Below are positions 1-64,000 of a stretch of DNA of 64,000 bases, piece by piece. The notes under the pieces were generated by a model. It was given only the letters and a program-made list of their open reading frames with translations. It did no database searches and was not told where the DNA came from. Source of the stretch: Polyangiaceae bacterium (GTDB lineage Bacteria; Myxococcota_A; Polyangia; Polyangiales; Polyangiaceae); NCBI GenBank assembly GCA_025937835.1, contig JAICQO010000013.1:25931-89930 (forward strand), in the 5' to 3' direction. Position numbers and translations under genes: made by a program. The first letter of the stretch is position 1. Each line of letters opens with the position of its first letter.

Positions 1-74
1 GGGTAGCCGCGCTCTTCGATCGACTTGCGGATGAAATCCAGAGTCTGCTCTTGACGCTTGGTCAGGCCTTGCAT
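1..74 (-). CDS. lexA: LexA repressor, N-terminal fragment (runs off the left edge)
   Basis: Manual translation of the minus strand from ATG at 74: MQGLTKRQEQTLDFIRKSIEERGYP, matching the LexA helix-1/2 pattern (LTxRQ...I...GxP); an SOS-box-like site lies directly upstream. Confidence 0.88.
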   Translation of the reverse strand, partial: MQGLTKRQEQTLDFIRKSIEERGY

Positions 75-83
75 GGCCCGCAC

Positions 84-112
84 ACAATACTGAACGGGTG
101 TTAAGACGTCAA
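84..112 (-). promoter_or_regulatory. sigma70-type lexA promoter: -35 TTGACG (112-107), 17-bp spacer, -10 TATTGT (89-84)
   Basis: Read directly from the minus strand; canonical spacing; 9 nt between the -10 and the ATG. Confidence 0.75.
90..105. promoter_or_regulatory. LexA (SOS) operator CTGAAC-GGGT-GTTAAG
   Basis: Near-palindrome CTGAAC-N4-GTTxAG; the minus strand CTTAACACCCGTTCAG fits the M. xanthus LexA consensus as I recall it (CTRHAMRYBYGTTCAGS) with about 2 mismatches; fills 16 of the 17 bp of the -35/-10 spacer. Confidence 0.8.
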
Positions 113-257
113 ATTCCGCTCCGTCTGCGCAAATGGAGAGGGTAAAAATCTAATGAATTCAACTGGTTGAACAAATGGCGGCCGGCCGCTGTTCAGCGGT
201 TTCGGGGGCGGCGGCCCGCTGTCTTCGGTGGTTTTGCCGACCTGAAAACGAGCGCGC

Positions 258-743
258 TCAGAATTTGCTCGAGACGCTCAGGAACGTGAGCTTGTCGTTG
301 GTCTCGCGCAGCCGGAGCACGAGCAGGCGGACGACGTTCCACAGCACCTCGTAAGCGAGGTCTTTGTGCAAAAACAACAGATCGTCGAAGCCGTCCTTCG
401 GGATCGCGAGCAGCCGGCAGCGCTCGTGCACGCGCGCGTCCGCCGAGCGCGAAGACTCGTCGAGCAGCGCCATCTCTCCGAAGACCTCACCCGGACCGAG
501 CACTGCCAGCGCTTCTTCGCCCATCCCCGGCACTTCGCGGCTGATGCGCACGCGGCCTTCGAGGATCAGGTACAGCTTGTCGCCCGTGTCACCCTGCCGG
601 AAGATGCGCGTGCCGACGGCGTGTGTCTCCTCGCTCGCGACCTTGGCGATCAGCTCCAAGGCAGGCGGCTTGAGGCCGTTCAGTAGCTCGATCCCCGCAA
701 GTTGCTCGACGCGGTCGACCATCTGGGCCCCGGACTCTACCAA
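258..743 (-). CDS. Stand-alone cyclic nucleotide-binding domain protein (Crp-like sensor domain, no HTH)
   Basis: IFRQGDTGDKLYLILEGRV and phosphate-binding cassette FGEMALLDESSRSADA; 161 aa, ends after the C-helix; start may be ATG 722. Confidence 0.85.
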   Translation of the reverse strand: MVESGAQMVDRVEQLAGIELLNGLKPPALELIAKVASEETHAVGTRIFRQGDTGDKLYLILEGRVRISREVPGMGEEALAVLGPGEVFGEMALLDESSRSADARVHERCRLLAIPKDGFDDLLFLHKDLAYEVLWNVVRLLVLRLRETNDKLTFLSVSSKF

Positions 744-813
744 ACCCCCGCGCGCGTGTCCCAGCGTTTGCGGGGCTGGAAATACCGCTGCGCGCGGTTT
801 CGCACGCTCCGAG

Positions 814-1659
814 TCAGCGGGTGAACGTCACGTTGAACGCGCCGGTCGTCTTGGTCACGGGCTTGCCGTTCGCGTCGAAGCCGGGCGTGTAGTCGTATTT
901 GAACGCGCAGCGGCGCGCGGCCTGGCCGAAGCCGAAGCCCGCGTCCTTGACGACCACGGCAGACTTGGCGGTGCCGTCGGGGTTGACGGTGACCATCAAC
1001 TGCACGACCGCGTGGTTGATGCCCTCGAGGTCGGCCTCGGCCGGGAAAGGGCACTTCCAGCTACCCGACTTCGGGAGCGCCGGGCGTGACAGATCGCGCG
1101 CGGGCGGAGGCGGAGCGAGCGCCGTGCCGGTGCCGCCCGGGGTGCCGCCGATGACGGCTTTGGTGTCGCGCACCGCGATCTTCGAGGTGCCCTGGGAGGC
1201 GGTGATGCCGCCGGCGTAGCTCTCGGCATTGCCGGTGACGAAGCCTTGATCGGTGAGATCCACCGGTTCGTTCGGGTCGGGCTCGGAGGTGAGCACTTTG
1301 CCGGCCTGGGCGGGCGCGGGCGGAGGAGGCGGCGGTTCGGCCGCGGCCTTGGGGGGCGGCGCCGCTTCTTTCGGCGGCTCCGGCTCCGGCGGCGGAGGGG
1401 GAGGAGGCGGCGGCGGGGGCGGCTGCGACGTATCGAGGTCGATCTCCGCGCCGAGCTTGGCCTTCACGGCGTCGACCACGCGCGAGGCGAAGGAGCGCAC
1501 GTCGTAGAACGAGTGCGCAGCGCGCGCTGCGACTGCGCTGTGCATACCGAACCCGCCGACGATGCCGATCACCGCGCCGATGCGCAGGCTGCGTCGGCCG
1601 AGCGAGAGGATGGGACCGAGCGGGTCGAGTGGTGCGCGCGTTTGAACGGGAGCGGGCAT
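814..1659 (-). CDS. tonB: TonB-family energy transducer (TM helix, Pro-rich linker, TonB C-terminal domain)
   Basis: N-terminal hydrophobic segment with His, poly-Pro linker, C-terminal VVQLMVTVNPDG...GFG.AARRCA; directly follows exbB-exbD. Confidence 0.75.
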   Translation of the reverse strand: MPAPVQTRAPLDPLGPILSLGRRSLRIGAVIGIVGGFGMHSAVAARAAHSFYDVRSFASRVVDAVKAKLGAEIDLDTSQPPPPPPPPPPPPEPEPPKEAAPPPKAAAEPPPPPPAPAQAGKVLTSEPDPNEPVDLTDQGFVTGNAESYAGGITASQGTSKIAVRDTKAVIGGTPGGTGTALAPPPPARDLSRPALPKSGSWKCPFPAEADLEGINHAVVQLMVTVNPDGTAKSAVVVKDAGFGFGQAARRCAFKYDYTPGFDANGKPVTKTTGAFNVTFTR

Positions 1660-1661
1660 TT

Positions 1662-2126
1662 TCAGGGAATGGGCTGCGGTGCGGCGGGCGGCGCGGCGGC
1701 CGGCGCGGTGTCCCCGGCTACGGGGCTGACGGCGAACGCGATCTTGGCGACGCCTGCACGCTTCAACAGATCGAGCACGTGGATCACTCGCCCGTGCTCC
1801 ACCTTCTGATCGGCGCGGATCACGGCGCGGAGCTCCTTGTTGCGCGATTTCGCGTCCTGCGCGAGCTTGCCCACGACCTCGTCGTTCGGCACCACGTTCG
1901 AATCCACGCGCGTCTTCCCGTCGGCGCTGAGCTCGACGGAAAACACGGTCTGCAGCGACTCACCGCTCGCGGCCTTGGGCAGATCCATCGGCATGCCCTG
2001 CGAGACGATGATCTTGGCGGTGACCATGAAGATGATCAGCAACACCAACGTGACGTCCACGAGGGGCGTCACGTTAATGCCCGCGATCAGGCCGTCGTCG
2101 TCGCTGGAGGAGCTATTGGCGGCCAT
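1662..2126 (-). CDS. exbD: ExbD/TolR biopolymer transport protein
   Basis: INVTPLVDVTLVLLIIFMV with the conserved Asp; VIRADQKVEHGRVIHVLDLLKRAG. Confidence 0.92.
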   Translation of the reverse strand: MAANSSSSDDDGLIAGINVTPLVDVTLVLLIIFMVTAKIIVSQGMPMDLPKAASGESLQTVFSVELSADGKTRVDSNVVPNDEVVGKLAQDAKSRNKELRAVIRADQKVEHGRVIHVLDLLKRAGVAKIAFAVSPVAGDTAPAAAPPAAPQPIP

Positions 2127-2129
2127 GCC

Positions 2130-2876
2130 CTAGGCCTCGTCCTTGGCTCCGCCGCGTTCTGCCCTCGGCTTGTCGCTGCTCTCGCCCTTGTTGGACCGGC
2201 TGGGCGCGCTGCGCGCCTCGGGCGCAGGCGGTGCGACCAGGTACGACAACAGCACGTGGCTCAGCGCGTCGGTGTTGGCGAGGATCGACTTCGAGAGCCG
2301 CTGGTAATAGTTGTACATCGCGACCGCGGGGATCGCGATCAAGAGGCCGACGGCCGTGGCGACGAGCGCCTCGGCGATCGCGGCCATGACCTCTTGCGGG
2401 GCGGCCACGGCGGATTGCGTCGCGACCGTCGTCGTCTGCGAGCCGAGCTTTTCGAAGGCCTGAACCACGCCGATCACCGTGCCGAACAGGCCGATGAACG
2501 GCGCGTTGTTGCCGAGCGTTCCGAGGAACGCCAGGCGGCGCTCGAGCTTCATGCGCTGGAGCGCCATCGCTCCTTGCATGGCCTCGTCGGCGGCCTTGGC
2601 GCCGCGATCCGACTCCATCAAGCCCGCGACCACCACGGCCGCTTCCGCGCTCGGCGAGGCTTCCATGATCTTCTGCGCGCCGTCGGTGTCACCCTTGCGC
2701 AGCTGATCGCGGAGCTTCTGGGCGAGGGCTCCGATGTCGTCGCGCAGGGACCAGTAGAACCAGCCGCGTTCGAGCATGATCGCCACCGAAATCACGCTCA
2801 AAAAGATCATCAGCCACATCACCCAACTTGCGCCGAAGTTGGTCATGAGGTTCTGAAGCCACTCCACCAGATTCAT
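2130..2876 (-). CDS. exbB: MotA/TolQ/ExbB proton channel protein
   Basis: LGTLGNNAPFIGLFGTVIGVVQAF and IAEALVATAVGLLIAIPA. Confidence 0.92.
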   Translation of the reverse strand: MNLVEWLQNLMTNFGASWVMWLMIFLSVISVAIMLERGWFYWSLRDDIGALAQKLRDQLRKGDTDGAQKIMEASPSAEAAVVVAGLMESDRGAKAADEAMQGAMALQRMKLERRLAFLGTLGNNAPFIGLFGTVIGVVQAFEKLGSQTTTVATQSAVAAPQEVMAAIAEALVATAVGLLIAIPAVAMYNYYQRLSKSILANTDALSHVLLSYLVAPPAPEARSAPSRSNKGESSDKPRAERGGAKDEA

Positions 2877-3050
2877 TCAGTGATTCCTCGCTGTTGTGCG
2901 GATCGCCCCGATCTCGAGCGTGCGGCGGGTTGGTAGCACAGGAGGCGGGTCGCAGCCCGGCCTGACCGCCAAAGACGCCCCTCGGACCGGGCACCTGGCC
3001 GATCGCGTGGGCCGGACGCGGCGGAGGTCCCGATGGGGGCGCTGCCCCGG

Positions 3051-4529
3051 CTACAGCTCGTGGGGCATCAGGTCGTACGGCGAGCGGAAGAACTGCTGGG
3101 GGGAATATGCCTTCAGGCAGGAGACCCGGCGCATGTAAATGTCCGCGTACAGATCGACCTGCAGCCCGAAGCTCGACATTTCGCTCTGCTCCTTGAGCAG
3201 CGAGCCCCAGTAAGGGTGGAAGCGCTGCGAGATGCGATCGGCGAGCGACTCGTGCTCGGCCACGTTGGCGCGGAGCTCGGTGCGGATGCGATCGAGCGCG
3301 CGCTTGGCGCGAACGCGCTCCGACTGACCGAAGCTGTCGTCCGTGGCCGCCTTGGAGAGCTCCTTGAAGCGGGCCTGGTAGTAACGGAGATCGTTCTCGA
3401 GGCGATCCCGCTCTTCTTCCAATGCGCGCTGGCGCCCGAGGTCGGCCGCGCACACCTCGTACGCCTCGACCTCGGCGTCGAGCTCGGGGATGATCATCGC
3501 GGTGTGCCACGACGACTCCTTCTTGGAGCGCAGGATGTCGCCGTAGATGTGGTCGCCGACGTAGAGCACGCTCGAGCCGGTGTTCAGCCCGGCCAGGCGC
3601 TCGAACTCGACCAGGTTTCCGCCGTCGTAGATCTTGCCGCGCTCGAGCGGGCCCTTTACGGGCCGCAAGATCTCGCCGTCGCGCTCCATCAGCGGCCTGC
3701 CGTCCTGGAACCAGCGGGGTTTTCCGGCGCTGCACAGCACGAACTCGAAGTAGTGCCGCCAGGACGGGTACTCCGGCATGGCGCCGCCCAGGAGGAAGCT
3801 CATCATCCGCTCGGTGTAAGAGAGCGGTGAGTTGGTGAGGAGGAACAGCTTCTTACCCGCGGAGCGCAGCTTGTGCAGCGTGCGCGCGAGCTCCGGATCC
3901 TTCTCGATGAAGCGCTCGAGGTCGGCGGTGACCACGGCGTAGACGGCGCCTTCGGCGTGAGCCTCGTCGATCGCGGCGCGCACGTCGGCGAACAGCTGGT
4001 CGTAGTCGACCTTCTCGCCGCGCTTGTCGAGGGCGTCGACGATCGCCGCGTAGCTCGTCACCTCGCTCAGCGCGAACAGCGTGTCGATCCAGTGATAGCG
4101 CGGCGTGTGCGGGCGGATCCGCTTGTGGTGATAGAGCTCGGTCAGCTCCTGCTTCGGGATCTTCTGGAGCCCGTGGTAGCCGTGATGGACCACCTTGTAG
4201 CGGTCCATCTTCAGCACGTGGCCGTAGCGCTTGTCGACCAGCAGCCCGCGGATCGGAAAGCGCGTGTCGTACTCGAGCTTGAGCAGCGAGCTCGGGTAAC
4301 CGCGGCGGATCAGCCGCTCCACGGTGAGCTCGACGCTCAGCCGGTCCATCTCGCTCTGGCGGTAGATCGCCAGCGTGTAGTCCATGTCGAACCCGACCCA
4401 CTCGATGTTCGCCATCCGAAGGTCGCGGTTGACGAACACCCGGTCCACGCGAGGGATCGAGTGGTCGCTGAGCGGCGGTTGGCTGACCCCTGCCAGGGGT
4501 AGAACGAGCTGATGTGGCGCGGCGCTCAT
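3051..4529 (-). CDS. HAD-IG family 5'-nucleotidase (cN-II-like)
   Basis: HAD motif I GFDMDYTL, LLTNS, YVGDHIYGDIL; start uncertain. Confidence 0.88.
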   Translation of the reverse strand: MSAAPHQLVLPLAGVSQPPLSDHSIPRVDRVFVNRDLRMANIEWVGFDMDYTLAIYRQSEMDRLSVELTVERLIRRGYPSSLLKLEYDTRFPIRGLLVDKRYGHVLKMDRYKVVHHGYHGLQKIPKQELTELYHHKRIRPHTPRYHWIDTLFALSEVTSYAAIVDALDKRGEKVDYDQLFADVRAAIDEAHAEGAVYAVVTADLERFIEKDPELARTLHKLRSAGKKLFLLTNSPLSYTERMMSFLLGGAMPEYPSWRHYFEFVLCSAGKPRWFQDGRPLMERDGEILRPVKGPLERGKIYDGGNLVEFERLAGLNTGSSVLYVGDHIYGDILRSKKESSWHTAMIIPELDAEVEAYEVCAADLGRQRALEEERDRLENDLRYYQARFKELSKAATDDSFGQSERVRAKRALDRIRTELRANVAEHESLADRISQRFHPYWGSLLKEQSEMSSFGLQVDLYADIYMRRVSCLKAYSPQQFFRSPYDLMPHEL

Positions 4530-4614
4530 CCTGAGTTTTCGGGGCGACGACTCGCGAGTCGACGTCCGCTCAGGATAGCAGGGAAATTCACGGAGCGGTC
4601 AACGCGGTCGCGGT

Positions 4615-5685
4615 TCAGACCAGGCATACACCGTGACCTGTGTCGATCCGATCCAGACGGAGCCTCGGGCCGGTTTGCTCGAAACCGCCGGAAAGCGGGC
4701 GCTTCGACAGGAACATCGGCGTGTCGAGATCGACGAAACCGAAGCCGCCGAGCCCCGCTGCCAGGCAGGCCGAAGTGCTCATCGCGAGCTCGGTCTCGAC
4801 CATTCCCCCGACCATCAGCCCGAGGCCGTGGGCGCGCGCGCAGCGGATCATGTCCCAGGCTTCGAACACGCCGGTCTTCATGATCTTCACGTTGACGACG
4901 CTCGCGGCGCCCGCGTTCGCGATCACCAGCACGTCGCGCGTGGAGCGGGCGCTTTCATCGGCTGCCACTGGAATGCCGCTCTGCTCTCGAACCTGTCGCA
5001 GCTGGTCGAGGTCGGCGGCCGGCGTGGGTTGTTCGAGTAGAACCACGCTCCGGCGCGCCGGGCCGAGCGCGCCCAGGAGCTCGAGCGTTTCCCGGGCGCT
5101 CAGGCTCTCGTTGGCGTCGAGCACGAGCTTGGCTTGCGGCGCGGCTGCGTGAACTGCGAGCACGCGCTCGACGTCCAGCCCGAGCTCGGCGCCGCCGAGC
5201 TTGATCTTCAAGGTGTCGAAGCCCTGCAGCACCGCGCGCGCGGCGAGCGTGGTCGCGTGCTCGCGGTCGCCGGTCGGGATCGTGATGTCGGTCACGAGCT
5301 CGGTCTCGGCGCCGCCGAAGTACGACCAGAGCGAGAGACGGTGGTGGCGCGCGAACGCGTCGAGCAGCGCCGTCTCGACGGCGCACAGCGCGCTCGGCGT
5401 TCCCGAGAGCGCTTCGCGGCACAGCGCGGCGAGCGGCCGCAAGCGCCGTAGATCGCGGCCCGCGAGCAGCTCGCGAACGCCGGACAGTGCCGACAGCGCG
5501 TCGTCTTGAGTTTCGCCGTTCACGGCGGGGAAGGGCGCGGCCTCACCCAGGCCGCGGGTGCCGTCGGCGAGGCGCACCTCGACCAGCACGTTCCTGGCGA
5601 CGTGTTGGGTGCCGCCGGCGATGCCGAAGGGCTCGTCGAGCGGGACGTCGAACGGTCGAAAACCGACTTCGGTGATGCTCAGCAT
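4615..5685 (-). CDS. Dipeptide (L-Ala-D/L-Glu) epimerase, enolase superfamily
   Basis: KIK catalytic Lys motif, metal ligands LDANE / EQP / ADES, second Lys in VKIMKTG. Confidence 0.85.
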   Translation of the reverse strand: MLSITEVGFRPFDVPLDEPFGIAGGTQHVARNVLVEVRLADGTRGLGEAAPFPAVNGETQDDALSALSGVRELLAGRDLRRLRPLAALCREALSGTPSALCAVETALLDAFARHHRLSLWSYFGGAETELVTDITIPTGDREHATTLAARAVLQGFDTLKIKLGGAELGLDVERVLAVHAAAPQAKLVLDANESLSARETLELLGALGPARRSVVLLEQPTPAADLDQLRQVREQSGIPVAADESARSTRDVLVIANAGAASVVNVKIMKTGVFEAWDMIRCARAHGLGLMVGGMVETELAMSTSACLAAGLGGFGFVDLDTPMFLSKRPLSGGFEQTGPRLRLDRIDTGHGVCLV

Positions 5686-5738
5686 CCGCTTCCTCGAACC
5701 TGATACCCGATACCCGGAACGCGTGTCACAAATAGCGC

Positions 5739-6455
5739 GTGTCCGAGCCCGCCGTCGCCGTCGTGATCACCGGCGAGCCGATCGACGGCGCCCGCGAGCG
5801 GCGTGGCGGCTTCGATCGGCTGTTGATCGAGGCCGCGGGGCCCGGCTCGCAGCGCTTCGTCACGCTCGACGCGCGCGCCGAGCTCCCGCCGCTCGATGGC
5901 TATGCCGGCGTCGTGGTGAGCGGCTCTGCGGCGAGCGTGACCGAACGCGCTCCCTGGATCCTCGCGACCGAGCAGCGCCTGGCCGAGGCCGTACGCGCCG
6001 GAACGCCCGTGCTCGGTGTGTGTTTCGGCCATCAGCTGCTCGGCCAGGCCCTGGGCGGGCGCGTCGCCCAGAACCCGCGCGGCCGTGAGATCGGCACGGT
6101 GCGTCTCGAGCGCGTCGCAGAGGACCCGCTGTTTTCGGGGGAAGAGCCGTTCGAGGTCAACATGACGCACCTAGACTCGGTGGTGGAGCTGCCGCCCGGC
6201 GCGACCCTGATCGGTCGCACGGCGCTCGATCCTCACGCCGCCGTCCGCTTCGGCGCGCGCGCCTGGGGCGTGCAGTTCCATCCGGAGATCGACGCCGAGG
6301 TGATGGCGGCCTACGTGGACGGGCGGAGCGCTCAGATCCAAGCGGAGGGCCTGGATCTCGCCGCGATCCGCGCCCGGATCGGCGCGGCCGAGCCGGGACG
6401 CGCGGTCCTCCGTCGCTTTTTGTCGGGGGTTGCCGCGGGGCGCTTCGAGCGGTAG
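5739..6455 (+). CDS. Class I glutamine amidotransferase-like hydrolase
   Basis: Nucleophile elbow LGVCFGHQ and QFHPE (Cys-His-Glu triad); no synthase domain. Confidence 0.85.
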   Translation: MSEPAVAVVITGEPIDGARERRGGFDRLLIEAAGPGSQRFVTLDARAELPPLDGYAGVVVSGSAASVTERAPWILATEQRLAEAVRAGTPVLGVCFGHQLLGQALGGRVAQNPRGREIGTVRLERVAEDPLFSGEEPFEVNMTHLDSVVELPPGATLIGRTALDPHAAVRFGARAWGVQFHPEIDAEVMAAYVDGRSAQIQAEGLDLAAIRARIGAAEPGRAVLRRFLSGVAAGRFER

Positions 6456-6468
6456 ACCGCGCGCTCCC

Positions 6469-7569
6469 ATGGGTTTTTCCTGCGGCATCGTCGGTCTGCC
6501 GAACGTCGGCAAGAGCACGCTCTTCAACTCTCTGTCGAACGCCAAGGCGGAAGCGCAGAACTTTCCGTTCTGTACGATCGAGCCCAACGTCGGGATCGTG
6601 TTCGTGCCCGATCAGCGGATCGCGGCGCTGGCCAAGGTGGTGCAACCCGAGCGCGAGGTGCCGGCCACGATTCGCTTCGTCGACATCGCGGGGTTGGTTC
6701 GCGGCGCCTCGAAGGGTGAGGGGCTCGGCAATCAGTTCCTCTCGCACATCCGCGAGGTCGACGCGGTGGCCCACGTGGTGCGCTGCTTCGCCGACGACAA
6801 CGTGACGCACGTCGACGGCAAGGTCGATCCGGTGGCGGACGTCGCCACGATCTCGACCGAGCTCGGGCTCAAGGATCTCGACACCGTCAACAAGCGCCTC
6901 GATCGCGCGCGCAAGCAGAGCAAGGGCGGCGATCCGCTGGAGAAGCTCGCGGTCGTGGTCTGCGAGCGGCTGTCGGCGCACCTCGACGCGGGCAAGCCCG
7001 CGCGCTCGTTCACGGCCGACGACAAGGAGCGCGAGATCCTGCGCGAGCTCAGCTTGCTCACGGACAAGCCGACCTTCTACGTCGCGAACGTCGACGAGGG
7101 CTCGCTCGCCGCGATCGACGAGAACCCGCATTACCGCGCGATCAAGGCGCTCGCCGACTCGGAGAAGACGCCGGTGGTGGTGATCTGCGCGGCGCTCGAG
7201 GCGCAGATCGCCGAGCTCGAGCCCGCCGATCGCCCCGAGTTTTTGAAGAGCGCCGGCCTCGAAGAGCCTGGACTCAACTCGGTGATCCGCACCGGCTACT
7301 CGTTGCTCGGGCTCAGCACCTATTTCACCGCCGGCAAGCAAGAGGTCCGCGCCTGGACCATCCGCAAGGGCTCGACCGCGCCCAAGGCCGCGGCCGTGAT
7401 CCACACCGATTTCGAGCGCGGCTTCATCAAGGCCGAGGTGATCTGGTGGGAAGATTTCGTGGCGCTCGGCAGCGAGGCCAAGTGCCGCGAGGCCGGCAAG
7501 CTCGCGATCGAAGGCAAGGACTACGTCGTCCGCGACGGCGACGTGATGCACTTCCGCTTCAACGTCTGA
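6469..7569 (+). CDS. ychF: Redox-regulated ATPase YchF
   Basis: MGFSCGIVGLPNVGKSTLFN, FPFCTIEPNVG, DIAGLVRGASKGEGLGNQFL, TGS domain ending YVVRDGDVMHFRFNV; start set to ATG 6469. Confidence 0.97.
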   Translation: MGFSCGIVGLPNVGKSTLFNSLSNAKAEAQNFPFCTIEPNVGIVFVPDQRIAALAKVVQPEREVPATIRFVDIAGLVRGASKGEGLGNQFLSHIREVDAVAHVVRCFADDNVTHVDGKVDPVADVATISTELGLKDLDTVNKRLDRARKQSKGGDPLEKLAVVVCERLSAHLDAGKPARSFTADDKEREILRELSLLTDKPTFYVANVDEGSLAAIDENPHYRAIKALADSEKTPVVVICAALEAQIAELEPADRPEFLKSAGLEEPGLNSVIRTGYSLLGLSTYFTAGKQEVRAWTIRKGSTAPKAAAVIHTDFERGFIKAEVIWWEDFVALGSEAKCREAGKLAIEGKDYVVRDGDVMHFRFNV

Positions 7570-8056
7570 GCTGCTCGAGGGCTCGCTCAGCCAGATCCCT
7601 ACCCGGCGATTGAACCGGCACCGGGCCTCCGAAGAGCCCCGCGAAGCGCAGGAGCCACACCGCCATGAGCGCTACGAACAGCGTCGCGCCGAGGCGAGTG
7701 CTCCAGCGCGCGCGCTCCGCATCGTCGCCGCGATCGGTGGTCGGCCCGCGCACGTAGTCCACCGCAGCCTTGGTCGTGAGCCAGGCGAACAGCGGCGAGA
7801 TCAACGGTGACAGCGGGTGCAGGGCAAGCGCCGCGCCGAGGTGGCCGTGCGCGAGCTCGAGCGTCGCGCGCGTCAGGCCGCAGCCGGGGCAGGGGATGCC
7901 GAGGAACGTCGCGGTCGGGCAGATCGGGATTTGGAAGAACACGATGCCCGCGAATGCTGCGGCTCCGAGCGCCACAAAAAGAACGCGCCGCGCTCGGGTG
8001 GAGCGCGGCGCTCGGGGAACGCCGCCGATGACCTGGACCGTCGCGAGGACCGGCAT
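7559..8056 (-). CDS. DUF2752-like membrane protein
   Basis: CPTATFLGIPCPGCGLTRA...H motif plus TM helices. Confidence 0.75.
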   Translation of the reverse strand: MPVLATVQVIGGVPRAPRSTRARRVLFVALGAAAFAGIVFFQIPICPTATFLGIPCPGCGLTRATLELAHGHLGAALALHPLSPLISPLFAWLTTKAAVDYVRGPTTDRGDDAERARWSTRLGATLFVALMAVWLLRFAGLFGGPVPVQSPGRDLAERALEQLRR

Positions 8057-8074
8057 CGGCGCGGGTTGCTGCCG

Positions 8075-9436
8075 TCAGCGCGGGGGCGAGCCGCCACCGC
8101 CGGCGGCCTGCCAGATCTCGTTCAGATCATTCGGGAGGAAATAGATGCCGAGCAGCAAATACATGATCGGCTGCGGCACCTCCGGGTTCGGAATGCCGGC
8201 CATGCGCTTCGCGTCGAGCACCTTCTCCGGCAGCTTCCACATCTCGATCAGACCGAGGATCGGGATGAAGAAGAAGATCGGGTTGATGTCGTCCTTGCCG
8301 CGGAACGCCTTCAGCTCGTTCACCATCTGCCAGAGCTGCCAGATCGCGTAGAAGCCGCAGATGATGCTGATGGCGAGCACCAGGATCGGGTTGCGGTTCT
8401 GGCCGATCGGGCCGCGGCCGCCCGAATGCACCATCGCCGCGCCGCCCGGGGCCGGAGCACCGCCGAAGCCGGGCGGCGGGTTGTATGGAGCGAGCCCGCC
8501 GCCGGGCGGAGGACCAAAGCCGGGGTGATGACCGGGCGCCGGGCCAGGACCACCGGGCCCAGGCCCCGCGGGACCGCCGAAGCCGCCCGGGTTGGACGGT
8601 GAATGCGCCGGCATGGGCGGAGCGCCCGGGGGCGGACCGAAGCCCGGCGGAGGCGCGGGCGGCTGACCATACTGAGGAGCGCCACCTGGAGGAGGACCAA
8701 AGCCGGGAGGCGGACCGCCGGGCGGTGCTCCGCCGGGAGGCGGACCGAACCCACCCGGGGAAGCACCCGGAGGCGGGCCGTAGCCGGGAGGCGGACCGCC
8801 GGGAGCAGGCCCACCGGGCGGCGGACCAAAGCCCTGCGGAGCAGCGCCACCGGGAGGGGGCCCGAAGCCTTGCGGCGCCGCGCCCGGCGGCGGACCAGCC
8901 GGCGGACCAGCCGGGGGTGCATAACCGGGGGGCTGACCCGGAGCCGTCGCGCCGAACCCGCTGGGGGCGCCGGGTGGCGGACCACCATAAGGAGCGGGCC
9001 CACCAGCGGGCGGACCAAAACCGCCGGCCGGATTGGCGACCAGTGTTCCGCCCAGAGGATTGACCTGGGGACCACCGGGCGCAGGACGCATGCCGCTCGG
9101 GCTCGCGTGGCCGGGCGCGGTCGGAGGTGCGCCGGGCATCCCCGGCTGAGCGCTCCCTAGAGAAGGAGGAGCGACGCCCAACATCGTGCCCTTGAGCTGC
9201 GGGCGCGGCGCGCCGCCTTGAGGCGGCGGGGGCGGGGTCGATGCGCCGCGCTCGGGCGGACCGGGTGGGCCGGCCGGGGGAGCTCCCGGGGTGCCCGCTC
9301 GGGGGGCTCCCGGCGTGTTCATCATGAGCATCGTGCCCTTGAACTTGGGCGCCGCCGCGCTCTTCAGATTGAACCCGCACTTTTTGCAGGTCGTCGCCGG
9401 TTCGGCGTTCTCGGTCCCACAGTTCGGGCAAAACAC
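8075..9436 (-). CDS. Zinc-ribbon + Pro/Gly-rich linker + DUF4234-like membrane domain protein
   Basis: AGGAGG RBS then GTG at 9436; CPNCG...CKKCG ribbon; PPPGFG repeats; C-terminal RNPILVLAISIICGFYAIWQLWQM...ELK. Confidence 0.7.
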   Translation of the reverse strand: MFCPNCGTENAEPATTCKKCGFNLKSAAAPKFKGTMLMMNTPGAPRAGTPGAPPAGPPGPPERGASTPPPPPQGGAPRPQLKGTMLGVAPPSLGSAQPGMPGAPPTAPGHASPSGMRPAPGGPQVNPLGGTLVANPAGGFGPPAGGPAPYGGPPPGAPSGFGATAPGQPPGYAPPAGPPAGPPPGAAPQGFGPPPGGAAPQGFGPPPGGPAPGGPPPGYGPPPGASPGGFGPPPGGAPPGGPPPGFGPPPGGAPQYGQPPAPPPGFGPPPGAPPMPAHSPSNPGGFGGPAGPGPGGPGPAPGHHPGFGPPPGGGLAPYNPPPGFGGAPAPGGAAMVHSGGRGPIGQNRNPILVLAISIICGFYAIWQLWQMVNELKAFRGKDDINPIFFFIPILGLIEMWKLPEKVLDAKRMAGIPNPEVPQPIMYLLLGIYFLPNDLNEIWQAAGGGGSPPR

Positions 9437-9629
9437 TTGGTTACCTCCTGGGTTCCAGGCTCGAAACTGAGCGAAACACCAGTAAACGGGTCCCGAGCCT
9501 ACTTCCAACCCCGCTCGTTGCTCAAGCGGGACGTAACGAAAAAGCCAAGCAGCCACGGACGCATCCGCGGCCGCCGAGCCCGTTACCAAAGCGCGTCACG
9601 GCGAGCCGCGCGACCGCACGCCAGAGTCC

Positions 9630-9659
9630 TTGACACCCCGCATTTGAGGTCACTACGGT
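9630..9659 (+). promoter_or_regulatory. Probable sigma70 promoter of the nuo operon (TTGACA-N18-TACGGT)
   Basis: Perfect -35 at 9630-9635 and TAnnnT at 9654-9659, about 90 nt upstream of nuoE. Confidence 0.5.
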
Positions 9660-9746
9660 TCGCTCGCCCGGGGCCCCCCCGGGTGAGCGCGTGCGCTCGG
9701 GATTTGCCCGCGTAGCCCGTGCAGAAACTGGAACCGGACTGTTCGA

Positions 9747-10229
9747 ATGGCATTCGCCCTGAGCGCGGAGCGTGAGCGCGAGCTCGAGGACATTCTCGCC
9801 CGCTACCCCAACAAGATGGCCGCCTGCATCCCGGTTCTGCACCTGTGTCAGGAGCAGAACCAGAACTGGGTGTCGCCGGACGTCATCGACTTCGTCGCCA
9901 GGAAGCTCGACCTGAGCGCGGCCCACGTCAAAGGCGTGGTCACCTTCTACACGCTGTTCAACCAGAAGCCGGTCGGCAAGCACCAGGTCTGGGTGTGCCG
10001 CACGCTGTCCTGCGCGCTGCGCGGTTCGGATCGGATCTTGGCGCACTGCGAGAAGAAGCTCGGCTGTCACGCTGGCGAGACCAGCAAGGACGGCAAGGTC
10101 ACGCTGCGCACCGCAGAGTGCCTCGCGTCGTGCGGCACCGCCCCGATGATGCAGGTCGACAAGCAGTACTACGAGAACCTCACGATCGAGGAAGTGGACA
10201 GGATCCTCGATCGCCTGACCCGGTCCTGA
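9747..10229 (+). CDS. nuoE: NADH-quinone oxidoreductase subunit E
   Basis: [2Fe-2S] Cys in CRTLSC and ECLASCGTAP; GVVTFYTLF. Confidence 0.95.
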   Translation: MAFALSAERERELEDILARYPNKMAACIPVLHLCQEQNQNWVSPDVIDFVARKLDLSAAHVKGVVTFYTLFNQKPVGKHQVWVCRTLSCALRGSDRILAHCEKKLGCHAGETSKDGKVTLRTAECLASCGTAPMMQVDKQYYENLTIEEVDRILDRLTRS

Positions 10230-10238
10230 GAGGCGAGC

Positions 10239-11585
10239 ATGCTGCAACGCACGACATACCTGTCTCACTCCTACAACAAGCCCAACGGCTGGTCGCTCTC
10301 GGCTTACGAGGCGGCCGGCGGCTACCGTGGCGTGCGCCGCGCCCTGTCGATGACCCGCGAGCAGGTGATCGACGAGGTCAAGAAGGCGAAGATCCGCGGG
10401 CGCGGCGGCGCCGGCTTCGACTGCGGCACGAAGTGGAGCTTCATGCCGAAGGAGTCGCGCAAGCCCCACTACCTCGTGATCAACGCGGACGAGGGCGAGC
10501 CCGGCACCTTCAAAGACCGCACGATCATGGAGCTGAACCCGCACGCCTTGATCGAAGGCTGCATGATCGGCTGCTACGGCATCGGCGCCCACGCTGCCTA
10601 CATCTACGTGCGCGACGAGCTCCACCTGTCGAAGGAGCGGCTGTGGGCCGCGATCAAGGAAGCGCGCGCCAAGGGCTACCTGGGCAAGACGCCGTTCGGC
10701 GGAGGCTACGAGCTCGACATCTACGTCCACACCGGCGCGGGTGCCTACATCTGCGGCGAAGAGACGGCGCTCCTGAACTCGCTCGAGGGCAAGCGCGGCG
10801 AGCCCCGGCTCAAGCCGCCGTTCCCGGCGCAGTACGGCGCCTTCGGCTGCCCCACGACCGTGAACAACGTCGAGACGATCGCGATCGTGCCGACCGTGTT
10901 CGACGTCGGCGGTGACGCCTTCGCCAAGCTGTCCACGCTCTACCCGTTCAACGACGGCGGCGCGCGGCTCTTCGGCGTGAGCGGCCACGTCAAGCGCCCG
11001 GGCGTGTACGAGTGCGCGGTGGGCCTCACGCTGCGCGAGCTGATCTACGACCTCGGCGGCGGCATCCTCGGTGACCGCAAGCTGATGGCGGTGATCCCCG
11101 GCGGCTCTTCGTGCCCGGTGCACCTGCCGGACGAGATCGTGAACGTCCCGAACGATCCGCGCTTCGAGCCCTACAACGGCAAGAGCATCCTGGATCTGCC
11201 GCTCGGCGTGGACACGTTCCGGAACGTCGGCAGCATGCTCGGCACCTGCTGCGCGATCGTGATGAGCGACGCGGTGGATCCGGTGCTCGCGATGCACAAC
11301 CTGATCCGCTTCTACCGCCACGAGTCGTGCGGCCAGTGCACGCCGTGCCGTGAAGGCTGCGGCTGGATCGAGCGGATCGTGAACAAGGTGGTGGCCGGCA
11401 CCGCGACCCGCGAGGAGCTCGACCAGGTGCACGACATCGCCAGCGACATCATGGGCAACACCATCTGCGCGTTCGGCGAGGGCGCGGCCCAGCCGATGCT
11501 CGCGTTCGTGAAGCGGTTCAGGAAGCAACTCGAGGATTACGTCGATACCGGCGGCAAATCCCAGACCCACAGGCTCGAGCTATGA
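10239..11585 (+). CDS. nuoF: NADH-quinone oxidoreductase subunit F
   Basis: RGRGGAGF, NADEGEPGTFKDR, GAGAYICGEETAL, ESCGQCTPCREG. Confidence 0.97.
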   Translation: MLQRTTYLSHSYNKPNGWSLSAYEAAGGYRGVRRALSMTREQVIDEVKKAKIRGRGGAGFDCGTKWSFMPKESRKPHYLVINADEGEPGTFKDRTIMELNPHALIEGCMIGCYGIGAHAAYIYVRDELHLSKERLWAAIKEARAKGYLGKTPFGGGYELDIYVHTGAGAYICGEETALLNSLEGKRGEPRLKPPFPAQYGAFGCPTTVNNVETIAIVPTVFDVGGDAFAKLSTLYPFNDGGARLFGVSGHVKRPGVYECAVGLTLRELIYDLGGGILGDRKLMAVIPGGSSCPVHLPDEIVNVPNDPRFEPYNGKSILDLPLGVDTFRNVGSMLGTCCAIVMSDAVDPVLAMHNLIRFYRHESCGQCTPCREGCGWIERIVNKVVAGTATREELDQVHDIASDIMGNTICAFGEGAAQPMLAFVKRFRKQLEDYVDTGGKSQTHRLEL

Positions 11586-12199
11586 GCGTCGGTGACGTAT
11601 TCTTTTTGGTGGCCGCGGTCGTGGCGCTCGTCGGCGCGGTCTGGACCATCGCGTCGCAGAGCCCGATCCGCAGCGCGCTCGGCCTGCTGACGACGATCGT
11701 CGGCATCGCGGCGCTGTTCCTGCGCCTGAACGCGCAGTTTCTGGCGGCGATCCAGCTGATTGTCTACGCGGGCGCCGTCGTGGTGCTGTTCGTGTTCGTG
11801 ATCATGCTGCTCGGTCCCGACGCCGGGGCGGTGTCGAAGCGACCGGCGCGGGCCCGAGGCTCCCGCGTGGCGTCCGCCGCGCTGGTGTTCGTGCTCGCGG
11901 TTTTGCTCGTGGTCAGCCTGGTCGGCGCTCAGCCGAGCCCGACCAAGTTCCGTGCGGTTTCGCCCGAGTACGGAAGCGTCGAGGCGGTGGGTCAGCTGCT
12001 GTTCTCGCGCGGCCTCGTGCCGTTCGAGCTCTCCACGGCCCTGCTGATCGTCGCCGCGATCGGCGCGATCGCCGTGGCCCGCGCGCGGCACACGCCCAAG
12101 CGAGTGAAGGCCGGCGAGAGCCCGACGCGCCGCTTGTTCCACGGGCCCCTGCATCCACGCGATGCCGGCCGCCCGCTCCCGAAGGAGGGTTTGCTGTGA
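11582..12199 (+). CDS. nuoJ: NADH-quinone oxidoreductase subunit J
   Basis: LNAQFLAAIQLIVYAGAVVVLFVFVIMLL; PFELSTALL; ATGA overlap with nuoF. Confidence 0.93.
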   Translation: MSVGDVFFLVAAVVALVGAVWTIASQSPIRSALGLLTTIVGIAALFLRLNAQFLAAIQLIVYAGAVVVLFVFVIMLLGPDAGAVSKRPARARGSRVASAALVFVLAVLLVVSLVGAQPSPTKFRAVSPEYGSVEAVGQLLFSRGLVPFELSTALLIVAAIGAIAVARARHTPKRVKAGESPTRRLFHGPLHPRDAGRPLPKEGLL

Positions 12200-12513
12200 T
12201 TCCGATCGGCAACGTCATCGAGCACTACGTGCTGCTCGCTTCGGTGATCTTCGTGCTCGGCGCGGTCGGCTTCCTGGTGCGTCGCAACGCCCTGGTGCAG
12301 CTGATGAGCGTCGAGCTGATGCTGAACGCGGTGAACCTGGCGTTGGTCGCCTTCAACCGCCAGCACTCGAGCGACATGAACGGCCAGATGGTCTCGTTCT
12401 TCGTGATCGCCGTCGCGGCCGCAGAAGCCGCGGTCGGTCTGGCGATCGTCCTCAGCTTCTACCGGCTCAAGTCCTCCGTCTTCAGCGACGAAGCCGACAG
12501 CCTGCGCCACTGA
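12196..12513 (+). CDS. nuoK: NADH-quinone oxidoreductase subunit K
   Basis: RRNAL...VELMLNAVNL; IAVAAAEAAVGLAIV. Confidence 0.95.
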   Translation: MIPIGNVIEHYVLLASVIFVLGAVGFLVRRNALVQLMSVELMLNAVNLALVAFNRQHSSDMNGQMVSFFVIAVAAAEAAVGLAIVLSFYRLKSSVFSDEADSLRH

Positions 12514-12537
12514 TTTTCGACCCGCCCGAGGCGTCCG

Positions 12538-15173
<2,636 letters not shown>

Positions 15174-15177
<4 letters not shown>

Positions 15178-17009
15178 ATCCGCTGATTGATGCCTTCTTC
15201 GGCTTTGCGCCGTACCTGATCGCGTTCGCGCTCGGCTTCTTGATTCCGAGCAAGCGCTCGCGCTTCGAGCGCGTCGCGGTCGGCAGCGTGGTCGCTGTCT
15301 CGCTGCTCCTGATCCGCGCGCTGTGGCCCGGCCCCGTCGTGGACGCCGAGCCGGGCGCGGAGTGGAAGCCGCTGCTCACGCTGATCGTGTTCCTGCCGAT
15401 CGGCGGCTCGCTGTTCCTCCTGTTCTTGCCGCGCCAGGCGCCGGAGATGCTGAAGCGCTTCACGCTCGGCATCCTGGTGCTCGATTTCCTGGCCTCGCTG
15501 TGGCTGTTCGGAGTGCCGTGGACCAAGGGCTGGCACTTCCAGCACATCGCAGAGTGGGTGCCCTCGCTCGGCATCCGCTACCACGTGGCGGTCGACGGCG
15601 TGAGCGCCTGGCTCGTGCTGCTCACGACGCTCAGCACGCCGATCGCCGTCTACGTCTCGTTCGGCTCGATCAAGACCCGCATCAAGGACCTGTGCTTTTC
15701 GTTCCTGATGCTGCAGGGCGCGATGCTCGGCGCGTTCGTCGCGCTCGACCTGTTCCTGTTCTTCGTGTTCTGGGAGCTGTTGCTCGTGCCGATGATCCTG
15801 CTGATCGGCGTGTGGGGCGGCGTCGAGCGGATCAAGGCCGCCTACAAGTTCTTCCTGTTCACGATGGTCGGCAGCATGCTGATGCTGGCCGCGATCCTGT
15901 ACCTGGTTTACACGCACAACCAGGTCGCGGGTTACCCGAGCTTCGACTACCTGGCGCTGAGCCGGCTGGTGTTGCCCGCGACGCCGGCGCTGCTGTGCTT
16001 CCTCGGCTTCTTCGCGGCGTTCGCGATCAAGGTGCCGATGGTGCCCGTGCACACCTGGTTGCCCGACGCGCACGTGCAGGCGCCGACCGGCGGCTCGATC
16101 GTGCTGGCCGCGGTGCTGCTCAAGCTCGGCACCTACGGCTACCTGCGCTTTTGCATGGGCCTGTTCCCGGGCCCCGCCGGGCAGAACGCCGCGAACATCG
16201 CGGGTGTGGCCGTTGCCGGCATCATCGCCGGCGCGCTGCTCGCCTGGAAGCAGGACGACGTGAAGCGGCTGGTCGCCTACTCGTCGGTCGCGCACATGGG
16301 CTTCGTGATGCTCGGCCTGTGCGCCGCGAACGACGCCGGCGTCCAGGGCAGCGTGCTGCAGATGCTGAACCACGGCGTGTCCACGGGCGCGCTGTTCCTT
16401 TTGGTCGGCGTGATCTACGACCGCCGCCACACCCGCCTGATCCGCGAATTCGGCGGCCTCGCCAAGGTGATGCCGGTCTACACCGCGCTGTTCATCGTGA
16501 TCACGATGTCGAGCGTCGGCGTGCCCGGCACCAACGGCTTCATCGGCGAGTTCATGGTGATCATGGGCACGTTCGTGTCGAGCTCGCTCGGTATGAACGC
16601 CAAGCTGCAGGGCACGATCGCCGCATTTGGCGTGATCCTCGCGGCTGTCTACATGCTGATGATGGTTCAGAAGGTGTTCTTCGGGCCGCTCGACAACCCG
16701 AAGAACAAGAAGCTCAAGGACATCAACGTGCGCGAGGTCGTGGCGATCGCGCCGCTCATCGCGCTGGTGTTCGTGATCGGCTTCTTCCCCAACCTGTTCC
16801 TGTCGCGGATGAGCGAGGGCGTCGCAGCCTCCATCCAGCGCTTCGAAGCGGGGCGCCGGGCCTACAGCGTGGATCCTGGGAGGAAGCAGGCGCTGATGGT
16901 CCCGCGCCTGGGCGGTCCGATGGAGCGCGGCTATCCCGAGCCTAAACAGGAGGCGGAGGCTGCCGCCCCACCTGCGCAAGCGTTGAACGCCGCGGAGGTG
17001 TCACCGTGA
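15174..17009 (+). CDS. nuoM: NADH-quinone oxidoreductase subunit M with N- and C-terminal extensions
   Basis: FFVFWELLLVPM, AFAIKVPMVPVHTWLPDAHVQAPTGGS, LVAYSSVAHMG, GFIGEF. Confidence 0.95.
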
Positions 17010-18544
17010 ACGCGCTGCTCGCGATCGCTCCGCTGCTCGTCGTCGGCATCGGCGGCCTGCTGATCATGCTGGCCGAAGCCTTCGGCAAGCCGCAGGCACC
17101 CGAGGGCTTCGACTCCGCCGGCAGGGTGATCGACGCCGGAGCCGGACGCTCCGCCGAGATCGCGCTCGGCGCCGCGGTGATCTTGTTCGCCTCGGCGATC
17201 ACCAGCGTCGGTCTCTGGCTGGTCGGGCCGGAGACGCTCGAGGGCGCCGCGGCCGTTCAGCCGTACCTCGTCGTCGATCGCTTCTCGTTGTTCTTCTGGT
17301 TCACGCTGTGCACCGGCGGCGGCATCGCCTGCTTGCTCGCGGGCGGCTACCTGCCCGAGCACGGCCTGGATCGAGCGGAGTTCTTCCCGCTCGCGCTGTT
17401 CTCGATGGTCGGGGCGATGGCGCTCTCCGCTTCGAGCGACGTGCTCGGGCTGTTCGTCGGCCTCGAGACCATGTCGATCGGCGTGTACGCGATGATCGGC
17501 CTACGCCGCGGCAACGTGCGCGCGAGCGAGGCCGCTCTCAAGTACTTCCTGCTCGGTGGGTTCGCGGCCGGGCTCTTGCTGTTCGGCGGCGCGCTGCTCT
17601 ACGGCGCGACGGGTCACACCGACTTCGTCGGTATCGGCGCGGCGATCGCAGACGCCAATTCTCCGGTCAGCGCGGGCCTCGTCCTCGGCGGGCTCGCGCT
17701 CTTGCTCGGCGGCCTGGCCTTCAAGGTCAGCGCGGTGCCCTTCCACATGTGGACGCCGGACGCCTACGAGGGCGCTCCCACGCCGGCCACCAGCTTCATG
17801 GCCGCGGCCGTGAAGACTGCCGCCTTCGCTTCGCTCTTGCGCGTGCTGCTCACGGGCTTCGGCGATCCGCGGCTGATGAGCTGGGGCGCGGGCTGGCCGC
17901 CGGTGCTCGCCGTGCTCGCGATCGTGACCATGACGTACGGCAACCTGGTCGCCGGCCGTCAGGAGTCGGTGAAGCGCATGCTCGCGTACTCGTCGATTGC
18001 GCACGCGGGCTACGCGCTGGTCGGCGTGGTGTCGGTGATGGGCTCGAAGAGCGGCGCGGCCAGCGTGCTCTTCTACATGCTCGGCTACACCGTCTCGACC
18101 GCCGGCGCATTCGGCGCGTTGATCCTGTGCGGCCGCCGCGGCGCCGAGGCCGTGAGCTACGAGGATCTCGCGGGCATCGGCCGCCGTCACCCCGCGGCCG
18201 GCATCGCCTTCGCGTTCTTCCTCTTGTCACTCGCGGGCGTGCCGCCCACCGCCGGCTTCTTCGCCAAGCTGAACGTGTTCGGCGCGGCCATCGAATCCGA
18301 GCTGTATTGGCTGGCCGTGATCGGCCTGTTGAACAGCGTCGTCGGTGCCTACTACTACCTGCGTGTGCTGGTTTACATGTACATGCGCGAGCCGGCACCA
18401 GGCGCTCCGATCGCCACGCCGATGCGCTCGGGTTACGTGGCCACGGCGCTGGTCGTAGCGGCGATCCTGGTGCTCGGGATCGGGCTCTTGCCCGGCCTCT
18501 CGCTCGAGGCTGCGACGCTCGCCACCTTGAAGTCGGGCGGCTGA
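17006..18544 (+). CDS. nuoN: NADH-quinone oxidoreductase subunit N
   Basis: FVGLETMS, EAALKYFLLG, FKVSAVPFHMWTPDAYEGAPTP, KRMLAYSSIAH, GVPPTAGFFAK. Confidence 0.95.
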   Translation: MNALLAIAPLLVVGIGGLLIMLAEAFGKPQAPEGFDSAGRVIDAGAGRSAEIALGAAVILFASAITSVGLWLVGPETLEGAAAVQPYLVVDRFSLFFWFTLCTGGGIACLLAGGYLPEHGLDRAEFFPLALFSMVGAMALSASSDVLGLFVGLETMSIGVYAMIGLRRGNVRASEAALKYFLLGGFAAGLLLFGGALLYGATGHTDFVGIGAAIADANSPVSAGLVLGGLALLLGGLAFKVSAVPFHMWTPDAYEGAPTPATSFMAAAVKTAAFASLLRVLLTGFGDPRLMSWGAGWPPVLAVLAIVTMTYGNLVAGRQESVKRMLAYSSIAHAGYALVGVVSVMGSKSGAASVLFYMLGYTVSTAGAFGALILCGRRGAEAVSYEDLAGIGRRHPAAGIAFAFFLLSLAGVPPTAGFFAKLNVFGAAIESELYWLAVIGLLNSVVGAYYYLRVLVYMYMREPAPGAPIATPMRSGYVATALVVAAILVLGIGLLPGLSLEAATLATLKSGG

Positions 18545-18546
18545 GC

Positions 18547-19464
18547 ATGCCTCGGGCTCTTGGCGGGCTCGGTTTGGCCGTCGCGGTCGTCGCGGTGGGC
18601 GCGGTGACGCTCGGTTGCCGCAAGCAGCCGAACAAGCCTCACGCGACGCCGGCTCCTTCGGCGTCCGCGTCGGCCTTGCCCGCGCCGGTCGCCTCGGGCC
18701 TCGCCATCCCGGCCGACGTCGTGGCCAAGGTCGTGAACGCCAGCGGCCGCCCGCCGTATGCGGGGCCAACCGCGAGCGTCCATGGCGTCGTGCGCTCGGT
18801 CGGAGACGCGGCGCCGGAGGACCCCGAGGCAATTCGCCAGATCCCGGCCGAGTGCGATCTCGCGCGCGAGGCTTATTCGAAGATATTTCGGACGGGGCCC
18901 AATCGCGAGCTCGCCGATGCCCTGGTCACCGTCACCGGCTACGATGCGTACGTTCCCGAGCGGGTCGCGGCGGTGCCCGTCGAGGCACGCGGCTGCTTCT
19001 GGGGTTCGCGCACGTTCGCCATCACCTTCGGGCAGCGGCTCGAGGTGGCGTCGAAGGATCGCCGCCCGTACGTGCCGGATCTGATTGGCGGCAAGCTGCC
19101 GGCGCAGATCATCGCCATGCCGGGCGGTGCTCCGAGCGCGATCTATCCGAATCAGCCGGGGCGCTACGTGCTGATCGACAGCATGCGGATCTTCGCGATG
19201 GCCGAGGTCTACGTGCTCAAATACCCGACTCATGTCGTGACCGGGCTCGACGGTCGTTACGAGATCACCGGCATTCCGCCCGGCAAGGATTTGAAGCTCA
19301 CTGCCTTCTCGCCGCAGACCGGGGAGGTATTGGAAAAGACCATTACTCTGGTGGGTGGCCAGACGCTGGAGATGGACTTCGAGTTGCCGTTCAGTCTGCA
19401 AAAACACGCAGAAAATCGCGCAAAAGCCGGCCCCGCCGCGGCTTCGGCCTCGCCCAAGCGTTGA
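18547..19464 (+). CDS. Lipoprotein with carboxypeptidase-regulatory/cupredoxin-like beta domains
   Basis: ATG 2 nt after the nuoN stop; lipobox TLGC; C-terminal THVVTGLDGRYEITGIPPG; embedded in ORF 17308..19464. Confidence 0.6.
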   Translation: MPRALGGLGLAVAVVAVGAVTLGCRKQPNKPHATPAPSASASALPAPVASGLAIPADVVAKVVNASGRPPYAGPTASVHGVVRSVGDAAPEDPEAIRQIPAECDLAREAYSKIFRTGPNRELADALVTVTGYDAYVPERVAAVPVEARGCFWGSRTFAITFGQRLEVASKDRRPYVPDLIGGKLPAQIIAMPGGAPSAIYPNQPGRYVLIDSMRIFAMAEVYVLKYPTHVVTGLDGRYEITGIPPGKDLKLTAFSPQTGEVLEKTITLVGGQTLEMDFELPFSLQKHAENRAKAGPAAASASPKR

Positions 19465-19532
19465 GTGTCGGAGAGGCGCCGGGGGCCTCGCGACACACGG
19501 CTCCCTGGCTGCGTGGTAGTCTGAGCGCCCAA

Positions 19533-21302
19533 ATGCTGCGTTTTCGCCATTGGGAGCTTTGGGGCGCCCCGCTGCTGCTGGTCGCGAACGCGCGCCTCGC
19601 GTCGGCGCAGGTGATGCAGCCGAGCGGCGAAGTGATGCCGACCGAGGTCGGCGCGGCGGAGCTCAACGTCGTGACCAGCCGCGGCTTCGGCGAGGACGCC
19701 ATCACCCTCGAGGGTTTGTTCCTGAACCGCGGCGAGACGCTCGATCCGGTGGCAGACGCCAAGATCGCTCCAGGCGCGTTCTCGCCCTTGTGCGGCTTCT
19801 CCGGTGAGCTCCTGTTGCGCGGCGGCGGCTGCAAGGTCGCGCTCGGCTGGTACAACGTCGATCCGGCCGGCAAGCCTCCCGCGATGGGCGAGATCTACAC
19901 GCTCGTTCCGGCCGACCCGACCGATCCCGTGATGGGGCTCGGCTGCGAGGACAACGACTTCTGCCCGCTCGCGACCATGAACACCACGCAGACGGGGCAG
20001 CACCAGTGGACCCCGCGCACCTACTCGGCGATGAACATCCGCTCCGACATGCGCTACAAGGGCGGGCAAGTCGGCTTCGCGTTGATCGGCAACCCGAGCA
20101 TCGAGTGCAAGCAAACGAAGTACTCGGAGGCGTCGCTCAACGACAAGTCTCCGAGCGGGGCGCCCTGGGTGACGACGCTGATCTATCAGTCTACCGCCAC
20201 GCCGGACGCCTACTACATCGCGTTCGAGGATCTGCCGACCAGCCCCATGACCTGGAAGGGGCAGGGCGGGCAGTTCGTGAACGACGGCGATTTCAACGAT
20301 TTCGTGTTCTTCGTCACGGGCCTCACCTGCAAGGGCGCGGGCCAACCCTGTGAAACCGGCCTGGTGGGAGCCTGCGGCAACGGTCTCACCGACTGCACCG
20401 AGGACGGCTCGGTCGGCCAGTGCCGGCCCGTGATCAACCCGTCGCCCGAGCGCTGCGACAACGTGGACAACGACTGCGACGGCACGGTCGACGAAGAAGC
20501 GCCCTGTCCCGACAACAAGAAGTGCTTCCAGGGCAAGTGCGTGGCCTCGTGCAGCACCGGCGAGTTCGTCTGCCCGCGGACGTTCTCGTGCAACGACGCG
20601 GGCGTGTGCATCGATCTCGCTTGCCAGAACGTGCAGTGTGGAGAGGGCGAGGTCTGCGTGGGCGGCACCTGCCGTGGCGCGTGCGACGGCGTGGTGTGCC
20701 CGCTCGAACAGGTGTGTCAGCTCGGGCGCTGCATCGACTTGTGCGCCGGCGTGACCTGCGAGGGCGAGAAGGTCTGCGAGAAGGGCATCTGCGTGCAGAA
20801 CTGCGGCTGCCGGACCTGCGCCGACGCTCAGGTCTGCGCGCCCGACGGTCGCTGCGTCGATGCCGGCTGCGAGAGCATGACGTGCGCCACCGGTCAGGTG
20901 TGCCAGGGCGGGGCCTGCCTCGACGCCTGCGCGGGCGCGATTTGCCCGGGTAACGCGCCCTGCATCCAGGGCGTGTGCGGTGAACCCGTGGTCGGCTCTG
21001 CGCCCGGCGCGGGTGCGGGCGCCGAGGGCGGCATGGGCGGCATGGTCAGCGTCGTGATCAACCCCACGGGGATGGGTGGCGCCGGCTCCGTTCCGCCGCC
21101 GGGCTCCACATCCACGCCGACCCCGAGCGGCCCGGGCGTGACGGGTCGTCGCGGTCACACCTCGCAAGAGTCGGGGTGCATGTTCGGTGGCGCGCTCGGA
21201 GGCAGCGGAGCCCCCGCGCTGTTCGCGGGGCTCGGGCTGGTCGGATTTGCGCTGCGCCGCCTGCGCACGCGGCGTGCCCGTTCACGAAAAGCGACGAATT
21301 AA
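19533..21302 (+). CDS. Secreted DUF4114-like + MopE-like + Cys-rich repeat protein with MYXO-CTERM-type sorting tail
   Basis: Signal peptide; YYIAFEDL...DGDFNDFVFFV; PERCDNVDNDCDGTVDE; tandem CxGVxC repeats; C-terminal GC...LGLVGFALRRLR. Confidence 0.72.
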   Translation: MLRFRHWELWGAPLLLVANARLASAQVMQPSGEVMPTEVGAAELNVVTSRGFGEDAITLEGLFLNRGETLDPVADAKIAPGAFSPLCGFSGELLLRGGGCKVALGWYNVDPAGKPPAMGEIYTLVPADPTDPVMGLGCEDNDFCPLATMNTTQTGQHQWTPRTYSAMNIRSDMRYKGGQVGFALIGNPSIECKQTKYSEASLNDKSPSGAPWVTTLIYQSTATPDAYYIAFEDLPTSPMTWKGQGGQFVNDGDFNDFVFFVTGLTCKGAGQPCETGLVGACGNGLTDCTEDGSVGQCRPVINPSPERCDNVDNDCDGTVDEEAPCPDNKKCFQGKCVASCSTGEFVCPRTFSCNDAGVCIDLACQNVQCGEGEVCVGGTCRGACDGVVCPLEQVCQLGRCIDLCAGVTCEGEKVCEKGICVQNCGCRTCADAQVCAPDGRCVDAGCESMTCATGQVCQGGACLDACAGAICPGNAPCIQGVCGEPVVGSAPGAGAGAEGGMGGMVSVVINPTGMGGAGSVPPPGSTSTPTPSGPGVTGRRGHTSQESGCMFGGALGGSGAPALFAGLGLVGFALRRLRTRRARSRKATN

Positions 21303-21305
21303 GCT

Positions 21306-21324
21306 GCGCAACGCGAGGTTGCGC
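21306..21324 (+). terminator. Possible hairpin GCGCAAC-GCGAG-GTTGCGC after the stop
   Basis: 7-bp perfect inverted repeat starting 4 nt after TAA; no clear U-tract. Confidence 0.3.
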
Positions 21325-21333
21325 TCCGCTGTT

Positions 21334-21347
21334 CGGAAAATTTTCCG
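21334..21347. promoter_or_regulatory. Perfect 14-bp palindrome CGGAAAATTTTCCG, candidate operator
   Basis: Self-complementary AT-core site about 130 nt upstream of the expansin gene. Confidence 0.45.
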
Positions 21348-21475
21348 CCGAGCTTTGTCTCGTATCGAAGGGCGAGCGAGTTCGGGGCTCGGCGCTCCGG
21401 CATGGCCGTGGTAGCCGCGAGGTACCAAGCGCGTAGCACCGCCGCATCCGAAGACTTCCAAACAGCAGCAGCGCG

Positions 21476-22750
21476 ATGAAGAAGTTTGCCTGGCTCGCAG
21501 CAAGCCCCTGGATTGTCACCAGCCTGTTGATCGCCTCGGGCTCGGGTTGTGGCGCCGACGCCGCGCCCAGCAACGAGGGCCCCACGCCGCTCGTGACGGG
21601 CGGCTCGGCGGGCGGCGCGGCCAAGGCCAGCGGCGGTGCGTTGCCGGTCGCGGGCGGCGGTTCGCCCGCGGTCACGGGAGGCGTGGCAGCAACGGGCGGC
21701 GCGGCCGGGCCGGTCGGCGGTGGCGTCGCGACCGGCGGCGTCGGCGGCGTCGGTGTACCCAACGCTGGCGCATCCGGCGGCCCCGCAGGGGGCTCTCCCA
21801 GCGTGGGCGGAACGGTCGGAGCCTCCGGCTCGGGCGGCAGCGGCAGCGGCTGCGCGGCGGGTCAGACGGATTGCGGCGGGCTCTGCGTAGACACCAAGAC
21901 CAGCGCGGAGCATTGCGGCGGCTGCGGTCTCGCGTGCGAGGCAGGCCGCCCGTGTGCGGACGGCATGTGCGCCTGTCCGATGGGCCAGACGCTGTGCGGT
22001 GCCGCCTGCGCCGATACCCAGAACGACGCGGCCAACTGCGGCATGTGCGGCAACAAGTGCATGGCGGGCACGCCCTGCACCGCCGGCACCTGCACGCAGG
22101 GCGGCATGTGCACCGCCGACAACATGACCTACCAAGGTCACATCACGTACTACGTGCTCGCGACCGAAATGGTCGGCTGCCACTACCCGACGAGCTCGCT
22201 CCCCATGCACTACGGAGCGATGAATACGGCTGATTATCAGGCCGGCGCGGTGTGCGGCGCGTGCGTCGAGATCACCAACTCGCAGAACGGCCAGAAGCTC
22301 ACGGTGGTGATCGCCGACGAGTGCCCCGAGGAAAGCAACAAGCAGTGGTGCTTCACCGGCAGCCACCACATCGACCTGATCGAGCCGGCTTACCGCGCGC
22401 TCAACGCCAACAACAACCCGGCCATCACCTGGAAGTACGTGCCGTGCAACAGCAACGGCCCGATCCAGTACTACTTCGACAAGGCAGCCAAGGAGGGCTA
22501 CCTCGCGGTCACGCCGATGAACCACCGCCACCGCATCACGAAGATGGAGGTGAAGGACAAGACCGGCATGTTCATCGAGCTCAAGCGCTCGTACTACGAC
22601 ATGTGGGAGACTACGGTTCAGCTCGGCCCCGGGCCGTACACGTTCCGCGTCACGGATATGTACGGGCACCGGATCCTCGACGAGGGTATCGCGCTCAGCC
22701 CGGCCAAGGTCGTGACCGGCGTCGGCCAGTTCGAGGCCTGTACGAACTAG
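21476..22750 (+). CDS. Expansin (EXLX1-like) lipoprotein with Gly-rich linker and Cys-rich repeats
   Basis: Lipobox SGC; CAAGQTDCGGLCVDT...HCGGCG repeats; DPBB domain GAMNTADY...CGACVE...IADECPE...HIDL; CBM63-like YNxWE / GPYTFRVTDMYG. Confidence 0.82.
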   Translation: MKKFAWLAASPWIVTSLLIASGSGCGADAAPSNEGPTPLVTGGSAGGAAKASGGALPVAGGGSPAVTGGVAATGGAAGPVGGGVATGGVGGVGVPNAGASGGPAGGSPSVGGTVGASGSGGSGSGCAAGQTDCGGLCVDTKTSAEHCGGCGLACEAGRPCADGMCACPMGQTLCGAACADTQNDAANCGMCGNKCMAGTPCTAGTCTQGGMCTADNMTYQGHITYYVLATEMVGCHYPTSSLPMHYGAMNTADYQAGAVCGACVEITNSQNGQKLTVVIADECPEESNKQWCFTGSHHIDLIEPAYRALNANNNPAITWKYVPCNSNGPIQYYFDKAAKEGYLAVTPMNHRHRITKMEVKDKTGMFIELKRSYYDMWETTVQLGPGPYTFRVTDMYGHRILDEGIALSPAKVVTGVGQFEACTN

Positions 22751-23782
22751 TCACGGCGCCGTAGCGCGCTTCCAGGCGGCGACGGCGTCGGGGCCCGCGA
22801 CCCGGCTCAACAGCTCCGTCAGCGCGCGAACGGCTTCGGCGCTCGGCGGCGTGGGCTCGGCGGGCCCTTCGCTCAAAACGCGCCGAAAGCGCGCGCTGTC
22901 CTGCTCGAGCGATGCGGCGAGCAGCGCGGCCGCCCAGGCGTCGCTGTCGTCCGGGTCGGCCGCCATCACGAGCTCGGATTGGGCGCGCGACAGCTCGAGC
23001 GCCCCTTCGTCGGCAGCGCGGAGCGCGAGCTTGCCGGGCGTGAGGTGCAGCGCCACGGCGGCGCGTCGTGCGCCGGCCAGGTTGCCCTGGGTGAGCGAGT
23101 CGTCGAGCATGAGCTCGGGGAGCGCGCTGCCGTCGAGCGCGCGCAGCGCTTGCCGGGCGCGGTGCAGCCGGCCCGCGTCGCGGTGCCGCGCCGCGTAGGC
23201 CGCGAACCTGAGCCAGGTGGCGCGCGTCACCGGCTCGTCCACCACCAGCGCGTCGAGCCAGGTGCGCGAAAGCTCGCGGCGCCCGCTCTTCTCGGCGCAA
23301 TCGACGACGAGCAGCGCGGCAGCCTCGGAGCCTGGATCGAGCAACGCCGCGCGCCTCGCGAACGAGAGCGCGTCCTCGATGTTCCCCCCACGCTCCGAAC
23401 AGCGCGCGCGTTCGAGCCAGGCGGCGGCGGCCTCGGGATCGACGGCGAGCGCGCGCGCGAAGGAGCGCCGCGCGGCGTGCGCCCAGCCGTCTCTCGCGCG
23501 CGTCGACAACCGGCACTGCACCGCGCCGAGCCGGGCCAGCACTTCGGGCGCGTCGGAGTCGTATTCGAGCGCGAGCCGGTACTGGGCGAGCGCCGCGGTG
23601 TCCTCGCCGCGGGCCTCGAAGAACGCGCCCTTGGCGTAGGCCGCGTAGGCTTCGGGCGGCACGTAGCGCCCCTCCACCGCGACGCCGTCGGAGATCCGCG
23701 TCACGGTTCCCGCGCCGAGGCTGCAGGCCCCGACCAAGAACGAAAGCAGCGCGGCGCTAGCGCACGAGCGTGCGGTAAGCAT
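22751..23782 (-). CDS. TPR-containing lipoprotein, hypothetical
   Basis: Lipobox VGAC; helical repeats AYAAYAKGAFFE...ALAQYRLALEYD; start uncertain (23782 or 23794). Confidence 0.6.
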   Translation of the reverse strand: MLTARSCASAALLSFLVGACSLGAGTVTRISDGVAVEGRYVPPEAYAAYAKGAFFEARGEDTAALAQYRLALEYDSDAPEVLARLGAVQCRLSTRARDGWAHAARRSFARALAVDPEAAAAWLERARCSERGGNIEDALSFARRAALLDPGSEAAALLVVDCAEKSGRRELSRTWLDALVVDEPVTRATWLRFAAYAARHRDAGRLHRARQALRALDGSALPELMLDDSLTQGNLAGARRAAVALHLTPGKLALRAADEGALELSRAQSELVMAADPDDSDAWAAALLAASLEQDSARFRRVLSEGPAEPTPPSAEAVRALTELLSRVAGPDAVAAWKRATAP

Positions 23783-24872
23783 CGAAGAAGGCATCGTTCT
23801 CTTGCGGGGTACCGATCGTCACCCGCAGCTGATTCGCGAGCCTGCCGCCGCGCGAATGAAAGCTCCGCACCAGGATGCCGCGGGCCGAGAGCGCTTCGAA
23901 CAGCTCCCCCGCCGGGCGCTCTGCCCGCAACCACAGGAAATTCGCCTGACTCGGGGTCACGACCACGTTCGGAAGCTCCGCCAGGCGCTCGGCGAGGCGC
24001 ACCCGCTCTCGGACCACGGCGCGCACGGTCTCGTCGATCTCGGAGGCGAGCTCGGTGACCGCCAGCACGCCGAGCGTCTGCGACAGCGTCGGCAGGTTGT
24101 AGGGCAACCGCACCTTGTCGAGCTCGCGTGTTGCCTCCGGCCGCGCGATCAGCCAGCCCACGCGTAGCGCAGCGAAGCCAATCTTCGACAGAGTGCGCAG
24201 GATCGCCACGTTTTCGTAGCGCTCGTAGAGCTCGAGCTGGTTCTCGGCGGAGTAGTCCACGTACGCCTCGTCGATCACGACCAGCGAGCGCGGCGCGGCC
24301 TCGATCACCCGGGCGAGCCGCTCGCGGCTGACCTGATTCGACGTCGGGTTGTTGGGGCTGGCGATGAAGATCAGGCTCGGCTCGGCGATCCGGAGCGCCG
24401 ACAGCATCGCCGTCTCCGCGAGGTCCCAGTGTTCGTCGAGCGGGACCTCGAGCACGCGCTGCCCGCGGACCTTGGCGCTCATGCGGTACATCACGAACGT
24501 CGGCGTCGTGGTCAAGAGCTGGACCGTGTCCGAGCCCCGCCGCGGCTGCGACAGCGCCGTCAGCAGCAGCGTGATGATCTCGTCGCTGCCCACGCCCGGC
24601 AGGATCTCGGCCGGGGTCACGCCCGAGCGAGCGGCGAGCCCCTCGCGCAGCTTTTCGAGTCCGGCGTCCGGGTAGCGGTTGAACGCCGCCTCGGCCGCGA
24701 CCGCGGCGAGGCGCGAGCGCGCAGCCGCGGAGAGCAGCGGCGGCGCTTCGTTGGCGTCGAGCCGGATCGCGAACTGTCCCGCGTGCGGCGCGTAAGCCGA
24801 GAGCTCGGCGAGCTCGGGCCGCAGCACTTCGGAGAACGGGAGCCCGGGAGGCGACTTGGGAGGCGAGGCCAC
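23757..24872 (-). CDS. hisC: Histidinol-phosphate aminotransferase
   Basis: RLDANE, YPD, SPNNPT, VIDEAY, PLP Lys in LRTLSKIGFAALRVG; start placed at GTG 24872 (approximate). Confidence 0.9.
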   Translation of the reverse strand: MASPPKSPPGLPFSEVLRPELAELSAYAPHAGQFAIRLDANEAPPLLSAAARSRLAAVAAEAAFNRYPDAGLEKLREGLAARSGVTPAEILPGVGSDEIITLLLTALSQPRRGSDTVQLLTTTPTFVMYRMSAKVRGQRVLEVPLDEHWDLAETAMLSALRIAEPSLIFIASPNNPTSNQVSRERLARVIEAAPRSLVVIDEAYVDYSAENQLELYERYENVAILRTLSKIGFAALRVGWLIARPEATRELDKVRLPYNLPTLSQTLGVLAVTELASEIDETVRAVVRERVRLAERLAELPNVVVTPSQANFLWLRAERPAGELFEALSARGILVRSFHSRGGRLANQLRVTIGTPQENDAFFDAYRTLVR

Positions 24873-24938
24873 GCGCGTCGGGTTTACCCTTGCGTGCCCG
24901 AGTTCTCCACCGCCAAATTCAGGTGCTAGTGTCGGAGC

Positions 24939-25907
24939 GTGAGCTTCGACGCGGTGCGCGGCCAATCTGCAGCGGTCGAGACGCTGGTTCGAGCGCTCTC
25001 GTCGGGGCGTGTGCACCACGCCTACCGCTTCGAGGGGCCGCCCGGGGTGGGCAAGGAGCTCTGCGCCTTTCGCCTCGCCGCTGCGCTCGTGTGCGAATCC
25101 GGCGGCGCAGGCTGCGGCGAGTGCTCGGCGTGCCGCCGCGCGGTCACGCTGTCGGAAGAAGAGCCGCGGGTTCCGCTGCACCCCGACGTCGTGCTCGTCG
25201 GGCGCGGCGTCTACCGCAGCGTGACCGGGCAGAACGAGGCCTCGGGAATCGGCATCGACCAGATCCGGCGCGTCGTGCAGCCGCGCATCGGTTATACGCC
25301 GCACGAGGGGCGAGCCCTGGTCTTCGTGGTGCGAGACGCCGACGAGCTCACGGTGCAGGCCGCGAACGCGCTCTTGAAGACGCTCGAAGAGCCGCCGCGG
25401 CTCACGCACTTCGTGCTGATCACGAGCCGCCCGCACCGCTTGCTCGACACCATCCGCTCGCGAACCCTGCCGATCCGCTTCGGCACCTTGTCCGATGAGG
25501 TGCTCGGGGCGCTGCTCGCCGAGCGCGGCGTGCCGCTCGACGTGCTGCCCTTCGCCGAGGGCAGTATGGAGTTCGCGCTCGAGCGCGGGACGGAAGAGTC
25601 ACGCGCCGAGCGCGACGAGTTCGTGCAGGGCGCCGAGGCCGCGCTCGCAGCGCCGGACTTTTCGGTCGCGCTCAAGTTCACGGAATCGCAGAAAGGCGAG
25701 CGCGCGGAGCTCAAGCGTCGCCTGTCGTTCTTCGCCCATCACCTCGCCACCTGCGCCCGCGCCCGGGCGAGCGCCAAGGCTCCTCTCGAAGCGGAGCGGT
25801 GGGCGATCCGTCACGGCCTCGTGCTCGAGACGATCGACGACATCGAGAAGAACGTGCAGCCCGCGCTGGCGCTGGAAGCGATGCTGCTCAAGATGCGCGA
25901 CCGCTGA
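24939..25907 (+). CDS. holB: DNA polymerase III subunit delta'
   Basis: HHAYRFEGPPGVGK, CGECSAC, HPD, IDQIR, AANALLKTLEEPP, LLDTIRSR. Confidence 0.9.
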   Translation: MSFDAVRGQSAAVETLVRALSSGRVHHAYRFEGPPGVGKELCAFRLAAALVCESGGAGCGECSACRRAVTLSEEEPRVPLHPDVVLVGRGVYRSVTGQNEASGIGIDQIRRVVQPRIGYTPHEGRALVFVVRDADELTVQAANALLKTLEEPPRLTHFVLITSRPHRLLDTIRSRTLPIRFGTLSDEVLGALLAERGVPLDVLPFAEGSMEFALERGTEESRAERDEFVQGAEAALAAPDFSVALKFTESQKGERAELKRRLSFFAHHLATCARARASAKAPLEAERWAIRHGLVLETIDDIEKNVQPALALEAMLLKMRDR

Positions 25908-26550
25908 GCGGGCCAGCCGAAAACACGGCTTGAAAGCGCGCGGCGCGCTCGGCGATCGCGTTCGGATCGTCGGCGAGCGCCGCGATCACCGCGCCGAGCT
26001 CGGCGTGCGGCGCCACCAGCGCGGCGCGCTCCAGATCGATGCCGCCGATCGCGACCAGCGGTACGCTCGCCGCGCGCGCGCGCTCGCCTGCCTGCGAGAG
26101 CGCGTCGAGGCCCACCACGCGCTCGGGGTTTCGCTTCGAGGCGGTGTCGAACACCGGCCCGAAGGCGACGTAGCTCGGTCGCTCGCGGAGCGCTGCCTCG
26201 AGCTCGGGCAAGCTGTGCGTCGAAAGACCCACGAGCAGCGCGGGGGCCACGCGCCGCGCGGCATCGATCGGCAGATCCGACTGGCCGAGGTGCACGCCGT
26301 CGGCGCCCGCGAGCAGCGCCAGGTCCGGCCGGTCGTTGGCGAAGAGCAACGTGCCTACACGTCGGCACAGCGGCACGAGGGCGCGCAGCAGCTCGAGGGT
26401 GTCGCGAGCGGACCCGGTCTTGTTGCGCAGCTGGAGCAGCGGCGGTCGCGCCGCGAGCACGCTTTCGGCAAACGAGAGCGCCGAAAGCCGCCGCGCCGCC
26501 AGGGCGTCGATATCGACGATCGGATAGAGGCCGCGAGAGAGGCTCCGCAT
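25888..26550 (-). CDS. thiE: Thiamine-phosphate synthase
   Basis: LQLRNK, NDRPD, GVHLGQSD, GLSTHS, FGPVFDTASK, VAIGGI. Confidence 0.9.
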   Translation of the reverse strand: MRSLSRGLYPIVDIDALAARRLSALSFAESVLAARPPLLQLRNKTGSARDTLELLRALVPLCRRVGTLLFANDRPDLALLAGADGVHLGQSDLPIDAARRVAPALLVGLSTHSLPELEAALRERPSYVAFGPVFDTASKRNPERVVGLDALSQAGERARAASVPLVAIGGIDLERAALVAPHAELGAVIAALADDPNAIAERAARFQAVFSAGPLSGRAS

Positions 26551-26676
26551 CGGCCCAGCTTACCCGCGGATTTCCGAGCTGCGGGCGCACCAGTCGCGCG
26601 GGTGGAGAGGCAGCCGGCCGACCTACGAATCAGCCCCCCCGATGCAGCGTCTAGCGATACAATCCAGCCCTTCCGC

Positions 26677-28056
26677 ATGGCTCTGCGTGTCTCGTCTTGG
26701 TCGTGGCCTTGGGCTTGCTTCGTTCTCAGCGCTTGCGCGGGCTCTCAATCCACTCAGGTGGGAACGGGCCCCCTGAAGGGCGAACAGACCGCTGCGAGTG
26801 ACCAGGCCGCGCGCGCGCCGGGCGAGCCCGCAAAGGACGCTCAGGCGTCGGGGCCGGGCAGCGCGAGCCCTGCCGAGCCCGCGGACGGCAGCGCCGACGG
26901 CGCACCCGAGCCGCCGCCGGCGCTCGATCCGCTGCTCGTTCAGAAGGCCATCGACGTCAGCGCGGAAGAGCCTGCCGACGGACGCACGCGGCTCGGCTTG
27001 CGCCTGGCAGCGGTCGCGCAGGGGCCGGACGAACCCTGGCTGCTCGCGGTCGTGAACCGCGGCACCGAGCCTGCGCGCGTGCTGTTCGATCTGCGCCTGT
27101 TGTCCCTGGAGGTGACGCCGCCCGAGCCCGTCTCCGACAAGCCGAAGAAGGCAAAGCCTCCGAAGCCCGTCACTTGCAAGCTGCCGCCGAACGCGCGCCC
27201 CGACGTGCCGCAAGCCGAGCTCGAGGTCGTGCTCGAGCCGGGCGAGGGCGTGGTCGACAGCTTCGATCCGCGCCTGTACTGCTTCTCGAAGAAGCAAGCT
27301 GCGGTCCTCGTCGGCGGCGCAAAGGTCGCGGCCCACCTCGGCTTCGTGGAAAAGACCAAGACCGTCTGGAAGAAGGGCAAGCGCGAGACCGTCGTCGTCG
27401 AGCAGACCCAGCCCTTCGTGGCGCGCCGAGCCGCTGCGCTCCCGGAGCTCGAGAAGCTCGCTGAGGAGCCCGCGCGCGATCCCGGTCCGGGGGCTCCGAG
27501 CTCCGACCGGGACGCAGTCAAGGAGCTGATCGCGCCGGCGATCGAGGTCGCGGCGCGCGCCGCCCCCGCCGAGCCGCCCCCGACCGAGCCGTTCGAGCTG
27601 GTCGCGAGCGACGGCTCCGACGCGGCGACCGCGCGGCAAGTGACGGTGGCGGTGTCGATCGTCAACCGCGGCAAGGAGTCGCGGCACCTGTATTTCCGGC
27701 GCGAAGGCCTGAGCTTCAAGGTGTCCGGCCCGAGCGGCGTCGTGCGCTGCGAGCCTGGCCCCGACGTGCGAGCGCCCGATCGGCAGAGCTTCAGCCGCGT
27801 GAAGCCCGGCGGGCGTGTTCGCGCGGTGAGCCGCTTGATCGAGCTCTGCCCCGACGGGACGTTCGACGAGCCCGGTCTCTACCTGATCGACTCGAGCTTC
27901 GAGGCCACGCGGACCGGCGCGTCCTTCGGGTTCTCGGCTTACACCGGCAGCGTGGAGAGCCGCGAACCGGTGGCCGTGCGTGTCCAAACGGGACCGAAGC
28001 CGTACCTACCCCGGCACCCGCCGCTCATCGTGCGCGTCGGTCAGCCACAACCCTGA
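26677..28056 (+). CDS. Hypothetical lipoprotein
   Basis: Lipobox LSAC after ATG 26677; Pro/Ala linker and two beta-rich domains; coding-like codon pattern. Confidence 0.6.
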   Translation: MALRVSSWSWPWACFVLSACAGSQSTQVGTGPLKGEQTAASDQAARAPGEPAKDAQASGPGSASPAEPADGSADGAPEPPPALDPLLVQKAIDVSAEEPADGRTRLGLRLAAVAQGPDEPWLLAVVNRGTEPARVLFDLRLLSLEVTPPEPVSDKPKKAKPPKPVTCKLPPNARPDVPQAELEVVLEPGEGVVDSFDPRLYCFSKKQAAVLVGGAKVAAHLGFVEKTKTVWKKGKRETVVVEQTQPFVARRAAALPELEKLAEEPARDPGPGAPSSDRDAVKELIAPAIEVAARAAPAEPPPTEPFELVASDGSDAATARQVTVAVSIVNRGKESRHLYFRREGLSFKVSGPSGVVRCEPGPDVRAPDRQSFSRVKPGGRVRAVSRLIELCPDGTFDEPGLYLIDSSFEATRTGASFGFSAYTGSVESREPVAVRVQTGPKPYLPRHPPLIVRVGQPQP

Positions 28057-28099
28057 GCGGCGACTCGGAGCCGACGAACCTGGAGGGAGCTTTCGAGGC

Positions 28100-29341
28100 A
28101 TGGTGGAGATACCCGAGCTCGGTCACGTCGTGGATCGCCGCTACAGGGTCCGGCGCGAGATCGCCCGCGGAGCGGTCGGCGTCGTGTACGAAGCCGATCA
28201 CGGCTACCTGGGCCGCCCGGTGGCGATCAAGCTGTTGCTCCCCGAACAGCGCCGCCTCGAAGACATCAAAATCCGCCTGATTTACGAGGCGCAGGCGCTG
28301 AACGCGGTCCGCCACCCGAGCATCGTCGATGTGCTCGACGCCGGTGTCGACGAAGCCTACGGCCCGTTCCTGGTGACCGAGCTGCTCTCGGGGCGAACGC
28401 TCGAAGGCTTGCTCACCGCGCGGCGCAAGATCGGCGTCGAGGAGACGCGCATCATCGGCCTACGCCTGTGCGACGCGCTCGCTCATGCCCACTCGCGAGG
28501 CGTTATCCACCGCGACATCAAGCCCGGCAACGTCTTCGTGGCGCGCGCCGAAAATGGGCGCGAGTACCTGAAGTTGTTCGATTTCGGGATCGCGCGCTTC
28601 GAACGCGCGGGTGGCCGCAAGCTGACGGGACAGGGCATCGTGATGGGCACGCCCGAGTACATGTCGCCCGAGCAGCTCCACGCCAGTGACGACGTCAACG
28701 AGCGCTCCGACATCTACGCGCTCGGGATCACGCTGTTCGAGTGCTTGACCGGCACCGTGCCGTTCGAGGGCAACTACGCCGACGTGCTGCTGAAGACGGC
28801 GACCGAGCCGATGCCCACGGCCCAGAGCCGAAACCCCGAGGTGCCCGCGGATCTGTCGCGCGCGATCGCGACCGCGCTGCGCTATCACCCCGCCGAGCGC
28901 CATCCGACGATGCGCGCCTTCGCCGAGGCCCTGGCGCCAAAGGGCGGCGCTGCCGAAGCCTCCTCGCTGCTCTCGGGGCCGATCAACCGCGGCGCCCAGC
29001 CGGCGGGCCCCGACGCCGCAGCGGTGAAGCGCAAGTTCCCGCGCGCCCCGTACGTCACGCCGGTTCGCGTGCTCCGCCCCGACGGCACCAGCATCGACGG
29101 CCGCAGCGAAGACGTGTCGGGCGGCGGCCTGTTGGCGGTGCTGACGACCTCGGTCGCGGCCAGCGAGCTCGTGCGCGTCCGCTTCGCGCTGCCGATCGTC
29201 GGCAAAATCGCCGAGCTCGAAGCCACGACGCGCTGGATCCGCACGGCGCGCGGCAAGGACGCCGTGGGCCTCGAGTTCCGCTCCATCACGACGGAGGCCA
29301 AGGAAGCGATCGATCGCTATGTGTCGGCGATGGGCGGGTAG
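28100..29341 (+). CDS. Hanks-type Ser/Thr kinase with C-terminal PilZ domain
   Basis: VAIKLL, HRDIKPGN, DFG, GTPEYMSPE; PilZ motifs RKFPR (RxxxR) and DVSGGG (DxSxxG). Confidence 0.85.
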   Translation: MVEIPELGHVVDRRYRVRREIARGAVGVVYEADHGYLGRPVAIKLLLPEQRRLEDIKIRLIYEAQALNAVRHPSIVDVLDAGVDEAYGPFLVTELLSGRTLEGLLTARRKIGVEETRIIGLRLCDALAHAHSRGVIHRDIKPGNVFVARAENGREYLKLFDFGIARFERAGGRKLTGQGIVMGTPEYMSPEQLHASDDVNERSDIYALGITLFECLTGTVPFEGNYADVLLKTATEPMPTAQSRNPEVPADLSRAIATALRYHPAERHPTMRAFAEALAPKGGAAEASSLLSGPINRGAQPAGPDAAAVKRKFPRAPYVTPVRVLRPDGTSIDGRSEDVSGGGLLAVLTTSVAASELVRVRFALPIVGKIAELEATTRWIRTARGKDAVGLEFRSITTEAKEAIDRYVSAMGG

Positions 29342-29449
29342 CTTGGGTTTGGGGGGCCTCGCTGATAAGAGCGCGACGGGCGTCGAGAGCGACGTGAGGC
29401 AACGCGCGCCGGCGAGGGGAGTGAGCAGCAGCCGCGCCTGCCCGCGCGG

Positions 29450-29580
29450 AGTTGGGGTTCGGGAGGGGGATTCGGCGGTGGCGTCGGGAGCGCATTCGGG
29501 ATCGGCGATGGATCGGAGCGGGATTCGGGTTGGGATCGTGACGGTAGCGGCCGGTTCGAAACAGGGTCCCGGGACCGGGG
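29450..29580. repeat. Degenerate G-rich hexamer-period repeat (GGGATT/CGGGAT/TCGGGT-like)
   Basis: Intergenic; about 6-nt periodicity of G runs on the + strand. Confidence 0.4.
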
Positions 29581-29659
29581 CTCTGGTGCTGCTATGACAA
29601 ACAAAGTCCGTCCGACGCTGTTGGCTGATCCGATACCCGCGCTGTAGGGTGCGTCCCGA

Positions 29660-30433
29660 ATGTCCCGATCGGCATCCACACGGATCCCCACCGGTCTACG
29701 CTCGCAGCTCTCTCGATGGATAAGGATTACCTGGCATCGAGCGCGAGCGGCGATGTTTTCCGGCTCGTGGTGGTTGCGAACCGGAATCTTCCTTCTCTCC
29801 CTAGGCGCTCTCGGTATTCCCGTGTACCAAAAGTCGGTCGGCCTCGGCTTGCTTCACTCCGCCATCACCGTGGTCTTGGTTTTGGGGAAGGCAGCCGTCT
29901 TCAGTTCGAATCGGACGATGAAGATCGTTCACCGGGACTACCTCGAGCGGAAGGCGTTGTTGTACCGCCTCATTAAGGATCTCCAACGTCACCCGGAAAT
30001 GACCAGAGAGGAGGTTTCCCGGTTCCAACGCGAAGCCCTGGAGCTCATCGCTTCCTATGTTCGCGCCCACCGAGCGGACTTCAGCCGCACTGAGATCTTC
30101 GTCAACTTACTCGTGGAAGATGGGGACAGCTTGGTGGTGATAGCGCGAGACCGCGACCACCGGATGCCAGGGGCACGGTACTCTCGTTCGACGATGGCTG
30201 CCGCAAAGGCTTTCGAATCGGGCGACCACATCGTCGTTGGGAACGTGCACCGTGAGTACGGCGATGTGGAAAAGGACTACCGAAGTATCCTGGTGCTGCC
30301 TGTGCGTGGCCGCTCGGGGATCTCGGCAGTGGTTTCGATAGACAGCGCCCGTGCCCACCATTTCGATCTAGAGGCCCGGGACTTGGAACGTTTTCTGCAG
30401 CCCTACCTCGGGCTCCTTGAATGGACGCTGTAA
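29660..30433 (+). CDS. Hypothetical 2TM + GAF-like domain protein, atypical composition
   Basis: Two hydrophobic segments near the N-terminus; C-terminal YRSILVLPV...AVVSIDS...HF pattern typical of GAF folds; lower GC and many A/T-ending codons. Confidence 0.6.
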   Translation: MSRSASTRIPTGLRSQLSRWIRITWHRARAAMFSGSWWLRTGIFLLSLGALGIPVYQKSVGLGLLHSAITVVLVLGKAAVFSSNRTMKIVHRDYLERKALLYRLIKDLQRHPEMTREEVSRFQREALELIASYVRAHRADFSRTEIFVNLLVEDGDSLVVIARDRDHRMPGARYSRSTMAAAKAFESGDHIVVGNVHREYGDVEKDYRSILVLPVRGRSGISAVVSIDSARAHHFDLEARDLERFLQPYLGLLEWTL

Positions 30434-30461
30434 TCATGCGAGGGTATCCCCAGCCCTGACG

Positions 30462-30674
30462 ATGGAAACCATCACGAACTCGGAGATGTTCGAACGGGTC
30501 GCGAGGCGCGAGATCTCGCCGCGGGAAGCGGCCCGCATCCTCGTTGAGCGGGACGACGTGGCGCGAAGGCAGCAAGTCTCTGCGGCGCGCCCTCGCTGGA
30601 TTCCGCGGTGGGCGTGGGGTGTAGCGTCTGTTGTGATTGTAGGTGTCCTCGACCACCTACAGCGACGAAGCTAG
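30462..30674 (+). CDS. Small hypothetical membrane protein (70 aa)
   Basis: METITNSEMF...ISPREAARIL...WIPRWAWGVASVVIVGVL; same atypical composition; follows the previous ORF. Confidence 0.5.
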   Translation: METITNSEMFERVARREISPREAARILVERDDVARRQQVSAARPRWIPRWAWGVASVVIVGVLDHLQRRS

Positions 30675-30688
30675 GCGTTGGTCCCTCG

Positions 30689-30717
30689 TGCGCTGAGGCG
30701 CTTATGCGCTGAGGCGC
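30689..30717. repeat. 13-bp direct repeat TGCGCTGAGGCGC x2 separated by TTA
   Basis: Copies at 30689-30701 and 30705-30717, at the right edge of the low-GC islet. Confidence 0.7.
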
Positions 30718-30729
30718 GACCTCGTCAGT

Positions 30730-31881
30730 TCAGCGCGGCTTTTGAACCGCGTCGAGCTCTTCGAGGTTCGCTTTGGCGCGCGGATCCTCGGGGTCGAGGG
30801 CGAGCGCGCGCTGAAAGGCCTTGCGCGCGCGGTCGTGGTCGCCGCGCTTGGCGTGGACGAGGCCGAGGTTGATCCAGCCCGAGCCGAGGTTCGGGTCGAG
30901 CCGGGTCGCGTCTTCCGCATGGGACAGCGCTCCCGCGAGGTCGCCCTGGAGCAGGCGCGCGTAGGCCAGGTTCGAGTGCAGCGCTGCGCGGCTTGCGTCG
31001 AGGGCCACGGCGCGCTCGAGCTCGTGCACGGCCTGATCGAGGAAGCCGGCAGACAGGTACGCCGCGCCGAGATCCCCGCGCGAGCGCGCGTCGCTCGGCG
31101 CGAGCGTCACCGCGCGGGAAAAATCGGAGATCGCCTCCGAGACCTGCCCCAGCACGAGCTCGGTTGCGCCGAGCGCGCGCCAGCGTTCGAGCGCGCCGGG
31201 ATCGAGCTCCACGGCACGCCGCAGCGGGGCGAGCGCCTGGGCCGCGTTGCCCGTGGACAGGAGCGCGACGCCGAGCGCCGAGTGAGCCTCCGGATCGTCC
31301 GGCACGAGCGTGACGGCGCGCCGTAGCGCTTCGAGCGCCCGCGCTCCCTCACCCAGCATCAAGAGCACCCGGCCGCGCTCGAGCTCGGCGGGGCCGAACG
31401 CGGCGTCGAGCTTGTTCGCGGCGTCGAGCTTCGCGAGCAGCGCGAGCAGCTTCGGGTCTCTGGGCGCCGCGCCGAACTCGCTGGCGATGCCGGACTCGGC
31501 GAGCGCGACGCGGACCAGGCCGACCTTCGGTGCCGCGGCGCCTGGCGCGAGCTTCTCGGCGCGTTTGTAAGCGGCCAGGGCCGCCTTCGAATCGTCGGCG
31601 GCGTAAGCTCGATCGCCCTCCGCAAGCGCCCTATCGAGCGCGCTGTTGCTGGCCCCTGCCAGGCCGCGCGGAGGCAGCGGCTCGGTGGCGAGCGGCGCGG
31701 CCGCCGCTGCGCTGCTCGGAGCGGGCGCTGTTTCAGCCGGCGCGGCGGGGGGCGGCGCGGACTCGACGGGAGCTGCCGCGAGCGCCGACTCAGAACCCGG
31801 AGGCGGCGCCGCCGCGGGGGGAGGCGAGGCGCCGCGACCCGCGCAGGCGAAGAGGAACAGACACAGCCACGACGCGCGCAC
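30730..31881 (-). CDS. TPR-repeat lipoprotein
   Basis: Lipobox LFAC; many TPRs (EAHSALGVALL, WINLGLVHAKRGD...ALALDP). Confidence 0.8.
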   Translation of the reverse strand: MRASWLCLFLFACAGRGASPPPAAAPPPGSESALAAAPVESAPPPAAPAETAPAPSSAAAAAPLATEPLPPRGLAGASNSALDRALAEGDRAYAADDSKAALAAYKRAEKLAPGAAAPKVGLVRVALAESGIASEFGAAPRDPKLLALLAKLDAANKLDAAFGPAELERGRVLLMLGEGARALEALRRAVTLVPDDPEAHSALGVALLSTGNAAQALAPLRRAVELDPGALERWRALGATELVLGQVSEAISDFSRAVTLAPSDARSRGDLGAAYLSAGFLDQAVHELERAVALDASRAALHSNLAYARLLQGDLAGALSHAEDATRLDPNLGSGWINLGLVHAKRGDHDRARKAFQRALALDPEDPRAKANLEELDAVQKPR

Positions 31882-31900
31882 CAGGCCCCCCGGGGTTCGC

Positions 31901-33463
31901 TCAGCTGTCGGAGCTTCGCGACGAGTGCTCTTTGCCGTCGTAGCGCAGCACCACCGCCTTGCCGTCGGCGCGCGTCGCGAGACACACCGGACGGCGCCAG
32001 ATCCGCACCAGCGCCGAGAGCGTCTCGCGCGCGTAGTCGGCGCGCAGATCCACGCCGCGGTGGTCGTGCGTGAGCAAGAGCTCTCCGCGGTTCTCGAAGT
32101 TCGAATCCTCCACGAAAATTTGGGGATTCCCGAAGTTCGTGAGCTGCGCGAGCAACTTCTCCTTCACGGCGCGGAACTCGCGGGACTCGATCTCGAAGCG
32201 CTCGCTGCGGTTCGACCAGCTGTAGCTGAACAGCTTGTGCTCGATCGCGAACTCCTCGGTCAAGAACTCGTCGATGAAGGTGACGTCGTTGTACATCGCC
32301 CGCACCTCGAACACCTTGTCGCGTCCGAGGCCGAGCCGCAGATCCCAGTTCTTCTTGTCGTCGAGGTCGCTGCACTCTTCCCACTCGCGCCCGAACTGCC
32401 CGCGGTTCCAGCGATCCTCGATGCTGCGGAACAGCTCGACGCCGAGCTTGTACGGGTTCAGGCGGCCGCCGGAGGTCGCCATCACGCCCGCGTTGTTCTC
32501 GGCGTAGTCTACGATCTCGCTCCAGTCGCAGACGTCGCCCGTCATCATCTTCGAGTGCCAGTAAGACGCCCAGCCCTCGTTCATGATCTTGGTCTGCATC
32601 TGCGGCACGAAGTAATAGCCCTCTTCGCGGATGATGCTGAGGATCGCGCGCTCCCAGCGCTCGAGCGGCGCGTTCTCGATCAAGAACAAGAGCACGTCCT
32701 GCTCGCGCGTCTGCGGGTGTTTCCCCTTGGATTTCTCGCGCTCGAGCGTCAGCTTCTTCTTCTGCTCCTCGATGTACTCGGACGGGTTGATGAACTCGTC
32801 CATGTACTCCTTGGCGCGCATGCGCGGGACCTCGACCTCGCGCGGGTGCTCGTCCTCCTCGTCTTCCACCGTGCGGCGCACCACGAAGCGCGACCAGGGG
32901 TCGATCAGGTTCTCGAGCGACAGGCAGACGTCGATGAACTCTTCCGTACGCTGGATGCCGTAGCGGTCGACGATCCGGCGCACGGCCGCGCCGTGGTTCG
33001 CCATCTTGTCGATCCATTTGCGGTTCGGGTCGTAGCCGTTGCCGCGCTTGGTGGTCGGGTCGACCACGCGATCCATCGTGTCGAGGTCCGTCGAGCGGAA
33101 CGTGAAGTTGTTCTTGAAGAAGTCCACGTGGCCGAACACGTGGCACATCACGAGCTTCTGGTCGGTGAGGCTGTTGCCCTCGAGCAGGTAGGCGAACGAG
33201 GGGTTGTTGTTGATGACCATCTCGTAGATCTTCGAGAGGCCGTACTCGTAGCTCTTGGCCAGGCGCTCGTACTCCATGCCGAAGCGCCAGTGCGGGTAGC
33301 GGTTCGGGAAGCCGCCGTAGGCCGCGATCTCGTTCATCTGCGAGTAGCTCAGCATCTCGAACACGACCGGGAAGAAGTCGAGCCCGTGCGAGCGCGCGAT
33401 CTTCTCGATCTTGTCCTGTTCGATGCGGAGGTAGCGGGGCAAGCTGGGGTGCGCGAGCGTCAT
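31901..33463 (-). CDS. spoVR: SpoVR family protein
   Basis: [48 protein letters not shown]. Confidence 0.92.
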
Positions 33464-34572
33464 TTTCCCTTACCCAAGAAGTCTTTGATGCTGCCGACGA
33501 TCGCGTCGCGATCGCGGATTTCACTGGTGACCACGCGCTCGTCACCCGACAGGTGCTCGCGCAGGTCCTTGATGAACTGGCCGGAGCCGTACGGGCTCTC
33601 GACCTGGCCGTAGGCGAACATGTTCACGCGCGGCAGCACGTCCCGCTTCAGAATCTCGACGCAGGTCAGCGTGTCCTCCATCGACCAGTTGTCGCCGTCG
33701 GAGAAGTGGAAGGGGTACACGTTCCACTCGGTGCTCGGGTAGTGCTGGTCGATGAGCTGCGCCGCCAGCCGGTAGGCGCTCGAAATCATCGTCCCTCCCG
33801 ACTCGCGCGTGCGGAAGAAGGTGTCGCGATCCACCTCGCGCGCGACCGCGTCGTGGATGATGTAGCGGCTCTCGAGGCCCTGGTATTGCCGCCTGAGCCA
33901 CGCGTCGATCCAGAAGCTCTCGATGCGCACGATCTCCTTCTGCTCGTCGCCCATCGAGCCGGAGACATCCATCATGTAGATGATCACGGCGTTGGCGACC
34001 GGCTCGAGGTCTTCCGTCCAGGAGCGGTAGCGCTTGTCCTCGTGCTGCGGCACCACCAGCGGGTTCTTGGGGTCGTAGGCGCCGCTGGCGATCGCGCGCT
34101 TCAGGCCCTCGCGGTAGGTGCGCTTGAAGTGACGCAGCGACTCCGGGCCGACGCGACGGATGCCCGTGTACTTGTCCTTGGCGGCGATGATCCGGCTCTT
34201 GCCCTTGTTCTCGATCGCGGGCAGCTCCAGCTCCTCCCCGAGGATGTCGGCCAATTCGTCGAGCGTGATGTCGACCTCGAGGATGTGCTCGCCCGCGTCC
34301 TTGCCGGCCTGTCCAGCGCCGTCTTGCTGCTCGTCGCCTTCGCCGCCGACCGCGTCGCCGACCTCGCCGTCACCCTGCCCGACGCCGCCCTTCTGCTTGT
34401 CTCCGAAGATGAATCGCGGTGTGTCGATGTGCGGGACCGGGATGCTGACGATGTCCTTACCCTTGCGACCGAGCAGCTCGCCCTGCGAGATGTAGCGCCT
34501 CAGGTTGTCGCGGATCTTGCCGCGGACGATGCCGCGGAAGCGCGAGTGATCCTGGTCGATCTTCAGAGACAT
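33460..34572 (-). CDS. yeaH: YeaH/YhbH (DUF444) vWA-like protein
   Basis: [48 protein letters not shown]; ATG 34572. Confidence 0.9.
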
Positions 34573-34694
34573 CTCAGGCAGTGTCGCATACTTCCGGGGC
34601 TTCGACCGCAATCCCGGCGCGGGCCTCGGCGCCCGGTTCCTTACACCGTCCTGGACGCGCGGCCGCCTCCGTGAGTAAAGAGGCGTCTGACGTC

Positions 34695-35270
34695 GTGAGA
34701 AGCCCAAAAGAGCTGCTGAAGTTCCGTTGCACGGGTTGCGGTAACTGCTGCAAAGAGCCGCTGCTTCCGCTGACCTGTGCCGACGTGATCCGGATCCGCG
34801 AGAGCACCGGCGACGACCCGATGGACTTCGTGCGTTTCGTGGACGAGGACGCGATCGACCTCGACGGCGAGCCCGAGGCGTTCGCGCTGCTCGGCCAGGG
34901 AAAGCGGGTGATGATCCTGCGCCACCAGGCCGGCGGCTGTCGCTACCTCGGTGAAGATCTGCGCTGCAAGATCTACGATTCCCGCCCGCTCGGTTGTCGG
35001 ATCTTCCCGTTCGACCCGGCCTTCGACAAGCAAGGCGGCTTGCGGCGGCTGAAGCTGATCCAGGCCACCGACTGCAAATACGAGCTCGACGGCGGCAACG
35101 ACCCGGGCGAGCTCCGCACGCTGCACCAGCGCTACGAAGCGGCAACCGCGCTCTACCAGCAGAAGATCGCCGCCTGGAACCGCGAGCAACAGCGCAGAAA
35201 GCGCCAGGGCAAGCGGCCGCAGAGCTCGCGCCGGTTCCTGAGCTACCTGGGCGCGCTGGCCAAGAGCTGA
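34695..35270 (+). CDS. YkgJ-family Cys cluster (putative Fe-S/Zn) protein
   Basis: [12 protein letters not shown]...[16 protein letters not shown]; start approximate. Confidence 0.8.
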
Positions 35271-35279
35271 GCGCCCGGC

Positions 35280-35816
35280 TCAGCCGCCCGCGTCGAACGA
35301 CAGATCGAGGTTTTCCTCTTCGCAGCGCTGCGACAGCTCCCGGCGCAGCTCCGACAGGGCCATCTCGGAGGGGACCTCGAGCTCGGCTTCGAGCACGAAC
35401 ATCGGCGTGCCGCTGTGCGGCGCGTAGGCGAGGCGCGACTCGAGCGCGCGCACGTTGACGTTGCGGCGCGCCAGCGTGTGCGTCACGGCCTGGACGATGC
35501 CGGGGCGATCGAAGCCGGAGACGCGGATCGCGTAGGGCAGGACGCGCCGCTCGGTCTTGGGCGCGCTCGTCTCTTTCTGGACGATGTGTAGCCCGAGCGA
35601 GGCCTGGCTGTCCTTCAGGATCGCGGTCAACCGCGACAGCGCGGCTTCGGTCCCCGAGGCAAGCAAGAGGATCGCGAACTCTCCGCCGAGCGCGGCCATG
35701 CGGCTGTCCTCGAGGTTCGCGCCTGCGCTGTGGAGAATGCCCGAAAGGTCACTCACGATGCCGGGGCGATCGGGCCCCACGGCGGTCACGACCAGAAACT
35801 TTTTCTCGCTCGACAT
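35280..35816 (-). CDS. Tandem ACT-domain protein, GcvR-like
   Basis: [12 protein letters not shown]...ANLEDSRM and [10 protein letters not shown]; GGAGG RBS before ATG 35816. Confidence 0.82.
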
Positions 35817-35894
35817 CGCTGCCTCCGGTGGTTCGCGTGCTTCGAGCGTTACCACACTCGTGCCCGGATTTTGGGGTAAGCTTCGCGGACTTCC

Positions 35895-36878
35895 ATGACT
35901 CTGGCTCAACGCCCGCGCAGGAACCGGCAGAGCGCCGGGATGCGGCGGATGGTCCGCGAAACCTCGCTCTCGGCAGCCAACCTGGTGCTGCCGCTGTTCG
36001 TGCAGGAGGGAACGGCCCAGCGCTCGCCGATCGGCTCGATGCCGGGCCAGGCGCGGCTGTCGATCGACCTTCTGGTCGAGACCGCGTCCCAGGCGTTCGG
36101 TCTGGGCGTGCCGGCGGTGGCGTTGTTCCCGGCGCTCTCCGACTCGCTGAAGGATCCGCGCGGCAGCGAATCGCTGAACGCGTCGGGGCTCCTGCAGCGC
36201 AGTGTGCGCGCCTTGAAGCAGGCCCTGCCCGAGCTGGTGGTGATCACGGACGTGGCCCTCGACCCGTACTCGTCGGACGGCCACGACGGCGTGGTCGTGG
36301 ACGGGATCATCGACAACGATCAGACGCTGCCGCTCCTCGCCCAGATGGCGGTCGCACAGGCGGACGCGGGTGCGGACGTGGTCGCACCTTCGGACATGAT
36401 GGACGGCAGGGTCGGAGCGATCCGCCGGGCGTTGGATGCCGCCGGCCACAGCCGGGTCGCGATTTGCAGCTACGCCGTCAAATACGCCTCCGCCTTCTAC
36501 GGTCCGTTCCGCGAAGCGCTCGACTCCACCCCGCGGAGTGGAGACAAGAAGACCTACCAGATGGACCCGGCCAACCACCGGGAATGCCTGCGAGAGATCG
36601 AGCTCGACGTGGCCGAGGGCGCGGATTGGTTGCTGGTCAAACCGGGCTTGCCGTACGCCGACATCATCCGACTCGTGCGCGATCGCACGGCGCTACCCGT
36701 CGCCGCCTATCACGTGAGTGGCGAGTACGCGATGCTGCACGCCGCCGCCGAGCGCGGGTTCATCGACTACGACGCGTGCTTGCTCGAAACGCTGACGTGC
36801 TTTCGCCGCGCGGGTGCCGACATCATCTTTACCTACGCCGCGATCGATGCAGCGCGCTTGCTGAGACGCGGCACGTAA
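35895..36878 (+). CDS. hemB: Porphobilinogen synthase (Asp-rich, Zn-independent type)
   Basis: DVALDPYSSDGHDG, APSDMMDGRV, YASAFYGPFR, KKTYQMD, VKPG, YHVSGEYAM. Confidence 0.95.
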   Translation: MTLAQRPRRNRQSAGMRRMVRETSLSAANLVLPLFVQEGTAQRSPIGSMPGQARLSIDLLVETASQAFGLGVPAVALFPALSDSLKDPRGSESLNASGLLQRSVRALKQALPELVVITDVALDPYSSDGHDGVVVDGIIDNDQTLPLLAQMAVAQADAGADVVAPSDMMDGRVGAIRRALDAAGHSRVAICSYAVKYASAFYGPFREALDSTPRSGDKKTYQMDPANHRECLREIELDVAEGADWLLVKPGLPYADIIRLVRDRTALPVAAYHVSGEYAMLHAAAERGFIDYDACLLETLTCFRRAGADIIFTYAAIDAARLLRRGT

Positions 36879-36991
36879 GCGCGGCGCACACACTCGCGCG
36901 CAGGTAGCGTTTCCCTGCGACCGATCCGCGCGCGCTCGCTTCGAGACGCTTGAAGCGTCGTGCGCTAGCCGGCATTGTTGCGAGTCAGGCA

Positions 36992-38443
36992 ATGGCTAAG
37001 AAAGACGATCCGCCGCTGGACGCGTTCGAGGATGACGGCTGGGACTTCGGTCCACCCTCGGCACGGCGCTCGAGCTTACGTCCCGGAGTCCGGCGCAGCC
37101 TGAGGCCCGCAACGGAAGCGGTGCGCGCCGTGGAGGAGCAGCGAAAGGACGACGCCCGGCGCGTCGTCGACAGCTTCGTCGAATCCGGCTGGTCCGAGCC
37201 TCCGCAGGCCGACGACGAACCGACCCGGATCGCCGCCACCAACGCCGTCACCGCGGCGCTGGCCGGCTCGGCCGTGATCCACGAGGCTCCGGTCGCCGTC
37301 GCGGCGCCCTCCGCGCCCGAGCCCGAGCCCGAGGTCCCGGCCGCGCCCGAGCCCGCGGCGTCCGTCGCGCCCGAGCCGAGCCCCGAGCCGGCCGTGTCGG
37401 TTACACCTGCCGTGTCCGCTGCGCCCGCAGCGCGCCGAGCCGCGGTGCGCCCGGCCGCCACGCGCACAGGTCCCCAGCCGAGCCTTTCGCGCAGCGCACG
37501 CGCGCGCGGCGCGACTCCGATCTCTTTCCCGGCCGAGGCGCGTCCGTCCGTGCCTGCGCTGTCTATCCCAGTGGCCGCAAACGCGCCGACGTCCGCTGCA
37601 GCGACGGCGTCGATTCCGGCGGCCGTGACCGCGGACTCGATGCCTGTCGCGGCCAGCGTTTCGGTGTCCGCCGCAGCAGCGCCCGCCGTCGCCGTCTCCA
37701 CGCCTGCGCCGGCTTCCGTAGCGCCGTCGCCGCTAGCGGCCGTCGCCGCGCCCAGCATCGAGATCGCGAGCGACCCCCCGCTCGCCGAAGCCACGGATCA
37801 CGAGCCTGACAGCGTTTCGGGGGCGCGCCTCGTGCACCCCTCGCGTCGTGCTCCGTCCGTCACGGCGTCGTTCCACCCGGTGGTGCCGGACATCGCCTCG
37901 GCCCGGCCGATGCCTCGCCGGGCGTTCTCGCCCATGAACGTGTTGCCGCTCGCCAGCCTGGTGCTTTCGACCATGGGCATCGGCTTTTTGATGTTTGGCG
38001 GCTCGCCTTCGGCCGAGGCCACGACCGCCTCGCGAGCTGAACCGGCTGCGGCGGCGGCGCCCGCGCCGTTGGTCGCCAAGGCCCCCGAGCGCACCACGCC
38101 CGCGAAGCCCGAGGACACGAAGCAGCCCGCCGCACCGGCGCGCGCAGCGGCCGCTCCCGCTCCGAAGAAGGTGGAAGAGCAGCCGCTCGCCGCCGCTCCC
38201 GCCGCCGTGAAGGCCGAAGCCGCCGACACCGTCAAGGTCGAGCTCACCGTCTACCCGTACGACTCCGCCGTCGGTTACCTCGGCATCATGCAGAAGGGCG
38301 GCCCGACCTACTCGTTCGACGTGCCCAAGGACAAATCGATCGCGGTCGAGGTGGCGCGCAAGGGCTATGGAACGCGCAAGGTCACGCTCGACGGCACACA
38401 GCCCAAGCTCTGGGTCGGCCTTCGCAAGTCGAAGGCCGAATGA
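36992..38443 (+). CDS. Hypothetical bitopic membrane protein with Ala/Pro-rich cytoplasmic region and small PEGA-like C-terminal domain
   Basis: One TM (LASLVLSTMGIGFLMFG); C-terminal IAVEVARKGYGTRKVTLDG. Confidence 0.55.
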   Translation: MAKKDDPPLDAFEDDGWDFGPPSARRSSLRPGVRRSLRPATEAVRAVEEQRKDDARRVVDSFVESGWSEPPQADDEPTRIAATNAVTAALAGSAVIHEAPVAVAAPSAPEPEPEVPAAPEPAASVAPEPSPEPAVSVTPAVSAAPAARRAAVRPAATRTGPQPSLSRSARARGATPISFPAEARPSVPALSIPVAANAPTSAAATASIPAAVTADSMPVAASVSVSAAAAPAVAVSTPAPASVAPSPLAAVAAPSIEIASDPPLAEATDHEPDSVSGARLVHPSRRAPSVTASFHPVVPDIASARPMPRRAFSPMNVLPLASLVLSTMGIGFLMFGGSPSAEATTASRAEPAAAAAPAPLVAKAPERTTPAKPEDTKQPAAPARAAAAPAPKKVEEQPLAAAPAAVKAEAADTVKVELTVYPYDSAVGYLGIMQKGGPTYSFDVPKDKSIAVEVARKGYGTRKVTLDGTQPKLWVGLRKSKAE

Positions 38444-38449
38444 CCGGGC

Positions 38450-41431
38450 TCACGCGGCCGGCAGCGCCAATGCCGACAAGTAGGCGTCGCGCACGGTCGC
38501 CGTGACCAGCTCGTACTGAGCGAGCAGCTGCTCGGCTGCTGAGCGCCCCGGCTCGTCGGAGAAGCCCATGCGACGCGACAGCTCGGAGAGGCCCGGCGCG
38601 CGGGTATCGATCACCGACGCGCTCTGGCCCGTGAGCACGTGGATCCGCTGCTCGAGCCGGCGCAAGAAGCGGTAGCCCTCGCGCAGCTCGTCGAAGCGCT
38701 GGCGATCGATCTCGCCGATCGCGAACAATGCGTCGAGCGCGGCCCCGGTGTCGGTGCTGCGCACGCGGTGGTCTGCACCGTGCTGCATTTGCAGCCACTG
38801 CACGCAGAACTCCACGTCGAGCAGGCCGCCCTTGCCCGTCTTCAGATCGTAGCGGCCGGGGCGCTCGCGTCCGAGCTCGTGCTGCATGCGGAGCCGCATG
38901 CGGTGAAGCGCTTCCACGTCGGGGGCGCCGCCCTCGTACGCCGCCGCTTCCGCGACCGCGATCGCGCGCCGCCCGAGCTCGGGATCGCCCGCGCAGAACC
39001 GCGCACGGAGCAGCGCCTGACGTTCCCAGGGCGCACCCGACGAGCTCACGCTCGGTCCAATCAGCTCGTCCCCGGGGAAGGCGAGCCCGTGGTAGCGCGC
39101 GAACGCGCCGAGCGAGGTCACGAGCATCCCCTGCGAGCCCGACGGACGCAGCCGCGTGTCGAGCTCGTAGCCGTGGCCCGCCGCGCTCGGCTCGGAGAGC
39201 AGCCGGATGATGCGCTGAGCCAGCCGCGAGAAGTGGCTCGACGCCTCGACACGGCTGGGTGCCGCGTCGGGGTCGAACACGAAGATCACGTCGAGATCCG
39301 AGCCGTAGCCGAGCTCTCGCCCGCCGAGCTTACCGAGCGCGAGCAGCGCGAGGCCGCGCGGCGAGGGCCCGAGCACGCGGCGAGCCGTGTGGTCGAGCTC
39401 TGCTTCCGCGAGCTCCGATAAAAGCCGCGTCGTCTCGCGGAGCCCGATGCTGCCAGCGAGATCGGCGACGGCGAGCTCGACCGTCACGCGCCGCTTGGCG
39501 ACGCGCAGCGCGGTCACGAAGGCTTGTTGCGCCTCGTCCTCGGCGGCTTCGGGGCCGAGCGCCGCCAGGTGCGTCTCGAGCTCGAGGTCCACCGCCGCCC
39601 GCGGTTCGCTGACGGCGCCGCCACCGAACAACACCACGTCCGACAGATCCGGCCGCGCCACGATCGCGTCGCCGACGAAGCTCGACGATCCGAGCACCGT
39701 GACGAAGCGCGACAGGGCGTGGGGATCTTCTGCGAGCGCACCGACGTAGGGCGAGGCATCGACGAAGCGGCCGAAGAACGCGCGCAGGTAGCGGGCGGCC
39801 TGTTCCGGGTCGGGGCTCTCCGAGAGCGCCTCGAGCACGGCCTCTGCAAAGCCGGGCCGGCGCTCGCGGGTGAGCTCGCCGAGCAACCCGTCCGGGCGCC
39901 GAGAGAGCGCGCCGAGATGCTCGCCGATTTCGGCCGAGTCGAAGACGCGCTCGGCTTCGGCGAGCGCGCTCTGCCCGTCGGACAGCGCGCTCAAGAGCGC
40001 GGAAAATCGCTTGGGAGCCTGCTGTTTTTGGCCCTTCGGCAGCATCGACGCGAACAGTGTGGAGACGGCTTCACGCACCCGCGTGAGCTCCTCGAGCAGC
40101 GGGCGCTCGTCTGTGTGCCCGAGCGTGCGGGCGAGCCGAGACAGCTCGTCGGGCTCGCTCGGCAAGAGGTGCGTCTGAACGCCGGTCGTCCACTGCACGC
40201 GGTGCTCGAGCCGGCGCAGCAAGGCGTGCGCTTGGGATAGCGTGCGCGCCTCGCGATCGCTCAGCATGCCGCGGCTCCGCAGCCGCGCCACGGCCTCCAG
40301 CGTGCCCTGGACGCGCAAGGCCGGAGTCTGCCCGCCGAACACGAGCTGCAGCGTCTGGGCGAAGAACTCGAGCTCGCGGATCCCGCCCGGGCCGAGCTTC
40401 AGATCGCGGCTCGGGTCCGGTGAGAGCTCGTGGCGCGAGCGCTCGACCAGCTCGGCGAGGCCGAGCGCGATCGACGGATCGACGGCCGAGCGATACACGA
40501 AGGGCGTGAACACCTCGCGCACGACCGCGCTGCCGAGCGCGCGGTCGCCAGCCACGGCACGAGCGCGCAGCAGCGCCGCCCGCTCCCAGAGCCGCCCCCA
40601 GGTCTCGTAGTAACGCTCGGTCGCGGCCATGGAATTGACGAGCGGGCCGCGCGAGCCCTCGGGCCGCAGGCGCAGATCGACCCGCCACACGAAGCCGTCT
40701 TCGCTCGGGGTTTCGAGCGTCGCGACCAGCCGCCGTACCACGCGCGTCCAGTGATCGTGCAGGTTCGATTCGCCCGCGCCGTCGTCGGTGTCGTAGACGA
40801 ACAGCAGGTCGACGTCCGAGCCGGCGTTCAGCTCTTCACCGCCGAGCTTGCCCATCCCGAACACGACCAGACCCGACGGCTCCCCCCCGCGCCGCTCGGG
40901 CATGCCGGACTGCGAGGCCACGTGGTGAGACGCTTCCTCCAGCGAAAGCTCGATCGTGACGTCCGCCAGCATCGACAGCTCGTGGGCCGTCGTCGAAACC
41001 GGCGCGCCGCCGAGCTCGATCGGCAACAGCTCGCGCAGGGCGATCCGCGCCCGCTCCGTCCACGCAAAGCGCCGCAGCGCGCTCGCGAAGCTCCGGGCGT
41101 CGGAGGCCTGAGCCACGGCGCGCCGCGCGTCCAGCGTCAGATCCCGCCGGCGTCGCCCCGCGCGCACTCCCACCTTCGACAGCCGGTCGAGCGCGTCGAG
41201 CCGCTCGCCGGCGAGGTCGGCGAAGGGCGGAAAAGCGGTGGCGAGCAACAGCAAAAGGGCGCGCCGCCGTCCACCCCCGAGCTCGGACGCCAGGTTTTTC
41301 GCCCGCTCGGGGTCGATGCTCTCGGCGAGAGCCACGAAACGGCTGTCCTGGTCCACGCTCGCTCTCGGGCCCAAGATCGTGCCTTGCCCGCGGCCCCGGC
41401 GCCATTCCGACAGGGTTTCGGAGGCCGTCAC
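38450..41431 (-). CDS. glnE: Bifunctional glutamine synthetase adenylyltransferase/removing enzyme
   Basis: Two NT motifs GMGKLGGEELNAGSDVDL and LGKLGGRELGYGSDLDV; VDLRLRPEG; DLKLGPGGIRELEF. Confidence 0.92.
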   Translation of the reverse strand: MTASETLSEWRRGRGQGTILGPRASVDQDSRFVALAESIDPERAKNLASELGGGRRRALLLLLATAFPPFADLAGERLDALDRLSKVGVRAGRRRRDLTLDARRAVAQASDARSFASALRRFAWTERARIALRELLPIELGGAPVSTTAHELSMLADVTIELSLEEASHHVASQSGMPERRGGEPSGLVVFGMGKLGGEELNAGSDVDLLFVYDTDDGAGESNLHDHWTRVVRRLVATLETPSEDGFVWRVDLRLRPEGSRGPLVNSMAATERYYETWGRLWERAALLRARAVAGDRALGSAVVREVFTPFVYRSAVDPSIALGLAELVERSRHELSPDPSRDLKLGPGGIRELEFFAQTLQLVFGGQTPALRVQGTLEAVARLRSRGMLSDREARTLSQAHALLRRLEHRVQWTTGVQTHLLPSEPDELSRLARTLGHTDERPLLEELTRVREAVSTLFASMLPKGQKQQAPKRFSALLSALSDGQSALAEAERVFDSAEIGEHLGALSRRPDGLLGELTRERRPGFAEAVLEALSESPDPEQAARYLRAFFGRFVDASPYVGALAEDPHALSRFVTVLGSSSFVGDAIVARPDLSDVVLFGGGAVSEPRAAVDLELETHLAALGPEAAEDEAQQAFVTALRVAKRRVTVELAVADLAGSIGLRETTRLLSELAEAELDHTARRVLGPSPRGLALLALGKLGGRELGYGSDLDVIFVFDPDAAPSRVEASSHFSRLAQRIIRLLSEPSAAGHGYELDTRLRPSGSQGMLVTSLGAFARYHGLAFPGDELIGPSVSSSGAPWERQALLRARFCAGDPELGRRAIAVAEAAAYEGGAPDVEALHRMRLRMQHELGRERPGRYDLKTGKGGLLDVEFCVQWLQMQHGADHRVRSTDTGAALDALFAIGEIDRQRFDELREGYRFLRRLEQRIHVLTGQSASVIDTRAPGLSELSRRMGFSDEPGRSAAEQLLAQYELVTATVRDAYLSALALPAA

Positions 41432-41498
41432 AGGACCGACGGCCGGCAGCGCTCTCTTGTTCTCGTCCGCGCAAGGGCGTACGACCGCTGGTTCGTAG

Positions 41499-42131
41499 AT
41501 GCGATTCCTGTGCGTCTCGGATATTCACGGGCACGCCCGCGCCCTCGACGCGGTGATCGAAGAGGCCCAGTCCCTCGGCTTCGACCAGCTCGTGGCGTGC
41601 GGCGATCTGGTCTTTCCCGGCCCGGAGCCGCTCGCGGTCTGGAAGACATTGGTGAAGCACCGGGCGCTGTGCGTGCAGGGCATGAGCGACCGAGCGCTGT
41701 CGCAGATCGATCCCACGCGCCTGTCGGCCACCACCGAGCACGAGCGCGACCGCATCGAACGTTTCCGAGAAGTGCAGAACGAGCTCGGTGAGCTGATCAT
41801 CGCGCGCCTCGGCAAGTTGCCGCCGCTCGCCCGGCTGCCGCTCGAATCCGGTCACACGCTGCTCGTGGTCCACGGCTCTCCCGCCGATCCGAGCGAGCCG
41901 TTCACGCTCGAGATGAGCGACGACGAAATCCTCGCGCTGCTCGGAGACGAGCCCGGGGACGTGATCGTGTGCGGCGGCAGTCACGTGCCCTTCGAGCGGA
42001 ACGTCGCGGACGTTCGGATCGTGAACGTGGGCTCGGTGGGCGAGGCCCCGGGCGGCGGCTACGCCCACGCGGCCATCGTCACCAGCACCGGAACCGAGTT
42101 CGGAGTGACGCCGCTGCTGGTCACGCTGTAG
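41499..42131 (+). CDS. Metallophosphoesterase-fold protein (YfcE-like) with altered metal motifs
   Basis: SDIHG, CGDL, HGSP, VNVGSVG; GNxD appears as GMSD and GHxH as GGSH. Confidence 0.75.
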   Translation: MRFLCVSDIHGHARALDAVIEEAQSLGFDQLVACGDLVFPGPEPLAVWKTLVKHRALCVQGMSDRALSQIDPTRLSATTEHERDRIERFREVQNELGELIIARLGKLPPLARLPLESGHTLLVVHGSPADPSEPFTLEMSDDEILALLGDEPGDVIVCGGSHVPFERNVADVRIVNVGSVGEAPGGGYAHAAIVTSTGTEFGVTPLLVTL

Positions 42132-42175
42132 CTTTCCCCGAGGGAATCGAGCCCTGCCCGGAGCGAGTCGAACGG

Positions 42176-43201
42176 ATGAGCCCCGACACCGCAGTCAGGA
42201 TCAGCACCAGCGAAGCAGAACGGCGCATGTCGTGCGTGCTGCACGTGGTCGGCTTCGACTTCGCCAACAAGGTCGAGGTCAAGCTGCAGCTCGACCAGGC
42301 GCGGGACGCGATGGACGCCGGCAAGTTCGTGTGGATCGACTGCGCCGCCAGTGACGTCGTCGAGGCGCGCGAGCTGCTCTCGTCACTCGGCCTGTTTTCG
42401 GAGGAGGTGCTGCAGGCGGCGCTCCACAGCGAGCCGGCGACGCAACACGCCCGCTACGACGAGTACCTGCACCTCGTGGTCTCGGGCTGTCGGGTCCGCG
42501 CGCACGCCTTCGAGCTAGAGCGCGTCGACGTGGTGATCGCCGAGAAGTTCCTGGCCACGATCCACCGCGGTCCGGTCGACTTTTTGAACGCGGTGCGCCG
42601 CGACTATCGAAACGACTTCGTGCGCTTCGCCAAGAGCCCGAGCTTTCTCCTCTACGAGATCTGGGATCACCTGGTCGAGAACTACCTGACCGTGCAAAAG
42701 CACATGGAGGAGCGGGTCGAGGCGCTCCAGAACGAGCTCCGCGGTGACCGCGTCGACGACCAGGTGTTCGCGCGGATCTCGGAGCTTGGCGCCGATCTCT
42801 TGCATTTCCGCAAGATCTTGCTGCCGGCGCGGGCCGTGCTGACCGATCTCGCGACGCGAAAGTCTCTGTTCGTGAGCGAGGCGACGCAGCACTTCCTCGC
42901 CAACATCGTGGGAACCGTCGAGCACGTGCTTCAGGATCTGCTCGTCGATCGCGAGATTTTGTCCGAGTCGCTGAACCTTTACATGTCCATCGTCAGCCAC
43001 CGCACCAACGAGGTGATGAAGCGGCTGACCGTGGTCAGCGTGATCTTTCTGCCCCTGACGTTCCTGGTCGGGGTTTACGGCATGAACTTCGAGGTGCTGC
43101 CGGAGCTGCGCTGGCACTACGGCTACCTGTACTTCTGGATGGCGGTAGTGGTCGTGGTGGTCGGGCTGTTGTCGTTGATGCGCCGCTCGCGCATCCTGTA
43201 G
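42176..43201 (+). CDS. corA: Mg/Co transporter CorA family
   Basis: TNEVMKRLTVVSVIFLPLTFLVGVYGMNF (GMN signature) and two C-terminal TMs; start uncertain. Confidence 0.9.
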   Translation: MSPDTAVRISTSEAERRMSCVLHVVGFDFANKVEVKLQLDQARDAMDAGKFVWIDCAASDVVEARELLSSLGLFSEEVLQAALHSEPATQHARYDEYLHLVVSGCRVRAHAFELERVDVVIAEKFLATIHRGPVDFLNAVRRDYRNDFVRFAKSPSFLLYEIWDHLVENYLTVQKHMEERVEALQNELRGDRVDDQVFARISELGADLLHFRKILLPARAVLTDLATRKSLFVSEATQHFLANIVGTVEHVLQDLLVDREILSESLNLYMSIVSHRTNEVMKRLTVVSVIFLPLTFLVGVYGMNFEVLPELRWHYGYLYFWMAVVVVVVGLLSLMRRSRIL

Positions 43202-43211
43202 ACTTCCGCGC

Positions 43212-44507
43212 ATGCAATCCGCGGCGCTCGGCTGGTCGGTCGTGATCCTCGCCTGCCTCGCCGCCGCCTGCAGCAGCGAACCGCTCGGCTCGGACCCGGG
43301 GGAGGGAGGCGGCGAGGCGGGTTCGTCGAGCGGCGGTGCCACGGGCGGTCTCGTCGGCAGCGGGGGAAAGCCGAGCACTCCCGGTGAGCTCCCGGATTAC
43401 AGCGGGTCCCCCTGTTACGGGCAAGCGGCGACCACGCTGGTTTACGACGGGGAGACGCACGAGACGCCGGAGGTCTCGGTCGTGTGCCGCGCTGAGACCG
43501 AGCGCGTCCGGCTCTACGTCGCGCCGGAGCTCTTCGGCAGCAGCATCACGCAGGAACAGATCAACGGCTTCCTCCACCGCTACGAGCTCACCGGCAACCC
43601 CGGCGCCTACCGCGACGATCTCGGAGTCTTGCCCACGGAGGAGGCCGTGTTCGGCGCGCTCCCGACGAGCCAGCTCCCCGACGGAAAGCTGCCGATCTTC
43701 GTGATCGACACCAACGGCGGTGGCGCGGGCTACCTGTGCGGCTGGTGCGACGGCGTCGAGCTCCACCTCGACGGCACCGATCTTTCCCCGCTGGACGGCG
43801 ACGGCGCAGTGTCGATCGCCGCGCACGAGACCTTCCACGCCATCCACCGCGCGTACGACGCGAACGAGGCGGGCTGGCTGGACGAGACCCTGGCTCAGGC
43901 GGCGATGGTCGCGAACGGCTTTTTCAGCACTGATCGCGCGCTGCTCAACCGCTTTGCGCGAAAATCGAACGTCAACTGGGGCCCGGGGCAGAGCGACGCG
44001 CGCAAATTCGACTACGGCGCCGGGCTCGCCTTGGGCGCCTACCTGTGGGAGCTCGGCGGCGCGGAGCTGATGCGCGCCGTCACCCAGAACCCGGCCAACG
44101 GCTGGGCCGGCCTCGAGGCGGCGCTCGCCGACACGGGCCACGCCCGGTCCGGCAGCGAGGTGCTGCTCGACCTGGCCGTCGCGCTCTGGCTCGACGATCC
44201 GGCGCGCGGCCACGGCTTCGATAGCTTCGACCTGGTGGACGGCGTCGGGACCACGGCGCTCGACGCGGACGTGAGCGGCGTGGTCGAGCCGTACGGCCTG
44301 GTCTACCTAGCGATCGGCGAGGGCGTGAGCTCGCTGCGCGTCGAGGGCGCAGGCACCCTGCGCGCGCGGATAGCCACCGACTCCGAGCCGGTGCAGATCC
44401 TCGAGGTCGAGCTCGGCGCGGATACGCCCCTCCCGGGGGAGCGAAGCGTGCTGATCCTCAGCGCCGAGAGCAGCGCGGGCGTCGGCTACGACGTGGTGCT
44501 GCCCTGA
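43212..44507 (+). CDS. Lipoprotein, putative Zn metallopeptidase (HExxH)
   Basis: Lipobox AAC; AHETFHAIH followed by WLDETLAQ third-ligand-like motif. Confidence 0.62.
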   Translation: MQSAALGWSVVILACLAAACSSEPLGSDPGEGGGEAGSSSGGATGGLVGSGGKPSTPGELPDYSGSPCYGQAATTLVYDGETHETPEVSVVCRAETERVRLYVAPELFGSSITQEQINGFLHRYELTGNPGAYRDDLGVLPTEEAVFGALPTSQLPDGKLPIFVIDTNGGGAGYLCGWCDGVELHLDGTDLSPLDGDGAVSIAAHETFHAIHRAYDANEAGWLDETLAQAAMVANGFFSTDRALLNRFARKSNVNWGPGQSDARKFDYGAGLALGAYLWELGGAELMRAVTQNPANGWAGLEAALADTGHARSGSEVLLDLAVALWLDDPARGHGFDSFDLVDGVGTTALDADVSGVVEPYGLVYLAIGEGVSSLRVEGAGTLRARIATDSEPVQILEVELGADTPLPGERSVLILSAESSAGVGYDVVLP

Positions 44508-44513
44508 GCTCGT

Positions 44514-44540
44514 TGAATTCGAAAATCAATTAGGTTTTCA
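44514..44540. promoter_or_regulatory. Orphan AT-rich Fur-like site (TGAATTCGAAAATCA overlapping palindrome GAAAATCAATTAGGTTTTC)
   Basis: 12/15 identical to the box at 44984-44998; the 19-mer at 44521-44539 is 14/19 self-complementary. Confidence 0.4.
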
Positions 44541-44670
44541 CCAGGATTCGTTCGAATGCAGCCCTTTTCAAGGCAGGGGCGAACCCTAATGACAATCGTA
44601 TTCGTTGGGTGCCGTACAATCGGCGCCCCTGGCAGAAGGCCGCAGCGTCGTCGAAAAGGCCGTGTCACGG

Positions 44671-44856
44671 TTACGGCTCCCCCTCGCTGCTGACCTCCTG
44701 CCAGGGGATCACCACGACGCGGCGGCAGCGGGAGCACTTGAGCTCGAGCCCGGCTCGGGTGACCTTCGCCAACAGCTTTCCGCATTCACAGCGCCGATCG
44801 GTCGTGTTGGAGGCTTCAGAACGGGCAGTGACGGCGGGGCCGGGCGAGCAGGACAT
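44671..44856 (-). CDS. Small Com-like zinc-ribbon protein (61 aa)
   Basis: GAGGT RBS 8 nt before the ATG; RCECGKLLAKV...LELKCSRCRRVVVIP (CxCGKLL...KCxRC as in Mu Com-type fingers). Confidence 0.7.
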   Translation of the reverse strand: MSCSPGPAVTARSEASNTTDRRCECGKLLAKVTRAGLELKCSRCRRVVVIPWQEVSSEGEP

Positions 44857-44959
44857 CGTTGTCTACCTCGAGAACCAGTGATCGCGCTGCCGACCCGTGG
44901 CCATCACGGCGGCGACGGGCGAGCGACGTGCCCCCACCCTTACCAGGAGCGGTGCGAAC

Positions 44960-44998
44960 TGAAAATGATTTTCAACAAAGCACTGAAAATGAAAATCA
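44960..44998. promoter_or_regulatory. Tandem Fur-type boxes: TGAAAAT-G-ATTTTCA (44960-44974) and TGAAAAT-G-AAAATCA (44984-44998)
   Basis: The first is a perfect 7-1-7 palindrome differing from the Fur TGATAAT-N-ATTATCA at one symmetric position per half; ACTGAAAATGA is repeated with a 24-bp period. Confidence 0.7.
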
Positions 44999-45000
44999 AG

Positions 45001-45029
45001 TTCATGTGAGGGCGCGCCCGCGCTAGGCT
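45001..45029 (+). promoter_or_regulatory. Possible promoter TTCATG-N17-TAGGCT, 7 nt before ATG 45037 (leaderless)
   Basis: Canonical spacing; abuts the second Fur-like box; no SD. Confidence 0.4.
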
Positions 45030-45036
45030 GCGACCC

Positions 45037-45312
45037 ATGCCTCACGACAAGAACCGTCACGCCCGGCCCGAACCCAGCGACTGCAACCGGCGCCGCCTCG
45101 CGGAAGGTGGAATCGCCTCCGTCGACGTGTGCAGCTGCGGGATGCTGCAGGTCCACCTCGGCGCGCTCAGCATCCGGATGGACGAGGGGGCGTTGTCCGA
45201 GCTCGTGACGACGCTCCGGCGCGCGCTGTGGGAGCACGCGCTCGACCGGTCGGGGACGCGCGACGCGGGTGTGGTGTCGCTGTTCCACCCGGGCGAGCCG
45301 GGTCGGGCCTGA
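45037..45312 (+). CDS. Small hypothetical protein with CxC...H motif (91 aa)
   Basis: CNRRRLA...VDVCSCGMLQVHLGALSIRMD; divergent from the Com-like gene. Confidence 0.6.
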   Translation: MPHDKNRHARPEPSDCNRRRLAEGGIASVDVCSCGMLQVHLGALSIRMDEGALSELVTTLRRALWEHALDRSGTRDAGVVSLFHPGEPGRA

Positions 45313-45331
45313 GCTCCGTGCGGCTTCGGCT

Positions 45332-46141
45332 TCAGCCGCCGTCGAGCCCGCGGCGCAGGCCGCTCACCAGCTCGAACACGGCGCGCGCCCGGGCTTCGGT
45401 GTCGGTCGCTTCGGTCATGACGCGAACCACCTCGGTGCCCACGACCACGCCGTCCACGCCGGTGCGCGAGAGCGCGCTGGCGTCGGCTGGAGTGCGTACG
45501 CCGAAGCCGGCCACCACCGGCAGCCCTGCGCGATCTCCGACGGCGCGCGCGGTCTTGCCGGCTTCGCCGAGCGGTGCGCCCTTGGCGCCGGTCACGCCGG
45601 TGACCGTGACGTAGTAGACGAAGCCGCGCGCCTCGGCGAACAGCTTCGGCTCGCGCTCGGGCCGCGTCGTGGGCGCGACCAGCGGGATCATCGCCACGCC
45701 CGCGGCCTTGGCGGCCTCGCGCAGGGGCGCGCCTTCTTCCGGCGGTAGGTCGACGATCAACAGCCCATCGACGCCGGCCTGGGCCGCGGCGCCGGGCAGC
45801 GCCGTCTCGCCGAAGGCGACGACCGGGTTGTAGTAGCCCATCAACACCAGCGGCGCGGCGCTGCTCTTCCTGAGCTCGCTCGCGCAGGCGAGGGCCATCT
45901 TCAGCGAGCCGCCGCGCTGGATGGCGCGGTAGCTCGCGGCGGCGATCACCGGACCGTCCGCGGTCGGATCGCTGAACGGCATGCCGAGCTCGAGCACGTC
46001 GGCGCCCGCTTCGAGCGCGGCGCGCGCGCAAGCCAGCGTGTCTGCGAGGCTCGGCTCGCCGACGGTGAGGTACACGACCAGCGCCGTCTTGTTCCGTGTC
46101 TTGAGCGCGCCGAAGGTCTGCTCGATGCGCCCGCCGCTCAC
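45332..46141 (-). CDS. trpA: Tryptophan synthase alpha chain
   Basis: [49 protein letters not shown]. Confidence 0.96.
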
Positions 46142-47346
46142 GGCTCACCCCCGAGCCGCTCCCGCAGCGTCGCGAGGTCCTTGTCGCCGCGCCCGGATAG
46201 GCACAGCAGGAGCCGCGCGGGGCGACCGAGGCGCTCGCGCTCGCGGCGCGCCACGTCGAGCACGCGGGCGAAGGCGTGCGCGGTCTCGAGCGCTATCAAG
46301 ATGCCCTCGGTGCGCGCGACCTCGCGCGTGATCTGCAGCGCGTCGTGGTCCGTGGCCGTGAGATAAACGGCGCGCCCGCTCCGGTGCAGGGCGGCGTGCT
46401 CGGGGCCGACGCCGGGATAGTCGAGGCCGGCGCTGATCGAGTGCGCCTCCTGGATCTGTCCGTCGTCGTCGGTCAGCACCAGCGTGCGCGCGCCGTGCAG
46501 GACGCCGACCCGGCCGCGGGTGATGGTCGCGGCGTGCTTGTCGGTGTCGACGCCTTCGCCGGCCGCCTCGATGCCATACAGGGGCACCGGATCGTCGAAG
46601 AAGGCGCGGAACGTGCCGATCGCATTCGAACCGCCGCCGACGCAAGCGAGCACGGCGTCCGGCAAAGCGTTGGTCTTTTCGAGGATCTGCCGGCGGGCCT
46701 CGATGCCGATCACGCTCTGCAGATCGGCAACGAGCGTGGGGAACGGGTGCGGCCCTGCCGCCGAGCCGACGCAGTAATGCGTGGTGCGCACGTTGGTCAC
46801 CCAATCGCGCATCGCCTCGTTCATCGCGTCCTTCAGCGTGCGCGAGCCGGAGCTCACCGGGATCACGCGCGTGCCGAGCATCTGCATGCGCGCGACGTTC
46901 GGCGCCTGGCGCGCGACATCTACCTCGCCCATGTAGACCTCGCAGGGCAGGCCGAATACCGCGCAGGCCGTGGCGGTCGCCACGCCGTGCTGGCCGGCGC
47001 CCGTCTCGGCGATGATCCGCTGCTTGCCGAGCTTCTTCGCGAGCAGCACCTGGCCGAGCGCGTTGTTGATCTTGTGCGCGCCCGTGTGACACAGGTCCTC
47101 GCGCTTCAGCCACAATTCGCCGAGGTTCTCGGCAGTGGGATCGAGCCGCTCCGCCAGGCGCTTGGCGCGATAGAGGGGCGTCGGACGGCCGACATAGTCG
47201 GCGAGCAAGCCGCGCCACTCGTTCTGGAAGCTCTCGGTGGGGACGATCTCTTGGACCGCGCGTTCCAGCTCCTCGAGCGCGAAGACCAGGGTTTCGGCGA
47301 CGAAGCGGCCGCCGAACTCACCGAAGTATGCGGACGATTGCGGCAT
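46138..47346 (-). CDS. trpB: Tryptophan synthase beta chain
   Basis: [58 protein letters not shown]. Confidence 0.97.
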
Positions 47347-47368
47347 GTTTTTTTCCAGGTGCGTCGAA

Positions 47369-47881
47369 CTACTCCAGGGCTCGGGTGGTGTCGAGCGCGC
47401 CGCTCGAATCGCGGGGAACGAGCGCGCAATCGAGCGCGACGGCCGTGGCTCTCAAGGGGTCTTCCGCGTTTCCGGCCTCGCCCTCGAAGCGGTCGGCGAT
47501 GCGAAAACGCCCGCGCCCTGGCGCGGCCGGAATGCTGAGCTCGTGCATCACGCGGCCTCCGCTGCCGTCGCCGAGAGTGAGCGCGAAGACCCAGTTTTTG
47601 CCCTCGGCGCGGGCCTGGTCGAGCACGAGCGTGTCGTAGCCCGGGCGCTCTTCGACGAGCGCGTCCCTGCCGCTCCCGAGCCGCACGCGCGAGACGCGGC
47701 ACGGCGGCGCAGCGACCGGCTCTCCGCGAGCGTCGCGGCAATCGCTGACCGCGTACTCGGCGATCCGGTCGAGCGCATGCGGCGCGGCGGGCTCGGTGTG
47801 ACCGCCGTCGATGCCGGCGCTCGAGCAGCCGACGACCAGGAGCAACCCGGCTGCACGAACGAGCGCGGCGCGCCCGTTCAC
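47369..47881 (-). CDS. Hypothetical lipoprotein inside the trp operon
   Basis: GTG at 47881 overlapping the trpF stop (GTGA); lipobox VVGC. Confidence 0.55.
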
Positions 47882-48495
47882 GTTGTCGCCGCGCCTCGGG
47901 CTCTGGCTACGAACTCGGCCATCTTCGCCGGATCCTTGAGCCCGGGTGTGCCGAGCTCGACGCCGCTCGCCACGTCGACGCCGAACGGCGACACCTCGCG
48001 GATCGCTGCCGCGACGTTGTCCGGGTTCAGGCCGCCCGCGAGGATCAACGGCCGCTCGCGCGACAGCTCGCGCACGAGCGACCAATCGAACGCCTGTCCG
48101 GTGCCGCCGCGAGCGGGGCCAGCCTTCTTGTCGACCAGCAGCCGTACGCCGGGGTAGGCGACGGCGAGCTCCACGTCTTCGGGGCCGTCGATGCCGACCG
48201 CCTTGTAAGAGCGGGGGACCTGGGCGAGCGCTTCCGGCGACTCGCTGCCGTGAAATTGGAGCCAATCGAGGCCCACGCTCGCGCGTAGCGCTTCGAGCTC
48301 GGAGGGAGCAAGGTCCGCGACCACGCCCACCAGCTCGAGCTTGCCGCGAACCGCGTCGGCCACGGCGCGAGCGCGCTCCGGCGGCAGGTAGCGTTTCGAC
48401 GTCGGGATGAAGTTCAAGCCGAGCGCGTCTGCGCCCGCTTCCAGAGCAGCGAGCGCGTCACGCGTCGAGGTGATGCCGCAGACCTTGATCCACAC
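47878..48495 (-). CDS. trpF: Phosphoribosylanthranilate isomerase
   Basis: IKVCGIT, QFHGSE, GGTGQAFDW, ILAGGLNPDNV, GVDVASGVE. Confidence 0.95.
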   Translation of the reverse strand: MWIKVCGITSTRDALAALEAGADALGLNFIPTSKRYLPPERARAVADAVRGKLELVGVVADLAPSELEALRASVGLDWLQFHGSESPEALAQVPRSYKAVGIDGPEDVELAVAYPGVRLLVDKKAGPARGGTGQAFDWSLVRELSRERPLILAGGLNPDNVAAAIREVSPFGVDVASGVELGTPGLKDPAKMAEFVARARGAATT

Positions 48496-48541
48496 GAGAA
48501 GGCGAGGATCTAGCCCGCGAAACCCAGGGCCGCCAGCTCGA

Positions 48542-48919
48542 CTACTCGATCCGGAGCAGCTCTTTGACCGTCGAAATCACCTGGGGAGCCTGGATCGGCT
48601 TGGTGATGTAGGCGTTCGCGCCGAGCTGTAGCGCGCGCTGCCGATCTTCCTGGGAGCCTTCGGTGGTGATGATCACGATCGGGGTCTCCTTGTGAACCGG
48701 ATCGCTGCGCACGCGCTTCACCAACTTCAGGCCGTCCATGATCGGCATGTTGATATCGGTGACGATGATGTCGTAGCGCGCAGAAGCCAGCTTCCGCAGC
48801 GCGTCCACCCCGTCATCGGCCTCCGTGACCCGCAGGCTCTTGACGCGCGACAGCGCGAACACCAAGAGCTGGCGCATCATCGGAGAGTCTTCGACCACCA
48901 AACAAGAGTATTCCGCCAT
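48542..48919 (-). CDS. Single-domain CheY-like response regulator
   Basis: VVEDS, phospho-Asp in VTDINMP, IITT, YITKP. Confidence 0.9.
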   Translation of the reverse strand: MAEYSCLVVEDSPMMRQLLVFALSRVKSLRVTEADDGVDALRKLASARYDIIVTDINMPIMDGLKLVKRVRSDPVHKETPIVIITTEGSQEDRQRALQLGANAYITKPIQAPQVISTVKELLRIE

Positions 48920-48922
48920 CCC

Positions 48923-49765
48923 TCACACACTCAAATCCAAGAACGCCTCTAACCCCGGGAGCTTGTGCTCCGCCCGCATGAACAGACTGGCTCCGACCAG
49001 CGCCACCGCCGCCTGGCGTCCGAGCAGCCGAAACAACTCGAAATCTACCGTGCTGAAGCGCGGCTTTTGCGCCAGCGTCGAGAAGATCGCGATCACGCCC
49101 ACGTAACGCTCGTCGATCTCGAGCGGCAAGACCGCGGCGGGCCGCTCGGGCGAGCCGTGGTTGCTGTTGGTCTCTTCGTTGACGCGCGCCTCGCCGCTTT
49201 CGAACACCTTGCCGAGCTCGCTGCCCGCCACGCGCACCGGTCCGAGCTTGCCGCCGGGCACGCCCTCGGAAGCGATCGGCACGAGCTCGGTGCCGTCGGC
49301 GTTGACGAGGTACATGGCGTAGGCTTCCGCGCCCACGAGCTGCGCCAGAATCTCCTTGATCCTGCGGGTGACCGCGCGCGGCGACAAACTCGAAGAAAGC
49401 TGGCTGCTCGCGACGAACAGGTTCGCGAGGTTCGAAAACTCGTGCTCCGCCTCGCTCATGCGCGAGCTGACGTTGCTCTGGAGCGCCTCGGCGCGGTTGA
49501 AGCGCGACACGAGCTCGGCTTTCTCGAGCTCGAGCGTCTCGATCTTCTTCAACAGGTCGCGAACCGCGTGGTCCGCTTCGATCGTGGCGCGGAGCTTGGC
49601 ATTTTCGCCTTCGAGGCTCCTGACCCGCTGCTCGAGCGCCTCGTAGTCCTGGAGCAGCTCGCGAGCGAAGCTCGAGCCGCGCGTGAAGCGCTGGAGCACC
49701 TCGTCGCGTTCGCTGCGGAGGTCTCTGCCCGGCTCGTCGGTTTTTTCCCGCGGGTCATTCGCCAT
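48923..49765 (-). CDS. Coiled-coil + GAF domain protein
   Basis: Heptad region EALEQRVRSLEGENAKL; GAF IKEILAQLVGAE...AVLPL...VGVIAIF...FELFRLLGRQAAVAL. Confidence 0.78.
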   Translation of the reverse strand: MANDPREKTDEPGRDLRSERDEVLQRFTRGSSFARELLQDYEALEQRVRSLEGENAKLRATIEADHAVRDLLKKIETLELEKAELVSRFNRAEALQSNVSSRMSEAEHEFSNLANLFVASSQLSSSLSPRAVTRRIKEILAQLVGAEAYAMYLVNADGTELVPIASEGVPGGKLGPVRVAGSELGKVFESGEARVNEETNSNHGSPERPAAVLPLEIDERYVGVIAIFSTLAQKPRFSTVDFELFRLLGRQAAVALVGASLFMRAEHKLPGLEAFLDLSV

Positions 49766-50008
49766 CGGTCACAACCCGGTCGAGCCTATCATCGTCCACG
49801 CCGCTACGTTCAGGGTTGTGCGTGCTTCCGAGCATCGGTCGCGGTCGCGCGCGGTCGCGCGGTCGCTTCCCCACCTTGGCGCACCGCCTGCGCCCCAGCG
49901 GTTCGAGCGGGCGAAACCGGGCCGTTCGGCCGAGGCCACCGGGGGAGCCGCGCTGGAAGTGCTGAGCGCTCGGCCAGGCCAAATGGATCTGTTAGGCTTC
50001 CGAGCACC

Positions 50009-50341
50009 GTGAACGCCTCGCGATCTGTCGAGCCCAAAGACGTGGACGACCTACTCGGCGCGCGGGACCTGGACGGAGCACGGGAGGCGCTTGCCGCCAC
50101 CGACGCCTCCGACCGGCGTTTCGACGTGCTCCGGATCAAGCTCGCTCTCTACGACGGCAGCATGCCGCCCGGGGCGGCGATGCAAGAGCTGATCAAGATC
50201 ATGCGCCGCGACGAGGACTTCCCCGGCGCGCGCGAGCTCTACCAGGAAGCGTCGAACTCCGCGTACACGGCGGGCCAGTCGAACGTCGCCCACTCGCATC
50301 CTCCTCCGCCCGTGCGGCGCAACCCCGACGATGAGGGCTAG
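50009..50341 (+). CDS. Small helical hypothetical protein
   Basis: C-terminal part of ORF 48965..50341 reads like real protein (VDDLLGARDLDGAREAL...); GTG 50009 inferred. Confidence 0.5.
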   Translation: MNASRSVEPKDVDDLLGARDLDGAREALAATDASDRRFDVLRIKLALYDGSMPPGAAMQELIKIMRRDEDFPGARELYQEASNSAYTAGQSNVAHSHPPPPVRRNPDDEG

Positions 50342-50360
50342 TTTGTCGCGCTCGTAAGCC

Positions 50361-51404
50361 CTAACGCCGCACTTCGATGCGCTCGAGGTGGAGGATCGAG
50401 CGGCGAGGGACGGTGAGGCGTAGGTAGCGCGAGGTCTGGCTCTTGAAGCGGGCGTGCCAGACGTCGAACGGCTCTTCGCGGCGAGCGATCTGTACCAGAT
50501 GCTCTGGATCGGGGCCGGCCTCGAGCATCAGCGGGGTCGCGCGCTCCTGACAGCAGTCGCTGCGGTTGTGAACGACTACCTCCGAGAACGTGACTGGTTC
50601 CCCGAGATCGATCTCCACCCAGGGCTTTTCCTGATCATTGGTGTGGAAGAAGATCGTCGTGTTCGCGCCGCCGCAGCTGTTCGCCTCCGGGTTGCACCGG
50701 AACATGCTCGAGCTCGCCTTCCAGGGCTTTCCGAGCGCGTAGTCCGGGCCTCGGATCACGAGCGACAGTTGGTACAAGAGGAACGAGAACACCATCGCGC
50801 CGAGGATAGTGAGGCCAACGCGGACGCTCGAGCCCCAGCGCGCGATGCGGTCGGGCGCGGTGACGCGTTCGAGCAGGGCTCGGCTGGTCTCGCCGAGCGT
50901 GCGCACGACCTTCTCTTGCTCCGGGTGCGGGCGGCGGGCCCACGAGGCCTGCGTCTCTTCGAGCACGATTTCGACGACGTCGCGCGCCTCGGTCGTGGTC
51001 GCGGCTTCGAGCAGCGCGCGGCTCTCCGCCGCCGACAGCACTTCCCTCGGTGACGGCGCCGCTTCTCCCGGAATGCTCGCGGACAGCGCCCAGAAGATCG
51101 CGTCGCGGTAGAGACCGATTGCCAGCGGGACGGTGGTGCCCGGTGGCAGCGGCTCGCGCGCGTCGAGCGTCGAGTCGGCCAGATCGCGCGCGGCTTGCGA
51201 CAGTGCCAGGTCCTGGATCTGGCGCTGGCTCCGGCGCTGCACCTCGCTCCGCGCCGCGCGCACGCGCTCGACGCTCAGGCGCTCGCGAAACTCCGCCCAG
51301 CCCGAGGCCGGCTGGGGCGCTGGGGGCGGCGGGGGCCCGGGCGGGGGCGGGGGCGGCGCTGCGGCGGCTTCGGGGTGCGGGGCGGGGCTCTCGATCTCGC
51401 TCAC
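50361..51404 (-). CDS. Bitopic membrane protein with discoidin (F5/8 type C) domain
   Basis: TM VGLTILGAMVFSFLLY; FHTNDQEKPWVEIDLG...VHNRSDCCQER...RYLRL. Confidence 0.75.
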   Translation of the reverse strand: MSEIESPAPHPEAAAAPPPPPPGPPPPPAPQPASGWAEFRERLSVERVRAARSEVQRRSQRQIQDLALSQAARDLADSTLDAREPLPPGTTVPLAIGLYRDAIFWALSASIPGEAAPSPREVLSAAESRALLEAATTTEARDVVEIVLEETQASWARRPHPEQEKVVRTLGETSRALLERVTAPDRIARWGSSVRVGLTILGAMVFSFLLYQLSLVIRGPDYALGKPWKASSSMFRCNPEANSCGGANTTIFFHTNDQEKPWVEIDLGEPVTFSEVVVHNRSDCCQERATPLMLEAGPDPEHLVQIARREEPFDVWHARFKSQTSRYLRLTVPRRSILHLERIEVRR

Positions 51405-51423
51405 GGGTACCTTCCCAGAATAC

Positions 51424-52497
51424 TCACGGGCCGCGGCTCGCGGAAAGCCCGCCGAGCTGGCTCAGCCAATCCTTCAGCGGCCCGAGCACCACGCGCGGCG
51501 CTTCGCGGAGCGCGCACAGCGAGCCGGCTCCGACCAGCAGCATGGCCATCCGCAGCTCCTCCTCGATCCGGCTCAAGAACTCGACGGCGCCGGCGCGGCC
51601 GCCCGCTTCCAGCGCTTGCAGGGTGGGCCGCGCGATCCCGGCGGCGCTGGCGCCGAGCGCGATCGCCTTGGCCGCGTCGAGGCCGGACTGGATGCCTCCG
51701 GTCGCGAAAATCGTCTCGAGACCCGCGCTCGCCATGAAGGCCACGCTCGCCGCCGTTGGGATACCCCACTCGCGGAAGGTCTGACCGAGCTCGCGCCTCC
51801 GGGGGCTGGCGCGCTCGATTTCGACCGCGACCCACGAGGTGCCGCCAGCGCCCGAGACGTCCACGTGTCGCACGCCGAGCGCTCGCAAACGCCGGCCCAC
51901 GCTCGGCGACAGGCCGCAGCCGGTCTCTTTGGCGATCACCGGCACGCCGAGCTCGTTCACGAGCCGCGCGAGCGTCTCCAGGCCGCGCCGGAAGTCTCGA
52001 TCGCCGTCGTCCTGGACCAGCTCCATGGCCGGGTTCAGGTGCACGCAGAGCGCGTCGGCGCCGACTTCTGCCACGAGCTCGGCGATTTCGCGGGTCGCGA
52101 GCGCGCTGGCCTGGACGATGCCGAGGTTTCCGAGCACGAGCGCGTTCGGCGCCTCGGAGCGGATCTTGTAGCTCGCCCGCGTCTGGGGCCGGGTCAGCAT
52201 CGCGCGCTGGCTGCCGAGGCCGAAGGCGAGGCCGCGCTCTTCGGCGATCGAGGCAAGCTCGCGGTTGATGCGCTCGGCGCGCTCGTGGCCGCCGGTCATG
52301 GCGGCGATCAGGATCGGCGCCTTGAGCTTCTTTCCGAACAGCTCGACCCCCGTGTCGAGCTCCGGGAAGGACAGCTCGGGCAGCGCGTCGTGCACGAGCT
52401 CCACGCACTCGAGCAGCGTCGAGTTCTTCCGGAATCCCACGTCGCCTCGCGTCGTGAGATCGAGGTGGTCGGCCTTTCTCTGCGTGATGTCGGACAT
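51424..52497 (-). CDS. fni: Type 2 isopentenyl-diphosphate delta-isomerase
   Basis: RKADH, AMTGG, GSQR, HLNPAME, KETGCG, DVSGAGGTSW. Confidence 0.95.
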   Translation of the reverse strand: MSDITQRKADHLDLTTRGDVGFRKNSTLLECVELVHDALPELSFPELDTGVELFGKKLKAPILIAAMTGGHERAERINRELASIAEERGLAFGLGSQRAMLTRPQTRASYKIRSEAPNALVLGNLGIVQASALATREIAELVAEVGADALCVHLNPAMELVQDDGDRDFRRGLETLARLVNELGVPVIAKETGCGLSPSVGRRLRALGVRHVDVSGAGGTSWVAVEIERASPRRRELGQTFREWGIPTAASVAFMASAGLETIFATGGIQSGLDAAKAIALGASAAGIARPTLQALEAGGRAGAVEFLSRIEEELRMAMLLVGAGSLCALREAPRVVLGPLKDWLSQLGGLSASRGP

Positions 52498-52577
52498 TCC
52501 GGAAGCACGGCGTCTCGAGGCCGGTCCGGGAGCATAGCCGCCGCCCGGGGCCGGAGCTAGGCTCGCCCCCGACCAAG

Positions 52578-53666
52578 ATGCCGAGCACCGTGAAGCGCCG
52601 CCGTGAACCCGTGAGCCGAAAGCAGGTGACGCCGGAAAATCCGTTTCTGTCGTTACTTTCGGAGGTGCAGCGCGAGGTGACGGGGCGGCTCGAGCGCTTG
52701 CTCGAGGCTCGGCGAAAGCACGCGCTCGAGGTCGATCCCGAGCTCGAGTGGATGATCGGCGGCGTTTCGGATCTGTGCCGCCGCGGGGGCAAGCGCCTGC
52801 GCGCGGCGCTGATCGTCGCCGGCTGTCGCGCGGCCGCGGCGCGCTACGACACCGAAGCGGCTTATCGAGCGGGTGTCGCCGTCGAGCTCTTGCAAGCGTA
52901 CTTCTTGATCCACGACGACTGGATGGATTGCGATCCGGTGCGCCGCGGCGGTCCGTCGTTGCACGCGCTGTTCGGAGAGCGACTCGGCGAGCCGCACCGC
53001 GGCGCCGTGGCCGCCGTGCTCGCGGGGGACTACGCCGCCGCGCTCGCGCTCGAGACGCTGGTCGGGGCGGGCTTGCCGAAGGCGTCGCTCGAGGCCGTCG
53101 TGGCTCGCTTCGCCCGCATGCAGCACGACGCCGTGCTCGGGCAACAGCTCGACTCCTTCGGCGAGAGCGCCGAGCCCGAGGCGGTCTACGCGCTCAAGAC
53201 CGGCAGCTACACCGTGGCCGGTCCGCTCGCGCTCGGGGCGACGATCGCCTCAGCCAGGCCCGAGACGCTGAAGGCGCTCGAGCGCTTCGCGGCGCCCGTC
53301 GGGATCGCCTTCCAGCTCCGGGACGATCTGCTCGGGGCGTTCGGGGAGCCGGCGAAGACGGGTAAGCCGCTCGGCAGCGATCTGCGCGCGGGCAAGCGGA
53401 CGCGGCTCTTGCTCGAAGCGCGGCGGCTGCTCAAGCCACGCGAGCGCGCCGCGCTGGAACGGGTGGTCGGCAACGAGAAAGCGCGCGAGCTCGAGGTGCG
53501 CCGCGCCCTCGGGTTGATCGAGTCCTCGGGCGCTCGCGCCCGGGTGGAGGCGCAGATCGTCGAGCTTGCCGCGCTCGGGCGCTCGGCGCTCGGCCGCGGG
53601 GTATCGGCGGACGGTGCGGCGTTGCTGTCGGGCGCGGTCGACGCGCTGACGGAGCGCGTTCAATAA
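52578..53666 (+). CDS. Short-chain polyprenyl diphosphate synthase (FPP/GGPP)
   Basis: GGKRLR, FARM YFLIHDDWMD...RRG, LKTGSYT, AFQLRDD. Confidence 0.88.
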   Translation: MPSTVKRRREPVSRKQVTPENPFLSLLSEVQREVTGRLERLLEARRKHALEVDPELEWMIGGVSDLCRRGGKRLRAALIVAGCRAAAARYDTEAAYRAGVAVELLQAYFLIHDDWMDCDPVRRGGPSLHALFGERLGEPHRGAVAAVLAGDYAAALALETLVGAGLPKASLEAVVARFARMQHDAVLGQQLDSFGESAEPEAVYALKTGSYTVAGPLALGATIASARPETLKALERFAAPVGIAFQLRDDLLGAFGEPAKTGKPLGSDLRAGKRTRLLLEARRLLKPRERAALERVVGNEKARELEVRRALGLIESSGARARVEAQIVELAALGRSALGRGVSADGAALLSGAVDALTERVQ

Positions 53667-53686
53667 TACCCAAGGGTTAGAACGGC

Positions 53687-54589
53687 ATGGCCCGGGCGCA
53701 CGGAAAGTTGATCCTGCTAGGCGAGCACGCGGTCGTCTACGGCGTACCGGCGATCGCGGTCGGGATCTCGGCCGGGGTGACGGCCCGCGCGGAGCCGGCC
53801 GAGGCTTCCACGCTGTCGCTCGGCGAGCTCCGCGCCTCGGCCTCGGACGACAGCGAGCTCGGGCGCGCGTTCTCGGCGCTGCTCTCCGCGCTGCCCGCGC
53901 CGCCCGTCCGCGTCGAGGTGACCCTGGGCATGCCGGTCGGCTCCGGCCTCGGCGCTTCGGCGGCGATCGGCGTCGCCATTGCCAAGAGCGTGCTCGAGAG
54001 CTTCGGAGAGCCGCCGCTCGAAGCTCGAGTGCTCGAGGCCGCGGGGGCGTGGGAGAACGTGTTCCACGGCCGGGCTTCGGGCATCGACGCGGCGGCCGCC
54101 TTTCACGGCGGTTGCTTGTGGTTCGAAAAGGGCGCGGGCGCGCGGCCTCTCCCGCTCGGCGCCGACCTGTCGCTGTGCGTGGCGCTCGCCGGGCCGCCGG
54201 CCTCGACGAAGCTGATGGTGGAGAGCGTCGCCAGGCTGCGGGCGCGCCGGCCCGAGCTCGTGGAGAAATCGCTCGCCGGCATCCGCTCGCTGGTCGAGAA
54301 CGCGCGGCTTGCGCTCGCGGCGGGCGATCTCCACTCGCTCGGGAAGCTCATGGATCTAAACCAGATGATCTTGTCAGGCCTGTTCGTGTCCACCGATGCG
54401 ATCGAGTCGGCGTGCGAGGCGGCGCGCAGCGCCGGAGCGCTCGGGGCGAAGCTCACCGGCGCGGGCGGCGGGGGCGCCGTGGTGGCGCTGGTCGAGGACC
54501 GTCCGGAGGCCGTGCTCGAGGCCTTCCGCGCGCTCGGGCTCGAGTGCTTCCCCACCAGCGTCTCGCGCCATCCGGCGGTGGAAGCGTGA
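53687..54589 (+). CDS. mvk: Mevalonate kinase
   Basis: GKLILLGEHAVVYG, PVGSGLGASAA, HGRASGID, KLTGAGGGG. Confidence 0.93.
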   Translation: MARAHGKLILLGEHAVVYGVPAIAVGISAGVTARAEPAEASTLSLGELRASASDDSELGRAFSALLSALPAPPVRVEVTLGMPVGSGLGASAAIGVAIAKSVLESFGEPPLEARVLEAAGAWENVFHGRASGIDAAAAFHGGCLWFEKGAGARPLPLGADLSLCVALAGPPASTKLMVESVARLRARRPELVEKSLAGIRSLVENARLALAAGDLHSLGKLMDLNQMILSGLFVSTDAIESACEAARSAGALGAKLTGAGGGGAVVALVEDRPEAVLEAFRALGLECFPTSVSRHPAVEA

Positions 54590-55551
54590 GCTCTGCGACC
54601 GCGAGCGCGCGCTCCAACATCGCGCTCGTCAAATACTGGGGAAAATCTGGGAGCGGCGACAACCGCACGGCGGTCCCGAGCCTGTCGCTCACGCTCGCAG
54701 CGCTCACGACGCGCACGCGCGTGGAGCTCGACGCGGCGCTCGTCGAGGACGAGGTGGAGCTCGACGGCACTGCCGTGACCGGCAAGGCACGCGAGCGCGT
54801 GGTGCGCGTGCTGGACGAGCTCCGGACGCTCGGCGGCAAGCGCGAGCGCGCGCGCGTGCGTTCACACAACGATTTTCCGACGGCCTCGGGTCTCGCGTCG
54901 AGCGCCTCCGGCTTCGCAGCGCTGGTCGTGGCCGGCTCCGCGGCATACGGGCTCGGCCTGTCGAGCGCGGAGCAAAGCGCGCTGTCACGCCGCGCTTCGG
55001 CCTCTGCGGCGCGCTCGATCTTCGGTGGCTGGACCGAGCTGCTCGCCGAGGCCGAGTCGGCGAGTGAGCTCTTTCCGGCCGATCACCTCGACCTCAAGGT
55101 CGTGATCGCGCTCACCACGCTCGGGCCGAAGGCCGTCGGCTCCACCTCGGGCATGCTGCAGACGCAGGCCACGAGCCCGTACTACCCGGCCTGGGTGAGC
55201 GAGGCGCCGGCGCTGTTCGAGCGCGCCAAACGGGCGCTCGCCGAGCGCGATTTTCCAAGCCTGGGTCAGGCCATGGAAGAGAGCACGCTGATGATGCACG
55301 CCTCGATGCTCGCCGCGCGCCCCGCGCTCGTGTACCTGCGCGCCGCGACGCTCGACGTGCTCGAACGGGTGCGGCAGCTGCGCGCGGACGGCATCTCGGC
55401 CTACGCGACGATGGATGCGGGCCCGCACGTCAAGGTGTTCGTGCCGAGCCGCGAGGCGCCGAGCGTCGAGGCCGCGTTGCGCGGCACGACGGGCGTCGAG
55501 AAAGTGGTCGTGAGCGGGCCCGGCGGCGGCGCGCGCGTCGAAGCGGGCTAG
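54586..55551 (+). CDS. mvaD: Diphosphomevalonate decarboxylase
   Basis: SNIALVKYWGK, PTASGLASSASG, SASAARS, STSGM, DAGPHVK; GTG 54586 overlaps the mvk stop. Confidence 0.92.
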   Translation: MSSATASARSNIALVKYWGKSGSGDNRTAVPSLSLTLAALTTRTRVELDAALVEDEVELDGTAVTGKARERVVRVLDELRTLGGKRERARVRSHNDFPTASGLASSASGFAALVVAGSAAYGLGLSSAEQSALSRRASASAARSIFGGWTELLAEAESASELFPADHLDLKVVIALTTLGPKAVGSTSGMLQTQATSPYYPAWVSEAPALFERAKRALAERDFPSLGQAMEESTLMMHASMLAARPALVYLRAATLDVLERVRQLRADGISAYATMDAGPHVKVFVPSREAPSVEAALRGTTGVEKVVVSGPGGGARVEAG

Positions 55552-55555
55552 GGCC

Positions 55556-56440
55556 ATGCGCGCTCGAGCACCCGGTAAAATCGTGATCTCGGGCGCGTAC
55601 GCCGTGCTCGAAGGCGCGCCCGCCCTGGTGGCGGCGGTCGATCGCTACGCGCTGGCCGACACCGCGCTCGCCCCGAGCTTCGTGACCGAAGAGGTGAAGG
55701 CGGCGCTCGGTGAGGCGCCCGCGCCGTGGATCGATGCCTCCGCCCTGCGAGAGGGCGGGCGCAAGCTCGGCCTGGGCTCGAGCGCGGCGATCCTGGTGGC
55801 GAGCCTCGGTGCGCTGGAGCTCGCGCGCGAGCCCGCGCTCGAGCGCTCGGCGCTGATAGCGCGCGTGCTCTCACCGGCGCTCTCGGCGCACGCGCGCGCC
55901 CAGGGCGGGGGCAGCGGCATAGACGTCGCTGCCAGCGCTTTCGGCGGAGTGATCGCCGCGCGCCGCGTCTCGGGCGAGCTCGAGGTGTCGGAGGTGCGGC
56001 TGCCCGAGGCCGTGTCGATCGAGATCCTGGTCGCCCCCGAGTCGGCCTCCACGCGCGAGCTGATCCGGCGCGTGCGGGAGCTCGAGGCGCGTGATCCGGT
56101 CGCGTTCGACGCGCTGTTCGCGGCTCAGGTGGACGCCTCCGAGCGCGCCGCGAGCGCCGTCGGACGTGGCGACTCGAGGGCGTTGATCGATGCGCTCGCC
56201 GACCAGGAGCGCGCCCTCTCCGCGCTCGGCCGCGCCGCCGGCGCGAACATCGTGACCCCGGAGCTCGAGCGCCTCGCCGGGGCCGCTCGTGCCGTGGGCG
56301 CTGCGGCGCTGCCTGCCGGCGCGGGGGGCGGCGATATTGCCCTGTGGGTGAGTGAGGGGCTCCCGCCGCCCGCCGAGCTTTCGGGCTTCACGCACCTGCC
56401 GGCGGCGCTCGGCGTGCCGGGCGTCGGGCTCGTGGGCTAG
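55556..56440 (+). CDS. Phosphomevalonate kinase (GHMP family)
   Basis: APGKIVISGAYAVLE, KLGLGSSAA, QGGGSGIDVAAS, PAGAGGGD. Confidence 0.85.
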   Translation: MRARAPGKIVISGAYAVLEGAPALVAAVDRYALADTALAPSFVTEEVKAALGEAPAPWIDASALREGGRKLGLGSSAAILVASLGALELAREPALERSALIARVLSPALSAHARAQGGGSGIDVAASAFGGVIAARRVSGELEVSEVRLPEAVSIEILVAPESASTRELIRRVRELEARDPVAFDALFAAQVDASERAASAVGRGDSRALIDALADQERALSALGRAAGANIVTPELERLAGAARAVGAAALPAGAGGGDIALWVSEGLPPPAELSGFTHLPAALGVPGVGLVG

Positions 56441-56451
56441 CCTTCCGCCCG

Positions 56452-57792
56452 ATGGACAACAGAGGCTCTCGGATCCCCGGGTTTTACAAGCTGCCGCTTC
56501 GCGAGCGGCGCCGTGTCGTGTGCGACCGGGCCGGGGTTCACCCCGAGGTGTTGGAGCGCGCGGTCGCCGGCGGCGGCCTCGACGCGCTGATGGCCGACAA
56601 GGTGGTCGAGAACGTGCTCGGCACCTATGGCATGCCGTTCGGCATCGCGCTCAACGTGCGCATCAACGGCAAGGATCGGCTCGTGCCGATGGTCGTCGAA
56701 GAGCCGAGCGTGGTGGCCGCGGCCTCGAACGCGGCGCGCATGGTGCGCGCGGGCGGCGGCTTCACGGCGGAGGTGCCGGAGTCGCTGATGATTGGCCAGG
56801 TGCAGTTGACCGGCATTCGCTCCTCCGAACAAGCGACGGCCGAGCTCGAACGCCACAAGGGCGAGCTCCTCTCGCTGGCCGGGCGCGCCGTTCCGGGCCT
56901 GCTCGGGCGCGGAGGTGGTCCGCGCGATATCGAGGTGCGCGACCTCGGGCACGGCATGGTCGTCCTGCACGTGCTCGTCGATTGCAAGGACGCGATGGGC
57001 GCGAACCTGGTCAACGCGATCGCCGAAGCCGTGGGCCCCGTCGCCGCGCGGATCGCGCACGCCACGCTCGGGCTGCGCATCCTGTCGAACCTCTGCGATC
57101 GCCGGCGCGTGCACGTGAGCTGCCGCGTCCACGCTCGCGATCTCGCCTTCGGGCGCGCTCCGTCCCAGCCCGGTGGCTCCGTCGAAGCGCTCGAGCCGCA
57201 CGAAATCGCCGACGGCATCGTGGCCGCGTCGCGCTTCGCCGAGCTCGACCCGTACCGCGCCGCCACCCACAACAAGGGCATCATGAACGGCGTGGACGCC
57301 GTGGTGATCGCGACCGGAAACGATTTTCGCGCCGTCGAAGCCGGTGCCCACGCCTACGCGGCGCGCACCGGCGAATACCGGCCGCTCGCCGTCTGGCGCC
57401 GCGACGGCGAAGATCTGGTGGGTGAGCTCACGATGCCGCTGTCGCTCGGCACGGTCGGCGGCACGCTGCGCGTGCACCCGGTCGCGCAGCTCGCGCTGAC
57501 GATCCTCGGCACCAACAACGCCGACGAGCTTTCGATGACCGCCGCTTCGCTGGGCCTGGCTTCGAACCTCGCGGCGCTACGCGCGCTCGCGACCGAGGGC
57601 ATTCAACGCGGTCACATGTCGCTCCACGCACGCTCGGTGGCGGTCGCCGCCGGCGCCGTCGGCGACGAGGTCGAGTCGGTGGCTGCCACGATCGCCGCTC
57701 GCGGCTCGATCCTGGTGGCCGAGGCAGCGCGGGTGCTGCTCGAGCTCCGAACGGCCGCTCACGAGCCGAGCCCGGGCCAGCCGTCCACGTAG
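56452..57792 (+). CDS. mvaA: Class II HMG-CoA reductase
   Basis: ENV.G, EEPSVVAA, DAMGAN, THNKGIMNG, EGIQRGHMSLHAR. Confidence 0.94.
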   Translation: MDNRGSRIPGFYKLPLRERRRVVCDRAGVHPEVLERAVAGGGLDALMADKVVENVLGTYGMPFGIALNVRINGKDRLVPMVVEEPSVVAAASNAARMVRAGGGFTAEVPESLMIGQVQLTGIRSSEQATAELERHKGELLSLAGRAVPGLLGRGGGPRDIEVRDLGHGMVVLHVLVDCKDAMGANLVNAIAEAVGPVAARIAHATLGLRILSNLCDRRRVHVSCRVHARDLAFGRAPSQPGGSVEALEPHEIADGIVAASRFAELDPYRAATHNKGIMNGVDAVVIATGNDFRAVEAGAHAYAARTGEYRPLAVWRRDGEDLVGELTMPLSLGTVGGTLRVHPVAQLALTILGTNNADELSMTAASLGLASNLAALRALATEGIQRGHMSLHARSVAVAAGAVGDEVESVAATIAARGSILVAEAARVLLELRTAAHEPSPGQPST

Positions 57793-58802
57793 CGCGACGG
57801 CTCTCCAGGCAAGCTGGCATCGACCCAGGCGACGTGTCCGCTGCCGTACGGCCGCACGTCGAGGTGAATGAAGCGCGACTCGGGGTAGTAGCCGCAGCCC
57901 GTGTCGTGGAGCTTCCTGCAAACGGCGAACAGCGCCTGTTTGTCCACGCCCGGCACCGAAATGTCGAGCGCCTGTCCCAGCCGGTGACGACCGCCGTGAT
58001 CGGTGCGGCGGTAGCCGCTCACGATCTCGATCGGCTGTCCCGGAAAGCTCTCGGCGATCTTCGAGACCACCCAGAGCAGGCGCGGATCGAGCAGCCGCAC
58101 CTCCGAGATCCACTCGCCGTGGGACACCTCGGGCTCGAGCGGTAGCGGCAGCGCGGGCCTCGGCACGCCCACCGGGCGAGCCAACACGCTCAAGCGATCG
58201 AGCGCATCGGCCGAGACAGCGCCGTCGCAGTCGAGCACGGCGAAGCGATCGCTTTCGCCCGCCGTACGGAAGAAGCGCACCGGCTTCGGTGCCTTGGCCG
58301 GGTTGCAGTAGCGAGCGCGCACGACCGGCACGGCCTCCGGCTCCGGCACGTTCAGGAGCCCCGCGAGCGAGAGCGAGGCCGGGACCGGGCGCGGCACGTC
58401 GAGCGGGCGGAGCTCGAGTGAAAACGCCCACGCGTGCGGCAGCGCCGGCTCCGACGCGTTGGGCTCGCTCGGCTCACAAGCGGCGAGCGACCAATTGAGC
58501 TCCGGCACCCAGCGCTGTCGAGCCGGACCGTAGGCTCCGCGGTACAGCGCCCGCCACTCCGGGGTGTGATTCCGGTGCGGCTCCACGTAACGCTCGAGCC
58601 ACTCGAGCCAGGGCTCCGCCGACAACCGAAACGCTCGCCCGCCGAGCGCGCCTGCGCCCAGCCAGCTCGTCTCCGAGAGGGGGAGCTCGAGGCTCAGAGC
58701 TTCGTTGCGCGCCGGGGCGGCGTCGCTCGCGCCCGCTATCGAGAGCACGAGCAACGCCGAGAGCCCGGCGAGCCACGGTCGCGGTCGAACGAACGGGATC
58801 AG
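57759..58802 (-). CDS. Secreted DUF882/peptidase M15A-like Zn peptidase
   Basis: SGYR...RHRLGQALDI and IHLDVR Zn motifs; N-terminal signal; no clear ATG, start near the tetR stop is uncertain. Confidence 0.7.
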   Translation of the reverse strand: MIPFVRPRPWLAGLSALLVLSIAGASDAAPARNEALSLELPLSETSWLGAGALGGRAFRLSAEPWLEWLERYVEPHRNHTPEWRALYRGAYGPARQRWVPELNWSLAACEPSEPNASEPALPHAWAFSLELRPLDVPRPVPASLSLAGLLNVPEPEAVPVVRARYCNPAKAPKPVRFFRTAGESDRFAVLDCDGAVSADALDRLSVLARPVGVPRPALPLPLEPEVSHGEWISEVRLLDPRLLWVVSKIAESFPGQPIEIVSGYRRTDHGGRHRLGQALDISVPGVDKQALFAVCRKLHDTGCGYYPESRFIHLDVRPYGSGHVAWVDASLPGEPSRYVDGWPGLGS

Positions 58803-59440
58803 GAGCTGCTGCCGACGCGAAGCAATTCGAGGAAGGTCTCGTAGCCCTCGCGCACCTTGGCGTCTTCGCCCTCGAGGTACTCGGTGACGCTGAGGCCGTT
58901 CAACACCGCCAGAATCAGGGCCGCCAGGGCCTCCGCGCGGTTCGGATCCTTGTGGGCGAGCGGGGCGATCGCATCGCGGATCACCTGACGCGCGTCGCGC
59001 TGCAGGCCCGATGCGCGGCGCTTCAGCTCCGGGTCCCGGCGTGCCGCGCTCCAGACCTCGATGTTCAGTCCGGTTCCGGTCTTGTTGTTCTGGATCGCTT
59101 CCCACAACGCACGCAGCGCGTCGGTGGCCTGCTGCTGAGTGCCGTCGCCGTTGCGGGTCGCTTCCTTCAGCTTGTCGAGGTAGCGGTGGTACGTGAAGCT
59201 CTGAACTTCGTGGATCAACGCTGCTTTGCTGGCGAAGTAGTAGTGCACGATGCTCTTGCGGAGCCCGAGCTCTTTGCCGATCTCAGCGAGCGTGGTGGCG
59301 GTGAAGCCCTTGCGTGCGAAGCACTTGGCGGCGGCCGAGAGGATCGAAGCCACTCGCGGGTTGTCCCAGTCAGCGCTGCGCGCCGAGCCGTTCTCTTCGT
59401 TCGGTTTACGTGGCGTTGCGACAGTTTCGGTGTTCATCAT
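58799..59440 (-). CDS. TetR/AcrR family regulator
   Basis: ILSAAAKCFARKGFTATTLAEIGKELGLRKSIVHYYFASK. Confidence 0.92.
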   Translation of the reverse strand: MMNTETVATPRKPNEENGSARSADWDNPRVASILSAAAKCFARKGFTATTLAEIGKELGLRKSIVHYYFASKAALIHEVQSFTYHRYLDKLKEATRNGDGTQQQATDALRALWEAIQNNKTGTGLNIEVWSAARRDPELKRRASGLQRDARQVIRDAIAPLAHKDPNRAEALAALILAVLNGLSVTEYLEGEDAKVREGYETFLELLRVGSSS

Positions 59441-59564
59441 GATTCGTTCGTGGACCGGCCAGCCGGTGTAGCTCCCGGGACATGGTGAGCTCAGAGCCGC
59501 CGACCTCTCCCAGGCCGCGGTCTTCGCCTAGGTCGTCCTTCGAGTCAAGCCCTGGAGTGGCGCT

Positions 59565-61175
59565 TCAGCGCGACCCCGGCTTTTTTTCTTTTTGTTTCGA
59601 GGGTTTGTCGCGATTCCCGCCGGCCGTTTCTTCGCGGATTTTGTAGTACGGCATGCCCGCTGCCTCGGTCCAGCCGGCCGTCCCGAATCGACCTGGCTCG
59701 CGGCTTTCGAACTCGCCATCGCGCCCCGCGTCATCGCCTTCGGGACCCTGGGTGACGATCAGAAGCTCGTCGGCAAGGTATTCCGGGTGGCGATCGTCTT
59801 TTGGTGCGGGCTCGTCTCCCGATGTGTCCTTTGAACCCACACGGACGATCTGCGTCGTCGGCGGATACACGTCGTCCCAGCGCTCACGCACCGCGTGATC
59901 GCCTTCGCGCACGATCCGGTAGCGCCTCAACTTGAAGCCGGGCACGCCGCGCTGCCCGAGCACGCGCACGCCGTGGGCGATCTGCGGATCGGGCCGCTCG
60001 ATCTCTTCGTACGGCATGGCCTCGAGGATGCGCCGGATCAAGGTCACCGTGTGCGTGCGCTTGGGCCCGAGCACCTCGGCGCGCACGACGCCGTTCTTCA
60101 CCGTTTGATGCAGCACCACCGGCACCTTGAACGGGTTCCGCACGCGGAAATTGATGGTCGGGTAAACGACCGTCGCGTCCATGCCGAGCTTGATGTAGCC
60201 GCTCGGCCGGGTGTGCGGGTAACGCTCGACGATCTCGAGCCCTGCGAAAAATGCCGCGCCGTGCAGCGTGCCCGAGATCTGGCAGGTGCCGCCGCCGATG
60301 CCGTCCACGAGCTCGCCCTGGGCGATGACGAGCGCCACCTTGTAGCCGCTGGCCTCGTCGCGCGGGCCGACGACTTCGTTGAAGTCGAAGACCTCTCCGG
60401 GCAAGAGCACGTAGCCGTCGAGCTTGGAGGCCGCGAGCCGCAAGTTGTAGGTGCGCGCCTCGTACTTCTCGTTCCGGTCGTAGCGGGTCTCGAAGGAGCC
60501 GAGCACGTCGCCGAACTCGACCGCACCGAGCTCCTTGGCGAGCCGCCGCGGCGGGCGCTCGAAGAACACCAGCTTGGCGCTCTTTTCTCCGTGCTCGAGC
60601 GCGGTCTGAATCGCGAGCAGCGATGCGTCGATGTCGAGCTGCCGTCCGACCGTTTCCTTCACCACCGTGCGCTTCTCGAGATCGAGCCGCGCGTCGACCG
60701 GCAGCCGATCCAGCTCGTCTTTCAGAGCGCGCAGCTTCTTCAGCGCGATCTGCGGCTGCACCGAGACCGGAACCGGCAGCGTCAGCGGTCGCCGCTCGGC
60801 GCCTGCGAGAAAGCCGCGCAGGAGGGGGCTCGTCGGATCGCGCGCCGCGCGCGTGAGCGAGGCGAGGTGCACCTTGTCGAGCTCCGCCCCGAGCTCGCCC
60901 AGATACAGGTCGCGCCGCGAGCCGTCCGGCAGCTCGAGCGCGAAGCGCGCCGCCAGGTAGCTGCGCACGCGCGCGAGCGCGGTCTGATTCGCCGCGTCGT
61001 TCGGCGCGAGCTCGCGGCCGAGCAGCAGCGTCTTCGGCAGCGGGGTGCCGCCGTCGTCCGGTGTCGCTCCGAAGGGCAACAACAGCACCCCGAGCGAGAG
61101 CCCGAACAGGATCGCGACGCCCACCGACAGCGCGGTCCGGCGCCTTTGGGCCGCAGCTTTCTGCTCGAGAGGCAT
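59565..61175 (-). CDS. VanW-family protein (TM, PG-binding-like, VanW, G5-like)
   Basis: RTYNLRLAA...FDFNEVVGPR, GIGGGTCQISGTL, ERYPHT, DATVVYP. Confidence 0.85.
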   Translation of the reverse strand: MPLEQKAAAQRRRTALSVGVAILFGLSLGVLLLPFGATPDDGGTPLPKTLLLGRELAPNDAANQTALARVRSYLAARFALELPDGSRRDLYLGELGAELDKVHLASLTRAARDPTSPLLRGFLAGAERRPLTLPVPVSVQPQIALKKLRALKDELDRLPVDARLDLEKRTVVKETVGRQLDIDASLLAIQTALEHGEKSAKLVFFERPPRRLAKELGAVEFGDVLGSFETRYDRNEKYEARTYNLRLAASKLDGYVLLPGEVFDFNEVVGPRDEASGYKVALVIAQGELVDGIGGGTCQISGTLHGAAFFAGLEIVERYPHTRPSGYIKLGMDATVVYPTINFRVRNPFKVPVVLHQTVKNGVVRAEVLGPKRTHTVTLIRRILEAMPYEEIERPDPQIAHGVRVLGQRGVPGFKLRRYRIVREGDHAVRERWDDVYPPTTQIVRVGSKDTSGDEPAPKDDRHPEYLADELLIVTQGPEGDDAGRDGEFESREPGRFGTAGWTEAAGMPYYKIREETAGGNRDKPSKQKEKKPGSR

Positions 61176-61246
61176 GCGCGAATACTTTTCGAAAGGCGGG
61201 CCTTGTCAAGAACCGCGCCCGGCCGAAAAGTACGGACGGTTTCCGA

Positions 61247-63292
61247 GTGGTTGACCAGGAAGGCACCGAAGAGCTCGAAGCCCGGCTCAAAGCGCTGCCC
61301 GCCGAGCCGGGCTGCTACCTGTTGCGCGACAAACAGGGCGAGCTGCTCTACGTCGGCAAGGCCAAGAGCCTGCGGGCGCGCGTGCGCAGCTATTTTCAAG
61401 ACGGCAGCAGCGACACGCGCGCGTTCATCCCGTTCATGCTGCGCGAGGTCAAGAAGCTCGAGACGATCGTCACGGCCACCGAGAAAGAAGCCGCGATCCT
61501 CGAGAACAACCTGATCAAGGAGCAGCGGCCCCGCTACAACGTCAAGCTCCGCGACGACAAGGAGTACCTGAGCCTGCGGCTCGGCTCCGAGCACCCCTGG
61601 CCGCGGCCCGAGCTCGTGCGCCGGCCCACGCCCGACGGCGCGCGCTACTTCGGGCCCTATCACTCCGCGACGGCCGCGCGGCGCACGCTGCACCTGGTCG
61701 AGAAGCATTTCAAGCTCCGGAGCTGCACCGATCGCGAGCTCGAAGGCCGAAAGCGCCCCTGCCTCGAGTACCAGATCAAGCGTTGCCCGGCGCCGTGCGT
61801 GTACGAGGTCGATCGCGAAGCGTACGCCGCGCAGGTGCGCGCCGTCAGCCTGTTCTTGAGCGGTCGCCACGACCAACTGTCGAGGGAGCTCCGGCAGCGC
61901 ATGGAAGAGGCGAGCTCGCGCCTCGAGTTCGAGCTCGCGGCGAGCTACCGCGATCAGCTGTCCGCGGTCGAGAGCGTGCGCCAGGCGCAGCGCGTGGTGG
62001 CCGTGTCCGACATCGATCAAGACGTGGTCGGCGTTTACCGCGAGGGCGATCTGGTCGAGATCGCGCTGATGATCGTGCGCGCCGGCCGCGTGATCGACGT
62101 CGGCTGTTTCTCGAATCGCCGCGTCGAGGTGCCCGACGACGAGGTCGTCGCCAACTTCATCCGCGAGCATTACGGCGAAGGCGGCGGCGGGGAAGGGGTG
62201 ATCCCGGACGAAATCCTGGTTCCGGCGCTGCCCGAGGGCGCCGAGGGCGTCGTCGAGTGGCTGAGTGAAAAGCGCCAGGCGGCCGCGGTGCTGCGCGGCG
62301 AACGCGCCTCGCGGATCGAGCTTATCTATCCGCAGCGCGGGTCCAAGCGCGGTCTGCTCGACCTCGCGCAGCAGAACGCCGAGCACGCTTTCAAGGAAAA
62401 GCGCCGCACCGAAGACGACATCGACGAGCGGCTCACGCGCGTGCAGGAGAAGCTGCGCTTGCCGACCCTGCCGCGCCGCATCGAGTGCGTCGACATCTCG
62501 CACCTGGGCGGCAACGACACCGTGGGCGGCGTCGTCGCGCTCGAGAACGGCGTCCCCGACAAGAAGCGCTACCGCACGTACAAGGTCCGCGCGGGCGGCC
62601 AGGGCGACGACTACGGAGCGATCTACGAGGTCCTATCGCGCCGCTTCCGGCGCGGCCGCGGCGTCGAGACCACCGATCCCGAAACCGGCGAGGTCGAGAT
62701 CCAGTCGCCGGAGCTCGCCTGGGAGCTGCCGGATCTGGTGGTGGTCGACGGCGGCCGCGGCCAGCTCGCCGTGGCGCTCGCCGCCGCGCACGACCTCGGC
62801 CTGCACGACCTGCCGATCGTCGGCCTCGCCAAGGAGAAGGAGAACGTGCTCGGCGAAAAGCTGGTCGATCGCGTCTACCTGCCGGGCCAGAAGAACCCGA
62901 TCCCGCTCCGTCCGAACACGCCCGAGTTGTTCCTGCTCGCCCGCGCGCGCGACGAGGCCCACCGCTTCTCGAACCGCGGCCGCAAGATCGCCGGCAAGCG
63001 CCGGAGCTTCGCCTCGGAGCTCCAGTCCATCTCCGGCATCGGCCCGAAAATCCACGCTGCGCTGCTCAAGAAGTTCGAGTCCGTCGCCGCGATCTTCGCC
63101 GCCAGCGACGAAGAGCTGCTCGCCACCCAGAGCGTCACCAAGCGACACGTCGCGGCGCTGCGCAAGGCTCAGACCAGAGCCGTGGAAACCTCCGAGCCCG
63201 CCACCCCCCCGCCGCCGGAAGCCGACGTGGAGACCCCGGCGACCGCGCCCGCTCCGGACCCCGCGTTCACGGCCACCGTGCTGGAAGATTGA
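61247..63292 (+). CDS. uvrC: Excinuclease ABC subunit C
   Basis: GIY-YIG LPAEPGCYL...YVGKAKSLRARVRSYF, LENNLIK..PRYN, four-Cys cluster, ECVDISH, VVDGGRGQL, RDEAHRF, HhH GIGPK; GTG 61247 inferred. Confidence 0.96.
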   Translation: MVDQEGTEELEARLKALPAEPGCYLLRDKQGELLYVGKAKSLRARVRSYFQDGSSDTRAFIPFMLREVKKLETIVTATEKEAAILENNLIKEQRPRYNVKLRDDKEYLSLRLGSEHPWPRPELVRRPTPDGARYFGPYHSATAARRTLHLVEKHFKLRSCTDRELEGRKRPCLEYQIKRCPAPCVYEVDREAYAAQVRAVSLFLSGRHDQLSRELRQRMEEASSRLEFELAASYRDQLSAVESVRQAQRVVAVSDIDQDVVGVYREGDLVEIALMIVRAGRVIDVGCFSNRRVEVPDDEVVANFIREHYGEGGGGEGVIPDEILVPALPEGAEGVVEWLSEKRQAAAVLRGERASRIELIYPQRGSKRGLLDLAQQNAEHAFKEKRRTEDDIDERLTRVQEKLRLPTLPRRIECVDISHLGGNDTVGGVVALENGVPDKKRYRTYKVRAGGQGDDYGAIYEVLSRRFRRGRGVETTDPETGEVEIQSPELAWELPDLVVVDGGRGQLAVALAAAHDLGLHDLPIVGLAKEKENVLGEKLVDRVYLPGQKNPIPLRPNTPELFLLARARDEAHRFSNRGRKIAGKRRSFASELQSISGIGPKIHAALLKKFESVAAIFAASDEELLATQSVTKRHVAALRKAQTRAVETSEPATPPPPEADVETPATAPAPDPAFTATVLED

Positions 63293-63316
63293 CCCGCGAG
63301 AGCTCGCGCACGGCCC

Positions 63317-64000
63317 TCAGCTCATGTGACGCATCGAGGCGGGGCCGCGGTTGTTGTCGGTGATCGCGGCCAGCGTGGGCGCCAAGAGCTCGCGCAGGTG
63401 ATGTCCAGGGGCGAGGCCGTTCATGTAACGGGCGACGTCGGCGATGCTGACGATTCCGACGAGCTTTCCCAGGGAATCGACGACCGGCAGCCGGCGGAGC
63501 TGGTGGCTGGCCATGATTTCGAGGACGCGCTGGATCGAGTCGTCGGGCGCGCAGGTGCAGCATGCGCGCGACATGGCGCTCGCGACGCTGCACTCGCCCG
63601 GCGGGCGGGCTTGGGTGAAGGTCGCCATGCAGATGTCGCGATCGGTGAGCATGGCGAGGACGGCGCCGCGGTCGTCGAGCACCGGCAGCGCGCCGCAATC
63701 GTGGTCCCACATCAGGCGCGCGGCTTGCTCGAGCGTGTCGTTCGGAGAGCAGACCGAGACGTCGGTGCGCATCACCGCGCTCGCCGGGTAGCACGAGTGG
63801 CGCTCCATCAAGCGCTCCACCTCGCGCGTGAGCTCGCGGATGCGCGCCAGCGCGACGTCTTCGGCGGTCTCTTCCGACATGCGCCCATCGAGATCGTCGA
63901 GGCGGTCCTCGATCGAGTGATCGAGCTCGAGCCAGGAGTGCATGGTCTCGAGTGAGAATTCGAGCTGGTGCTCGCGGGCAATGGCGCGCACCGACTCGAG
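63317..64000 (-). CDS. CBS-pair protein with helical N-terminal region (5' end beyond the right edge)
   Basis: MWDHDCGALPV...LTDRDI and LRRLPVVD...GIVSIADV; frame open to position 64000. Confidence 0.8.
   Translation of the reverse strand, partial: LESVRAIAREHQLEFSLETMHSWLELDHSIEDRLDDLDGRMSEETAEDVALARIRELTREVERLMERHSCYPASAVMRTDVSVCSPNDTLEQAARLMWDHDCGALPVLDDRGAVLAMLTDRDICMATFTQARPPGECSVASAMSRACCTCAPDDSIQRVLEIMASHQLRRLPVVDSLGKLVGIVSIADVARYMNGLAPGHHLRELLAPTLAAITDNNRGPASMRHMS

Follow-up and report, generated by a model that had tools for sequence, protein, structure and literature searches.

The locus raises the question of whether a short stretch of unusually low GC content carries a horizontally acquired, ligand-gated membrane effector together with a small partner or inhibitor, as was originally predicted, and of what such a pair might do. 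It lies within 64,000 nucleotides of Polyangiaceae DNA (the whole stretch that was analysed, referred to here as the window) and encodes two proteins on the forward (+) strand, gene A and gene B.

A low-GC insert between convergent genes

Consistent with the original prediction of a lower-GC islet, a sliding-window analysis of GC content and an analysis of codon usage both reach their minimum here. In particular, the islet (positions 29660-30674) has a GC content of 0.603, compared to a window mean of 0.692 ± 0.030 (sd 0.030), and is the minimum among all 1015-bp windows of the 64 kb, with 0.3% of such windows equally low; when 300-bp windows are used, GC content falls to 0.57 between positions 29700 and 30150. 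Moreover, third-position GC (GC3) is 0.71 in gene A and 0.69 in gene B, compared to 0.874 ± 0.053 for the 44 ORFs of at least 150 aa, a set in which gene A has the lowest value. (Note that a nearby SpoVR-like gene at 31901-33463 is also low in total GC yet has a GC3 of 0.95, so that the islet is the sole stretch of the window with atypical codon usage.)

The islet forms an insert of 1.4 kb between convergent kinase-PilZ and TPR genes; in four congeners the same two genes also converge, with nothing but about 20-195 bp between them. The site is thus empty in those genomes. The GAF gene was absent from all 40 relatives searched (24 same-genus and 16 same-order genomes), and of 400 further genomes of the phylum a single one carried it. 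Taken together with the atypical codons, these observations support the reading of the islet as an insertion, probably acquired horizontally. A search for a target-site duplication or att site identified no flanking direct repeat that brackets the islet. (The relatives with an empty site share about 50% protein identity in the flanks and are too divergent to fix the insertion boundaries.)

The islet had also been described as flanked by repeats, and both are present. To the left, in the lineage-specific intergenic region at 29342-29659 (+ strand), which presumably carries the promoter, the G-rich unit GGAG(G/C)GGGATTCGG occurs at 29462-29475 and 29515-29528, and Tandem Repeats Finder reports a period-11 array at 29497-29524. 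This region is 97% conserved in a sister locus (L025) and is missing at the empty sites, where 21-195 bp are found instead; it is predicted to have no stable fold, being no better than shuffled sequences (z = +1.2). Neither a consensus sigma-70 promoter nor an intrinsic terminator was found, and positions 28800-31200 gave no Rfam match at E<=1. To the right, two copies of the 13-nt unit TGCGCTGAGGCGC lie at 30689-30701 and 30705-30717 (+ strand), their starts 16 nt apart, in the gap where gene B and the TPR gene end facing each other. On the plus strand, the hairpin predicted for these copies has an energy of -31.2 kcal/mol (z = -1.8, with 8 of 200 shuffles as good), and the two copies are a possible 3' stem-loop of the operon. 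No U-tract terminator was found at 30689-30717, and the sister locus (97% identical) has the 13-nt repeat in a degenerate form, which argues that its exact sequence is not strongly constrained.

A membrane-anchored GAF protein and its tail-anchored partner

Gene A (29660-30433) encodes a protein of 257 aa that was predicted to have two N-terminal hydrophobic helices and a stand-alone GAF-like C-terminus, and the AlphaFold2 (AF2) model (pLDDT 82, pTM 0.71) agrees on both counts. An Arg-rich amphipathic helix, placed in the cytoplasm (residues 13-32; 29696-29755), is followed by a two-helix transmembrane hairpin (residues 35-82; 29762-29905), with TM1 at residues 35-58 and TM2 at residues 60-82 by AF2 and hydropathy peaks at about 37-58 and 58-85. 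The outer loop of the hairpin is YQKSVG, and the length of this loop is 6-8 residues. Residues 1-36 contain seven Lys or Arg and no Asp or Glu, a basic stretch that is kept in those relatives possessing the region, and the hydropathy peaks and the positive-inside pattern of charges are common to 20 relatives. The Lys/Arg-rich flanks of the hairpin predict that both ends of the protein, including the GAF domain, are in the cytoplasm.

The remainder of the protein (residues 85-257; 29912-30430) consists of linker helices (85-137), a GAF alpha/beta core with strands at residues 146-154, 157-163, 173-175, 191-193, 209-216 and 221-229, and C-terminal helices (239-256), and no output domain is fused to it. 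The arrangement is that of a GAF fold, whose antiparallel sheet lies between a pair formed by the N- and C-terminal helices and a set of short helices. A Foldseek search of the PDB with the model gave 171 matches at E<=1e-3, the best 50 of which are all GAF domains or GAF-containing proteins, and the target-normalised TM-score against single-domain GAF chains reaches 0.72. By sequence, gene A itself falls under the curated Pfam cut-offs (GAF_2, E=0.0012, 19.5 bits against a cut-off of 28.6; GAF, 15.8 bits against 22.4) and three relatives lie above them (P0031 with 29.7 for GAF_2 and 22.9 for GAF, P0123 with 24.3 for GAF, and P0140 with 23.0 for GAF).

Alignments of 20 close and 10 distant relatives share the invariant residues R97, R135, D140, R163, Y174, Y207, S209, D228, S229, H234 and F235, and the motifs VRxHRxD, IFVNLL, KPYRSIL, SIDS and HHFD are kept down to 20-30% identity. 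The subfamily of GAF domains that is closest by sequence profile is that of the free methionine-(R)-sulfoxide reductases (fRMsr; E=0.002), members of which (PDB 3ksf, 3mmh, 1vhm and 1f5m) are also among the best fold matches and have in common with gene A the pattern ...S-x-(I/L)-x-x-P...(S/D)-I-D-S...F-D. In an HMM alignment, the invariant polar residues of gene A correspond to the DIDS and S-E motifs of fRMsr-type GAF domains, which we take to line the ligand cavity, and this correspondence suggests a conserved small-molecule site. The conserved constellation of Arg, His, Asp, Ser and Tyr residues is a concrete candidate for a ligand pocket. We rejected the idea that gene A is itself such an enzyme. 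The catalytic cysteines of fRMsr lie in the GAF cavity, and neither the alignment of 20 nor that of 10 relatives has a Cys in a column that is invariant or nearly so, which excludes reductase chemistry; in addition, gene A differs from fRMsr in being membrane-anchored.

Gene B (30462-30674) encodes 70 aa from its ATG, the position at which its homologues also begin. (An alternative TTG upstream, at 30417, would give a protein of 85 aa.) Its AF2 model (pLDDT 86) contains helices at residues 6-14, 20-42 and 49-69, that is, a helical hairpin (residues 6-42) followed by a C-terminal transmembrane helix (49-69) and an RR tail, and a Trp/Arg-rich interfacial motif, RPRWIPRWAW, is present. The single C-terminal transmembrane helix agrees with the original prediction. 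(Note that the partner protein in Methylocaldum has no clear transmembrane helix.) The domain SHOCT-like_DUF2089-C matches weakly in 5 of 14 members, with a best E-value of 0.008; apart from this, gene B is without a Pfam match, and neither a Panacea nor a DNA-binding domain was found.

Both genes of the islet are real and under selection; compared to the sister locus, gene A has 24 synonymous and 8 non-synonymous differences.

A pair that travels together

The original prediction of a small partner is borne out by the genomes in which relatives of gene A occur, where gene B is a real gene that is co-inherited with the GAF gene in all loci read. The two genes are together in every readable locus, amounting to 18 distinct contexts that span Myxococcota, Methylococcaceae (Methylocaldum) and a 43%-GC organism, and in all of them the small ORF is directly 3' of the GAF gene or overlaps it. 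In many relatives the stop codon of A and the start codon of B overlap, which suggests that their translation is coupled. An all-against-all comparison of the neighbours at 16 loci recovered A in 16 of 16 and B in 14 of 16 by BLAST; the only other recurrences were the flanks of three syntenic loci and a Ser/Thr kinase cluster at five loci, such that no third gene is conserved across unrelated loci. Otherwise the genes around the pair are entirely different from one locus to the next. The two genes form an undescribed module that is kept as a pair across several bacterial phyla.

Homologues of gene A comprise 25 word-indexed sequences and 1042 cluster representatives at E<=1e-3 (104 at E<=1e-30). 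The named cluster members found are Methylocaldum and a Methylococcaceae metagenome-assembled genome, and not Gelidibacter; Methylocaldum sp. 14B, a cultured strain, carries a member (WP_143735043.1, followed by an ORF of 67 aa for the partner), and the system could thus be cloned from real DNA. When the window protein and two distant relatives of lower GC served as tblastn queries, there was no homologue in 50,697 INPHARED phage genomes or 72,556 PLSDB plasmids, and a pattern scan of IMG/VR confirmed no relative.

Three of the contexts are phage-like: L003, which has a tape measure gene (2.7e-46) together with anti-repressor and repressor genes, L005, which has a Sak4-like protein (7.5e-41), and L007, which has a tail spike (9e-9). 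Two of these, L003 and L005, have the pair where gene blocks of opposite orientation meet, a place in which cargo genes are often found. At other loci the pair lies near defence or mobile-element genes. A type IIG restriction enzyme adjoins it in L038 (PADLOC 2e-183, together with Pfam MmeI domains), the contig that encodes P0016 carries an MmeI-like enzyme and a large helicase, SspB/SspC are 1.7 kb away in L041, and HipA and Phd/PIN toxin-antitoxin genes are near it in L002. In Methylocaldum, a type I HsdR is 3 kb away and two transposases bracket the pair. A tyrosine integrase is present in L028 and a weak match to an integrase arm in L033. Note that, without a baseline of random Myxococcota genes, this association with defence and mobile genes is suggestive rather than statistical.

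Pairs thus occur in prophages and beside restriction, Ssp and toxin-antitoxin genes, which supports the linkage to defence loci that was to be looked for. In one clade (L030, L031 and L032) the pair has the same chromosomal neighbourhood in three genomes, in the order SpeA, UvrD-like helicase, pair, lipoprotein, kinase and NadA. Such synteny looks more like that of a housekeeping gene and weakens a reading of the pair as purely mobile defence. It is one of the observations consistent with the idea, which we regard as somewhat unlikely, that the pair is a non-toxic sensory or regulatory membrane complex, in which the GAF domain would bind a cytoplasmic metabolite and, with its partner, modulate a membrane process. 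The pair would then be an ordinary accessory trait, carried by mobile elements only by chance. The great majority of GAF domains are sensory, the candidate small-molecule site fits such a role, and the 5 kb around the window copy contain neither a mobile-element nor a defence gene. Against this stand the lack of an output domain and of a conserved third gene to regulate, the complete change of neighbours from locus to locus, the very rare and patchy distribution of the pair, and its repeated occurrence next to restriction genes, flanked by insertion sequences or where prophages carry their cargo. If A and B do prove to be a harmless sensor, then they amount to no more than a pair of uncharacterised accessory genes.

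We instead tentatively favour, with a probability of roughly 0.45, the interpretation that the two genes make up a membrane module of the toxin/immunity type, self-contained and spread by horizontal transfer, whose most likely use is in phage exclusion, abortive infection or addiction. According to this model gene A would be the effector, anchored in the inner membrane by its two-helix hairpin, and the cytoplasmic GAF domain would serve as its control surface. Gene B, translated just downstream, would be kept at that membrane by its C-terminal helix, from where its SHOCT-like hairpin might bind gene A and prevent its self-association or its action. This hold would be lost if gene B were displaced or degraded, or if a ligand or phage product filled the conserved GAF pocket, and the freed gene A could then act on the membrane or on the division machinery such that the cell stops. 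In favour of this reading are the selection on the genes, their strict pairing with no third partner, the insertion and patchy distribution, the atypical codons, the phage, defence and mobile-element contexts, and the precedents of toxFtsL(D9) and of the T4 holin and antiholin described below. Against it count the lack of matches to known models, the lack of homologues among the phage genomes, plasmids and IMG/VR sequences searched, the syntenic clade, the surroundings of the window copy and the Methylocaldum partner with no clear transmembrane helix. (Toxicity, a neutralising partner, a ligand and an effect on phage are what we infer for the pair.)

Comparison with known systems

Neither gene A nor gene B has a meaningful match among the models of PADLOC, PHROG or NCBIfam. 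The sole PADLOC match of gene A, to PD-T4-6 (E=0.0059, 13.6 bits, residues 66-132), is not meaningful. In the literature on 2TM-GAF or GAF-holin systems we found no description of this family of GAF protein and small partner.

When the model of gene A was compared with viral models (BFVD) by Foldseek, it matched T4-type class III holins, as well as phage "membrane" and "GAF" proteins of the same size. The holins, which bear the names class III holin, holin or T holin, come from Proteus phages Stubb and phiP4-3 and Serratia phage PS2; the E-values of these matches are 5.9e-5, 7.7e-4 and 2.9e-3 (probability 1.0), with a target-normalised TM-score of 0.60 and an rmsd of 4.4 for the T holin of PS2, and a membrane protein of a Gordonia phage, which has the same length as gene A, matched at E 7.6e-8. 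In phage T4, the membrane-anchored antiholin RI binds the soluble domain of the holin T and blocks its multimerisation (PMC11413866). What T and RI have in common with gene A and gene B is a protein of about 220-260 aa that is anchored in the membrane and bears a globular alpha/beta domain, together with a small membrane-anchored partner. Holin T differs in that it has one transmembrane helix and a periplasmic domain, compared to the predicted two-helix hairpin and cytoplasmic GAF domain of gene A. Moreover, no endolysin is linked to the pair, and many copies of the pair are outside phages. We rejected membership of the T4 holin T family for gene A; there was no match to PF11031 (Phage_holin_T), against which T4 T itself scores 1.5e-118, hhalign gave a probability of 0.4% (E=0.15), and the topology is opposite.

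These comparisons bear on the idea that the pair controls the timing of phage lysis, with gene A as a class-III-like holin that has a GAF-like soluble domain, gene B as its antiholin, and the chromosomal copies as prophage remnants. The viral fold matches, the three phage-like contexts and a two-membrane-protein layout that fits holin/antiholin logic (PMC11413866) are what such a pair might be expected to show. We nevertheless consider this idea very improbable, given the lack of a sequence relation to holin T and the opposite topology. No endolysin or spanin was identified beside the pair in any phage locus, the position of the pair in L003 and L005 is like that of cargo, many copies lie outside phage DNA and have restriction genes or insertion sequences next to them, and in the window the insert of 1.4 kb is clean and under purifying selection.

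The transmembrane effectors of CBASS, Pycsar and type III CRISPR systems (Cap14/Cap15, PycTM and Cam1) resemble gene A in combining short N-terminal transmembrane helices with a cytoplasmic domain that senses a small molecule, and they too are found in defence islands and prophages. Those effectors always occur with a cyclase that makes the ligand, and their sensors are SAVED, CAP-type cNMP-binding or CARF domains; the pair described here, in contrast, has a GAF sensor, an obligatory small membrane partner and no cyclase conserved nearby. Membership of the CBASS/Pycsar effectors was rejected on the grounds that no cyclase is conserved across the 16 loci compared, and the Pfam lists of the neighbours of the pair contain neither a CD-NTase nor a Pycsar cyclase. 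The lack of a conserved cyclase or signal-making gene leaves a CBASS/Pycsar-style, ligand-gated picture without direct support. An alternative that we think unlikely is that the pair constitutes a new, stand-alone anti-phage family, in which a cytoplasm-facing, holin-like GAF protein would be restrained by a SHOCT-like, tail-anchored "antiholin" and released when the GAF pocket binds a small molecule that is made by the phage or induced by infection. Such a ligand-gated suicide pore would need no cyclase of its own and would mirror T4 holin T and RI inside out, and hosts and prophages would have recruited the GAF protein and its "antiholin" for defence.

The third comparison is with toxFtsL(D9) of Gelidibacter mesophilus (WP_027127282.1), a membrane-anchored GAF toxin of 281 aa that has been validated experimentally (PMC10440598). 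It came to light when mobile modules of defence and of toxin-antitoxin type were surveyed, in a study that has partner swapping as its theme (PMC10440598), it causes filamentation and delocalisation of FtsZ without depolarisation (PMC10440598), and its neighbouring gene encodes the protein that neutralises it, PanA, the two proteins having consecutive accessions (PMC10440598; Ernits et al. 2023). As matched by the published description only, gene A resembles toxFtsL(D9), a toxin of about 280 aa, in its transmembrane, helical and GAF regions and in its position beside a small protein, which for toxFtsL(D9) is the neutraliser. The partners differ; PanA has a Panacea domain, and gene B encodes a mini-protein that is SHOCT-like and tail-anchored. 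A classical toxin-antitoxin pair of this kind, in which gene A would disturb divisome assembly via its membrane and coiled helices and gene B would be a swapped-in antitoxin, would be in keeping with the shared description, with the filamentation phenotype and its neutralisation by an adjacent gene, with the theme of partner swapping (PMC10440598) and with the toxin-antitoxin genes that neighbour the pair in L002. We judge it decidedly improbable, in view of a gene B that has no Panacea or DNA-binding domain and of a gene A that has no FtsL/DivIC match in Pfam at E<=1.

If the toxin/immunity or defence reading is correct, then the pair represents an undescribed family, with about 1000 cluster representatives at E<=1e-3, that would join the few effectors that act on membranes under the control of a sensory domain. 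Three subjects that have hitherto been treated separately, namely GAF sensors, the holin/antiholin control of the T4 type and the recently validated toxFtsL(D9), would in this way be linked.

Composition and insertion site of the islet

Confirming the original observation of a lower-GC islet with many A/T-ending codons, the GC content of the window (~69% overall) drops to 0.57 at 29700-30150 (300-bp windows), and that of the islet itself (29660-30674, 1015 bp) is 0.603; no other 1015-bp stretch of the 64 kb lies lower (mean 0.692, sd 0.030). The islet contains two ORFs on the + strand, gene A (29660-30433, 257 aa) and gene B (30462-30674, 70 aa counted from the ATG), whose GC3 values of 0.71 and 0.69, compared with 0.874 ± 0.053 for the 44 window ORFs of at least 150 aa, make the islet the sole codon-usage outlier in the window. 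Codon usage is more telling here than total GC. Total GC is likewise low in the SpoVR-like gene close by, but its GC3 is 0.95, so its dip stems from amino-acid composition. (Note that the SpoVR-like and DUF444-type (YeaH-like) genes at 31901-35145 on the - strand, with total GC of 0.60-0.65, should not be taken for foreign DNA.) A repeat search located both of the repeats that had been named: the 13-bp repeat TGCGCTGAGGCGC is present in two copies on the right (30689-30717, +), and the G-rich unit GGAG(G/C)GGGATTCGG has copies on the left at 29462 and 29515. On the + strand the TGCGCTGAGGCGC copies form a predicted hairpin of -31 kcal/mol just 3' of the operon (z = -1.8). Searches at the islet for an Rfam family, a consensus promoter and a U-tract terminator were all negative. 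A 124-aa proline-rich ORF on the - strand (29317-29691) spans the G-rich repeat region and most likely reflects the strand bias of that repeat, not a gene.

On its left the islet is bordered by a gene for a Ser/Thr kinase that ends in a PilZ domain (27980-29341, +; Pkinase 7.8e-41, PilZ 2.1e-13), whose product may link c-di-GMP sensing to phosphorylation, and on its right by a TPR protein gene (30730-31881, -), beyond which lie the SpoVR-like and then the DUF444-type (YeaH-like) genes. The kinase-PilZ gene adjoins the TPR/SpoVR cluster throughout the genus. In four genomes of the same genus the site is empty, with convergent kinase and TPR genes separated by ~190 (G006), 20 (G015), 195 (G008) and 45 bp (G011); the corresponding distance in the window is 1388 bp. 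In a fifth genome (G003) the gap measures ~500 bp, and neither gene A nor gene B has a homologue in it. Six other congeners (contigs L013, L015, L016, L018, L019 and L020) carry at the islet position an unrelated gene for a Gly/Ser-rich, Cys-rich protein of ~385-407 aa (CDCxxGxYCxDG motif) with a lipoprotein-like N-terminus, so that at least three states of the kinase-TPR site can be distinguished in the genus. (Note that an extra 143-aa gene, absent from the window, lies between the SpoVR-like and TPR genes at L016:2694-3125 and L020:1028-1459, and is another small indel in an otherwise syntenic cluster.) In six-frame searches gene A had no homologue among 24 genomes of the same genus and 16 of the same order, and had one in 1 of 400 other genomes sampled across the phylum. 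The islet is a rare insertion, and the empty sites together with its rarity among relatives support the horizontal acquisition proposed earlier.

The islet is also present, with the same genes on either side, in the 97%-identical sister contig L025, which belongs to a Myxococcota MAG. Gene A has diverged between the two copies (32/774 nt) much as the flanking kinase gene has (50/1242 nt), and its differences are 24 synonymous and 8 non-synonymous. The islet is therefore older than the split of the two strains and has been under purifying selection. Codon 94 of gene A in L025 (L025:2978-2980; window counterpart 29939-29941) reads TAG where the window has TAC (Tyr). Such a stop would cut the protein short; with a coverage of 1.6x per the contig name, it may reflect either a sequencing error or a recent inactivation.

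Predicted structures of the two proteins

An AlphaFold2 model of gene A, built from an alignment of 20 relatives (pLDDT 82, pTM 0.71), places an Arg-rich helix (residues 13-32) ahead of a pair of hydrophobic helices (35-58, 60-82), which linker helices (85-137) join to an alpha/beta domain. When this domain was compared with the PDB by Foldseek, the best 50 of 171 matches at E<=1e-3 were all GAF domains or GAF-containing proteins, which bears out the claim of a GAF-like C-terminus. Pfam GAF matches to gene A are sub-threshold only (GAF_2, E=0.0012), and clear relatives exceed the curated thresholds. Hydropathy and the positive-inside pattern, both kept across the family, argue that the two hairpin ends, and hence the GAF domain, are cytoplasmic.

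Among proteins of solved structure, those nearest by profile are single-domain GAF proteins belonging to the free methionine-(R)-sulfoxide reductase (fRMsr) type (E=0.002). The family alignment has no conserved cysteine, which excludes fRMsr chemistry. A close and a distant alignment share eleven invariant residues, all polar or aromatic (R97, R135, D140, R163, Y174, Y207, S209, D228, S229, H234 and F235), and several of them (Y207/S209, D228/S229) fall in the HMM alignment at fRMsr motif positions that line the ligand cavity of those enzymes. We infer that the invariant residues may map onto this cavity, and some GAF-bound ligand is plausible.

Gene B is predicted to form a hairpin of two helices (residues 6-14 and 20-42) and, after it, a hydrophobic helix at 49-69 (pLDDT 86). 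The SHOCT-like_DUF2089-C model weakly matches 5 of 14 family members (best E=0.008). The Methylocaldum partner retains the N-terminal hairpin despite a C-terminus that is amphipathic rather than clearly hydrophobic, which suggests that the hairpin is the conserved working part.

Conservation and genomic contexts of the pair

A word-indexed search returned only 25 relatives of gene A. Among 1.8 billion cluster representatives searched exhaustively by HMM, 1042 matched at E<=1e-3, and 104 did so at E<=1e-30. Dozens of these were inspected, and each has hydrophobic helices at the N-terminus with the shared GAF core after them. The eight loci from genome collections are all from Myxococcota; further named members come from Methylocaldum sp. 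14B and a Methylococcaceae MAG, and one locus belongs to an organism of 43% GC. The family lacks a Pfam, NCBIfam, PHROG or PADLOC model of its own, existing annotation is limited to 'GAF domain-containing' or 'hypothetical', and a literature search found no description of it.

In every readable locus (the window and L025, L002/L026, L003, L004, L005, L006, L007/L008, the contig of the gene A homologue P0016, L027, L028, L029, L030, L031, L032, L033, L034/L035, L038 and L040/L041), an ORF of 60-76 aa with the layout of gene B lies 3' of the GAF gene, often overlapping its stop, so that the small ORF, originally proposed as a partner or inhibitor, is borne out as a real partner. Gene B is an obligatory mini-protein, probably coupled to gene A in translation and predicted to be anchored in the same membrane. 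(On metagenomic contig L006, at 2158-3300, both genes are frameshifted, reflecting either long-read indel errors or a decaying copy.) When all ORFs within 4 kb of the pair at 16 loci were compared all-against-all, only two clusters recurred across unrelated loci, gene A (16/16) and gene B (14/16 by BLAST); the remaining clusters consisted of antisense shadows, Ser/Thr kinases at five loci and the flanks common to three syntenic loci. No third conserved gene was found beside the pair at these 16 loci, and the pair is therefore a self-contained module; it is conserved as a unit in several phyla. Since no signal-making enzyme travels with it at the 16 loci, the idea of a cyclic-nucleotide-gated effector found no direct support.

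Phage-like surroundings include a tape measure gene (2.7e-46), an anti-repressor and a repressor, with the pair convergent with the tail-operon end (L003), a Sak4-like annealing protein (7.5e-41) with a series of small genes (L005) and a tail-spike-like protein (L007). Among defence neighbours are a directly adjacent type IIG MmeI-family restriction enzyme (L038; PADLOC 2e-183), an MmeI-like enzyme and a 1138-aa helicase flanking the pair (P0016 contig), SspB/SspC at 1.7 kb (L041) and a type I HsdR at 3 kb (Methylocaldum locus L040, where two transposase genes bracket the pair); toxin-antitoxin genes, HipA and Phd/PIN, occur at L002. Mobile-element genes comprise a tyrosine integrase (L028), a weak integrase-arm match (L033), a Mu-transposase fragment (L027) and a resolvase (L006). 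The bracketing transposase genes (L040:4442-8071, Methylocaldum sp. 14B) differ, DDE_3 with HTH versus DDE_Tnp_1, and the bracketed unit turns up again beside SspB/SspC at another metagenomic site, as would be expected of a composite unit that moves. Taken as raw tallies, these contexts do no more than suggest an association with mobile and defence DNA. The window and L025 copies are bare inserts with no mobile or defence genes within 5 kb, and three chromosomal loci (L030, L031 and L032) share the order SpeA, UvrD-like helicase, pair, lipoprotein, kinase, NadA. A harmless sensory complex would account for this syntenic clade and for the conserved pocket but would leave the absence of any output and the mobile contexts unexplained; we consider it rather unlikely.

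Comparison with phage holins and a division toxin

A Foldseek search of the gene A model against viral models (BFVD) matched class III holins of the T4 type and several phage proteins of 205-240 aa annotated 'GAF domain-containing'. It also matched a Gordonia phage membrane protein of 251 aa, in an alignment covering the full length of that protein (E 7.6e-8). (Many phage proteins of 190-250 aa, some annotated 'GAF domain-containing', match the TM + GAF model by fold.) The models raise the possibility that the soluble domain of the T4 holin T may be GAF-like; no such statement was found in the literature. Membership of gene A in the T holin family was rejected, as profile similarity is lacking (hhalign probability 0.4%) and the topology of gene A is inverted relative to that of T. 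A true phage lysis-timing pair would fit the fold matches and the phage loci, but many copies are non-phage, no linked endolysins were identified at the phage loci and the window copy is a clean, selected chromosomal insert, making this explanation distinctly improbable.

The predicted design of the pair combines a small membrane hairpin with a cytoplasmic regulatory fold bearing a conserved polar constellation. Because of the hairpin, the regulatory fold, the obligatory mini-protein, the lack of any other conserved gene and the mobility, the pair is most likely a toxin/immunity-type membrane module. Two known systems offer analogies. The 281-aa toxFtsL(D9) of Gelidibacter mesophilus, annotated 'GAF; FtsL; transmembrane', prevents the divisome from assembling and subsequently lyses E. 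coli; the adjacent gene encodes its neutraliser (Ernits et al. 2023, PMC10440598). The T4 antiholin RI, itself anchored in the membrane, attaches to the soluble domain of the holin and prevents the contact between holins on which hole formation depends (PMC11413866). By analogy with both, we infer that the gene B hairpin would sit on the GAF domain or hairpin of gene A and block its self-association, that loss of gene B or occupation of the GAF pocket would release gene A, and that released gene A would cause membrane damage or a division block. A division-targeting toxin-antitoxin pair, as for toxFtsL, would be a variant of this toxin/immunity reading with another target, and we regard it as improbable; the likeness, a membrane GAF toxin with an adjacent neutraliser, was drawn by description only. 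A defence or toxin function can reasonably be supposed. The pair would then join the designs that couple a membrane effector to a small neutraliser, in the toxin-antitoxin, abortive-infection or holin-antiholin mould, and toxFtsL(D9) and the T4 holin and antiholin, both studied experimentally, show that a design of this kind is workable.
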